A program made the position numbers and the translations under genes. Under the pieces are notes generated by a model, which saw only the letters and a program-made list of their open reading frames with translations, was not told where the DNA came from and did no database searches. A stretch of 63,246 nucleotides of DNA, the filler included, from Choristocarpus tenellus KU-1152 (Eukaryota > Protista > Phaeophyceae), in assembly GCA_964200185.2 (NCBI GenBank). It is 15 parts of 15 records of this genome, joined end to end, with 100 filler letters (N's around TTAATTAATTAA, not from the genome) between each part and the next. Parts side by side here need not be neighbours in the genome. Positions count along the whole stretch, not along the records: positions 40,178 to 45,245 come from CAXNAD020011984.1; 14 more parts are not named here. One strand, 5' to 3'. Positions within the stretch are counted from its first letter, which is position 1. Every line of letters begins with the position of its first letter. This document shows, in pieces, positions 1-63,246 of the stretch.

Positions 1-416
1 CACGGGCTACCAATCCCGACACGTGGGCCCAAATCCCACAAAAAAAGCGAAATTCGAAAAAAGGGTGAAAAACGGACGCTGACACCCCCCCCCAGATACT
101 TTGACCCTGTGTTCATAGTTATCCTTCCAAAATCAAGCCTACACCCAAGAGAGTGCAAGACTGGAGAAAACTACCTAAAAAGAAGCCATAACATGTTTCA
201 AAGCTGTCCAACCTTTCTGAATCACATCTACCCTATTTCACCAACCCTCCTTGAATAATTACCAATTTCTTGGTTTGCTCATATTTAAAACAGAGATTGG
301 TTTTGAGCTGTAGCCAACACCTTTCACGAGCTGCTATTTTGTCACTGATTTGCCTTCCTTGGATCCTTATTAACATTTTAACTTTTAGATCAAATAAAGA
401 AAGAAGTTTGACTCAC

Positions 417-3400
417 ATAAGGCAAAACTTGTTGAAGAGACCGGTGATGCCTGGAGAGGTCATGGAATACCAGTTGTAGTTCTCGTTACCGTAGTAGAAC
501 CCGGATGCCTTGGCGAACTCAACAGTACCTAGAGCACCCATCACCATGATGCAAGGATACATTATTCATAGTCTCATCAATTTATGTTCTTGTGCATCAA
601 TTGAATGTCCCACATTGAACCAGGACTGCTACTGATATAGAGAGCCAAGACTATGCACCGTCCATCAAAAAAATAAGATGTATCTTCTAAACTTGAAATC
701 GTAAAAAGAAAACAAAAACTTATTCTGCAATGACAGGATGACCATGTAGTATAAAGGTTCTGAATATTCCTCTATTTCCTTCCCACGTCTGCCCAAACAC
801 AATCATACAAACAACTTCTTGCAGCTGCTCCAATTCCTCACCTCTGTCTTCGATAATGCAATCCGAAATTCCGATGTTGTCACGAATTAGGTGGGTCAAG
901 GTGTGCGATTGCCAGTGGAACTTTGTCTTGATCTCGGTAGTCAACATGGCAGAGAAAAGATCATCCGAGGCCCAGAGCCCGGCCTCAAACTCCTCCTGCA
1001 TGCCAGGGACTGCAGTCGACAGCCATGTCGTAGAATGCTGAGGTGGGACTCCTGCAGCAGGTATAACACATAGCCCCAAGGGAAACGATGAAAATGTTAT
1101 GGTTTGCAATGGACAGACACTGTGTTACTCCTACGGAGAGGAGAAGTTTCGATCATTTTTGTGCAACCATACACATGATGAGAAGAACATTGTGCATGAG
1201 GTTGTAAGGCACAAGATATAACTTGAAGCAGCTCATGTGATTTGGACGTGCTGCTATTAGATATATAGAGAGATGGATACTGTTTCTTTGCCTATTTGGA
1301 GCACGAGTTTATGTTCTATTTCGGTTGGAAATCATATTCATTTGCGGCAACCCATTGCATTATATTAATTAGCAGGGTCAGTTTGAGGCAGTGTACATTC
1401 AACAATGCAGACCTCTAAGCTATTACCAAGAGTGTAGATCCACTGCAACTATGTAGACCTCCAAGTTGTTACAAAAAGCGTAGTCCCAGGGCAAAGGGTC
1501 AGATAAATGGAACAAAATCACCACATTAACTAGTCAAACACTATAAATGATCCAAAACTCTTACTGAAACAAAAACAAAAAATGGGGAAAAACATCCGTT
1601 CCATAGTTCAACAGGAGAGAAGTAAACATTGGTGACATTGTGTTACCATCCAAGACATCCTCACCATCTCCATGAACTTTTTCTCCCTTTGTCAGGTTCC
1701 CAATGTTGATATTATCAACAAACAGCGCATACGAAGAATTGACCTATTATTGAGAGACGAAGGGAAAAAAGAAGAGGTAGGAGTACTGAGGATCAACACA
1801 AATACTGCAGAATTTCAGTTTAAAAAATGTGGAGGAAGTAGTACTGAGGAATTAAAATATCAAGAGAAACAAAGAAAAAGAAAATATACTTGATGTTTCA
1901 AAAATATTGGACAACTGTGCATAAGTCCGACATCAAAAGCAAAAAGTTGCCAGAATAATTTCAAATAGATGTGTCATAGGCACGCTGAGAAGCTGACAAT
2001 GACAAATGGCGTTCAAATTGTACTGTATTTCAATTCAGCCAAAAACAATGCATCACCTTCTGAAGAACACCATTTGCATTGAAAGCAAACTCGGTGATCA
2101 CATCGGATCCATACTTCTCGTTGAGGGAGTCCTGAAATGCCGCAAAGGTTGCAAAATCTGCTCCGGACATTCGTCCCTCCTCCTGATTAGGCCAGCGAGC
2201 GATGGAAAAGGCGCATAGTGATCGTGAGGAAAAAGTAGGAAATGGGTAAATTTCGAAGTGTCACTAGTGCAGGCTGCTGAGTGAGGCCACATATTTCAAA
2301 AATGTTGGTAAGGACTATCCTTCAAGTTAATATCCAAACAGATGAATGGTCAAGCGCTCCTGCGGCTGGCGCTTAGTCTTCTGGATAGTAAGTACTCTTC
2401 GAAGTACTGAGAATGCAACAACTATACGAGAAATGCAACCAACAAGTTTGTTGGTCACTTTGTTATTCATGTACACTTGAAAGGTCACAGTTACAATATA
2501 GAACAGCACAAAACTTACCCACTTCAGCTAAGTAACACCAGCAAATTATTTTCTTACCTCTGACGTGTTGTCATCACCATTATACTCCCAGGAGTTTGTG
2601 CTGAGGAGAAGGTCATCGACCACTGGGCCCAAGTAGTAGCGTCTTTCGCCCTAAAGCAATACACGATTGAGGTTAGGTTTCATTTGTGCTACTCTGTTAT
2701 TGATTGTTGCGTAGTGGCAGAACTGCAAAGATAACACGGAAGGATGGTTGGGATCTGAGTCCTTCGAAAAGTGCATTTATTTGAAGCTAGGGTTTCCAAA
2801 CCGAATCTAATACTTCTCCTGACAATACACATCCAATCCAAGTGGATGGGATGTGAACACTGCTGCTCTCTATCAAATACAATACATTACATTGCATTCA
2901 AGGGGACTCACTCCACAGAATGGGGTATAAATCAGAACATGTCGCCCCCATTTCCATCACTGGCCTACTCTAACTCATACAGCTGGGAATTGACATCTAA
3001 CACCATTTTCTCACCTGAAACACACCCTTCGTCGCCCATTCGGCACAGAAGTTTGCCCAGGCCCATGAGCCTGTGTCAAACCACGCAATGCTGAAAAAGA
3101 CATAGAGCTCTACAAGGCCATCAGTTCCGATCCATTCTACCCCAGCCGCGGACGGGAAGCCCTCTCCGCTCTGGAGTAGAGTACCAGAGGCATCCGCATA
3201 CCTTGGAAAGCAAGGTACAGAGTAAAAAAATGACCAAATATTACAGTCCACCCAGTCTTCAAGGTGTTCTCGATTCACTTTTGCAGATCACAACTTTGTG
3301 AGAGATGCAATTATTGCTTTCCAATAAATTGTGGGTCTAATGGTGGCAGGTAGGAGCAAGTGTCTCTTGGTCTTGTCATGGATTAAATTCGACTTATACT

Positions 3401-6301
3401 GGAATGTTTGCAATTGGTGTTGGTATAGCGAGGCCTTTCCCTGAGTCGAGGTTTAACTGTGTGGTGTGCGTTTAAATCAACAAGTCCTGTAGTACGCCTA
3501 AATATAGAACTTCACTCTTGTCTACTACTACTATTTAGTATAAAGCACCACATCAATCGAGTATATCATCAATTAAAAAAAATACTACAAACGAACATGC
3601 TGAATAGTATTCTCATACCACAGAGTTTGGCTACAACCAGTACTGTCAAGTGCACTAAGTGTATTCGTACAACTTCATACCCCTGAACGATGTAACACAA
3701 CAGGATGTCTTGCTTTACTGGGCAGCTTACAAAGCTCGGCTACTTCCAGGCGAAATTCACATTCCAAAACTTTGAACCCAGGGTAGGACACACTGACACT
3801 GAAACCATTATTACTCACGATACTACAATGGTTGCTGTTCCACCATCAAATGTCGATCGCCATTGGTGAAGTGGTCTGGCGACCAAGTTGTTGGTCTGGG
3901 GGTTGGTCTGCATGTCTTCTTTGCAAATGCTGCACATAGCATTGCCAGTCCCTGCACAAAAATATCCAAGCATTCAATCTTTGTAAACAACCAAAACTAA
4001 TTGCATCGTAGGTGAGTGAAGAACATTAGGTGAGAGTGCCCTCGTAGCTCAGTGGTGGTCTACCAGCTTGTGTGAAAGTAGCAGATGGTAAAGTTGAAAG
4101 TGTATTCTCTATACAATTGCCATCCTATATACCATATACTTGGAGCAATTGATGACCACTGCTACACTGACTTCTAAATTTTAATCATTCTGTTGTGGCT
4201 ACTACGTCCACCTCCCGCTGTTCTCAATACAGCAATCCCACTTCACCGTATCAAGTTTCAACTTGATTACCCTGTAACCAGAACTCAAATGCTATCATAG
4301 ATGCTTCTCTTCAGGGATTGATCCACTTTATTACTCACTGGTCAGCTTAAGACCCTCAGGAATTGGGGTTTCCGTTGAGTACAATGGTTCCGAAAAGTAC
4401 TGGGCGATTCCCAATCTCTCGGTCACTTCAACGTCATTTGCAGTGTCTGCAGAATCGAAATACACGATCCTAACCTAAGCAGGAGGCGACGTCAGTGGGA
4501 CCTCCAGCAGATTAATTAACAATCGGACAAGCATGCAGTTTGATTCTGTATGCACACAAATGGCAAACTATTCACATTTCTCTTTTCTTCTACATCTTAC
4601 CGAGAATGTCCTGGCATATGCCTGAAGCTGTGCCTTCTGTTCGACTGTTAGAGCAATACCCACGAAAATGGAGTCACATTTTCCCGACTCGTCAGCGTTA
4701 GTCAAGCTCAAGGTGCCTGTGGGGTCTATTATTACCTCCTTTACATTTGAGAGACAAGGGGGTGGAAGGGGTACAATTGAAACATTGAGTACGTCGTTCA
4801 TTGGCTAGTGAAAAGAAGGAATACTGGGCAGGACAACTGTCTCGTTCGTGCTATTAAAAAGCGTGGTGATTCATGGACTGAATCTTTGTGCAATCCTCCA
4901 TGATGGACACACACACCCTTCTGACCAACAACCCCTTTTGTTTGGGGGCATTTCTATAGATTGACTACTCTAATCACCTTTGGCTTCGATAATGGCTTGT
5001 TCCTATCCACCATATCATCCATTCAATCTCAAAATCCCGTTCGCTTGGGGGTGGTATGTGACCCTTAAGTCACTTCCAAATTGTGTACTACACGAGCAGG
5101 TTGAAGACGCGATTGTACTTAACGCTCGGAACGGGTCATCTCAATAGCACAACTGAGCCAATCAACCGCAGCTTTGGATGGCAGTTTCTCCATACGTCAT
5201 GAACCTCATTGGTTGGAGCTCTCGGAAACCTCAGACAAGGAGTGAGTGGAGCTTGAGCTTGTTATCATAAATCTTGTACATACTGTCCAAAGGTCAGAGA
5301 AGCAATGTATGACATGGTCTAAATTCTGATGACCTCCAATGCACCTCCGAGGTTTGTGAGAGTTGCAATGAGGTTCATGGTGTGTAGAGGAGACGTCATC
5401 GAAGGACGGGGTCAACTGGCTGGACCATTATCGAGAACAGTACGTCCTAAGCGTGAAGGATAGTCGCGGCCCTACCTTGCCCGTGTAGCGCACAGTATTG
5501 AAAGAGTTTCGAGCGCAAGATGCACTTTCCCAACAATTACCGAAGGTTGCAATTGGATATGGCGCTATATTGGAATGCTACAAAGTCTCTGAGGGTGATT
5601 GGATCGTCCGTTCTTTAGAACTCCTCAAGACAAACAAGGGATTCTTAAGGGAGATGACATTAGTGAGGATTGCATCATATTATATCCTCTTCTCAAGGTA
5701 AGAACAAGCAACACAATATACATATATATACAGGATGAGGACCATGGCTGTTCAACTACTCTGAAACACTTGAAGCAAAGAAACAGTCCTCTACAGGCAC
5801 CGATTTCCTACCTGAGAAGCAGACCAGAAACCCTTGTACCACTGGGACATGACATAGACCTCTGACACACCCGCAACGTCTGGAATCTGCCAGAATATTC
5901 GAAGTTTTGCATGATAAACAGGAGATAGGAGATAGGAGATACCCAAAGTGGTCATGTGATAAGGGCGACTTAAACACAGAACGTTATCAACCTAGGTAGC
6001 TGATTGCTGCCTTAGGCATGCTACTTGAAGTGACGCACGGGGATGTTGGCAGTCATCTAGCATCTTCCTACATTCCTGTTCCGGCGCGCTTAGTACAAGT
6101 GGTGTAGACTTTCAATAGAGAGGGACATCAAATCGAGGGCTTTGCTTGTATCCTTGACCTCATCCGAAGCTCAGAGACTTCCCTTACCAGTTCACTAGCT
6201 GCGAGGATGCACGGCTGCAGATCCACAGACAACTGTCCCAGCACACCATACGATAACAGGGTCATGGCTGCAAAACTCATCCACAAGAAGAGAGGAAACA
6301 T
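417..6301 (-). CDS. Secreted Agd3-like (CE18-type) polysaccharide deacetylase, 11 exons, 3'-truncated by contig start
   Basis: Phase-compatible GT-AG exons on the minus strand: 6188-6301 (MFPLFLWMSFAAMTLLSYGVLG.., signal-peptide-like), 5476-5577 (least certain), 4601-4738 (ALTVEQKAQLQAYARTFS), 4339-4474 (VRIVYFD), 3819-3951, 3015-3201 (WAWANFCAEWATKGVFQ), 2558-2650 (GERRYYLGPVVDDLLL), 2057-2182 (EFAFNANG), 1665-1743, 842-1051 (FHWQSHTLTH), 417-528 (MTSPGITGLFN). Motif order matches the Agd3 pattern W-x-T-x-G..RR..VDD / NxNG / SHTxTH / P-x-ITGL-x-N. Confidence 0.8.
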
Positions 6302-7708
6302 GGGTAACCTCGGCAATCGCCTCCTAATGAAAGTTAATCGTTGCTCTTCTTCCCCTTTGTTAACAATTTGAGCGATTTGAGGACGAGGCCACCTGACCCT
6401 CGCTCTCCCCCACCTCCTCGGATAGCATTCCCAGTTGCGGATTGGGTGGAGTGCAAGGGTATGGCGTGGTGTGGGGTGTTGTGGGGACATGATGCGGAAG
6501 GATTATGTAGACTATATACTGTAATTTTTCTATACTTAGATAATTACCGATTTCTGAATATTTCTGACTCTAACCACAAAGAATCGATATATTTATAAAT
6601 AGAAAATATTTTGTAGTATGGTACTTGTCTTGGTAATAGATTTGAGGATAATGTTGTAACTTCACTACTAGTGTTGTGACTTAGTTTCGGTTTTTCCTTC
6701 ACACATCCATTATAAAGTAAAATGTCACAAGGCACAACCATGAGTATTTATTGTTGTGGAGTGGAGTGAAGGCATTGAATTAGTCTAGAAATATCTTATT
6801 TGGGAACTGTAGACACACCGAATACAGACCCTGAACGAAGTCTATCTTCTTTACTTGGTTTTTGGCGTAAGATACTCAACCACTTTTGGGGTGAGATGCA
6901 GATTGCATATCGCTACACGTAGAGGGGTGGACATTTACTGGAGGGGAACTATCTTAGATCCCCAACCCTCTCTCTTTAACCCCAACATAGATATATTGTG
7001 GTGGAACTTCATTTTGTGAAATTATTTTGTGAAACACAACAATAATAGAGGGGATAGATATTGTAGGATGCGGTTTGTTTTTGTGGTCTTGAGTACTAGG
7101 GTTGTGACTTGTGATGCGTTCATGATTTGTTTAGAATTCCCTGTTATCCACTGCGAACGCGAAGTAAGTCACAGCCCCACACCTACCCACGAACATTTTA
7201 CTCAACCACTCAGTGCTGTATGTGTGGCAAAGGTTGTGAATGTTCACATGATGAGTAGGCACGTAGACAGGATATAAGGAACTATATATATAAGAAGACT
7301 AAGAAGAGCTAAACCAGTTGAGAGGTAGGCAGGTTTGGAATCTTCTGCATTCTAACCCACACTTCTTGCCCTGTGCAATACACTCGCTTGATTGTTTTAT
7401 ATGAGCGCAAAATCGATACTCCCCCTTTCCATACACAAAGTGATACCAGAATCCAGCAAAACTCCCCAGTTGTACAAAGCGGCATATTTTTGCACTTTCA
7501 CTGGATCCTTAAAATGCAACCCTGCCTACCTCCTTTGAGTTCGAGTTTGACTCAGAAGTGCTGCATAGTACAAGTAGTGAGGTTTTTTAAAGACATGTTT
7601 GAGTAAAATTAACCTATGTGCACACCTTACAACATACTTAAATAACATGATGTGAATTTGAAAACTATTTGTTCTCCAAATTGTAGGGACAAGAGTTCGT
7701 CGTACTTC

Positions 7709-8139
7709 GAGTCAAAGTAAGCGTGAGGTACCCAGAGTTGCATTTTGAGGATCTCCACAAATATGTGCAATATTAGACTTTTTTACAAATAATGTGTGTA
7801 GGATATTTTCCGAATTATGTCGAAATCTTCAAAAAAATACACAAATAAATCCTCTCAAGTCAAACTTAGCACTTCATCTTTTGCAACATTGACTACTCGC
7901 GCTACCCACGTCTCCCACCCCTCCCCGCCGCTTACCGACTAAATCGAAACTGAAACAGAGAGGGATCGAGGCCGTGACCAGACGTGGCCGCGTGCACAAG
8001 TCGAACTCCCACGTCGCCCAGTTGAGAGCATGTCGGGGGGGGTGTGTGGATAGAAATATGGGTGAATTGCGAAAGATTGAAGAACTGGTTCAAAATGCAA
8101 AAGGGGAAAAAAGTGGGTACCTCTCGTTTGCTTTGACTC
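7709..8139. mobile_element. MITE family C (431 bp), TIR GAGTCAAAGTAAGCGTGAGGTACCCA
   Basis: Left TIR at 7709 matches the reverse complement of the right end (gagtcaaagcaaacgagaggtaccca) ending at 8139. Both flanks are TTC (3-bp duplication). Related degenerate ends lie near 7504-7540 and 10170-10219. Confidence 0.75.
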
Positions 8140-9829
8140 TTCCTCGACCTCTATGCCCTACTCCCCTTGATGGGGCATCAGTCATTATCAAAATGGAAAG
8201 ACGCCGCCTAAAATTCTGGGTGCATGAACTATGTCGAAGTTGTGGTAGTTGTGTAGTGGGGCAAGTTCCCACCGATCATCCCCTAGCCCCTCCCTGTGCT
8301 TACAGGGCGTTATATCGTTATTTGCATCACATGATTATTTATGGATGATACCGACCTGTGGTCAGAACCACTACACACATTCCACTACTCCTTCTCATGC
8401 TATCTTCTACTGACTGGTGACTGGCTATTGGACCCCCTCCTTTCATAAATGGAACGGTAGATAAAACCACTGTTGCAACATTCGTAACACAGGAGGGGAA
8501 TATCATGAACATAAGATTGTTGAGGGGTACAACCATGACGTATGATTTACAAGTGTTACTTTTTTTGGTGGTTCTGACATTTGAGCGGTTCTTCATTGGC
8601 TTTTCCCCTGACACATCATCTCCAAAATGTCATGGGACATAATAATATTATATAAAAATTAAAATACTTTGTAGCAATTTTTGAATCTTTCTATTTCATA
8701 AATATTAATAGAACAATTTCGATCTTATCTGTTCAAGTAGGGATACTAACCAACGATCTCATTTCCCATTTCATAATTCCACAATCAAGAGAAAAGAACA
8801 AAAACAATACAATATTTAATTAATTGACTATATCCCTTATGTGTGAACTACCTTCGAATATAGACAAATGATCATAAATACATACTTATTCCCTAAGAAA
8901 ATATGTATGTCGTCTATTTAGTCCCTTTCAATTTCTACAGCCAGTTCTGTCATAGATACAGCGCATGTAGGAGCTCGAATCTTCGTGTGTGGTTGGGAGT
9001 CTTCCACAATCTATCTTCAAAGAACACACAAAATCTCATGTTTGTCTTTCACTTCCAATCTCTCATTATTCCCCTAGATATTGCATCTTATCACCTCAAA
9101 AAAAAAAACTCCGCCGATATAAGCCCTTCAGACTCATAAATCTCCCTTGGTTACAAATCAATTGAACAATTGACTAGTATCACATATTGAGATTTCTTAG
9201 AAATTGAATAAATTGCCAAGCTGTTCAGTAACTGGGAACAAACTTGAAATTTGCCACGTATAGTGTACTTCGTTGTTGGTATGAACGCTGTTGACCCACT
9301 AATACTGCAACTAAAACTACATCCATGACGAAGACACTGCAATATGTAGTAAATATCGAATGGATAAGGATTTTGTCTCATCCGAATTTATATTATTTCC
9401 TCCGCTTTTTTCTTGGCGTATTGTTTAAAAGTCCGTGTTTGTTTGTTGTGGGCACCTATAGTGTTGGCAGTCGCCTCCTGCATCAACTTTGTCGTGCCAT
9501 AACTTTTGATCAACATTTTTTTTCATGAAAATTCGTTTGATGTAACCGCACCAGCATGCTTAACCTTGTGTAATGGGTATCGGTTGGTCAACTTGCAGTA
9601 ATCGTGAGAAATACAAGACCACACTTGAGTCAAGTAGTCCACGCACGCGGTTCGCGCGGGTGTGCCACCTGGCGCGCGCGAACAGCGAATTTAAGGATGA
9701 TTTTGACGCCAGAAGAGGCCATCTCCACCCGGAGAACATGGACGTTGTTGTCTCCCCATTCTCTTTCCATTATTTCCCATTTATGCGATGTTGTCACCTG
9801 GTGACTAAGGCTCACTCATGGGGGCCCAG

Positions 9830-9929
9830 NNNNNNNNNNNNNNNNNNNNNNNNNNNNNNNNNNNNNNNNNNNNTTAATTAATTAANNNNNNNNNNNNNNN
9901 NNNNNNNNNNNNNNNNNNNNNNNNNNNNN
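9830..9929. other. Artificial contig linker (N44-TTAATTAATTAA-N44); first of 14
   Basis: Identical 100-bp spacers start at 9830, 13039, 15947, 19807, 24724, 28674, 32369, 36780, 40078, 45246, 48311, 52878, 55809 and 58989. The core has stops in all six frames. Confidence 0.99.
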
Positions 9930-10037
9930 ACTCGTAAACATTTTGGAGTGGGAAAATACCATAAAATAACCCATGGGAAGGCAAGCCCCAAATGGACAAA
10001 AAGGGCAAAACTCGTACCCTCTAAGATACTTTCGCTC
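9930..10037 (+). mobile_element. MITE family A, right-end fragment
   Basis: Ends in ..aaactcgtaccctctaagatactttcgctc, as in the full copies; truncated by the contig start. Confidence 0.85.
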
Positions 10038-12001
10038 AGTACTTGAATATTTTTCCATGAGTTCTGTCAAAACCTCAAGCTACAGAGAATACATGCTCTC
10101 AGGTCAAACTTAGCAATTTATTCATAAGAATGTGTGGGGGTGAATGGAAAATAATTGAAAATAACTTACTTCAAATGCCAAACGACCGAAACCTGGGTAC
10201 CTCTTGCTTACTTTGAACCTTTACTCAACAGACTATCCGTAAAGTGAGTACGTAGTACCTTTGCCCTATGATGTGGTGTACGCAAGCAGTGGTCTGCTCT
10301 GAAGGATGGACAAACAAATAATATTGACTGATCACCAGCAAGAGATATGACAAGCTTTGGATTAGGTCCGAGCATTACACAGGTTATGTGCGTGGAGATT
10401 CCTGAAGTGGATGGATGTATCTACCAAATGCACAAAACGTCATTGAAAAAACTCCATCATGAAAACATAAACAAGGATGAGATATTGTAGGCAAGCATGG
10501 GAAACATGTTTCTGCCGGTGTGTGTACAGCCTGCCTTGATTAAGATCTGGTTTCAAATCCTTTGAGTTAAAGCCGTACCACTCTCAGAATTGCCCTGGGT
10601 ATCGAGGACTAGGAACCTAACCTAACCCAACATGTGAGCAACCTGTGGGACTTCCCTCACAACCGGAGGACAATCTCAAATCCAACCATCTGCCAGAGAG
10701 ACACCACTGAAATCCATACTCCAGGTACCTGAGTGCTAAGCAAAAGACACCAGATTCCAATATTCTACCTCTATCTGCAATCATGTGCCTTGTTGTCCGC
10801 CCCCAGAAATGGAGCTATTTGTTTGGGTATGGTATCACAATCAAAGATGCCCCAGAAAGGTATACCCCTTCCTCTCTTTGGGCTGACCGTTGAACCAGGT
10901 GTGTAGATGCTGGGCGGATGAGGTCGTCGATTTTGTGCCAGACTACGGGTTTCAGCTGGCATTGCGGCAGCCTGTGCGGGTGCTGAGCCACCCCTACTTT
11001 TTCTTCTTGTTGGCCATAGATAAGTGTCAGCATGACGTCAGGTGTGTACAAGCTACTAGAGGAGCTAGCGTGGTGATGTACATGGTACTACGCGGGAGTA
11101 TGTTAATATTAACATACCACGCAGTAAATTATTGTTTGCATGTTAATGCCTCACATTGCCTGTTCCTTTCAAGTCAGCTAAGTTGAAAAATGAAGCGAAC
11201 AATTGTGTAGTGATGCAATGACCCCGAAGAAATAGTGAAGGTGATGGGATAATATCCAAACCCTGTGGCATACTACAGCGTGGCTAATAATCTTTAGTTC
11301 TTTGGGGGGTAAAGCGGTGGTATTAGGATAGGGTGTGGTGCATGACCTCTTCATTGTCGATGAAAAATAATATACAGGTCGACATTTGATGGGGGGAACA
11401 TGTAACAGCCAATACAAGGAGATGTCCACAGATCTAATGAAAGCTCAGAGATCGGACCCATACGTGCACACGTTGGATAGATCTATTCAATCCATTCAAC
11501 AGACGGACACAGACGGAAGTGCAAGTATTAGGAGCGGTTTGAGATGCAAAGTACTCCACATGCACTTTTATTTTCTTCATCAGTCAATGCCTGACCTGGG
11601 ATGATTAGATAATGTTGTTGGCAGCAGCAGGAAACAAGGGTGTGGAACAACGGCCATTTATTAGAATGACAAGTGATATAGATATATGGAGGGGTCACCC
11701 CAGAGTAGTATTAGAATGACAAGTGATCTCAACATTTACAATTGAGGAACTTCCAAAAGCAGCAAGAAAAATTGAGGAAATTTTGTGTGTGTATTGACCA
11801 CAATAAACCAGGTTATTGAGGAGAAATAGTGGCATACACCACCAGACTCTATCAATTCAATACCAGGAGTCAGCTACATCACATATCTACACCAAATTTG
11901 CAAAGGTGGTGGATGTGGAATACATCGAAAGCAAGGTTAGCATCTATGATGGGTATTTTGCATGTTTCGCCCTTCGTACTATAATTTTCCTTTACGCATC
12001 T

Positions 12002-12260
12002 GAGCCAAAGTATCTTAGAGGGTAGAGCCGCGTCCATTTGGGGGTCAAAATCCAATGTTGTAATTTCGATGTAATTTTTGCTATCGTGTTTGTTAGGAAA
12101 TATCAATATCCTTGTTCCGGACACACCTTTTCATGACGTATATATTTTACCTACTCCTAAATATTTTGGAGTAGGAAAATGTCATAAAAAACCCCGAGGG
12201 AAGCCAAGCCCCAAATGGACAAACAGGGCAAAACTCGTACCCTCTAAGATACTTTCACTC
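12002..12260 (+). mobile_element. MITE family A (~260 bp), full copy
   Basis: TIRs GAGCCAAAGTATCTTAGAGGGTA / TACCCTCTAAGATACTTTCACTC; ATCT on both flanks; internal hairpin (ttttacctactcc..ggagtaggaaaa). Confidence 0.92.
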
Positions 12261-13433
12261 ATCTCTTATTTGTAGCTTCAGCAAGATGTGTATTCTGGAA
12301 GAGTAACATATCTGGAGTTGTTTGATTCATGGTCATTGCAATATGCTAAAAGAGTAGTAGTAATAGCAAGTCGATCTTACACTCTACGACTAAGATGGAC
12401 ACCTCACAATGATTCAGGACTTCTCAGAAGATTACGCAAGATAATCTAACGCACAACCTTACCAATAGAGGGAACTCAACATGTCCATGCGCAGGATATC
12501 TGCATCCTTGATATGCATAGGTACATGCCTTGTAGCGTACATACTCAGAGTTTGAATGTCATACGCCTATGTAACCGTTTTGTGTATGTATTCTATGCCA
12601 TACCATCGGGCCACCTGTTAAAGTTGTTCTAGTAACCGAACCCTGGAAATTGTTACGCCTAATTGATATTTTGTTTCCTATCCTCCACAGGAATAAGTAT
12701 TTCTGGATTATAAAGGAAAAATGGAATGGTTTGGAGTATTGTATGTGTAACGTACTAGAATCTGGTTTGAGAGGATAGCAGGAGGAGAGAAGGAGACTCT
12801 TGCATCGTGAGAGAGAGGGGGGGGTTGAGATGACAGAATTATAATCACATTCAAATATGTAGCTTTTCTCTCACAATCCAATCCATTTCGTCCATCAACC
12901 TATGACCATGCAACTGGACTAACAATGGTACTGCTTGTAGTGCCTCTTCTTATCAACTATCTCCAAAGGGTCCTGTTGCTCACATAACTCCTCCCTCCAC
13001 TGAGGCAGCTAGCTATGGTTTCAACTTGAGTGATACCCNNNNNNNNNNNNNNNNNNNNNNNNNNNNNNNNNNNNNNNNNNNNTTAATTAATTAANNNNNN
13101 NNNNNNNNNNNNNNNNNNNNNNNNNNNNNNNNNNNNNNCTGTCCGTGAACGAAAACAAAGCAGTTGAACAAAAAAAAACGGGGAGTGTTTTGCCCAGCTT
13201 GCCCATTCGGGGCTTGATGAATTATTGTAAAATACCCCAGTTTAATGCCCATTGCACTGGTGGTTTTCCTTTGGATTTGGTCCTGACAGGGGTATAGAAA
13301 AGGAAGGTGCAGTTAGATGAAGGAAACTACCTTTACATCTGACACATTCACTCATCGACATGGAAATAGCTACAGGGTCCCACATGCCCCCAAATGGACG
13401 CATGTCCCCCCTCTAAGGTGCGATGGGTCAACA

Positions 13434-13469
13434 GAGAAGAGAAGAGAAGAGAAGAGAAGAGAAGAGAAG
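13434..13469 (+). repeat. (GAGAA)n pentanucleotide microsatellite
   Basis: About 7 perfect units, read directly. Confidence 0.9.
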
Positions 13470-14639
13470 GAAAGAAAAAGAAAGGAATAATAAGAAGAAA
13501 ACAGAAGAACAACAGAAACCCTGAAAAACCCATCCAAACAGAGAATTCGATGAGATAAACAGCATTCAGCAGACAGTGGTGGTGCTGGTGTTAGTGACAT
13601 GAGTGATCTTAGCTGCTGCTTTGGCATGATGAATATTAGTTATCATAGTGTCCATGGAATGCCACTCTGCCCTAATGCTCATTGTACAGTTAGTCATACA
13701 CTCATCATACCGCTACTGCTATTATTTAGTGACCCAATCACTCCACCCATCAACGGCAATCCAAACCTATCAAGGCCGCCTTGGAGGCACATCCATCAGC
13801 AGTTCTTCTCGTGTCCAACTATTTCCGTTTTCCACCTGAAAGTCCCCAAAGCATCAATACCTAGGGAAGTCACTCATCACCAGCATACATGCAACCGATC
13901 CAGCAAATAGGAGAGCCTGCATTCGCACACTTTTAGTTCAATCCTCTCATACCCAATCTCCACGAGAGGACTTATCTCTGTGGGACAGGGCACCATGACT
14001 AAGAGGCGGAGTATGCCCAGAGCTGACATGCCAAGCACAATGGGGAAGCATGAAGTGTGCCATACCTATAAACAGTTCAACCACAGGAACTGATCTATGA
14101 TGGCTTGTAAGGACTCCACCCCACGTTGGGGCTTACAGATCTGTTATTTGTTTAAGGAGTGAGCATAGTTCCTGTCGAGAACCACTTGACCATTTGTGAG
14201 AACAATATTCGAAGTAATATTTTATTTACGTACAGACAATGATGCAGGACATCAATGATATTTATTTAGGGTATTTGACCAGAAGAAATTGGCGGAATGT
14301 TAGAGTCGGAGTGTTTCTGACGTGTGCTCGAGAATTGTTAAGCCATTTGGTATTCTGAGGCATTTGCAGTAAGGTTTGGTGAGCCCCATCTAGTGATGGT
14401 GTCTCACTCTCTTCTCAACTGTGATACAGGCAAATAAACAATAATATAACTGGTTGTGTGGGAGAACAGATCGTCAAGGACAGGTTACCACATATGCTCC
14501 AAACATTAAAAAAAATGCAAATGTCTCAGATATGTTAGGAAAACCCTCCATGCTGTGTCTACATCACCCCCAGAGCCAAGCATGCTACCCAATAGTAGCA
14601 AAACTGCCAGCTCAACAAAGAACAGATACAATATCCATC

Positions 14640-15924
14640 TCAAATGTCAATCTTGTACTGCCACCTAATCGCATTGCGCACTTGAGTATGCAACTTCAGC
14701 TTCTTCAACTGTTTACATGGAAAGACAGGGGCGTCCTCTAAAATAGAAGAGGGTGGCTCCCATGTCCTCTCGTCCTCACTAAGCCCCAACCAATCCACCA
14801 AAACCTGGTATTCATACCCTTCTAACCTGCACGCTGCCAGAATATCAGACATTTCAAATTCCCCCTGGTTCTGCATGTACTGAAATGTTTGCCTCATCTC
14901 CAAGGTCACGTTCAGCTCCTTGTCTGCATAGAACCACAACCTCTTTAGCCACTACACCATTGCTGCCCTGTCACAATGCCCAGCTTCGCACATGTGTGCA
15001 CACACCATCAGGCGTGTCTGCAGATCCTTTGCCTCATCAGGTATCCGCAGTGGGGCTATTTTCTCAGCACCCACCTCCATCATGCCATCCTGGTCTTATG
15101 TACACGGCCAGCACTGGACACAAATCCTCCGCTTGCATGCACCGTCGCACCCCCTAGAGCCTTGTTGCCCACTAGTTACGCCTCATGCACCACTACTCTT
15201 GATGGCAGGGTATCCTCCACCAGCACCACCGTAGAAACGGCTACAGCTCACACCGCCACCACAGGGACATCATTCTACCTGGTCAACAAGTCCCTCCTCC
15301 AGTTCCGTTCTCCAGCGATGTGATGGATAGCATAGTCATACTGTCCCAGGAACATGGCCAAATGAAAAAGACGTTGAGTAGTGTTCTTGGACAAATCTGT
15401 CATACACAAGGATGGGTGAGATTGCAATGGTCACAAAATATGTAGGTCACCTGCCAGAGCACCCACTCCAGGCGCCGGTAAGTCCCCACGATGGCAAACG
15501 CCGCCTTAACTACTATGATCCAGGGTAGCTGTAACCCCCAGAAAGAACTACTCAAGAATCCCAGCAGCTCATGGCTCATATTTTCCACTGCCACACCTCC
15601 ATTCAGCTCCACCTGAGGGATCTGCATAACAAACACCCCCAGTGCTTGTCAGAGGCGTCTGGAGACATCAGCACGGCACACTCCCCCCTGGGGTATGAGA
15701 GCTCCACCACCTGTGAGACCATGTTCACCACGCTGAAATCCGTTATCAGCTGATAGCCCCGTCCCTCAAGCTTGGGCAAAGACAATGATAGCTGCTCCAT
15801 ACATCCTGTTGGGTCCACCTCAGCATTCCCAGTACGATCAGCAGGCCCATTAATCCTGCCATCCAACTCTGTTGCTTCAGATGGGACACCCTGAGACTGA
15901 CCTTCAGAGGAGTCACTCCTTCCT
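14640..15924 (-). mobile_element. Degenerate chromodomain-bearing Ty3/Gypsy (chromovirus-like) pol remnant
   Basis: Chromodomain YQVLVDWLGLSEDERTWEP in ORF 14640-14939. RNase H-like DASDKHWG and HELLGFLSSSF..W..AFAIV at 15400-15680. Multiple frameshifts and stops. Confidence 0.82.
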
Positions 15925-18523
15925 GGGTCAAAGTATCTCGGGGGGGNNNNNNNNNNNNNNNNNNNNNNNNNNNNNNNNNNNNNNNNNNNNTTAATTAATT
16001 AANNNNNNNNNNNNNNNNNNNNNNNNNNNNNNNNNNNNNNNNNNNNCTGTTCTTTGTCCTTCATTAAAGCACCATAAAAGCCGCGGGTCCAGTGTGGGAT
16101 AGTTCAACAAAAGACACATTCGACTTCATCAAGTCGAATAGTTCACAGCAGGGAGGATGTATCTACAATTCGTTCTTTAATTAGGGTTACCCCTAACAGT
16201 TATAAACTCCAAAATCTAAAACATTTGCCCCAGGCCGTGCAAAACTCTGGATGTTATTACTCCAGAGGGGTAAGTTATTGGTACCACTTTGGATAGCAAA
16301 TCTCCTAGATGTCAAAGGGGATAATAATATAATAGTAGTAGTAGGAGAAATATTTATGGTAACTAACAATATCGATATATTTGTGAGTGGTGGGAGGGAT
16401 GGGTGCTAACCAATGACAAACTAGTACGCAAACTCAACAATTTTGTTGAGGGGATCTATATTCGGATGGTTGGAGCTAAAACGAGTTGTTTGGCGAACTC
16501 TTTCAGATAAAAATCCCCTTCTGACTCATCTTACGAATCGATTAGATTGCTTTTCTGATTATTGACCATATTCCTTTTTCCATATACTCCCAAATTGAGA
16601 TATCAAATTTTCTCTTTGAAGGTTTGGGTCTTACTCGGCTTCCATCAGCAACACATGAGCAAATAGTCTCTTTTTTTTTATCCTCAGCGATCAGGAAGGA
16701 GCCCGTGCCTTACATATATTTGTTCACATGGTCCTTTGCCGCTACTGTTGGGCCCCACGTCCTCCTCATGATCAGATCTTGAGAACGTGGTCGTTATCAT
16801 GGGCTCCGTGGAAGGGTAGACGACTAGGCTAAGTTCACACCCACATCCTAGCCCAGGCAGTGTCGGAGTCTCACCGACTAAACTTCCTATTGCAACCCCA
16901 ATCCTGCTCTGTACACGAGCAACCCTACACAAAGTACCTTGTTTTTAGTCCCCTCTGAAGTGGGGGGGGTTGCCCAGATCTCAAAACGAGAAATTGACTG
17001 TAAATACAAGAGAACAACAACAGCAACAATAACAGACATTCACTATCAAGTTGCTGTATCTACCACGATGCCTGAGCGCAATGGTTTCCTCAACAAGGTA
17101 GTCCGGAAAAAGCAATGGTGATTCAAAATTAGAGACAAAAGCGAGGTAGACAACTATAATGATAAAAAGAGATAAATATACTTATATATTAGCAACAGCA
17201 TAATGGAATCAATAGTAGCAGCTATAGAAGAGGACATACCAGGTGGTCCAGGAGCGAGAACAGATGGAGGATAATATTGGGTGTAGGTGTCCACAATAAA
17301 TAAAGCTCCGGTGTACAAAAAGAATATGTGAAGAAAACAGGAGGAAAATAAAACAATTTTTTACATGACGCCATCACAGGTAACTATATACATTGATTGC
17401 ATATTCATCAAAGATTGCAGTTTTCGTAGTTGTAGTAATATTAGTAGTGCTAGCAGTAGCGGCTTAAGTAGTAGTAGGTACAAAAGAGGTTGATGCTGTA
17501 TAAATACCATATTCTTGGTTGTGTAAAGTACCTTTGCACGCAACGTGGAGATGTTTCTCATTACGCTGAGGAATCTGCTCTGTTACATAAACAATGGCAA
17601 AATATAGGAATAAAAAAGCGGAGTCCCTGTGTATCTTGATTTACTCTCAAAGCTTTCCCGTCCAGGGAACAAAAGAGGATAGAGACAATGAGTCACAGGG
17701 GCTATCATTCGCGGACAATTCATACAATAAAATAGGCGTGAAAGACACACGACACTTTCAAACGGTAGAAACTAGACAACAGTTTACTTGAAATGTTGGC
17801 AAAGTGCAAAAAAAATTACTTAAGAGGAACATCGTATCACCTGCCCTAGACATGTAGGTGGCATGCTTACCTTCGCATGGAACTAGAGCACCCTGCGCCA
17901 TTGCTATCCTTGAACAAAGTGCTCAAATCGTTGGATTCTTGAAAGTAGCAATGGCCATCTTACAGAAAGCAAGAAGTTGAGCTTTAGTGCAAGCATCGCT
18001 ATGGATGGTTAGCATGCCTTTAGGCTAATAGACTTCGGACACTGTCCTCCACAAAACCTATCCAAACAAAAATACCCCCCTCTATTTTAGCAGGTAGGGA
18101 CTATAATATAGCTTTGTTCTCCCAAACCCTACTACCTAAGAAGGTGTTGGGAAAGTTAACGTCCACTTTGAATTGCAAAAAGTTTTCCTACAGAGAACTC
18201 CAACATAATCTAACAACGCAGAGGATTCATAAACTATCGTAGCACATCAGCTGTAACTGCAGGTGTTAAAGGATACAAATAAAACAAAGCTACTCTGGTT
18301 CATAGGTTAAGCGACAAGAGATATCCTTGGGAAAGGAAGGGATGGTTAATTCTCGAGTGAGACTGTTTAGCATGCATTCTATTGCCAGAGCTTCAAGAGC
18401 AGCATCCTTTTGTCACTGGAGTGGATGAGGGTCATATTTGGTGAAGTTCGTTAAACATTACTAATACAGCTCAAAATACTAAATCAAGATGGTGCAAAAT
18501 CATCAGCGAATTAGGTGCAATAA

Positions 18524-18680
18524 CTATGCAAAAGAGAGCTATTCCAATAATAGTCTTTGCTTTATGTGGTATGGATGTATTTATTAGCGGAGTGAGCACA
18601 TCCCCCGAGGTGTGTGTGGGGGAGTACTCTGCCTCGTTATCTATTGCGCACGTCAGCAGACATATCAAAACATGCTTGCC
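18524..18680 (+). repeat. Unclassified interspersed repeat (second copy ~28460-28610)
   Basis: Both copies share tatgcaaaagagagcta..tttgcttt.tgtggtatggat..tagcggagtgagcac. Confidence 0.75.
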
Positions 18681-19517
18681 TCAGTCATACTACTTCAAAT
18701 ATCAGTCATACCGCGTAATATATGATTGGGTCAGTCACACTACTTCATTGGTCCCTCTCATCATCCGCTTTCATTAACTAATATGAATCAAACTACCGAG
18801 ATTCGAACCTACTACTCTAAGCGCTCGCAAAACAAATCGTTGACACTTTCTCCAATCAGTCAACATTTCTGTTGTTTCGTGCTGGTGGCTAAGGACTTAA
18901 AACTGTATACACTACTTAGCCTATATTGCACACTCCCCCATGAGCGTGCAGCAAAGTTGCTGACTAAAGCTCAATCTCGACGCGAAAGCGCGGAATACAC
19001 AAAATCAGAAATGAAACTCTTGCGTGAAAATTTGGTTAACACGTTTGCCAATTGCTTGCATGCTAGAATATACTTGATGTGAAATATACCCTGATATACA
19101 TATTATCTTACACACTTGAACTTCATGTCCACGTGCTAAGGCAACAACAGTCTTGTTGTCCTTGTAGAAGGAATTAATATTAACAGCCGGAGCTTTACAC
19201 TTGATCAATAGATGTATTTGACTTAATTAATAACACTGATGGTGCATCCATTTTCTTCATACCATGACCAGCAGGGATAACAAGCTACATGGAACAATAG
19301 TAGCAAACATTTCTCATCAAAGTAAATCTGAACACTAGAAAGCATTTATTTGTATCTCCAATAGAAGGTTAACACATTTAGCTGTCGAGAAGGTTGTAAA
19401 GATAGCAAACAGTATTTTCATCCTTGAAAATAACACTTCAGCTATTGACCTTACTGTTGATTTTTCATATTCCCAAAATGATCGTAACACAAAAAGGGAA
19501 AGTTTATGACGTTATCT

Positions 19518-19778
19518 GAATGAAAGTACCTTATAGGGTACGAGTTTTTCCCTGTTTGTCCATTTGGGGTTTGGCTTCCCATGTTTTTTTTTATGATATT
19601 TTCCCACTCCAAAATGTTTCCGAGTACATCAAATGTATACGTTATGAAAAGGTGTGTCCAGGGCAAGGATATACTGACACTTACTAACAAACACGACAGC
19701 CAAAATTAAATCAAAATCGCAACATTGGATTTTGGCCCCCAAATGGACGCGGTCCTACCCTCCAAGATACTTTGGCTC
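19518..19778 (-). mobile_element. MITE family A, full copy (reverse)
   Basis: gaatgaaagtaccttatagggtacgag...ctaccctccaagatactttggctc; TCT on both flanks. Confidence 0.9.
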
Positions 19779-20826
19779 TCTGAGTTTTGTGGGTGGAAGA
19801 ATTCTGNNNNNNNNNNNNNNNNNNNNNNNNNNNNNNNNNNNNNNNNNNNNTTAATTAATTAANNNNNNNNNNNNNNNNNNNNNNNNNNNNNNNNNNNNNN
19901 NNNNNNGGAAACTTGGGGGGGGGGGGGATCGTGGTTATGTTAGGATTAGGGTTAGATGCTTGCATGATTATGAGGAGATAAGGGTGCGCACTTGCAGACA
20001 CTACTGCCTGTTCTTGTTCTGAATCTCTCATTCATTTCATATCGCTTTGGAAATGGGATGATTGATGTGTGAGTAAATGAACCAGATGTGACCCATAGTG
20101 TTTCCCCTATGAGGATGTTGTTGACGATACCCTGTTCCCAGATGCTTGGTACTGTAGGAGGGTCTCTGGCTTAGCTGATCCCCCCTTCTTTAGGTACTTG
20201 GAATTTTTGTTTTTCTTGTTTGGGTTAGGGTTAGGCTCAGTTTTTTTTTTATTGCTCCTCTCCACTTCATTAAACCAAGAGATTTGGAATCTCTCACGCT
20301 AATTGCTAATTGCTAACTTGTTAAGATACGATCATAAGAGTAATTGTGTGTGTGTTAGGGCTGTCCACGTCCAGTCCAGCATGTTGTGGTGTGGCATGGG
20401 GTGATGCCCTGACACCCTCAAGCGTGTGCGAATCTTGATGAGGCTTTGTCCTGTTTTTCACGGCTGTGCTATTAATATTTTTGTATGTAGCGAGGTATCT
20501 GGTTAGGTTTAGGGTTAGGGATATGAAGTTTTTTTTTACTAGGTGTTTTCTGTCTATACCTTGAAGACGTCAGTCCCAAGCACTCACTGATCTGGACTGT
20601 ATGTATTTAGGTATTTTGTCCTTTTTTCTGACAAAGGGAAGATGTTGCATGCAGGGTAAAGGTTAGGGTTAGTTTGGTGGATAGTATGGGGGCAAATATA
20701 CTGCACCTTTTCCTCTGCACCTAGTAGGTGTTCTGAGGTGAAAGGTGTATTGCATGGTTAGGGTTAGGGAAGGAATTTTTGCTTGATTTAATTCAAGTTG
20801 GGTATCTCCGGTGTGATATGGTGCAG

Positions 20827-23660
20827 GTGGCCATTGCAGACCAGACCAAGCACATGGTAGAGCAAGAACTTCAGAGACTAAATACTAGCTTAGGCAGCTT
20901 CGAACAGGTGAAATATGGTTAGGGATATGTTTTTCCTCTTTTTTTGCTGAACTTAGGGTTAGGGTTAGGGTTCATATATTTTCATCATTACTATTTTGTG
21001 TGAAGGTCTCTATCGTGCAAGTGTATGTAATGTTAGTGTTAGGGATAGGACTGATTTTTTTTGCAATGGAAAGCTGAACTTCACAGTGATGAGCACCAAC
21101 TGGTTGGCATGATGATATTTTTTTCCAAACAATAGACACTGGCTTGAGTGTTTTATTGTGTTCACTAGAGACTTGTCGATGCCTTAGCTTGGGATGTGTT
21201 GAGGGTTTCCTTGAACTTTTACACACTGAGGCACTACTAGCTGTATGTACTAACCCTAACCTTAAGTGGAATCAGTGATATATATACTTGCGGGTTATGC
21301 ACTATACCCTGAGGACAGTTGTCTGGGATCATTCTTGTGTGTTGCAGAAGTGTCTTCTTTGTTAGGAGGAGTGAGGGTTGGGGTTAGGGTTAGGGTTAGG
21401 GTTAGGGGTGGTGGCCGTTGGGTTCCTTGCAGAGAACAGGGTGGGATATAGCCTTCAATTTATACGAACTGTCAACTGTGTCAGTGGGGACAAGACTACA
21501 AGACAAGACTACTAAAGGTGGAGCCACCAGAGGCGCAAGTATTTGACTCATCTCTCCCCAGGGATGCACCAGAGGAAGAGCAAGTTGTGTTGTTCAATAC
21601 ACGCTTATGTTTTATTTTGTTCTTAGTATTGTGATATTGTTCTTACCACATCCATTTACGGTTAAGGCTAGTTGATCTTTTTTTTTATTATGGAATGGAG
21701 TACTTTACTTCACTAATTCCCAAAGTGGTTTTTAGAATATTTACAACACAATTAAAGATGGTTGTATTCTATAGTGGCTGCATTGTCCCATTTGAAGTTT
21801 ATGTTCCAAATCGCGTTACAAATGTGTTTATGGATGCGATTAGGGTTAGGGCAACCTAACCCTAACCCTAACCCATAGTGAAAAAATAAGTATCCTTACT
21901 TGGGGTGAAACACTTAATGTTAATAAACCTTTTTACAGATACTTCAAAATAATGGAGACTTTGATGCAGTTGATGTTAATAAACCTTTTTACAGACACTT
22001 CAAAATAATGGAGACTTTGATGCAGTTGGCGCTGGGCCAGGGGATGCTGTGGCAATACAGTTGGACTTGGCTGAGGAGCAGTGGATCTTGGCACGAGTGC
22101 TCCAGTATGTTCCTGATGTTGGCAGCTACAAGGTTAGGTCAAGGGTTGGGGTTAGGGTTAGCTAAGGTTAGGGTTAGGGTATGGTGCGAATAAGCTTGTT
22201 GTCATGGGTATTCACCGGAAAATAGTAGTATGTAGTATTTGGTTGTATTGATTAACATGTCGGTGAAGTTTCACTTGTTGTAGGAGGGGGGGCAGGTGCG
22301 CTCTATCTCTACATGTGCTTCCTCTTTGGTAAATTGTTCGACTTGAACGTGTGTGTTTGCACTTTTTGTCTGGATTGGCTGTTTTTCCAATTTTCCGGTT
22401 TCTACCTTCATGACCTCTGCCTCTTTAGAGATAGCTCTCAACGGGCGTCTTTATCTTATCCACTAGTGTACGACATTCAAGACACAGTACAGTACTCTAC
22501 ACTTTGAACCAAATCCCTACTGCTGCAGCACATGGAGGGTGATCAAATTTCTGTGTGTGTGTGTGTTTATGTATGTATGTATGTAAGTATGTATGTAAGT
22601 TCGTAACTTCCTCTGTCTGAGTTGCCCTTTTTTTGTTTGAAGAGGCTGTTGCCAGGTAACTGTCATTAGTACATTGTGCCTTATTGTGTGTGTACCACAA
22701 AATAGGTTTTTTTTTCAGTTGTGGATTATTACTGTTACATCATAATGACGAAATGACTTGGTTTTGTACAGTGTACTGAGATTGATTTGGGAGGGTGGTA
22801 CCACACCTACTACACAGTGGGTGCATTCCTGGTGTATAAATTGTATTGCCCTCCTGTTGAGCCTTGAGTTTGGGGATACAGCTTTCAGTTTTTTTTTAAT
22901 ATTCAAACCCCTTGTAGTGCTATGTATGTTGTTTGGCGGTGGTTTCCTCTTGTTTGGTTATTGATGTTTGATTGTTTTTGTGGTTGGATAGGTGATGGAT
23001 GAGGATGACAACAGCAAGACTTACGAGCTTCCAGAACAGCAGGTGAGCTGTGTAGAAAGTATCCGTGTTTGTGTATGCATGTGTGCTTGGTCATTTCTAT
23101 TAGTAGTTCAGTTGTGATCAAAGTTAGGGTTGGGGTTAGTTGGGGTTAGGGTTATAGAGCAATTGAAACAAAAATATAGTTGACGAGGACCCCTACTACC
23201 TCCGAACCATCAACTTTTGCTTGGCGTGATATGGTTCTTATATTTGATTAAACTGTTTTTTCTGTTTTGTGTAAGAGTTAGGGTTATGTAAAAAAAAATG
23301 TAAATATATATATATATATATATATTGGAGGTGTAATGTATTTATGGCATCAATCAGCTATTAAGATTTCCTCTTCCTCGGTTGATATCAATCGATATTG
23401 GAAGATCGAGTCTACCACCTCACCAAATTCAATTCCCCTTTCAGGCTGACCCTTTGCCCTCACCGTTGATTGGATAGAAGATGTTAGTGTGGTAAGGTTT
23501 AGTAAAAGAAGTGACCTTAACATTTCGTCAGGTGATTCCTCTAGAGGGGAGACAGGAACGCCTTCTCAAGGGGGATGAAGTCCTTGCTGTCTACACGGAC
23601 ACCACTAGCTTCTACCAAGCCACTGTGGTTGTCCCACCCAGGGGAAGGGGAGCAAATATT
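20827..23660 (+). CDS. SGF29: SGF29-like tandem Tudor protein with preceding ING-N-like coiled-coil segment (partial, 4 exons)
   Basis: Phase-0 exons: 20827-20907 (VAIADQTKHMVEQELQRLNTSLGSFEQ), 21995-22132 (..GDAVAIQLDLAEEQWILARVLQY..SYK), 22992-23042 (VMDEDDNSKTYELPEQQ), 23532-23660 (VIPL..GDEVLAVYTDTTSFYQATV). WILA.V, Y.V.D.D and VLA.Y.DTT.FY.A.V are SGF29 Tudor hallmarks. Confidence 0.85.
21375..21406 (+). repeat. Interstitial telomere-like (TTAGGG)n tract in an intron (one of more than 12 in this contig)
   Basis: gggttggggttagggttagggttagggttaggg. Others near 19947, 20222, 20501, 20660, 20757, 20953, 21840, 22133, 23124 and 23278. Confidence 0.9.
21917..22028 (+). repeat. 56-bp tandem duplication spanning a splice acceptor and exon start
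   Basis: atgttaataaacctttttacag|a(t/c)acttcaaaataatggagactttgatgcagttg twice (21917-21972, 21973-22028), one mismatch. Confidence 0.95.
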
Positions 23661-24008
23661 GTGAGTGGTGTGATGATATTTTTCTCTTTTTGTTAGACTG
23701 TGGTTGAGTGTCATTATTGTACATTATGTGACTTATAAATCTGATGCTCTGGTGCAACTACCTTGCATGGGAGATCATGTGCAATGAGATCACCCAAAGA
23801 TTCTTAGTACTAATTCATGTGGTACTTGGGGTGATAGTATTGCCAATTGTTGTACTTGCACCCCTAGCGAGCCTCTCAGATTGATTTCACTGATGTGATC
23901 ACGAACAATCTACTCACACATGTCAGACACACACGTGGCAGGCCCAGAACTAACATTGGGGCAGTAATAGTGTTGGTTTTACATTTGAAGATAGTTGGGC
24001 CAACCTAA

Positions 24009-24266
24009 GAGCCAAAGTATCTTTGAGGGTAGGGCCGCGTCCATTTGGGGACCAAAATCCAATATTGCGATTTTGATGTAATTTTGGCTATCGTGTTTGT
24101 TAGGAACTGTCAATATCCTTGTTCCGGACACACCTTTTCATAACATACACATTTGATCTACTCCGAAACATTTTGGAGTGGAAAAATGTCGTTAGAAACC
24201 CCATGGGAAGCCAAGTCCCAAATGGACAAACATGGCAAAACTCTTACCCTCTAAGATACTTCACTC
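24009..24266 (+). mobile_element. MITE family A, full copy
   Basis: gagccaaagtatctttgagggtag...taccctctaagatacttcactc; flanks taa/tta. Confidence 0.9.
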
Positions 24267-25361
24267 TTACCATAACACTGTAACTATGCTTATACGATAA
24301 AAGTGCCCAATGTTCCAATGCAGGGTGGCATTTGAATACCTTAATGTATGACATTGGCACTTCTTGTCCCAACAATCAGCACTTCTTTGAAGATACTTAT
24401 GTACTCACTCTTGTGAAGAAGAATGCAGATTGAGTTACTGTTTGGTTTTCTTAATAGTTGGGAAGGTTTATAGCCAGAATCCCATCCTTTGTGCTGCAGG
24501 TAGTTGGAGCTGGGAGTGTATTTTAGAGTAGGGATCGTCCAAACCTTTCTGACTTAAGATGCTTTAAGGAGCACTTCTTTCTCACAGGCGTATATAGAGA
24601 GGTTTGGTCTGGCTTGGGACTGTACATACTACTCTGGTGAATGATCATTATTGCATCATGGGTCAAAGTATCTGGGGGGGGGGGGGGGGGGTGGGGGGGC
24701 GTTTTTGGGGTTTTTTTGGGTGTNNNNNNNNNNNNNNNNNNNNNNNNNNNNNNNNNNNNNNNNNNNNTTAATTAATTAANNNNNNNNNNNNNNNNNNNNN
24801 NNNNNNNNNNNNNNNNNNNNNNNTACCTCCCCCGTCCACCACCACTCCTTTACTGAGGTCACCATAAGTGCCCGACGCGCCCATAATTGACCACGGGACA
24901 ATCATCCTTACTTCCTTCATCATTGTCTCCGAATGTACTGCACACATGACCGACCCCACCTTGATCTCATACCCCCACTACTCACCCAACCCATATTGGT
25001 CAATCAATGCCCACCTCAACCAACTACCTTTCCAACACCGTCACCCTGACCCCTACCTTAAGCCTCTACTCAGAGCACCACAACCATTCCCTTAAGCCTT
25101 TTTCCCTTTACGCCACACTTGCCTTGAGCATTGTTGCTCGTAGAGTCCTCAGTAGCACCCAGTATTGCGTACCACTCATTGTTGCCATTGCTGATCACAC
25201 TTTCCACAGTATTGTGAGAAAATTTAGCCATGGTTTCGTCCTTCCCAGTAGGCTCCTTTTCTTCCCCAGCTACCATCATTATCATAATCACTGAGTACAT
25301 ATTGTAGGATCATGAGCACGTCCACCGCACATGGTGAACATGCGGCTTGGGCAAGGACCAA

Positions 25362-25456
25362 ACTAAAGTATTTGGGGTGTGTGTGGAGGGTGTCCATTTG
25401 GGGTCCATTTTTCCATATCGCAATATTTGGGTGATTTGATTGCATGTGTCGGATTT
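25362..25456 (+). mobile_element. MITE family B, degenerate partial copy
   Basis: aaagtatttgggg..gtccatttggggtccatttttccatatcgc..gggtgatttgattgcatgtgtcggat matches the internal sequence of the 50227 copy. Confidence 0.7.
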
Positions 25457-28400
25457 CGAATGTACTTTATAGACCCGTGTGTATGTATGTTGGTATCGTT
25501 GTGGAAGTAGTAAGGAAAAAGCTCTGTCATTGATTTGTCTCACAATAATTGTTTTGATTTTTGATGAAGTGAATTAATGGTATGGTTGAATGAAGTTCAG
25601 TGAAACGGAGTATAGAAACAACCTTTAGCATTAGTATGTCGATTTTTGATGCACATTGGTGAGTATGGTATAGAGGGAGGTTTGCAGTAAAGAATACCTC
25701 TCATTACTGTATGGGGTGACTGAATGGTGGCAGTCATTGATTGTGCAGTGAAACATACTACTGAAACGAGTTTTGGATTGATACATGTTCAACGTTTTCG
25801 TCGTACAGGGCGTGTGGGTGTTGTTATTAGTGTTAGTATCAGGGTCAGGGATAATGTAAGTGTGAACTAGGGGTAGCCTCGAATTTATGAAAGGATTATC
25901 GGATAGAACGTTTCAGGATTCTGCTTTTCTGAGTATTATTGACATGAAATTTAGGGAAGAGTGATGTATGGTTAGAAGCAAGGCCAAATCCACCCTAGTG
26001 TTAGAAACCAGCGCTAAGTGTAAGACCTTAGAGCGATTTACACGAGGGTAATAAAAAATGTTTTTTTAAATATATAGGCTACTCATCTGTTTTTCCTTGA
26101 TACAATACAGTTCCACCAGTCAACACTGACTGTTGGTTGGTCTGCTAACTCACTGGTCGTTACTGTCGCCAGTTCATCACCACATCAATTACTGTCGGAA
26201 CACCGCAGTACAGAACAGTTGCCCTGCATCATACACACAGGAGTAGTATGCGTCACTCGAGTTGCATCATATATTGACTCAAGTATGTTCTGTTGTTCTC
26301 TTGTTTGTTCTTTTGCTTCCTCTCTCTTTCTTCTTCTTATAAGCAGAAGATGACAGTTGTACGTTAATTGTTGATTATTATTTCCTTCTTGGTTATCATT
26401 GATCCCTCATTATGCACCACGTCTCTCTACATCAAGTGTACCTGACGCACACCTAGATGTAAAATAATGAGAGTTAAAACCATCCACTGAAACCCTTGCC
26501 AGTCAAGGTAACAAACCTCTCCACAGAGCATGAATTTCTTTCGTTGAGTATCTCATGAACGAACACTGAATTCACATCACATCATTCTGGATTAAGCAAC
26601 CAAAAATTATGAATTCACATCATATTATTCTTGACTGAGCGATCAATGACCTCAGTTGCAACATAATAAATACATCGGTGATTTGCAGCACAATCACATC
26701 TATTCACAACACAGACTACGCATATCACTCATCGATGCTTTGCAATACCATTATTCCTCATCGTTCGTAGTCTACGCATTTTGCTTACATGTACGATGCA
26801 TTCGACGCAGGTTTCAACAGTTTAGCGATGCCAAACCACCCCAAAACGGGACAGGGTTAGTGTTAACCTTAGCACCTTAGATTAAGGCAAGGTTAGGCTT
26901 ATGGGAAGTGTTCTATACCCCAACGTAATCATGCGATCGTGATTGGACCGTTAGGGGAATGCTCCTTACAGTGAAATTTCTGACAATCGACCCCTTTTGC
27001 ATCATAGTAAAAAATAGCTTTTAAGGCGAATGTTGTGTTCACCTCAAAAACAATTATTATGTTTCTAGGGTTGGTGTATATATGTGATAGAATTGCGCTC
27101 CAACCATGTTGAAGTAGAAGGTGAACCCAAATGAGGAGAGTACGAGCGTTGACAGTTACGAAATGGAGAATCATGAACGGCTGGAAAGGGAAAGGATTGG
27201 AACGTAGGCCTTGTAGAACTGCTTGGAAAAGGTAGTGGAAAAGAGGTTTTTTAAGTGTTGAGAAATGTAAGATTTGGGGTGTCTGAACCTTACCTTCGAC
27301 ACACTTTTTTAGAGATAGGTTTGCAGGACCACCACCTAAAGTAGACGACCTTACTGACAACCCTGTGTAGTCCGTATACACCTCATAGCACTGTGAACGT
27401 GGTAAACCCATAATGTGTAAACTCCACCAATGTCGTAGTCGGAGACTGTGTCCAAGGCACTGTGATCCATCAATCAACAACAAAAAAATACAACCCCCCG
27501 TACTTGAAGACCAAGCAGAATAAAAAATGATCTACCTCAACTCATGGGCATGTTTTGAAGTTGCACTTGTTGCCGCTCTCCCACCAGTGTACAAGTTTGG
27601 GATAAGCCTTAGTGCGTCTATGCCATTGTGGAATATCTGTCGTTCCACACCTCTACCCCCATCAAGCTGAGGAACATGGCCTCTTTTCATGTAAGGCTTT
27701 GACATCCTCCACACGCAGAGTCCTCCTCACTTTTTCGAAGCCACTACTCAATGCATCTAGGATGCCCTTGTGGACGTAACAGTGGTCGTCCTAGACAATA
27801 TTCTTTGCGTCTTTCCCAGCCTTCATCTCCCTAAACCCGTGATCATGTACGACCTATTGGAGGACCTGGGTTTGCCCACGGTGTTGCAGAGTTGTTGATT
27901 CATTGGTTGAGCGAAGGAGCTCAGAGACACAAACTTCCATGAACTCCTCTGTTATGACCATGTCTACGTCCATTTGCGATTTGGGGCATGAAACACCTCC
28001 AGATGCAGAATCGTCTCCATCCTCGTCCTGTATTTCGTTGCCCACACCTTTAGTAAAAGGTGCCACTCCCCGATCCGTCCTCTTCTCTACCCCATGTCTG
28101 TGCCCGTGTCTCTATTTTGACGAACAGAGGCAAACCTATTCGTGAGAAACGCCAATGGGGATCCTTCACGTCCATTCTTTCCACGAACGACTTCACTTGG
28201 TACGGCCTCAAGAAAGTTGGTCTGTAGGTAATCGTCCTGGTGAAAAAAATGCATTTTCAACCTACCTCCTCCCACTCAAAAAGGACAATATGAGGGTGTT
28301 GTTCATGGCCTATGTGGGGGCAAGGGTCTTCCTTGATCAGACCTTCCAATACGTGGAGTATGTTGGTGGTTGGAGCTGCGGTACCCAAGGGACCAGGGAG

Positions 28401-29272
28401 GGTGTGTGTCTTGCGCTCCGTGCGTTGCTGTGTTTGTATCTGTGTCTTAGACTATCTTTATGCAAAAGAGAGCTACTCAAGTAGAGTATTTGCTTTGTGT
28501 GGTATGGATATTTTTTCTAGCGGAGTGAGCACTATCCTCAAGGTGGGGGGTGGTGCTCTCCCTTGTTATCTAACTCATTCGTCATCAAACACGTCAGAGA
28601 TATGTTTAAACATGTTTGTGACAGTTACACTACGTCAGTCACTTATAAGTTCAAGTTAAACTACGTCAGTCGCNNNNNNNNNNNNNNNNNNNNNNNNNNN
28701 NNNNNNNNNNNNNNNNNTTAATTAATTAANNNNNNNNNNNNNNNNNNNNNNNNNNNNNNNNNNNNNNNNNNNNTACAGATTTTTTTTTTTTTAATGTTGG
28801 CTGTGCTCCCCGCACCCCCCCCCCCCCCCCTGCCCTTCCCCAAACCGTGAAAACGTCACTAGGCATGCTCTCAATCATGTATGAGTGTTGTAGAGAGAAA
28901 CCCTTGTATATTTTGGTGCGTTTGTCTATGTGACATGGTTGACTGGGGTCCATGTAAATGTACCTGTGTTGCAAGAGTACACTGTTGCTGTGAACAGGAT
29001 GAATGAAGCCATTGAAGATAACCACCTTGAAACGTATACAACATTAATTTTTTATTTGGCTCCTTCTTTCAGTCTTTCTTATGGTTAGGGTTAGGGTTAG
29101 GGTGGAGTTGTGTGGACTTTGGTATCTTGTGCCTGTATTTCATTGCCAAGGTACTCTCACGAGAGGGATGGCTAGGGCCTGAAATCGGAGTGAGGGGGGA
29201 GGTATACGTGTGTGTGTATCTCTCTCTATATATTCTTATATATATAGGTTTTTTTTAATGATAATATTTATG

Positions 29273-29636
29273 GAGTCAAAGTATCTTAGAGGGTAGGGCC
29301 GCGTCCATTTGGGTGCCAAAATCCAATGTTGTGATTTTGATGTAATTTGGCTATCGTGTTTGTTAGGGAGTGTCAGTATCCTTGTTCTGGGCACACCTTT
29401 TCTTAATGTACTCATTTTACCTACTCCTAAACATGTTGGAGTAGGAAAATGTCACAATATCGTGTTTGTTAGGGAGTGTCAGTATCCTTGTTCTGGACAC
29501 ACCTTTTCTTAATGTACTCATTTTACCTACTCCTAAACATGTTGGAGTAGGAAAATGTCACAATAAAACCCATCGGAAGCCAAGCTCCAAATGGACAAAC
29601 AGGGCAAAACTCGTACCCTCTAAGATACTTTCGCTC
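29273..29636 (+). mobile_element. MITE family A with 106-bp internal tandem duplication
   Basis: Both TIRs are present; 29352-29457 is repeated at 29458-29563 with one mismatch. Confidence 0.92.
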
Positions 29637-29699
29637 AAGACACAAAAGGAAATATAAGGTATGAAAAAGATGAAACAACATGGGCAAAGCGAAAAAAAA

Positions 29700-30845
29700 A
29701 GACACACGACAGAATCCGCATCTCTTGAACAGCCGCCACCGTTTCCGATCGACACACGGGCGGACTGATAACGGCCATGGAACTGTAATAGTCTCCCGCA
29801 ATACACCCCGTATTTCAGCGCTGGTGAACTCTGCAATTCCTCGTGTAGGCGGTGTGATTGCACGGCCCACGGGTGGGGCACAAATAGCGCGATGGTGCCC
29901 TGAGGGTGTATTTTCACCTGCAAGCACTTCATCACCTGGTGCAAGTGGGTGTTGGTCACCTCTTCGTCGTTGAGGAGTCTTGACTTGGCGACGATGGACA
30001 CTATGGCAAGCTTTGGCACGCTGTGGAAGGCGAGCTCTTTCAGGCCGTCTAAGTGTAGCGTCGGGTTGAGAGGGCAAAGGTCGTGTAGTGCAGTGTTCTC
30101 AGCCCTGGTTGGACATCATGACACATGACACAGTCACAATGACAGCACGACGAAAAGGACAGCATTGTAAACAACGGTGCAGGCAATTGTATCAATAAGT
30201 GAGGACCTGATAATATTTTCCCGGCATCCCTAAAATGTTAAGCCGTACCCTCCACAACGCTAGACCCATCAGATACATCTCGTGGAAGGAGGGGAGACGT
30301 CAAACAGGTAAGTTCCATAGCCCATGGAAACCTCCAAAAAAACACCATACCGAACACACAAAGGACGAGCAATCCACATAATGTACAACCAGCCAAGACC
30401 CACGTGCAAACCAACGCGAAACCGAACACGCAGTGACGACTTGTATGTCCGTATAATGTTCAACCACACGAGACCCACATGCACTTCTCCATGTCCACCA
30501 TTTCGCTGCGTGAGTGGGGATGTAAAAGGCTTTGCCTGCTGTTTTTTCCGCGCTCCTTGCGTTACGTTTACCCTTACCCTTGCCCCTGTCCCGACCCGCC
30601 GCTGCGTTCCCCATTGGTCCAGTCCCTTCACTACCCTCCTGTGCCACGGGACAATTGATGCACAATCGATCCTTGTGCCTCTCGTCGCCCACAATCTCCA
30701 CGTGGCACATTTGCCCATGTGCGTGATGGAGCACTTTGGGCAGGAATACCTGCCGCGCATGGCATCGAACGAGAGCGTCAAACAGACAGAACAGCATTTT
30801 TCCAAATGATTAATTGGGCGCAACAACGCAACGCGGGGATCCATG
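29700..30845 (-). CDS. Possible spliced coding region with Cys/His cluster (unknown protein, maybe transposon cargo)
   Basis: MDPRVALLRP..CCSVC..YSCPKCSITHMGKC from 30845, and an open stretch ..LHLDGLKELAFHSVPKLAIVSIVAKSRLLNDEEV.. (~29700-30104). CpG-rich relative to neighbouring contigs. Exon structure not resolved. Confidence 0.35.
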
Positions 30846-31189
30846 GCTACGAATGACAACGAAATTGGCGGCATAAAACAATACGAAGTACAGGTGAGAT
30901 ACAACAGTCGGTTGCGACATGCACTAACACACTCGAGCTGTGGCAAACAAAGAGACCTGGGGGTAGCGACCGCAGCGCCACACACAAAGGGACCCCACGA
31001 CATCCACCGGTGTGGTGGCGTGCATTGCTAAGGTAAGACAACTTAGTTAAGAAAGAGCTGCTGGTGGTATGCGTGGAAGGGAAGGAATGGAAATGAGGAG
31101 TGAGGGCTGGGAGGTGCTGCTTTATTTCATCTGGTCGGTTGGTGTCCAAAGAACTCAGATTTCTATTTCCGTTGATAATTGTGTTTCAA

Positions 31190-32045
31190 AAAATATGAAT
31201 ATCGAACAGTATACGATTTCATATTTAAGACAGATAGAGAGTATCGCTTTTTTGTGACCTTTTAGTTTCGGAATATTTGAAACGTATGAGATCAATTAAG
31301 TATGTGGCTTGTATGTTAAAAAATTGAAATTACGAATATAATCGAATTTTTAATTTCTAAAAACCACAATGCACGTATTTTCCGGTTAATGGGTTTCGGT
31401 TGGTCCGACGGATCGCCCGAAACTCAAAGTTCGCTTTTCGTCGACATTTATATATTTAAAAATACAATGTCGAACAATATAGGATTTTGTATTTAAAAAA
31501 TTAGAGGGTACCAGTTTTTTGTGACCTTTTAGTTTCGGCACATTTGAAACGTACAAGATCGATTAAGTATGTGCTTTGTATTTTTAAAATTGAAAATACG
31601 GATATAATCGAATTTATAATTTCTAAAAATCATAATGCACGTATTTTCCGGATCATGGATTTCAGGGTGGTCTGACGGATCACCCAAAACTCAAACATCG
31701 TTCATACGCCCGGCTTTGAATTCAATTCTATCGTGCCCAAGACCAAATGTTGCCTGAAACCAGAGTAGAATCTAGTTTTTATTACATCCAGCGAGAATAA
31801 ACGCATTTTCGAGAACACGGATTTAATTTTGGTCCGACGGGTCTCTTCAAACTCAAATATCGTACGCCCGGCTTCGAATTCAATTCTATCGTGCCCAAGA
31901 CCGACTGTTACCTGAAACCAGGTTAGAATCTAGTTTTTATTTCATCACAGCGAGAATAAACGCGTTTTCCAGAACACAGATTTCATTTTGGTCCGACGGG
32001 TCTATTCAAACTCAAACATCATACGCCCGGCTTCGAATTCAATTC
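31190..32045 (+). repeat. Compound tandem repeat: 2 x ~268 bp then ~2.2 x ~158 bp, sharing a GGTCYGACGG-N8-AAACTCAAA motif
   Basis: Unit 1 at ~31190 and ~31460; unit 2 at ~31705, ~31863 and ~32022 (partial). Motif at ~31402, 31669, 31831 and 31990. Confidence 0.88.
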
Positions 32046-32839
32046 ACTCCTAGACCTTCTAACTGCCCAAGACCGCCTGTTGCCCGAAAAAACCATGACA
32101 GTTGCTCCCACAGCAAGGGGGTGGCTTTTGTCGACAGGCCACCCCCTGTGTTGCCCCCTCATCATCCCCTTCCAACAATGATGCGCTGGGGCTTTCTACC
32201 AATGACGCTTCAGCGACTGGCGCCAAGCTTCGCCGAGAAAGGGCTAAACCCATCCCGGTCAATGAACAGGGTGACTGCTGCAAGCGCTTAGCCTGTGTGA
32301 AGAAGTTCGCGGCAGATAGCGAGTCCTTCCTTGCCTGCACGTTGGCCAAAGAGCAGGACATCATCCGGNNNNNNNNNNNNNNNNNNNNNNNNNNNNNNNN
32401 NNNNNNNNNNNNTTAATTAATTAANNNNNNNNNNNNNNNNNNNNNNNNNNNNNNNNNNNNNNNNNNNNCGTGTAGCCCCCCCCCCCCCCTCAGATACTTT
32501 GGGTCTTTTTAGAAGAAATAATCTAATGCATGTTGAAAGAAGGGCAGTGACTGCGAAGCTTCTTCAAAGAAGCAAATATTGATGGGTAAATGTTGGCATC
32601 AACCGAGTTGCTGAGATGATTGAGAGTATACTCTAACGATCTCATTTTTTTTTTTTGAAGGTCTGCAAGACCCAGAAAGATGTTGATATTACGGACAACG
32701 ATATTTTTCAGAAGGGAGATTCTGGATGTAAAGGGACCAACGTAGATAACCTTCCAGATGCCCTCAAATGATTCCCATAAAAACCATTCGATACAGGGCA
32801 ATCTGTCGGCTCCGCTAAATATCCTGAGGTTCAATTTGC

Positions 32840-32945
32840 GTGACAATGTGGAGAAGCTTGGTTTAAGTGTGTGCTCGACCTATCTTAAGCCTTTTCTTAT
32901 TGATGAGTGCAATCTACAAAGGCTGAGGTGTATAACTAGGGACTT
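32840..32945 (+). mobile_element. Possible mariner-like transposase remnant
   Basis: STYLKPFLIDECNLQRLRCI resembles the KP-x-LT-xx-NK-xx-RL motif upstream of the DDD domain. Confidence 0.35.
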
Positions 32946-33234
32946 GGAGGCTCGAATAGATTATTCTGTTCGTAGATAGTGCTGCTGATACACTATAGAC
33001 ACCACTGGTGGATTATGTGATAGGGTAGAGAGCCAGTGACAGATATATTATATGTACTGACTCATAGTGTTGATTGGTTATATCATGTTCAAGATACACT
33101 TCCTATACTTCAGATAAGTGAATAAGTAATTCATAGTAAATTAGTGTGTACGATTGCAAACCCCACACTATAGAGTAATGATGGTAGTTAAGGCTAGAGT
33201 CTCACCCACGAGCTCAGTCAGCGGAATCGAGACC

Positions 33235-33930
33235 ACAAAGGCCCTTGAAATACTAACATTGTTCATCTACATCAAGCTGTTCTTTGTCCTTCATTAAAGC
33301 ACCATAAAAGCCGCGGGTCCAGTGTGGGATAGTTCAACATATTCCACCATTTCGAAGATTTCGTTATTATGTTGATGAGAAGACATTTTTTCATCCGTAT
33401 GTATGGAGGGTCAGAGGTGCAAACTCTATAATTGCGATGGTAAAGAGCGTCCGTAAGATGCACCCGAAGGACCGATGTGCATAGTGACCCAACTAAACCA
33501 TAAGTTGCGCGGAGGAGGTGCATTTTACTTTTCAGTATCTTGGTGTGAAATGCTGAGTAAACACTCAAATATGCGTAAGGTATGTATGTGTGAGTGGGAA
33601 AACCCACCGAAAATGGTCGGTAGGTCATCACAACGTATCGTCGGCACAGATGGTTCAGCCAGGATGTAAAATCCTCCGGTTTGAAGATGTCTGTGATAAG
33701 GTGAGATGATTTCCCTTTTTACTTTGTCGTTCCCCTGACATTTTTCAAGAGGTTCCGTGTGCCGTTCGAAGGCACAGTCGAGGTGTCGGAGAAGATTGGG
33801 TGTGGACTTGGATGTGCCCCTTTGAATTTAGGTAAAATTCCACGGGTTGTGTTTGACGGAGAGGAATCAGATTGCAGTCGAGTTCTTCCTGAACCTTGTG
33901 AAAACATGAGGAGCATCGTCCCTAGCTTCA
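33235..33930 (-). mobile_element. Degenerate piggyBac-like transposase remnant
   Basis: Fragments in shifting frames: PKFKGAHPSP, VLRVHLTD..DPPY and EQLDVDEQC*YFKG (compare the piggyBac I/VDEQMIPFKG motif). 33277-33339 is repeated identically at 16047-16109. Confidence 0.45.
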
Positions 33931-34989
33931 TCTAATGAGTTCATAATTCCCTCTACTTGGGACTAGGGATTTATCTCGTATGTCCCTCTTCTGTCTATAT
34001 GGTGGAAAATGCGAATGAGAGCGACTAATTTGAATGTTTGTTGTATGTGATAAAATACATACTGGGTTTCTTTTTTTGGATCTTTGTGAAACACATGGAA
34101 ACAAGCCGACAGGTTCTTCGTAATGAAGGGGAGCGGGAAGACCCACAGGAGGCAAGGAAAAGAAGAGAGACAAGTCAAGAGGGAGAGTTATCCCTCAGAA
34201 GATCACTTGGGAAAGGAGTGAACAAGTGGTAATTGAATGAGGGTTTTTTGCAAGGTCCCATCAAACCGCCCGCTCTTACTTCAAGCAGATGTTACCTTTA
34301 ACATTCAAGAACAAATGTCATATGAATATCAGATTCTTCAAGATAGGTTACCCTCAGGGTATACCTTCTTTGGAAGATGGCTCGCACACATAAAAATCGT
34401 GGATATTATGATGCGCGGTCATAAACATTTGCACGCGCCAACCACATCATTGGAACTCGCCCATACCAACCAGTTCATAAACCCAAACTCACCCATAAGA
34501 TCCGGATTTGACCAAACAGGCAAAAGGACCGTCAGAATGAAGATCCATTCCGATTCTGACCGATCCATTTCTCTGCTGTGACCATGTTCATTCATTCTAG
34601 GACATCTGTTGTTCATTCAGGTTCTTGTTCTGTTCTGGATTTCCTTAAATGACCTTGAGATATTGGACCAAGACCTGTGAAACTCGGTTCTGCCCTCTAA
34701 AGTGGAAGAGGTCAGTCTGGTGATTGTGATTACCCCCTTGTGCAGGGAGTATTGGCGCCTTGACACTTCTACACTACAATCGTTATTTTTACAAGGATTC
34801 TTACGATAGTGGTTTGACTTTTCCTGGACACATCGACAACATTTCTGAGTGTGTAATATATAAAATATGAGGGGATGATTGCAGTAATTTCTGAGGTGAA
34901 TGCATTAACGGAGATTCTCCAAATTCTGATACAGTAAGATTTACCCAAAATATGTATCTACAGTAGTACAAGGGAGAGAAAGTTCTTTG

Positions 34990-36108
34990 CTAGCACTGGT
35001 CCACCACTGGAACCAGTGTGGAAAAAAATCATATGCACAGGCCTCCATACAAGCCCGAACTAGCACGCCAGATCCCTCCCATAGAGTTTAGACTCACTGC
35101 CAGCAGATCCCTAGGGAGGGAGGAGACCCTATCCAATAGGTACCCTGGACTGAGTGCAGGAGGCATAATGTTGACACCCGACATGCTTGTACCTGGCCTA
35201 GGTAGGGTAGGGGGACAGGTACGCCAGCACATACCAATGATCTAGAGTCTAGGTCAACTCTGCAAGGGAATGGGCATCCTTTGCACTATGTATGGAGGAC
35301 GGTAGCCCATTCATTCACAGTGGACAGGAATTTCCGCATGGACGTGGACTTCCATGCTGGGGCACTTGCGGATGCCAGATCAGCTCTCTTCCTGGATGTT
35401 ACATTTCCAGAAGTGCAAGCAGCCTCCCATCTGCCCCACTCATCAACCAGCAATGGTGTAGCTGCTGCCGCAGCCAAGAAGGCGTGAAAGCGCACCCACT
35501 ATGAGGGTTTTTTTCACCCTCATAGTTTTAACCTCAACAATTTCGCAGTGGAAAGTTTTGGGCGGCTTGGTAAGCAAGCAGATAGTTTTCTGGATGAGTC
35601 GGCTACACACGCGTTAGGGGGGAGAGAGGTGGGAGGTTGCAGCAAGAAATATGCTGTCAAATCCCGTTTACCACATATAGTGTCTGTCACTACACAAGTG
35701 GCTCTATCAAGAAGTGTCATGCGTTTTAACCTAGAGACATCAGGGAGACGGGCAAGGAGGGGCCTGTCAGGTTCTTGGGACACTTCCCTAGCTCCTCGCC
35801 CTGTGGTGTAGGACTATGGTAGGTTGGAGGCATAGCAGCAGTGCACATATCACATAGTACTTAAAAACTTTCATGGGAGTGTTGTAGTATAGCCGGTACT
35901 CAAATAGTAATAGATTTTTTTAGAGAGATTTTTTTCACATTTACGACAACTACTGTTAATTTTACAGAGATCCTTATGATATTGGTTTGACTTTTTCCCT
36001 GAACAGGGGATTTCAAAAATTGAGGATGGAGCTTTTCATCCTCAATTTTTGAAATCCCCTGTTGTTCCTGACACATCTGCAAAATGACAGAGGGCATAAT
36101 AATATTAT
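34990..36108 (+). mobile_element. CRE-clade (RLE-type) non-LTR retrotransposon, 3' part, degenerate
   Basis: FTVDRNFRMDVDF..LFLDVTF..AAAAAKK..FAVESFGRLGKQADSFLDE; conserved 3' end gacacatctgcaaaatgacagagggcataataata. Confidence 0.8.
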
Positions 36109-37045
36109 ATTTAGTATGTTATGGGCCTCGTTCTGTGTGATGGGGGGTGATGAGAACCACCAGAGATGAGGCAGAAAGAAAGCGAGAGATAAAAAAAAGA
36201 CAGGCATGCTATGCTTACGTTGACAGCCTCAGAGTTTCATGCGGATCAATCTCCAGCGTGATCGGTTGCGACCAGTCAGAACGGAAAACACAATCTCGGC
36301 TTTGCTGGTTTGAATTCACCGTTCATGACGGGGTTACCGTGAACTGGTCACGTGTCTGACCCACAACACATCACGCGGGTTGTCCTTATGGACAAAGAGT
36401 GGCGCGCGCAAATGAATTTGGGAAAATCACGGTTTGGTACATTAATTCTAAATATATAGGGTTCCTACAAAATTCAAGGGTACAGTACCTACACCTATTT
36501 TATACCAAATATTATATACCATGCCCATTTGTACCGCTTTTTTCAACATACACCAAAAAATAGGCTTTTGTACCGGAATTCTCGTATTCGGGCGATTTGG
36601 TACAGAATCGGGGACACATTCACGCGAGTTTGGCGCGCGCGTTTAAAAAATTCTCGCGAAAAGTGCCTTTCTTCCTGAGTCATGACCACCCAGCAGTACA
36701 GTACGTTGCTGGTAGGGGAAGAAAGTGGAAGCCATGCCTGTGCCGCGGGAAACCTCTGTAAGATGCCTTCAAATACACCNNNNNNNNNNNNNNNNNNNNN
36801 NNNNNNNNNNNNNNNNNNNNNNNTTAATTAATTAANNNNNNNNNNNNNNNNNNNNNNNNNNNNNNNNNNNNNNNNNNNNCTGAATGGACACCCTGGTGTA
36901 GATCCCGGTGGTCCCCGCATCCACACAGAGACAAAATTGACGTTCTCCGATGCACAGAGATATTTCTCAGTAAGAGCAATGGGCACATAAATTCCAGCCT
37001 TCAGTATCCCAGTTTACAGAATGATATTTACCTACCTACCCTCAG

Positions 37046-38658
37046 GTTAATGAACTGCTCGATAGCTTGGGGGCAATGGATAGTGAGCCCTCTCCCAAGG
37101 TGGTGGTCATTGAGGGTGCCCCTGGAACAGGCAAGGTAAGATGGTGGAAAGGAATATTGCAGCCATGACATGTCGCTTGAGGCTAACACATCACAATGTC
37201 ATCTGGCTAACACCTCAGAGAGCTGAATGAGGCAGTCATTCACCTACGTAAGCAAAAGCTGAAACAATCCGGAGCAAAAACGCTGACTCCCCACAAACTC
37301 AAGGCTGATGTCAAGCTATACTTAGATTTGCTGCTGGTGCTACTACTGATGCTTTGAAGTACATTATTGACAGAGTTAGGGCCTTTCAGTTGTCTGCTAT
37401 AGCCCTAACACTTGACAGATGTTGGCGACGAACATTGCCCACACTTGACACACAAAAGGGGTATAGAAACATATTCGCAAAAGGGGTATAAAAAGGTATA
37501 ATGGAAGTGGAACATGATAGGAGTGGAATAAAGGTTAGAATAGGAGTGGTATAAAACGTACAATGCAGAGCGTTGAGCATTCATTGGCAGATTCTTTTCT
37601 TGCAAGCAACAAATGTACAACTACAGTTACACGATCCTGTGCTCAACCCTTGGAATTATATACAATTATATACAATTATATACATATATATATATACATA
37701 TATATATATATATCTGTTGCTGGGTGTTCATTTCATACCCCTCACGCTGCCACATTTGCTCTGCATTTTCTACTTCCATGCCTCTGCAGTCAATGGTTGC
37801 AGACCGGGTCAAGAAGTCATCCGCTCAATTCTTCAGGCGGAAGGTAACTGATGGAGCACAGAATTACTCTGGGTTGCACGAGATCTATCCTCTGTACTAG
37901 AGCTTCCCATATAAATCTACTTCCAAATCAAGCATGAAGTCTACTGTGCCGACACGACTCTTTGAAGTGCCCTCACTCTCTTGAGCGCCTTGGTTTGTCT
38001 TTCACACTGGGTTGGATTAGAAGACGTTTCTCATAGGCTGAGAGTGTAAGGCATCATACTCAATATCGCACTCCAAGGGCACAGTCAGAGTCAGCTTGTG
38101 GGGTTCACTTGCTGTAGAAAGCGCAGACTAAGAATGAACGAACGAACTCTGATTGTGGGGCACTCTTGAGAGGCGTTATTGTGATAAAACAGAAATACGA
38201 TGTTAAGTCCGAGCCTTCCTCCGGCAAAGGTATTTGTGGAGGTGTGAGTCAAAATATCTGGGAGGGGGCGACGGCTGTCCATTTGGGGCCAATTTTTTTA
38301 TCTTGCTATTTTTGAGTGATTTGGTTGCATACGTCAGATGGACAATGTGAGTGGACGTTTCCTTGTTATGGTCCAAATGGATACCCTGGTGCAGGCCTCC
38401 CCCCTCCCCCCCCAGATATTTTAGGTCGGTTGTATCCACTTTAAATGCATAGCTGCGCTTGACTAGCCCAGGAAAAAAACCCCTTACTCCATCTTGCATG
38501 AACTCAATACGATTTTTTTCTGGTAGGTCTACATGTACAGCATAGTGTCCAACCATTCCAAACAGCCATACTCTGGTTTGAACGGCATGATCACTACAGT
38601 ACTGTGTCTGAATCATCTGGGAGATGACGCCATTGCCATACGAGACTCACTGAGAAAG
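37046..38658 (+). CDS. P-loop NTPase (AAA_16/STAND-like) protein, 3 internal exons
   Basis: Phase-0 exons 37046-37135 (..KVVVIEGAPGTGK), 37790-37843 (SMVADRVKKSSAQFFRRK) and 38527-38658 (..HSKQPYSGLNGMITTVLCL..). Splicing rebuilds a Walker A motif, GAPGTGKS. Confidence 0.72.
38246..38427 (+). mobile_element. MITE family B (~180 bp), full copy, intronic
   Basis: gagtcaaaatatctgggaggggg..gtccattt...aaatgga..cccccagatattttaggtc. Confidence 0.85.
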
Positions 38659-38775
38659 GTGGGAGGAAGGATTGGATTCAGCATCACTTTTTTTTTGCAG
38701 TATCCTGATCCATACCCTGGGCGGTTTATGGTATGTCTACAAGCGAGCATCACACACTACTATCACCGATAACAA

Positions 38776-39040
38776 GAGCCAAAGTATCTTTTAGAGAGTA
38801 GAGCCGCGTCCATTTGGGGGGGCCCAACTCCAATGTTGTGATTTTGATGCAATTTTGGCTATCATGTTTGCTAGGAAGTTCCAATAACCTTGTTCCGGAC
38901 TCACCTCTTCATAATGTACACATTTTACCCTAACCCTAAACATTTTCGAGTAGGTAAAATGTCATAAAAAAAAACATGGGAAGCGAAGCCCCAAATGGAC
39001 AGACAGGGCAAAACTCGTACCCTCTAAGGTACATTCACTT
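38776..39040 (+). mobile_element. MITE family A, full copy
   Basis: TIRs present; ACAA on both flanks; internal CCCTAACCCTAA at 38928-38939 replaces the consensus cctactcctaa. Confidence 0.9.
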
Positions 39041-39793
39041 ACAATAGTAAGGAGGAGTTTTTTGCCCGACAGCCTTTTTTTTTATTGTATACAATAAATA
39101 TAAATAAATAAATAAATGGAGTAGTGATTAGTAGTCGTATGCACACCCCTCTAACTGTCATGCATTGCCAATACCCTTGGGGGACAGTGAGGGGGGAGGG
39201 AGGCAGTCCAACACCAACAATGAAGAACATCTCGGTCTCACATGTGCCCTCAATGGACCCAATGCCAGGGTGTTGACCAATTTAGTGCCCTTGAGAGACC
39301 TGTATGATTGCAACTCTCTGGATTTTCGTAGAATGACACCAAATGCACTGGGTCATAGTGGTTCAAAATCTGTACAGTTAATGTTTTTTTGTTTTTTTAA
39401 AAATAATATGACTTGATTAAAAAAAAATCAAGCGCTTCTGGTTCCTCTCTTCACGCACACACACACACACACATACACACATACACAGCTCATTTGTCGT
39501 CCCTAGTGTGAGAAAAGAGGAATTCTCTGATGTGAGAAGAGAAGAATTTCCGAGGTTTGACTTGGCGTACATTGAACTATTCTGAATTATTTCAATTCTG
39601 AATTGCCACTGATGTTGCATTCTTCAGAGCAAAGGGCTACTAACTGCCTTTAAAAAATCTCTTTTTGGGACCCCCTCATGGTGGTTGATCTCATGTGTTC
39701 AGACTCTTGATCGATCTCACCGGAAACCTTGTGAATCCGTATTTCATTCTCCACCCACTAAATACAAAAAATCATTGTGGGTGTATTTATGCT

Positions 39794-39872
39794 TAATGAA
39801 GGAGTGAACCACCAATGTAATGAAGGAATGAACCACCAATGTAATGAAGGAATGAACCACCAATGTAATGAA
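39794..39872 (+). repeat. 24-bp minisatellite (taatgaaggaatgaaccaccaatg) x ~3.3
   Basis: Direct repeats read directly; an inverted fragment, cttcattacattggtg, follows at ~39904. Confidence 0.85.
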
Positions 39873-39941
39873 ATACGGATTAAGGAGTGAACCGAACCAT
39901 GCGCTTCATTACATTGGTGTCCATAGCCCTTGATCAAGCAA

Positions 39942-40077
39942 GGCTCAAAGTATATGGGGGGGGGGGTCTACACAAGGGTGACCATTTGGCCCCTGACCAG
40001 GGTAAGTGCACCTACATTATTGATCTGACACATGCAACCAAATTCACTCAAAAATCGTGTCATGGAAAAATGGCCCC
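39942..40077 (-). mobile_element. MITE family B, truncated at contig end
   Basis: ggctcaaagtatatgggg.. followed by the reverse-complement internal sequence. Confidence 0.85.
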
Positions 40078-40177
40078 NNNNNNNNNNNNNNNNNNNNNNN
40101 NNNNNNNNNNNNNNNNNNNNNTTAATTAATTAANNNNNNNNNNNNNNNNNNNNNNNNNNNNNNNNNNNNNNNNNNNN

Positions 40178-41020
40178 CAGGGCAGGGGGACAGGTACGAC
40201 AGCACACTCCAATGGTGAAACACCTGCACCAACTACGCAAGGGGATGGGCATCCCTTGCACTACAGAGGATAGTAGCCCTTTCACAGTGGATAGGAATCT
40301 CCGTATGGATCTGGTGTTCCACGCAGGGGCACTAGCAGACACCGGAACAGCTCCCTACAGGGATAAAGGTCTCCTCCTGGATGTCACCTTCGAAGAGGTA
40401 CAGACAACCTCCCACCTCACACACTCATCCACCAGCAATGGTGTAGCTGCTGTTACAGCTGAGGCGCGAAAGCGTACCCACTATGAGGGTTAGGGTTATA
40501 ACCTCCTTTGATCCTCATAGTTACAACCTCAACACCTTTGCAGTGGAAAGTTTTGTACATCTTGGTAACCAAGCGGAATGCTTCCTGAATGAACTGGCTA
40601 CTCACATGGTAGGGGGGAGAGGAGCTGGAGGATATGGCAGGAAAGGAGTAGTTAAATCCCGGCTACGTCAAATTGTTTCGGTGAATACGCAAGTGGGATT
40701 GTCTAGACATGTCATGCATTTTAAACTAGAGTCACCAGGGAGATGGGCACGGAGGGGTTTGTTGGATTCTTGGGATGCCTCCCTAGCTCCCCCCCCTGGG
40801 GCGCAGGAGTAGGTAGGAAGCACAGGAAGACAGTAGTATAATATTGATAATGGTGAAGTAACTGATAGATTAGTGGTGGTTTTCACACTTACAGTGTTTT
40901 ATAGTGTGTTCACGTTTATGATATTTTATTTCTTTAGGGCTAATAATGACATATGTTTAGTTTTCATTTGTTTTCCCCCTGACACATCTGCAAAATGTCA
41001 TAGAGAGCATAATAATATAA
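40178..41020 (+). mobile_element. CRE-clade (RLE-type) non-LTR retrotransposon, 3' part
   Basis: RMDLVF..GLLLDVTF..AEARKRTHYEG / SFDPHSYNLNTFAVESF..LG (PD-D..K-xx-Y RLE pattern). Same conserved 3' end at ~40980-41020. Frameshifted by a 13-nt insertion at 40490-40502. Confidence 0.85.
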
Positions 41021-41084
41021 GTATTATGTGGTATATAAAGACCAATATGACAAAAAAATAAATTTCCAGCCCATGATTTCTGAC

Positions 41085-43654
41085 CTTATTGCAACAGGTG
41101 TTGTCTTCTGATGAGCACTCCATTAATACCTTGGCCAGAGATAGGCGAAGCTCATGTTCTGGCGGAGTTTCTATCAAGAGTAATATCAGAGTTGAAAACA
41201 GGGGTGAACAACAATGTGCCTGTGAGATTTTGAGGTGTATGTAGCAAGTTGAATTTACAATGGTCCGTTCTTGACTTTGCTGTCATGATCCACAGAAGCA
41301 AGGATATATAGGTCAACCAACAGAGTATCACAAAGGGAAAATATGCAAGGGTGAATAGACATGAGTAGCCACTTGGAAAAGAACAGAGTACAGATTTGAT
41401 GTACTGTAATGGCTTCAACTTGGTGGAACATGGTACAGGAACACATTCTACTACCAAGAATTCAAGAGAATCACTGAAATATCTGATGGCACAAATTAAT
41501 TAATCCTACAGCATCCCTACACTAAAAAAAATGCTCGATCAGTTTCTTCAAGGGGGAAACAGACACTGAGAAACAATTGTACTGAACCATTGAGAAGATG
41601 CATATAGATTTCTAACTGGCAAAGAATGATATTTTATGATTGATCACAACTGTTTATACTTTTTTATTTTATGTTCTGAACGGAAATGTGTTAGTACCAT
41701 ACTTTTGGTTCCTTCCACCAGTGCTAACGTGTCAGGAAAATCAGCAGATTCAGGTAGGGAACATTGGGCATCAGCCACTACCACCAGAAATCATGGTCAT
41801 TCACCTTTCAGAGACTAATTGTCATCACTTGCAACTCACATGGTCCCCAGGGGTTAACATACATGAGCTAAAATGACACTTGCACTGGACATGGATCACA
41901 ACCCACTAGAATTCAAATAGAGTACAAATAAAAAAATTGCAGGTACAACAAGCTAAATACCAGATCTACTGCATCAATATCCATGTGACAGAATAATTCA
42001 GGAAGGAGCGGTAATTGTAACAAGGTCAAGTCAACGAAAATTACAGGGCACAGGAGAGAGAATGAATCTTAGGTAAGAAACAATAAAAACCAAGACTAAG
42101 ATTGCTCTCTTCAAATCACATTTCTTAACCTTATCTCTATTTGCCGCTAGTAAATGGTACACAATAAACAACGGTACACATTAAATTGTGACACAGTCAG
42201 ACACAACTCACGACATGTTGCCAATCGCTTGTATGCTTCTTCTGCACAAGATGCAGCCTCTTGCATGTTGCATTGGCTTAGACGAAGATTGGCCATGGCA
42301 TGTAGTGGCTCTGGCCCCCCACAATCATATTCCATGCTCCTGTTCAATGCAGCCTAAATATATAGGTGGTGCAATGGAACAAGTCGAAAATGATCATCTA
42401 GGTTGGTTGTGGTAATGTTGTTGCAAGATCAGTATACCGAACAAGTGCAGAAGCAAAAAGTGGCAATAAAAAGAACCATCAAGGTGTCCATGATAATTGC
42501 AATGTATCAACAGTATTGGATCCTGCAATCCTGATACGAACTATAGCTACTGCCCCTGTGTGCTGATTGTTTGTGAGGATGAGGGGCTTAAACCAAGAAC
42601 ACCACAATCACCCTGAGCAACATGTAAACTTTTACGAGTTTGATAATATAGCGATACCCTACGAAACCCTAGTCATTAACAGTAGAAAATAGTGTACTGG
42701 TGCAGCCGAATACAGGATACCCATGAGAAGAGTCGTGACAGAGCCCCAGTCAACTATCTGCCTATTTCGACCTTCATCTATAGGCTCACCTGACATCGTC
42801 CTTCAGCATCCGACTCGAAACAAAGATCTGTCAAAAAAAGTTCAGCTACACTGCAGTATGCTGAGCACAATTTTTGTTTCAGCACTGCTACAGTAGCTTC
42901 TTGCTGATCTCCAACCAGCAAGTCCCGGTGCAAGATTTGCAGACCCTTTTCGTAAAATGTAAGTGAATCGAGGCCTTCATGTAGCTGGCCCATATATAGG
43001 TACTTTTCGGCCCCTTGATCTGGTGACAGCGAGATGCTTCGATTCAAAACCTTTTACAGGGGTCAAGATAGAAAGACAAAATAGGTCAACACACACATAC
43101 ACCAACATTGTTGTACAACACATCGAGTATGTGTCAATCAATCACCCCACTCCCTTCATCTTAGAGTCGCAACCAGGAGTGAAAGAAAATGGAAAATACC
43201 AGACGTTCCCCCGCTTCACCTACGATACTATAGCATTCTGAAACAAGCTACTACCATCCCATTTTAGTCGTTGTGCTTGTTGAACAACTAAGTCGGATGC
43301 AACACACGAAGTTACCATCTTCTCAGTAGCGAATTATCCTCCACACCACTCACTGCTTACAATAACAAGACGTCTCATGCTGCACTAGAGAAAAACCGTT
43401 GCGATTCAGGAGAGAGAAACGGTGCTGACCCCATAATCTGGGGTGCTAAGAGTCAGCAACCTCACCTGACTAGCAACTTCGGTATTTCCAACCTGCAGCA
43501 TAACCTCGGCAACTTCGCACATGAGAGCAACATCATCTGGTCGAGATTTCAATGCTCTTTCGTAGAACTGGAGACCTAGTTCGGGCTCAAGACGATCCAC
43601 GGCCAAGCGTGCCTGGACCAGCAAAGCCTCGACAACGTCGTCTTGTCGTGCCAT
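41085..43654 (-). CDS. ACL4: Acl4-like TPR protein (assembly chaperone of ribosomal protein L4), 4 exons, 3'-truncated
   Basis: Exons 43466-43654 (an upstream ATG at 43747 is possible), 42790-43050 (..GAEKYLYMGQL..SAYCSVAELFLTDLCFESDAEGRC), 42212-42353 (PEPLHAMANLRLSQ) and 41085-41170 (PPEHELRLSLAKVLME). Phases are compatible and the motifs are typical of Acl4. Confidence 0.85.
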
Positions 43655-44754
43655 TTTCTCCTGCTTCTGAGGTTTCCGCTCAGGAATTGAACCTGTAACT
43701 CGTCGGTAGGAGAGGCTTCCACGTTCCTTTCGTTTCTCCTTCCTCATCCTGTATTGTCATTCCATAATTTACGTCTGCAGTTCCTGGTATTCAGGTTGGT
43801 AGTATAGTAGAGAACCACCATCCACACTGTAACGTAGTGCAGTATAAATAACGTACACATCACCATCAACATCTCCAACGCAACGTAGCATAAGATGATT
43901 CAACGTACATATCATCATCTCCCTCCACCCACTCCACCACTAAATTCATTGAGAGGAGATCTACAATCTGGATTCGATTATCCAATTCACATGGCAAACA
44001 TAATGAACTGTATACCTGTACAACCTCTATAATCCTATCTTTCGCTACACTGCAACAAACTACTGGATCAAGATTGACGGGGAAAGTTCGTAGTGGATCC
44101 AGGACAAGATTAGAGGGAGGAAAGAAAGGAGATAGAACATTAGGTGTGAGTGTTGAACCCAACGTGTAAGACACTAGGCAGGAACTGAGGCAACACAATT
44201 AGGTACAGTAACAGGTAGAATAAGAAGTAGAGCAGTGTGTGTAGTTCCTCTCACCACACAGGTTAGGATAATCTCGAGGCTCGAAAAAGACATACGTCTA
44301 CGACACTTACATTGTCCGTCATACACAGTGCTACTGTTATCTTGCTCTACAACATCTGGTACCAGGACAGCGTTTGGGCCTCGGAATATATTATATTCCT
44401 TCTTTCGGAATTAATTTTAACATAACTTTTGCAATCTCCATTCTCGTTGGGGAATGACTCACGTGAGAAACCCTTTGGACGAGGTCTGGTTCTCAAATAG
44501 ATTGGGAGGTGAGCAAAGTTTGAGATGGTGGGCTGTTATGACTATGGAGGATCACCATTGCAAAGTCGACCAAGTCGCATTTGATGGGTTTCAAAGACCT
44601 CGTGAAATTGTCTAAACATGTGTTTATTGGGATGTCGAGGATGAAGGCCCCCTCTCGTTCAAGCGAATCGCTCATCGCATTATAGCTTGTCAGTCACAAT
44701 CCTTCGACCCAGAAGTCTGTCCGGGGTCCAGACTCAAACTCTCCTATAAAGAAT

Positions 44755-45245
44755 AGTGTGGTGGTACAATGCCTGGAGGCAAAAGGCTCCAAGACTCAGA
44801 CGCCTTGGAGGATGACGACGACCATTGCAGAAAAATTCAAAATTTCCCGAATCACTGTGCTCTCTCATCTGAATGAGTGTGACAACCAGGTCATACGGCG
44901 TGAATGTGTGGACCTTGTACAACACCGCAAGAGGCAATGTGGCTGCAGCACAAGTATCCTCAGTACACTGCGTATCCTTGTTCAAATCGGCAGCCAAAGC
45001 TGGGGTCTCCCTTGTCCTCTGGTATCTACGCAAGTTCAAGAAGGTGAAGTAGTGAATTAATTACGCCAGTCCTCTCAAACCAGCAGAAAGAAGACAGACT
45101 GGGTTTCGTCATCAGTCACACATGCAGAAGGGGGGGAAGTAAGATATTCATGGATAATCTCTATGACTGGGTGCATATGGACGAGAAGTGGTTTTGCATC
45201 CTTAAAGATGGGCAAGGTGTGTACCTGCACCCCACTGAGACCCCC
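44755..45245 (+). mobile_element. Tc1/mariner (plant-mariner/DD39D-like) transposase remnant
   Basis: MDNLYDWVHMDEKWFCILKDGQGVYLHPTETP at 45150-45245 (VHxDEKWF motif). HTH-like TTIAEKFKISRITVLSHL upstream. Frameshifted. Confidence 0.78.
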
Positions 45246-45345
45246 NNNNNNNNNNNNNNNNNNNNNNNNNNNNNNNNNNNNNNNNNNNNTTAATTAATTA
45301 ANNNNNNNNNNNNNNNNNNNNNNNNNNNNNNNNNNNNNNNNNNNN

Positions 45346-45485
45346 GTGTCCATTTGGACCAAAGTCAGGAAAAAGTGTATTTACACTATCCATCCGACGT
45401 ATGCAACCAAATAACCCAAAAATCGAAAAATAAAAAAATTGACCCCAAATGGACAGCTGCCACCCCCTCCCAGATACTTTGAGCC
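45346..45485 (-). mobile_element. MITE family B, truncated at contig start
   Basis: Ends ..aaatggacagctgccaccccctcccagatactttgagcc. Confidence 0.88.
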
Positions 45486-45593
45486 AGGTTGCAACACACA
45501 AACCAAGACTAAAGACCGTGCAGTTAGTTACTTGGTGACTGGTATTCAGCGAGTATGTATTGAGTAGGTCGTGTCAAGATGAAACCTTCTTAC

Positions 45594-48061
45594 CTGCCAA
45601 TGCGCGTGCTGGATGATGTAATTCCCTGCGTGATCGAGGCTGTTGTGGTACTTGTCAATAAGCCTTGTGAGGGTAAGGTGGGTGGCTGTGCAGACAAGGT
45701 TACAACCTGCGCGAACAATGATGTCTAACAACTGTTGACAAAAAGTACTCTGCTTACGTATTTTTTATTTGGAGCAAAAAAGAGGGGTAATGTAATTTGT
45801 TTATGCAATGTAGAGCACATACACCCATACGGCTGATGTACATGTCTGTGATCTCCACTACCCGTTGATTAGCTCTTACACTCCTCTCGCCCTAACCCTA
45901 AGCTGAGGCGTAGGAGGGCAGGGGAACACAGCGCATCATCAGTTAATCGACTGTTCACTAGGCCTGCGGTATCTGTAGGCACATCGTGTAAGGATGTACT
46001 CGTCCTTACGGATTTACCCTACGGCAGGTCCACTCGCCACGACAGTAAATTAAGTGGTGCGTGTGCAACCAGCATCTATTCAGTCATGTGATTGTTCTCC
46101 ACGACCCACAATACGTACCACCTCCAAGATTGATAGGAGTGAAGAACACCTCTGCGAACTGCTGGCCTTCGACGTGTGCGGCCATGATCTTCTGGCGCTC
46201 GGAGTAGCCCCTGATAAGGGGGACATGAACGAAAGGAACTTGTAAACAAAGGTCATCATGATGAACGGAATAGGTAGTGGAATTATGTGCGTTTGTTTGG
46301 CGATTATTTCTTGGGACTTTGCACTCATCCGTAGAATAAAACATGGTCGTCTATTCTGTTCCGCGTGCGGCTGCAAAGTTGTTGTCGGATGGACTATGCG
46401 TGCGTGTGGTTACCTGTCACCGCCGTGAGTAGGTGGGTAAAGTGCTGGGAGGGTGTGTGCTGTCTGGTTCGCGGCGTCTACGGACATGAACACGAAGTCG
46501 AGAGGTTTGCCGTCGGCTTTGGCCCGCATGGCGCTGCTGGTGCTGTTGGCGATGACCAGCCGATCCGCTTTGATAATCTGGCGAATGGGGGACAGCAACA
46601 TCATGTGAATTAATAAAATAAATCTGCTCAGAGTTAAAAAAAAAATGCCACTTGTTAACACGTATCAGGTTAGTAACAAGAATGTAGTGTGGGTAACATT
46701 AGATGTTTGTATTGGGATATGTTTTGTATTGCTGTGTTCAAGACAAACACAGTGTTATCGGGATGGTAGGAAGTACGTACGTACCGGGCCGGAAGACCAC
46801 AACATGACCTGTCCCTCCCACAGCCCGTTATTCACGACCAGAAGCAGTCTATCATACAAGGGTGTTTGGGCAGCTAATTACAACAAGTTTTGCGGTGAGT
46901 GAGGCTACTGCTGCTGCCATAAGCACCTGCGTGGGAGTCTTCATTCGCAAAAGGAAACAGATGTTCTTGAAAACGGAGGGTAATGGCGGTGACATGTTGT
47001 CACTGTACCCTTGTTGCAAAATTAACGCTGGACACCTACCTCTCGATGGTCTGACAGCTCCTTATCGATGGACTCAAGGACGGTGGAGTCATTCGTGGGT
47101 TTTACACCGACGCACCGTGCCGCTTCTCTTTTAACGTGACACATATGCCACATTTCATAAACTCGCCTCCTACCCTCACCCTGATATTGGGCCTGTCCTC
47201 TCTGAGCAATTGGAGGAAGTGCGCCCTGCTTACCCACTTGGAAGGGTTGTCAGGATACACCTGTATTACTTCTTTGCAAAAATTCTTGTATAGCTCCTAA
47301 TTAAAAATGTTGTTTGTGTGGGCAAGTGAGGAGTTATTGAGAAGGAACACTCGAAGAACACCCCTGCAAGATCTCTCGAAGGCAGGCTGACCAATAACTT
47401 GACTGAGAACGCGGAAGACAGGATCAAGCAAGCTTACATCGTGCGTTACGAAAGAGTAAATGCAATGATCTTCGTAAATCTGCCATGAGCTTCATTCTGT
47501 TCCGGCCTTGCTGCCGTTTGCAGAAACGGCTAAGGAGGCGAATCTACCATCATCATCATCATTATCGCGAAGCACTTTAGACATACGAAGTACACACTTT
47601 TCCTACCAATGTCAGACCGGGCCCGGGGCCGCAGAGTAGGTATGCGCGGCGTTGAAATAACAGTTATTGTGTCTTCCTTCGTAAAATCGACAAAGAGTAT
47701 CATGAATATTGTAATATCGACATAGCTAACGAAAAAGATAGCACTTTGTATGATTCTTGACATGTTCTTTTAACCATAATATCAGACCGGTCAAAGTAAT
47801 GAACATCCACCACTCGAAATACTACTTAGATCCACCTTTTCTACGTACTGCCGGGTCACACTGTTTACATCCAACTCCAACACAGGGTGCAGCCAACCTC
47901 TCCACAACCAAGGGCAAAAACCGACCTGTTTGTTCGCGGCGTAGATCACAATTGTGGACTTGTGAGGCATGAACTGTCCGTATGTATCAGCCCAGTAGTC
48001 TATCCAGGGCATCACCAGGTCTCGCTTCGGAGCCATGTCCTTATCTTTGTTCGTGCCGTTC
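45594..48061 (-). pseudogene. Intron-containing Sola-like DDE transposase with one frameshift
   Basis: Exons 47926-48061 (WIDYWADTYGQFMPHKSTIVI), 47040-47296 (ELYKNF..SRAHFLQLLREDRPNIRV..FMKCGIC..[frameshift ~47110]..LSDH), 46414-46577 (FVFMSVDAANQTAHTLP), 46119-46210 (QKIMAAHVEG..LGG) and 45594-45706 (GCNLVCT..HAHWQ). The order W..G.xMP / KCxxC..H / D-xx-Q..LP / GxN / LxxQ(xD) is characteristic of Sola-type transposases. Confidence 0.68.
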
Positions 48062-50226
48062 CTGTTGTAGTAGCGCACGTATGTATATGGATGGATAGGA
48101 TATGTGTTGGAGGTGGATACGAGGGACGGGGGATGGAATCCTAGAGGGATCGTATGCCAGCAGCGGATCACATATTCTGTAGATATTTACGCGTGGTACA
48201 TGCTGCAGCATTGCGGGGACAGTCGGATGAGATGATATTGTTGAAGCATGAAAAACATATCGCATGTGTATATACATACATAGGTCAGTCATTACTCACG
48301 CTGGAGGGATNNNNNNNNNNNNNNNNNNNNNNNNNNNNNNNNNNNNNNNNNNNNTTAATTAATTAANNNNNNNNNNNNNNNNNNNNNNNNNNNNNNNNNN
48401 NNNNNNNNNNTCTATGGAGCTTTTCATTGAGGATGGGCTTGACCCAAAATTGACTGGGATAAAGTGTCGATATGTTTTTTTTAATTTTTATATATTATAT
48501 ATTATATTTTTATTCTCAATTTTTGAAATCGGCTGTTCATTGCCATGAGTTGCGTGATCTCCTGTGTAGAAGTATTATCTGATACGAATTATTCCTCAAT
48601 TCATGTGTTCTTAAAGGCTAAAAAATATGTAGGTGAGGTGTCAAATGTGAAGAGCAAGAGACAGGTTCATTGTGATTATCCTACTACAGAAGGAATTTCT
48701 ATTCTATTTGACTGCATTCTCGAATATCACTGAAGGAGAGAAAGTATTTACGTGCCTACCTACAAGAAGAGAGTAGTAACACCTGGTCGTGATGAAGGCA
48801 CTATTAAAAAGTTATGTCACATGTTGTATGTTTTCAGTTAAGAAAAACAAAGTATAGTCGAACTTTTGTTGACGGCTATTAACTCGGTTTTTCTGAATGA
48901 ATAGAACTGAAATCGATGAAACTGTCGCAGTTCACAACAATACTGTACTCAACATTACTATTGTCACCAATTAAATGTACTACTTCGAAGTAGTAAATAA
49001 TTTTATTATTCGTTTAATGAGTTGTTCATTGACTGATGGCTGCTTTAATGATAAAATGTTCCAAACACTATTTAGGATCCAGGAAGTCATTCTTAACTAA
49101 CTGAAGAAAATTGAGAGAAGAAACCAGACGCCTACTTCATACTTTTGTAAGGCTTGTGTTGAAGAAATAGGTGGAAACCATATAACAATAGTTGAACATT
49201 TTTTATACTCCGAAGTACTACACTACTTCAAAAAAATGTGTTTTTCAATAATATTCACATGTTGGGTGGGTATATAATATACATAAAATAGATGATAAGG
49301 TTAATTAATGTTTCTTCATTCTTGAGTGGCTGTTCAGCTTGGTGATTAATGGAGGCTGATTCTTTCATGAACTCTACTGGTTTGAAACCCATCGATGCCA
49401 GAGACTACTTTCACTGAAACCTGTTTTGGATTCTTTGAAATTCATGCGGTAAGGGTGGCAATCCTTTTATGCAAAGTACTGCTGAGGCGTCTTCAGGATA
49501 AGATTTGAGGGAGGAGGCGGAGCAACAATCGGTTTAGGTTGGGTTTGGCATGACTGAGCCCAGCATGCGAGGACATGGCATGAATGGAGGCATTATTAAT
49601 AGTGTTAGTGGAAGACTTGAGTTTGATAAAGTGAAATGAGAGCATTTATTGTGAGTAGTAGTGGAAGAAAGCTTGGTCTAGAAACAAGGAGACTAAAGAC
49701 TCCCACCAGTTTCAATCCTTGTCTTACCCACCGACCAGGTGTCTCTAGACTAGGCTGATTAGCAACATACAGCTTGATATCACCACTAAGTTGTTTGAAA
49801 CTCTACTTAGTTAATAAAACATAGAGTACTGTGTGGAAAGCAGGTTTGTCTGTTGCTACACCGTTATTGATGTATTCCATATACCCTTACACCGATTGAG
49901 GTTTTTTTCTGAGGACTTCGGCTCAACAGTGTAAAGGATATTCAGAGGGATAGATGTCTTTCCGTACCTTCTTTTTATTTTACGTTTTTCCGAAGGCGGA
50001 TCTCCCATCTCTACGCGGATTGTAATCCTCCCCACTTCCTCAGTTCCCCACCTTTTCCAGCACAAGTCTTTTCAGTCTTGCACTTGCGTAACCATAACCT
50101 CATCCTCTCGGTTACGGTTCGTCTTGGTCCGCCTGGTCCGTCTTGCCCAGTGATTCTCTTCACCACCCTTGCCTGAGTGAACCAAGGTGCCACAGAATCA
50201 CTCGATTCGTAACTTTAAATTACTAT

Positions 50227-50407
50227 GGCTCAAAGTATCTGGGTGAGGGGGTGGCAGCTGTCCATTCGGGACCCATTTTTCCATGTCGCCATTTTTGGGT
50301 GATTTGGTTGCATGTGTCGGATAGATAATGTAAGTGCACTTTTCTTGGTCGGGGTCTGAATGGACACCCTGGTGTTGATCCCCTCCCCCCCCCAGACACT
50401 TTGAGCC
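50227..50407 (+). mobile_element. MITE family B, full copy (181 bp)
   Basis: TIRs GGCTCAAAGTATCTGGG / CCCAGACACTTTGAGCC; TAT on both flanks. Confidence 0.92.
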
Positions 50408-50409
50408 TA

Positions 50410-50951
50410 TATTATATTATTATGCCCTCTGACATTTTGCAGATGTGCCAAGGGAAAAACTAATGAAAACTATTAACATGTCTGAAGAATCCCTAAAGAA
50501 GTAACAGTTGTCACAAAATTGATAAATGTTAATCTATTTCCTATTTCCTATTTTAGTAGTATGTTGTACTACTACTACTGCCTTCCTATGTCTCAAACCT
50601 ATTCCTGCACCCCAGTGTGAGGAGCTAGTGAAGCATCCTAAGAATCTAACACACCCCTCCTTACCCATCTCCCTGGTGACTCCAGCTTAAAACGCATGAC
50701 ACGTCTAGATAGGGCTACTTGCGTTGTGACTGTGACTATCTGGCGTAGGCGGGATTTGACGGCTCCGCTTGCTTGCCGAGGCGCCCAAAAATTTCCACAA
50801 CAAAGGTGTTGAGGTTATAAATATGAGGGTCAAAAGAGCCCTCGTAGTGGGTGCGCTTTCGCGCCTCAGTTGCAGCTACACCATTGCTGGTGGATTAGTA
50901 TGGGAGGTGGGAGGGTTGCCTGTATTTCCGCAAAGGTAATCGAGTAGGAGG
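50410..50951 (-). mobile_element. CRE-clade non-LTR element, 3' end (continuation of 52200-52877)
   Basis: Reverse complement reads LLLD..AEARKRTHYEGSFDP..IVTVTTQVALSRRVMRFKLESPGRW, then the conserved 3' tail at 50410-50450. Confidence 0.82.
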
Positions 50952-52194
50952 TGTTTGATTAGACTCTTCCAACTCTATCGGACAGTTACGGTAAAATATG
51001 TATGGAGTAAGAGACAATCATTAGGGGTTGAGTTATCAAAACCTTTCACTAGTGATTAGCTGTATGAGCAAAGTTCTCATATAAAAATAAATATTTCTGA
51101 TTTTATGGGGTGCTGCATGCCCCACTTAGCTTTAATCGATCGCTCTACAGGCATCAAGCAATCTCGCTGGGTTCATCACCTTTATCCTCTTTGATGATTT
51201 GGGCGATACTGTAACACAACATATTATTGAAACTTAGGTTCCTAACCCATCATTTCATCATGTCTACACGAGGAGATGCGATTCTACCTGTTCCTGCCGA
51301 GGGCCCATCTGTCCAAGATTTCCGACAGCTTACGGCGATGGTAGCGGATCTGTCAAGAATCGTTGGCAATCTCATGTGTTGCAGTCTGATAGAGTCGGCG
51401 ACGGAAATCATCCCATCGTCCAGGCCACTGTGCCCAGCATACAGTCTCCAGCTGGACACGTACCAGTTGAAGTGGGTCCTATGGAACCCATGTTGAGGGA
51501 AAATTTCCCAGAGAGGGGAAACAGTTCAGATGCTGTGAGTATCAGAAGTGGGGCGAGACGAAGGTCCGGTTCTTCGGAGAGCTTGGGGTCAGGCGCACAT
51601 ATTGTTCGCCCTACGACAAAGCGATCAAGGACCCAACCACCGAAACTATTGGACGACTCAACCTACCGGGACTGGCGGAGGCGTTTCATCATGCATTGCT
51701 GATATACCCACTGGGTGCATTGAGAAGTGAAAGAGCAGTCAACCAAGAACGATCCTACGAGGAACTTCTCTCGGACGGCTTCAATGCGAATGATATCTGG
51801 ATGCCCAAAGAGGCTTACCATGCACTTACTGTTGCTCTCGTCGCACCCACCACCAGGGCGCTGTGCTATACGCATCAAAGCCGGAGCGAGCTTTTCCGAG
51901 CGATAGATAATTGGTTCATGCCTAATACAGTGTGAACGTTTTTCCATACAAGTTGTCAATGTAGTTGGTCTGAGTAATGGAGAGGGTACCATGCTTCCAA
52001 TCTCTTGTGTAAGTGCAACCAGAAAACTGAGACAATAAGCCAAGGTTTTTGGTTGAGAACTCATCGTTCAGGGTAGCACAAAGATCATTGCAATTATCAC
52101 CAGACGCCAAAACCATCATATCTACATGAATGGCAAGCATCATCTTGATAACACAAACCCTCCTGAATCTAAATATACACGGATCAATCAGACA
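50952..52194. mobile_element. Rearranged Ty1/Copia-derived insertion
   Basis: Begins TGTTTGATT and ends AATCAGACA. Gag-like frames on + (51260-51935; PPKLLDDSTYRDWRRRF). Copia RT fragment on - (51935-52143; LAIHVDMM..FSTKNLG..GCTYTRDWKHGTLSITQTNYID). Confidence 0.72.
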
Positions 52195-52199
52195 CTGCT

Positions 52200-52877
52200 C
52201 CTTTGTCCCGGTAGGGGGCTGATCCTACGTCTGTGGGTGTCCCTGCATGGAAGACTAGATCCATGCGGAAACTCCTGTCAACAGTAATGGGGCTATCATC
52301 CTCTGTAGTAGTGCAAGGGATGCCCATTCCCTTGCATAGTTGGCTGAGGCGTTTAACTCTAGGGGTATGTTGTCGCACCTGGCCTCCTGCCCCGGGGCAG
52401 GTACGGGTATGTCTGGTGTCAACATTTTGCCTCCTGCACCCAGTCACTGGGCACCTGTTTGACAGGGTCTCCTCCCTCCTAGGGATCTGCTGGCGGTGAG
52501 TTTGAATTCTGCAGGGGGGATCTGGCATGCCGGCTCCAGGGGTTGCGTTTAGGTCCATGCATTTTCCCCTTGTCCAAACTGGCTCCAGCGGTGTGCTAGG
52601 GCTAGTGAGGAGCTTTCTTACCACTGTTGTACTGCATTTGGAATGCGGGCTAGTTGTGTCCAGAAGGAATCAAAACGGATCCTATTCAGGAGGCAAGTGA
52701 TCTCGTGTTGATCCTTCCTTGTGATCCTGGCGTCATGAGCTGCCAGAATGTGAACCTCCGGGGTAGGTATGGGGGATGCTGTTCCCCCCCAGGTTACCCA
52801 ATCTTGGCCAATGGTTACTGCCAGGTCTTCTGAGGGGACACCTGTAGAGAGGAGGGTGTGGATGGACCATCCCAAAG
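52200..52877 (-). mobile_element. CRE-clade non-LTR element, zinc-knuckle/RLE region
   Basis: ORF 52184-52624 contains CPVTGC..VDTRHTRTC (CCHC-type), GGQVRQH and RSFRMDLVF. Confidence 0.85.
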
Positions 52878-55652
52878 NNNNNNNNNNNNNNNNNNNNNNN
52901 NNNNNNNNNNNNNNNNNNNNNTTAATTAATTAANNNNNNNNNNNNNNNNNNNNNNNNNNNNNNNNNNNNNNNNNNNNGGGGGGGGTGGCGGGGGGGGGGG
53001 GGGGGGGGGGGGGTGGTGAGGAGACAGGGGGAGAGGGAGGTTCGGGTACTATCTCTGGTACTGAGTTGGGCTTAGGTCTACCCAAGGACAGAGATCTGTT
53101 CCCAACTATTACGCTGCATAGCCCTGGTACTCAGGTGTGTGTCATAATGATTGGCAAGTAGTATTTTGTTTTCTCCCTTGCCCACTAAGTGCTTAAATGA
53201 GTGTCCACGGAAAGGTTTTGTCGCAGTTGACTTATGACAGTGTTGATAAACAATACTGTGTAGGGCTTGTGGTGTGAAGACTACATTGTACATATTGGAG
53301 GTGATTGTAGAGGGTGGGTGCCCATTAGGCCACGAAATAGTAAAGTTGGAGTTGATATGTACTGATACCCAGTGTGTGTGTGTGTTTGTGCTCTTGATGT
53401 CCTACCACTTCGTGTATCGTGGAACTTGTCATCCCTATCCATCTGTTTCTTGTAGATTTCTTACCCGCTTCTTACCTAATTCTTACACATTTCTTTTACA
53501 TTTCTTATTCATTTCTTACCCGTTTCTTATATATTTCTTTTCCGTTTCTTACCTGCTTCTTACCTATTCCTTACCTATTTCAGGTGTTCTGTCGATTCTG
53601 TGCTGCAGACATGCTCTACTGTACACGTGAAGGCGTGGGTGCCCCACCAAGAGTGCCAATCTATGCCCTTGATGGCAGCCTTATACTTGATGCAGAGGCT
53701 CCAGTACTTAATGAAGTTTAGGTGTAAGCGTCTCCTATTAATACATGGTAGGAACTAGGAACAGGAGGGATGTCATGTCACGGTTAGGATAAAGATTTCA
53801 AAAAACAAACAGTACCTGAGGCCTCGTGTCAACTGGGTGAGAGGGGAGGGCACATAAGACCTTGGCCCTGCCTAGATGTACATAAGAAGTGAAAAGGGTG
53901 TGTAAGAGCAATAGTCGACTCCATTTCTGTGAGAGATACGGGGGATTGGTGAAGGGACTCATGAAACAGCCCCCCCATTACCCCACCTCTCCCTCAGGAA
54001 TCGTGGAATATGTGTATTTTTATATTTGGCTGCATTGTGTTTGTCTTCATTGGGTGTCAGTCACCTGATGACTCCCTGCTTTTTTGTTCTAATCCTCTGG
54101 TGTGTAGGGTGGGTAGAAGGCGATTGAGAGCAATGGCATAGCGGTGTGTGAGGTGGGGCAAAGGAAAATTTGCCAAGGAGAAATATGATCACAGGGAGAG
54201 TGATGATGTTGAGGCTGTTTCTTGTTTTGTTGTGTTTTGTCTGTTGGATGTTATCAAAGTGTTTTGTGTTCTTCTGTTGGATGTTGTCCAAGTGTTTTGC
54301 ATTGTTCCTTGTTTTTTGTTTGATGATGTCATCAAGTTGTTTTGTATTTGTTGTCTTTGTTGTGTGTTGTCTTTGAATACTTTACATTTCATGCTTATGT
54401 TTTTTAGATGGTGTTCGCAGAGTGCTTTGTGCCCTTGTCTTTTCTTGCTGACAGTTTCACTTTTAGAAAGAAAAATATGTTATTTTTTCCTTTTTGTGTG
54501 GTGTAGTGGGGTATGTGTATGTGCACCCCATTCCCTATTACACTGTATGATGTCCATTATTTTGGCATGTTTGGTGCATAAATTCCTGGGATATGGTGGT
54601 ATGGATATTTGGACAAAGTGGTGATTAATAGGCATTGTTGGGCACGTGGCTGTGTGCTCCCCGTGTTTTGCCCCCCAACCACCACACTTATTACCTACCC
54701 CCCTTTGAGTACGTTGAATCAGAGTGAGTGTATTGATTGAAGTGATGCCAATATTTATCCCAATAATTAAATAATGATGAGGATATTGAGGGGATGAGGA
54801 ATGTTGGAAGTCGATTGCCTTCTACTCTGGTGCATTGGGTCAGATGAGACATTGTTACTGTATTGGTGTATGCACCATGTCCCTACCCCTCAATCCCATT
54901 TTATATTTTTTTAGTAAATTTGTCGCTTCTCATTCTTGCGGTCAAGGGTGAAATAGTGGACTCTGTTCAACGATGATATTGTAATGGTGTGGCCGGGGGA
55001 GGGAGGGAAGGAGAGGGGGAGGGCAAGGGCTTGAGACTGGAGAGAAGATGCAGTGCCACACCTCTCTTCCCCCGTGCCTGTGTCACTTGAGCCTCACAAT
55101 AGGGTCTCCCACTTGTTGCTGCTTACACTTCATGCCGAGAATCTTGTAAGACACTGCCTCGATCAGGTTAATCCCAGCCCCTTACGTCTGCACATGGTGC
55201 GAAAGTATTGATGCATGTATTTTGAGCCTTACGATAAATTGATCTTATTTCTTCACCAGCAGATCCACCATTGTTGTGGTGGCCTTTGGTATATGTTAAG
55301 CTGACCAGAGTGAGTCTAGGAAACAAAGAGAGGCACTAGACCGTGCAAGGATGGTAATACATTCATATTGTGATGACTTGATAAAGTTGTTTCTGGTGAG
55401 TGCATTATTTGTTGTTGATGAGGTGGATGAGGTGACCTTCACATAGGAGGCAAGTGTTAAAATGTAGCTTAGTGAAGGCTGAGGAGAATCCGAGATCTAT
55501 TGATTGCAAAGAATAGAGGAAGAGATTCTGAATCTTGTACACAATATGCTGGGGTATGTATCAGAGCCAAACCTACTCAGAGCGAGGTGGGTAGTTTTTG
55601 GACCTTTGGCATTCTGAGCCATAATTCTTACCCTGTGCTACATACTCTATTT

Positions 55653-55808
55653 GGCTCAAAATATCTGAGGAGGGAGGGGTGGCGGCTGTCCATTTGGGGT
55701 CAATTTTTTCATGTCGCGATTTTTGGGTGACTTGGCTGCATACATTGGATGGATAATGTAAGTGCACTTTTCCTGGTCATGGTCCAAATGAACACCCTGG
55801 TGTAGACC
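55653..55808 (+). mobile_element. MITE family B, truncated at contig end
   Basis: ggctcaaaatatctgagg..gtccatttgggg..caccctggtgtagacc. Confidence 0.88.
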
Positions 55809-57099
55809 NNNNNNNNNNNNNNNNNNNNNNNNNNNNNNNNNNNNNNNNNNNNTTAATTAATTAANNNNNNNNNNNNNNNNNNNNNNNNNNNNNNNNNNNN
55901 NNNNNNNNCCCCCCCAGATACTTTGAGTCTGACTACATTGAGATACTGTCGACCTGGATGGGCCCAAAAAGAAAATGGCATTAACCAGCAATGTTGGATG
56001 ACTTCAAAAAACGCTAAAAAAAATCTTGAAATGTGGTGTTGTACATCATATTTTGAACAAACTGAAGGAATAGAACAGCAGTATCCCAATCGTTCTTTGC
56101 AATGTTACTGTACATGAATAACACCTGATAAAGAGTGGAATTGACATGCTTTAAACAAAGTTACCCTGTGATGGGTTGGGTGTGGCACTAGGTTTTTGGC
56201 ACCTAAGCATTGTAATTCCAGAAAAAAGTATATTTTCAAATTCTGAACTGAAGTCAGAGTGAAGGATTTCAGGTGCACCTAATATTGAAAATATTATTTA
56301 TGGCAATGGTCGCTTCTTGTTTGTCTGGAGTGGGAATGAGAAAAATAAAGAGTGTCAATTAAAGGAAAGCCGTAAGAACATGCCAGCAACCCTGGAAAGT
56401 GGTCTTGTACTGACACAAAATTGAGAGTAACCCATCCAAAAAAATCGGGATGTGGGAATTCTCCTTCATACAAGGTAGGATGTCTGTGAGAAGTTTTCAT
56501 TGTTGGCACAGTTGAGACACCTCTCACACCAATCTCTGATATCTTTCTGAGACATAGACCACCAGTATCAGTATCATAACTTGTCCAGTGTGCGGGAAAA
56601 GACCTAAGTGACCTCCCGAAGCAGGTGATCATGACAGGTAATGTAAGACCAGGGACTTGACATTCTTTTGGAAGTACTAATTGACGTCAAAAAGCACAGT
56701 GTTTGCGTATATGTGGTCGGGGAAATATGATTAGCAAAGGAAGTTTCAGTATCAACATAAAAAATATGATACTATATGTCACCTCCTGTGGAGGCAAGAG
56801 TGATGAGTTGGGGGTATCAAAATACGCCAAAATAAAGAGAAAACTGATTCATTTTTACTGAATGGATTTTGATGTGGTCTAAAGTTGGAAAGATATTCAC
56901 TGAACTACTGAAAGGTTCACAGTCACTCTGAATTACATCTAATTCATGAAGACGATCTGGATATTTCGTTTGCTTGACGTAGGGCTACAGTACTTGACAA
57001 TGCATTTTCCTGAATGTTCCTGCAAATAGGAACAAGTACTTTCGGCATACGATTGATCTCATTATCAAAGAGGCGAGAAAGTGCATCAGGTACAATATT

Positions 57100-58075
57100 G
57101 TATCTGCCTGGTTAGTCATGAAGTGTAAAGTCGAAACATTGAGCCCAATGCGTCAACATATTATCTGCATCTTGCATGTAATAAAGATATTGGAGCGCCG
57201 CATGGTCCGTGAATAAATCAAAATGTCGACCCCAAAGATATGGACGGCAGTGGTTAATAGTATGGACTATTCCTAAACATTCTTTATACGTGGCCGAGTA
57301 ATTTCGTTGTGCTCCGTCAAATTTCTTCCTAAAATAAGCTACAATATGAAGTGAGGTGTCCGTCGGATCATCTGACGATTTTTGAGCAAGAAAACCACCG
57401 CTGCCCAAGTTATGTGTACAACAAAAGATTCTGAAAAATTAGGATTGTGTAAGAGAGGAGACGAGGTTAATGCTGTTTTGATTATTGCAAATGCGGTATC
57501 GTGAGCTGATGTACATGCTTTTCCTAGTTCACCGGAAGGACATGCTAAGAACTCTTTACGTGTGAATTTTAGGAGGGGTTCTGTCAAGTCTGTATAACGC
57601 GGGATGAACTCCAACAGAAAATGCACATACCAAGGATAGAACGAATATCTTTGATTGTTCAAGGAGTGGGTCGGTCAACAATGGCTTGAATTCGAGCCTT
57701 TTCAAGACGTACCCCTGCACTAGAAACAACATGACCAAGGTATTCAACTTCTGATGGGTCAAACTTCAGTTTGGAAGGTTTTAATGTAAGGCCAGCATTT
57801 TGAAGGGCTATAAAAAGCTTTTCAAACAAAGCTATATGATGGTCCCAAGTGGCAGAACAAAGAATGAGATCATCTATGTAGCAAAGCAGACCTGACCCCG
57901 TGCTAAAATCAGATAGAGCTCGAGCCATCATCCGTTGGAAAATAATGGGGGCATTGCTCAGACCAAAAAGAAGCCGTTTCCATACAAACTTGCCTTTATG
58001 GGTGGCAAAAGCAGTCTTGTCAATGTCTGCTTCTGTTAAAATATTCCACACTGGACCCACGGTAAAGATGAACAA
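57100..58075 (-). mobile_element. Ty3/Gypsy pol remnant (RT + RNase H)
   Basis: DIDKTAFATHKG..FGLSNAP..FQRMM..CYIDDL..GLTLKPSK..YLGHVVS, then AQRNYSATYKECLGIV..RPYLWGRHFDLFTDHAALQYL. Frameshifted. Confidence 0.93.
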
Positions 58076-58836
58076 TCGTGTGCATTGGTAGAGGACAATA
58101 AGTAGCTTGGTGTGAATATATAATGTTAGTGTTACACGGGGCTTGTGGTCTCAATTCCACTGACTGAACTTGTGAGGCTCACAATTGGTGGCACCCATTT
58201 TTATTCCTGTAGTGTGGGGTCTGCAATCGTCCATACTAATTTACTATGAATCACTTGTTTACTTGCCTTCAGTATAGCAAGCGTATCAAGAACATGGAAC
58301 AAATCAATGGACACTGGTGAATACATATGGTATATCTATCACTAGCTCTCCATCCTATTATCTACTCCACTGGTGGAATCTATAGTGTATCAGGAGCACT
58401 ATCCACGAACAGCTTCCGCAACAGAATCTGATTATATGCGGATTGAACGTTTGCAACAGAAAGAAATTTTGCTGCACCAATAGAATCAAGATGTTCTTCA
58501 GCTAAGGGCATGGGCCAAGAACGTTTTATGAGGTAATTATTTATGGTCTGTCGATAATCAATGCAGAAACTTGGGGTCCCATCTGCTTTTGCTATAATAG
58601 TAACAAGGGATCCCCATGGCCTAGAACGAGCTTCAATTAGCCTTGATTTCGTAAATTTTCAACATGTTTGTCAATAATACCTCTAACATGCAGATTGGTT
58701 CGATATGGTGCCCGACTAATAGGTCTGGTACCTGGTTCGAGAGGAAAATCAGCTTCAGCAATGGTACAAGTTCCCAATTATGAGGTGTCGAGGGAAAATA
58801 CTGAGAGGAATTTGGCACAAAGATCCAGTGTTTCGT

Positions 58837-58988
58837 GGCTCAAAGTACTGGGGGTGGATGATGGCTGTCCATTCAGGGCCATTTTTTTTATGTCGCGATT
58901 TTCGTGTTTATGGTCGCATATGTCGGATGGATAGTGTAAGTGCACTTTTCCTGGTTGTGGCCCAAATGGACACCCTGATGTAGACCCC
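58837..58988 (+). mobile_element. MITE family B, truncated at contig end
   Basis: ggctcaaagtactgggggtgg..gtccattcagggcc..aaatggacaccctgatgtagacccc. Confidence 0.88.
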
Positions 58989-60536
58989 NNNNNNNNNNNN
59001 NNNNNNNNNNNNNNNNNNNNNNNNNNNNNNNNTTAATTAATTAANNNNNNNNNNNNNNNNNNNNNNNNNNNNNNNNNNNNNNNNNNNNTTAAAAACAAAA
59101 AAAAAAATCGAAACGACCTCGAGTAAAATCTACTGCGCTACATCCACTGGAATATGGGTGAATTGAAAAAAAAAAAATGGCTAAAATTCCAAAACGGCCA
59201 AAACTCAGGTAATATACCCCCTCTCGTTTACCCAGGACCCTATAGCCTGTTCGAGAAGTCAAACGGGAAGGCGTAACTGTCATCATACTGGCAGTATTCA
59301 GGGGTCAGCCGAGGAGCATCCATGCACCAAGTAGTCAACACATACTGCAGAGGTTAGAATTTTCTGCCATTCACATGCAGGATGTGTACTGAGCCCTTAA
59401 ACGGCCCTGGGCTTGAGGAACAGCGCAGCGTTGACCCCCCGGCCCGACCTTTTGCCGTGATGTGAACTCAAGTCGTTGGTTGCTCTCCCCTTGAAGACTC
59501 CCTGGAACTGTGCAATATAGGCTAGGTAGTCTATAGGTTGTTATCTGTTTAGTGACCAGTACTATATAACAGAGGTATTGCCTGAATGAAGTAATAGTTG
59601 AGGACTTGCTTCTGTGTGCTTACACTAACAGGTTCGAGTCTCGATGGATCGACTTTTGTTTTTGTTAAATGTAAGTGGCTGATGCAGTGCGACTGACGCA
59701 AGACACATTTTTTCACGTTGTCTGCTGACGTGCTCAATAGATAACAATATAAGGCAGAGCACCCCCCCCCTCTTTTGCATAGGAACGTCCTGAGAATTGT
59801 AGAATTCGCTTACGCGGCACACAAGGAGCCCCAACTTAGGGTTAGGGTTAACAGTACTGTCACAAGACACAAAGCACTTCCTTTTTTTTTGTGGTGCGAA
59901 TAGGGTTAGGGTTAGGGTTAGGGCTACGTTCCTACGATACATTCATACGTAAAATATATATTTTTGAATCAAGATAAATATATATATATATTTTTTCTGT
60001 ATTGCTTTGTCGACGGATTACACACCTGCAACAAAGAACTGTAATTGATTTATTTTATTTTATTTTATTTTTGCTTGCTATCGCTTGATGGCAGCGAACA
60101 GCCGTGAGGTTTGTCATGCCGCTCTTCAGACCTGCAGCATCTCGAACAAATTTTCGGGTTGGTTGACAACTTGAACCCCGCTCCACAGGAGAGTAGGACA
60201 CGTGGGAAACCGTTTTGGAACAAGAGTGTAGACTACATTTTATTATTTTCTGGCGCCGTTGGTTGATTAGTACAGATGCCCCCAGTGCGTTAAAACGTTC
60301 TTGACAAGGCCCAGGCACTGAATTCCCCCCCCCCCCCGAACCGAAGCACAATTGCTTGTCCAAAGACTGTGCATAGGTAAACGCAGTTATCAATTACACC
60401 CCAAATCATCCTTGCTTTCAATACGCTCACTTCCTCTCTTTCCCATGGTCATCAAGTCCCCCGTCCCCCTTTCCCCAAATCACTTTTCCCCTTGACTTGT
60501 CCTCTTGACTTGTGCTCTTGACGACTACGAATAAAG

Positions 60537-62898
60537 ACTATCCCACCGTGTGATGTCTTACGGACTCACTCACGTGATATACATGGGAAAGCTCTTCTGG
60601 CCTGCCACTCTGAGCTATGACTGGGGCTTCAGGTTAGATTGATAAAATAGATGAGCTTAAACGTTTGTGTTGTTGGGCACAGCTTCGGGAGGTTGATCAA
60701 TGGCTACAGCTACACCTATGGTTATTATGTTTAGTGCCATGGTGCTGCTTCTAGAATGAGTTGTGCTGATGGTAACATTTGATACTCACTATGGTAGCCT
60801 GTGCTGATATTTTAGTGCTTGAATTAGGTTTTAGGATACACTGAGAATTAGCGATGCATGGGGGACTTCATGGGTACTGTTTTGTGAGACGTCACCAAGG
60901 ATGGGGTTGGTAATGGTGCCAAGTGGTGGAGAAAGGGCACATCAATATTGCTGCAGTGCTTTGCCTTGATAAAACGTTTGGGGTTGGTCTGGGGGTGTGG
61001 TATGTTGTGAAACCTGTTGCACGAACACGTCATTTGAAGAAGTCTTGGAGGAAGGGTACTGCGGGTTGATGTGCGACTATACATGCACGGAGTGATTTAT
61101 CTTTTTCTTGAAAAGTTGACACCCTGTCCAATGCCCAACAACGGTGCCTTCGTCCATTTCCATATTCACTGCCACAATGCCCTCCTCTGCAACGATATCC
61201 TTTTCTCCTCCTCCACCTCCTCCTCTCCCTTCAGTTGCATACCGCAGGTCTCCTCTCCTCTGGACCTGGCCAATGTGGCAACGGTAGCTCTCTACCTCAC
61301 AATCATCACCAGTGCCTACTTTGGCCTGGCTTGCCGCCATCTGCCCCTGCTCTGGGGGCTGGCGTTGACTGTGATCCCCTTTGTGCCAGCTTCCAATGTT
61401 CTTCTCCCAATTGGTGTTGTGGTGGCTGAAAGGGTGTGTGCGGGTGCTTGGGTGGGGGGGGAGGACGGAGAGAGTAAGGGGTGTGTGTGTGTGTGTGCGT
61501 GCGTGCACGCGTGCATGCGTGTGTGTTCTCTTTCTTGTAAATTCCGGATTTTCAAACTTCAAGGTTTCCGATTCTGGAAAAAAATCTACGGAGAATGTCA
61601 GTCACACCGTGCTTCACTTTCTCCTCTATCTCAATCACAATCAGACACAGGGAATCTATCATTGGGATGAAAACTTTGTGCTCCACATGTCAGGGAAAAG
61701 GGGGGGGAGGGGATGGAAGATGCGGGGAGGGTGAGGCATGCTTAAAACTAGGCACTGCATGTAGCACTATTGCCCACAAAAGAAACAGTCCGTCAACTCC
61801 AGTCAGACCATAGCAGTCCCCCAGTCTTCCCTTCCAAGTTCCCCCTCCCATTACAATCTCAGCACCATAGCTTTGAATGCAGAAGAAAAACTGACCCCCT
61901 CTACACTGTGCCCCCCCTTCTTTCCCCCACAACTTTGCCTTCTCCCTCCCCCCCGGTGCACTACCTTGGTTTCCCAACAGCTATTGTACCTGCCAAGTTT
62001 GGGTGCTTGTGTGCTTGCAGGGTGCTTGCTGTACAAAAATGACAGCGAGCCTGAGAACTCTACCGCAGCTTTCCCAGATTCCGCCTCACCTGATGCTATG
62101 AAGAAGAAAAAGGTCTCCTTTCCTCTCTTACAGGAGAGCACCCGATGTGTTCTTGCTGATACTAACCAAAATACATTGAACACAGAAGGCGATGGGGATG
62201 AGGTCCAACAGGGAGGAATCAGAGAGGAGGCGAATAGGAATGCCCCCTGTCTGGAGCATTCTTATACTGATGCTTGTGCAAAAGGACTGAAAGGGGTGAA
62301 ACCCACCAATCCTATCGCAGCACTTAAACCATCTGCACTAGTCACAGAGGCGGTTGTCAGGGCCCCAGCAAGTGGATTTCCAGGGACAGAGGTTGGGAGA
62401 GGATGGGGGCAGGGAGAAAGGGTGAAGGAGAGCAGTGATGCCGACGGCATTCAGAAAGGATTACTGGGAAAAAATGGTGGCATGGGAGGAGGTATCCCAC
62501 TCAAAGAGGAACCTGGTGTGATTCAGGTCAGGAAACAGCAAGGGCAGAGACAGAGGTTACTGCAAAAGTTAGAAGCAGCCGTGAGGATGCCAAAGAAGAA
62601 AACTGGAAAGAGCGAGGGGTGGGGAATGGGGAAGGGGCTAGATCCTTTGCAGGGGCCAGCAAGGAGGAAGCTGAGTGCCCGAGATATGGTTGTGGTTCTT
62701 GTTCTGTCTGCCTGGTGCCTTGGGTTTGGTGCCAGAACGATTTCCCGGTGCTTAGACTGGAGATCTGAAAGGCATCTGTTTGAGGCTGCACTGAAAGTGT
62801 GTCCAGATGGCATCAAGACCCTGAATAATCTCGCCACCCAGATGCTCAACGAGGAGGAGGCCCCAAGGGCAGCTAAACTCCTCAGCAGGGCCATTGAG
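60537..62898 (+). CDS. TMTC: TMTC-like protein O-mannosyltransferase (DUF1736 + TPR), 3 internal exons
   Basis: Exons 60537-60632 (KLFWPATLSYDWGF), 61235-61433 (CIP..IPFVPASNVLLPIGVVVAER) and 61981-62898 (LLYLPSLG..RTISRCLDWRSERHLFEAALKVCPDGIKTLNNLA). These are canonical TMTC motifs. Confidence 0.92.
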
Positions 62899-63246
62899 GT
62901 GAGAATAGAGAATTGTGGATGTGTGTGTGTTAAACCTTAGCGCTTGTTGATAGTTAAATTCAAGAGTGTGATGGAGGGGAAGGTTCTTGCCGGGAGGAAT
63001 TTGGAGCCCACATGTAATGTTTGGGGTGGGGAGATAGCCCCATCATGCATGCCGTTGGAATAGTATACATGTGATGGGATTAACAAGAAAATTGATAAAC
63101 TTGACAACTTCACAAAGTCTCACCCAAAATACATGGAATCAACGATTTTTATTCCCATTTAGTGTAAGTGAATGTTAAGGCGGGAAATACGTAGATGGAT
63201 CTACCTTGTGATCCAAAGTATCTGGGGGGGGGGGCACTATACCAGT

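Follow-up and report, generated by a model that had tools for sequence, protein, structure and literature searches.

Host element and neighbouring genes

The window, by which we mean the whole stretch of 63,246 nucleotides under analysis, contains a piece (40178-45245) that corresponds to CAXNAD020011984.1 of the Choristocarpus tenellus assembly GCA_964200185.2. This piece starts within a copy of an element that we take for a LINE-like retroelement, and the copy is interrupted by 13 inserted nucleotides (nt). The features are the following.

40178-41027, plus strand: 3' part of one copy of a LINE-like (non-LTR) retroelement, as we take it to be; cut off on its 5' side where the piece begins
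40179-40490, plus strand: upstream ORF segment, C-terminal domain of the element (translation; 73-91% identical to proteins P0001-P0010)
40486-40489, plus strand: native AGGG, found in most siblings, which lack the insert
40490-40498, plus strand: inserted TTAGGGTTA, 1.5 telomeric units, G-strand; absent in all siblings
40494-40503, plus strand: perfect 10-nt palindrome GGTTATAACC, read directly
40495-40505, plus strand: junction 11-mer GTTATAACCTC, 8 inserted nt plus native CTC (read directly; simulation)
40499-40502, plus strand: inserted TAAC, best explained as a local templated copy; part of the 11-mer 40495-40505
40501-40812, plus strand: ORF continuation in the next frame, to the normal stop of the family (aligns from ..SFDPHSYNL.. 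to ..APPPGAQE)
40520-40530, plus strand: likely local template, GTTACAACCTC now and probably GTTATAACCTC ancestrally (family depth, siblings, tree)

Summed contig depth in three public runs of one study is 1e4-1e5 over 40178-41027 compared with approximately 23 in the flank from about 41028. By this drop, a family that numbers thousands of copies is represented by its 3' part at 40178-41027, and the remainder of the piece is unique DNA; a 3568-nt contig matches 40976-41677 without a difference. Sibling copies in ten contigs of the same assembly (among them L001-L003, L006-L008 and L010) are 70-85% identical, and RT-like ORFs (QGDPL..YLDD) lie upstream of them in the same orientation, with a weak match to RVT_1 (E 2.5e-4, below Pfam's cut-off). 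The 3' end of the family is A/T-rich in contigs of the public runs. A Pfam search of both ORF pieces of the window yielded nothing useful, and the upstream segment matches only C. tenellus proteins, namely P0001-P0010.

The C-terminal domain of about 200 residues (40179-40812) displays the motifs CxxC..H..C, ..LLLDVT.., ..K..HY..SFD.. and ..FAVESFGRLG.., corresponds to no Pfam family. Its conservation nevertheless extends to proteins of ENA metagenome assemblies (P0013-P0017; BLASTP identities of 39-52%), and we regard it as a domain without a name in an element that is widespread.

Next to the retroelement, the unique DNA contains a spliced gene on the minus strand (42150-43750) that has tetratricopeptide-like repeats; its first exon (43406-43747) matches TPR_15 at E 1.6e-4, below Pfam's cut-off. 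ORF fragments on the plus strand at 44758-45245 have a helix-turn-helix-like start and a ..HMDEKWFCILKDGQGVYLHP.. stretch, the ORF being cut by the edge of the piece. This stretch is reminiscent of transposases of the Tc1/mariner type; Pfam gave no match for these fragments.

A 13-nt insertion with a visible empty site

The insert TTAGGGTTATAAC occupies 40490-40502 and is placed between the native ..cactatGAGGG and CTCCTTTGATCC.., as read directly from the piece. A frame that is open from the edge of the piece (40179) runs into a stop at 40491-40493 that is made by the insert, and it resumes in the next frame at about 40501 to reach a stop at 40810-40812. As the frame closes at the insert and reopens in the next one, TTAGGGTTATAAC shifts the retroelement ORF by one base, which bears out the frameshift reported in the earlier note.

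In a 17-row alignment the insert is found in none of the 13 independent sibling copies that cover the site; their junction reads CACTAYGAGGG followed directly by CTCYTTTGA. The 13 nt are thus no part of the family consensus, a possibility that the earlier note had raised against its own reading. GAGGG itself is present in seven of the 13 siblings, all without the insert. At the protein level, about ten related sequences continue uninterrupted across the insert site (..HYEGSFDP.. or an equivalent), four of the ten being distant ones from ENA metagenome assemblies. Contigs of the three public runs whose match starts at 40503 carry ..CACCCACTACGAGGG (..CACTACGAGGG) immediately 5' of this position. 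The string AGGGTTATAAC occurs in none of the ten fetched C. tenellus loci, and so the insert is no subfamily variant in that sample. As far as the sampled siblings show, TTAGGGTTATAAC is private to the window copy. The insertion and its visible empty site, first described in the earlier note, are confirmed at the level of sequence comparison, short of read support.

Telomeric register of the first nine nucleotides

The 13 nt at 40486-40498, AGGGTTAGGGTTA, are in telomere phase and consist of the native AGGG and nine inserted bases, TTAGGGTTA; the addition amounts to 1.5 telomere units, or 2.2 units including the native AGGG. By simple arithmetic, a 9-nt telomeric stretch is expected in a random 13-mer with a chance of about 2e-4, and in register with the flank with a chance of about 8e-6. 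A search for a local template of TTAGG gave no match beyond 4 nt on either strand, and for all 13 nt no local template was found. Telomeres of the brown alga Ectocarpus are (TTAGGG)n; in C. tenellus, the TTAGGG unit is known here from internal arrays of up to 36 nt (L008), not from chromosome ends. If telomerase had been primed at a broken end rich in G, the expected product would be TTAGGGTTA in register on native AGGG, as is found here. The earlier note described the 13 nt as continuing AGGG in telomeric register and then switching to the C-strand; the former stands for the first nine nt, and the latter is not supported for the last four, TAAC. The corresponding signature is documented in mammals (PMC2246262).

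A likely local template for the TAAC part

The junction 11-mer GTTATAACCTC (40495-40505) recurs within the element's own sequence at 40520-40530, separated by 14 nt and with a single departure, C at 40524 in the window. Position 40524 is T in 98% of the family depth (public-run contigs); among the 13 siblings with a base there, nine have T, three have A or G and one (L001) has C. In the tree, the window copy groups with L010, L002 and L006, all of which carry T, and is separate from L001. The simplest reading of the C at 40524 is hence a later change on the branch of the window copy (length 0.08), with the filler keeping the older T where its template now has a copy-specific C.

In simulations against the family-majority flanks, an 11-nt local match was obtained for 0 of 1500 random 13-mers and for 0.2% of sequences composed of TTAGGGTTA and four random bases. 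With the present flanks and one mismatch allowed, the corresponding values are 1.1% of random 13-mers and 4.6% of TTAGGGTTA plus four random bases; judged in this way, the local match is only moderately unusual. The repeat covers 8 of the 13 inserted nt and leaves five, TTAGG, unmatched, so that local templates account for part of the insert and not for the whole of it. Microhomology at the junction comprises CTC on the right and GTTA, by which the telomeric 3' end matches the palindrome. Since GTTATAAC in the element is itself palindromic, the 10-nt palindrome GGTTATAACC is explained without a hairpin. A hairpin (P-nucleotide) origin was rejected, as the centre of the palindrome lies inside the insert and not on a native end. 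Taken together, the sequence points to microhomology-primed local copying as the source of TAAC, which it fits better than the telomeric C-strand.

Copy-specific insertions within the family

The earlier note regarded telomerase as a routine filler polymerase in internal break repair and proposed that copy-specific insertions be tabulated. For the 17 aligned copies of this element, the table holds 14 private insertions of at least 3 nt, and the only telomeric one is that of the window (1 of 14). Of the other 13, which belong to 16 sibling copies, none contains a telomeric stretch longer than 5 nt; five are plain tandem duplications and two are large and MITE-like. The fillers and insertions listed from public-run contigs include neither a TTAGGG nor a CCCTAA hexamer. 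This small sample does not support the notion of a routine filler polymerase, and the claim rests on one case.

As a baseline, most small private insertions in the 17-copy alignment repeat the following 3-4 bases exactly and in tandem. The two MITE-like insertions in sibling copies (L003:1562-1767 and L001:2008-2261) have inverted ends starting AAAGTATCT..; one contains long G/C runs, the other TTAGAGGGTAC. The insertion in L003 lies within a few bases of the position that corresponds to the 13-nt insert of the window and is accompanied by a small deletion.

Short telomeric runs elsewhere in the genome

In 72 kb of C. tenellus sequence, telomeric runs of at least 9 nt were found at 10 loci versus 2.05 expected. 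Among period-6 runs of at least 11 nt, which fall into 61 classes, the TTAGGG class is the commonest with 7 of 92 loci; compared with about 0.3 loci per hexamer class, this is an enrichment of approximately 25-fold. Apart from the window locus, these runs come from 67 kb of C. tenellus contigs.

L008:5807-5842 and 6112-6127; L007:1814-1826 and 12636-12646; L006:1656-1667 and 2407-2417: six other TTAGGG/CCCTAA runs, 11-36 nt

The flanks of the short telomeric runs are mutually unrelated, and the runs hence do not represent one transposon family. A switch from G- to C-strand was seen in none of the other sampled runs. The two runs in L008 share one orientation, are separated by about 270 nt, lie within the range of a bestrophin-like gene and are both followed by AGGGTG. 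Paralogous empty sites were sought for nine runs, of which only two are near family sequence. One of these, the 9-mer at L007:5039, was rejected as an insertion because it is a point change of family sequence; the other, the 11-mer at L006:2407, is located about 14 nt outside the truncation junction at which the homology of that copy starts.

The excess of TTAGGG runs means that telomeric sequence does reach internal sites in this genome. The counts themselves do not show the route.

Origin of the insert

We propose, with about an even chance of being right, that the 13 nt were left as a scar by a single old double-strand break that separated GAGGG from CTCC in a dead LINE-like copy. The best reading is a break-repair filler with telomerase-like, in-register extension of the G-strand, to which we assign a probability of about 0.5; widened to include telomere-templated copying by another polymerase, it becomes somewhat more probable than that. 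What is observed are the inserted bases with their empty site, the telomeric register and the nearby 11-mer repeat; the enzymes named here are inferred. In the first step, the left 3' end ..GAGGG would have gained the nine nt TTAGGGTTA in telomeric register, most likely from telomerase primed on the AGGG microhomology. The new 3' ..GTTA could then have paired with TAAC of GTTATAAC, a few bases inside the other end, and a repair polymerase would have copied TAAC, running on into CTC. Finally, the end would have re-aligned on CTC at the break and been ligated. Such steps would match synthesis-dependent microhomology-mediated end joining (SD-MMEJ) of the polymerase-theta type. Microhomologies of 4, 4 and 3 nt are enough for the model to account for the complete insert, and telomerase is called on at a single end. 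Against it count that it concerns a single locus, that 1.5 units were added compared with four or more in published sets, that the insert bears no recognizable flank derived from TERC or other direct sign of telomerase, and that the element is hard to assemble owing to its copy number.

The insert might alternatively have arisen from purely local sequence: a loop-out SD-MMEJ copy of TTATAAC, taken from the downstream G-TTATAAC-CTC with microhomology G on the left and CTC on the right, with a tandem duplication of the 6 nt GGGTTA added at that point or afterwards, would be telomere-like by accident. The nearby 11-mer repeat GTTATAACCTC is what this scheme predicts and, as AGGG and TTA already make 7 nt in telomere phase, one period-6 duplication would suffice. 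Because tandem duplications are the commonest copy-specific insertions in the family (AATG-aatg, TGTA-tgta, TCA-tca, AGT-agt, (AT)n), we rate this explanation lower but as real, although on balance unlikely. For this, either two events must have hit the same few bases or a 6-nt slip must have happened unprimed, whereas the tandem duplications in siblings are only 3-4 nt or microsatellite; moreover, no local template for TTAGG was found on either strand, and the excess of TTAGGG runs in the 72-kb sample argues that telomere-like stretches are not usually accidents. A repair polymerase other than telomerase may instead have copied the nine nt in trans, via AGGG, from a telomere, an interstitial run or a telomeric transcript. 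Short telomeric runs occur about once per 10 kb of the sample, so templates in trans abound, and polymerase theta has been reported (PMC4912351) to extend ends by copying in trans. However, this route predicts the same sequence outcome as telomerase and no non-telomeric flank marks a donor locus; we consider it improbable.

The earlier note went further than telomerase at one end and postulated a switch to the C-strand, with both broken ends extended and the G-strand and C-strand products joined head to head. TAAC is indeed a C-strand tetramer, and GGTTA-TAACC forms a perfect palindrome. Yet the C-strand part is limited to these 4 inserted nt and is out of register with the native flank, which gives TAACCT instead of the TAACCC of an in-register C-strand. 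The bottom-strand end ..GGAG would have had no more than 1 nt of homology to prime the addition of GTTA, and two 3' overhangs with TTA at their ends should have paired via TA, a step that costs 2 nt; no such loss is seen. The local 11-mer GTTATAACCTC at 40520-40530 with T at 40524 also predicts the 4 nt TAAC, and a G-to-C switch is found in 0 of the 6 other short telomeric runs sampled. We leave this proposal a small chance. A similarly small one, if anything smaller, falls to an assembly or polishing artefact in a family whose copies are near-identical and number in the thousands. The longest pieces listed from the three public runs (80% likeness) include no contig that bridges the 13 nt at high identity, the contigs are short, an exact-protein look-up of the ORF spanning the insert gave no match, and the Phaeoexplorer preprint lists C. 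tenellus with its long-read assemblies (Nanopore, polished). On the other hand, neither base-calling nor polishing usually produces a complex 13-nt insertion, both flanking frames are open and family-like, and the adjoining unique flank is identical to an independent contig with zero differences. The footprint of an excised DNA transposon or MITE was dropped as most improbable: MITE-like insertions do occur in siblings of the same region (L003, L001), but the 13 nt are devoid of a surrounding target-site duplication, the empty site offers no TA or TTAA, and there is no likeness to the sibling MITE ends.

Relation to known systems

In head-to-head telomere fusions, such as the ancestral fusion of human chromosome 2, G-strand repeats are followed by C-strand repeats with many units on each side. 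The insert of the window shares this order, whereas its C-strand side spans only 4-5 nt, TAAC(C), is otherwise explained and lacks the multiple units of a fusion.

Short interstitial telomeric sequences (ITS) inserted at double-strand breaks in rodents and primates have been attributed to telomerase (Nergadze et al. 2007, PMC2246262), and later vertebrate work has dealt with such insertions as well (PMC7215372, PMC8537989). The rodent and primate loci display AGGG-type register bases and, at some of them, extra non-telomeric bases, and insertions within repeats were scored against a consensus (PMC2246262). The insert described here resembles the mammalian ITS insertions in having repeats at one locus with a colinear empty site that lacks them, native AGGG in register, extra non-telomeric bases and a repetitive element as host. 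It differs in that 1.5 units were added, which falls short of the arrays of four or more units used in published interstitial telomeric surveys, that the empty site is a paralogue and not an orthologue, that the host is a brown alga and that the extra bases have an identifiable local template. With respect to SD-MMEJ and polymerase theta, for which templated insertions are described (PMC2943611, PMC4912351, PMC5068794), part of the filler likewise repeats sequence near the break and runs into junctional microhomology (GTTATAAC and CTC); unlike in those systems, five inserted bases (TTAGG) are without a local template. As the signature has already been published for rodents and primates, the idea of telomerase at breaks is not new, and the 13-nt scar, if correctly read, is a modest further example of a known scar type and not a new mechanism. 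For this lineage, a light search of the literature brought up no report of such a scar.

Implications for C. tenellus

A single 13-nt scar proves little alone. The genome nevertheless appears unusually rich in very short telomeric runs, and its thousands of retroelement copies provide built-in empty sites. If our reading is right, the mammalian signature of telomerase at breaks would also exist in a stramenopile lineage far from animals, and the locus would offer a base-by-base view of a telomerase-extended end that was captured by microhomology-mediated joining and not made into a new telomere. That telomerase, or telomere-templated synthesis, is a frequent contributor to internal break repair in this alga seems to us quite unlikely. 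Were it true, such frequent use would produce the approximately 25-fold excess of 11-36-nt interstitial TTAGGG runs, and the 13-nt scar would be the first for which the empty site can be seen, a case in which the products of telomerase are handed to microhomology-mediated end joining.
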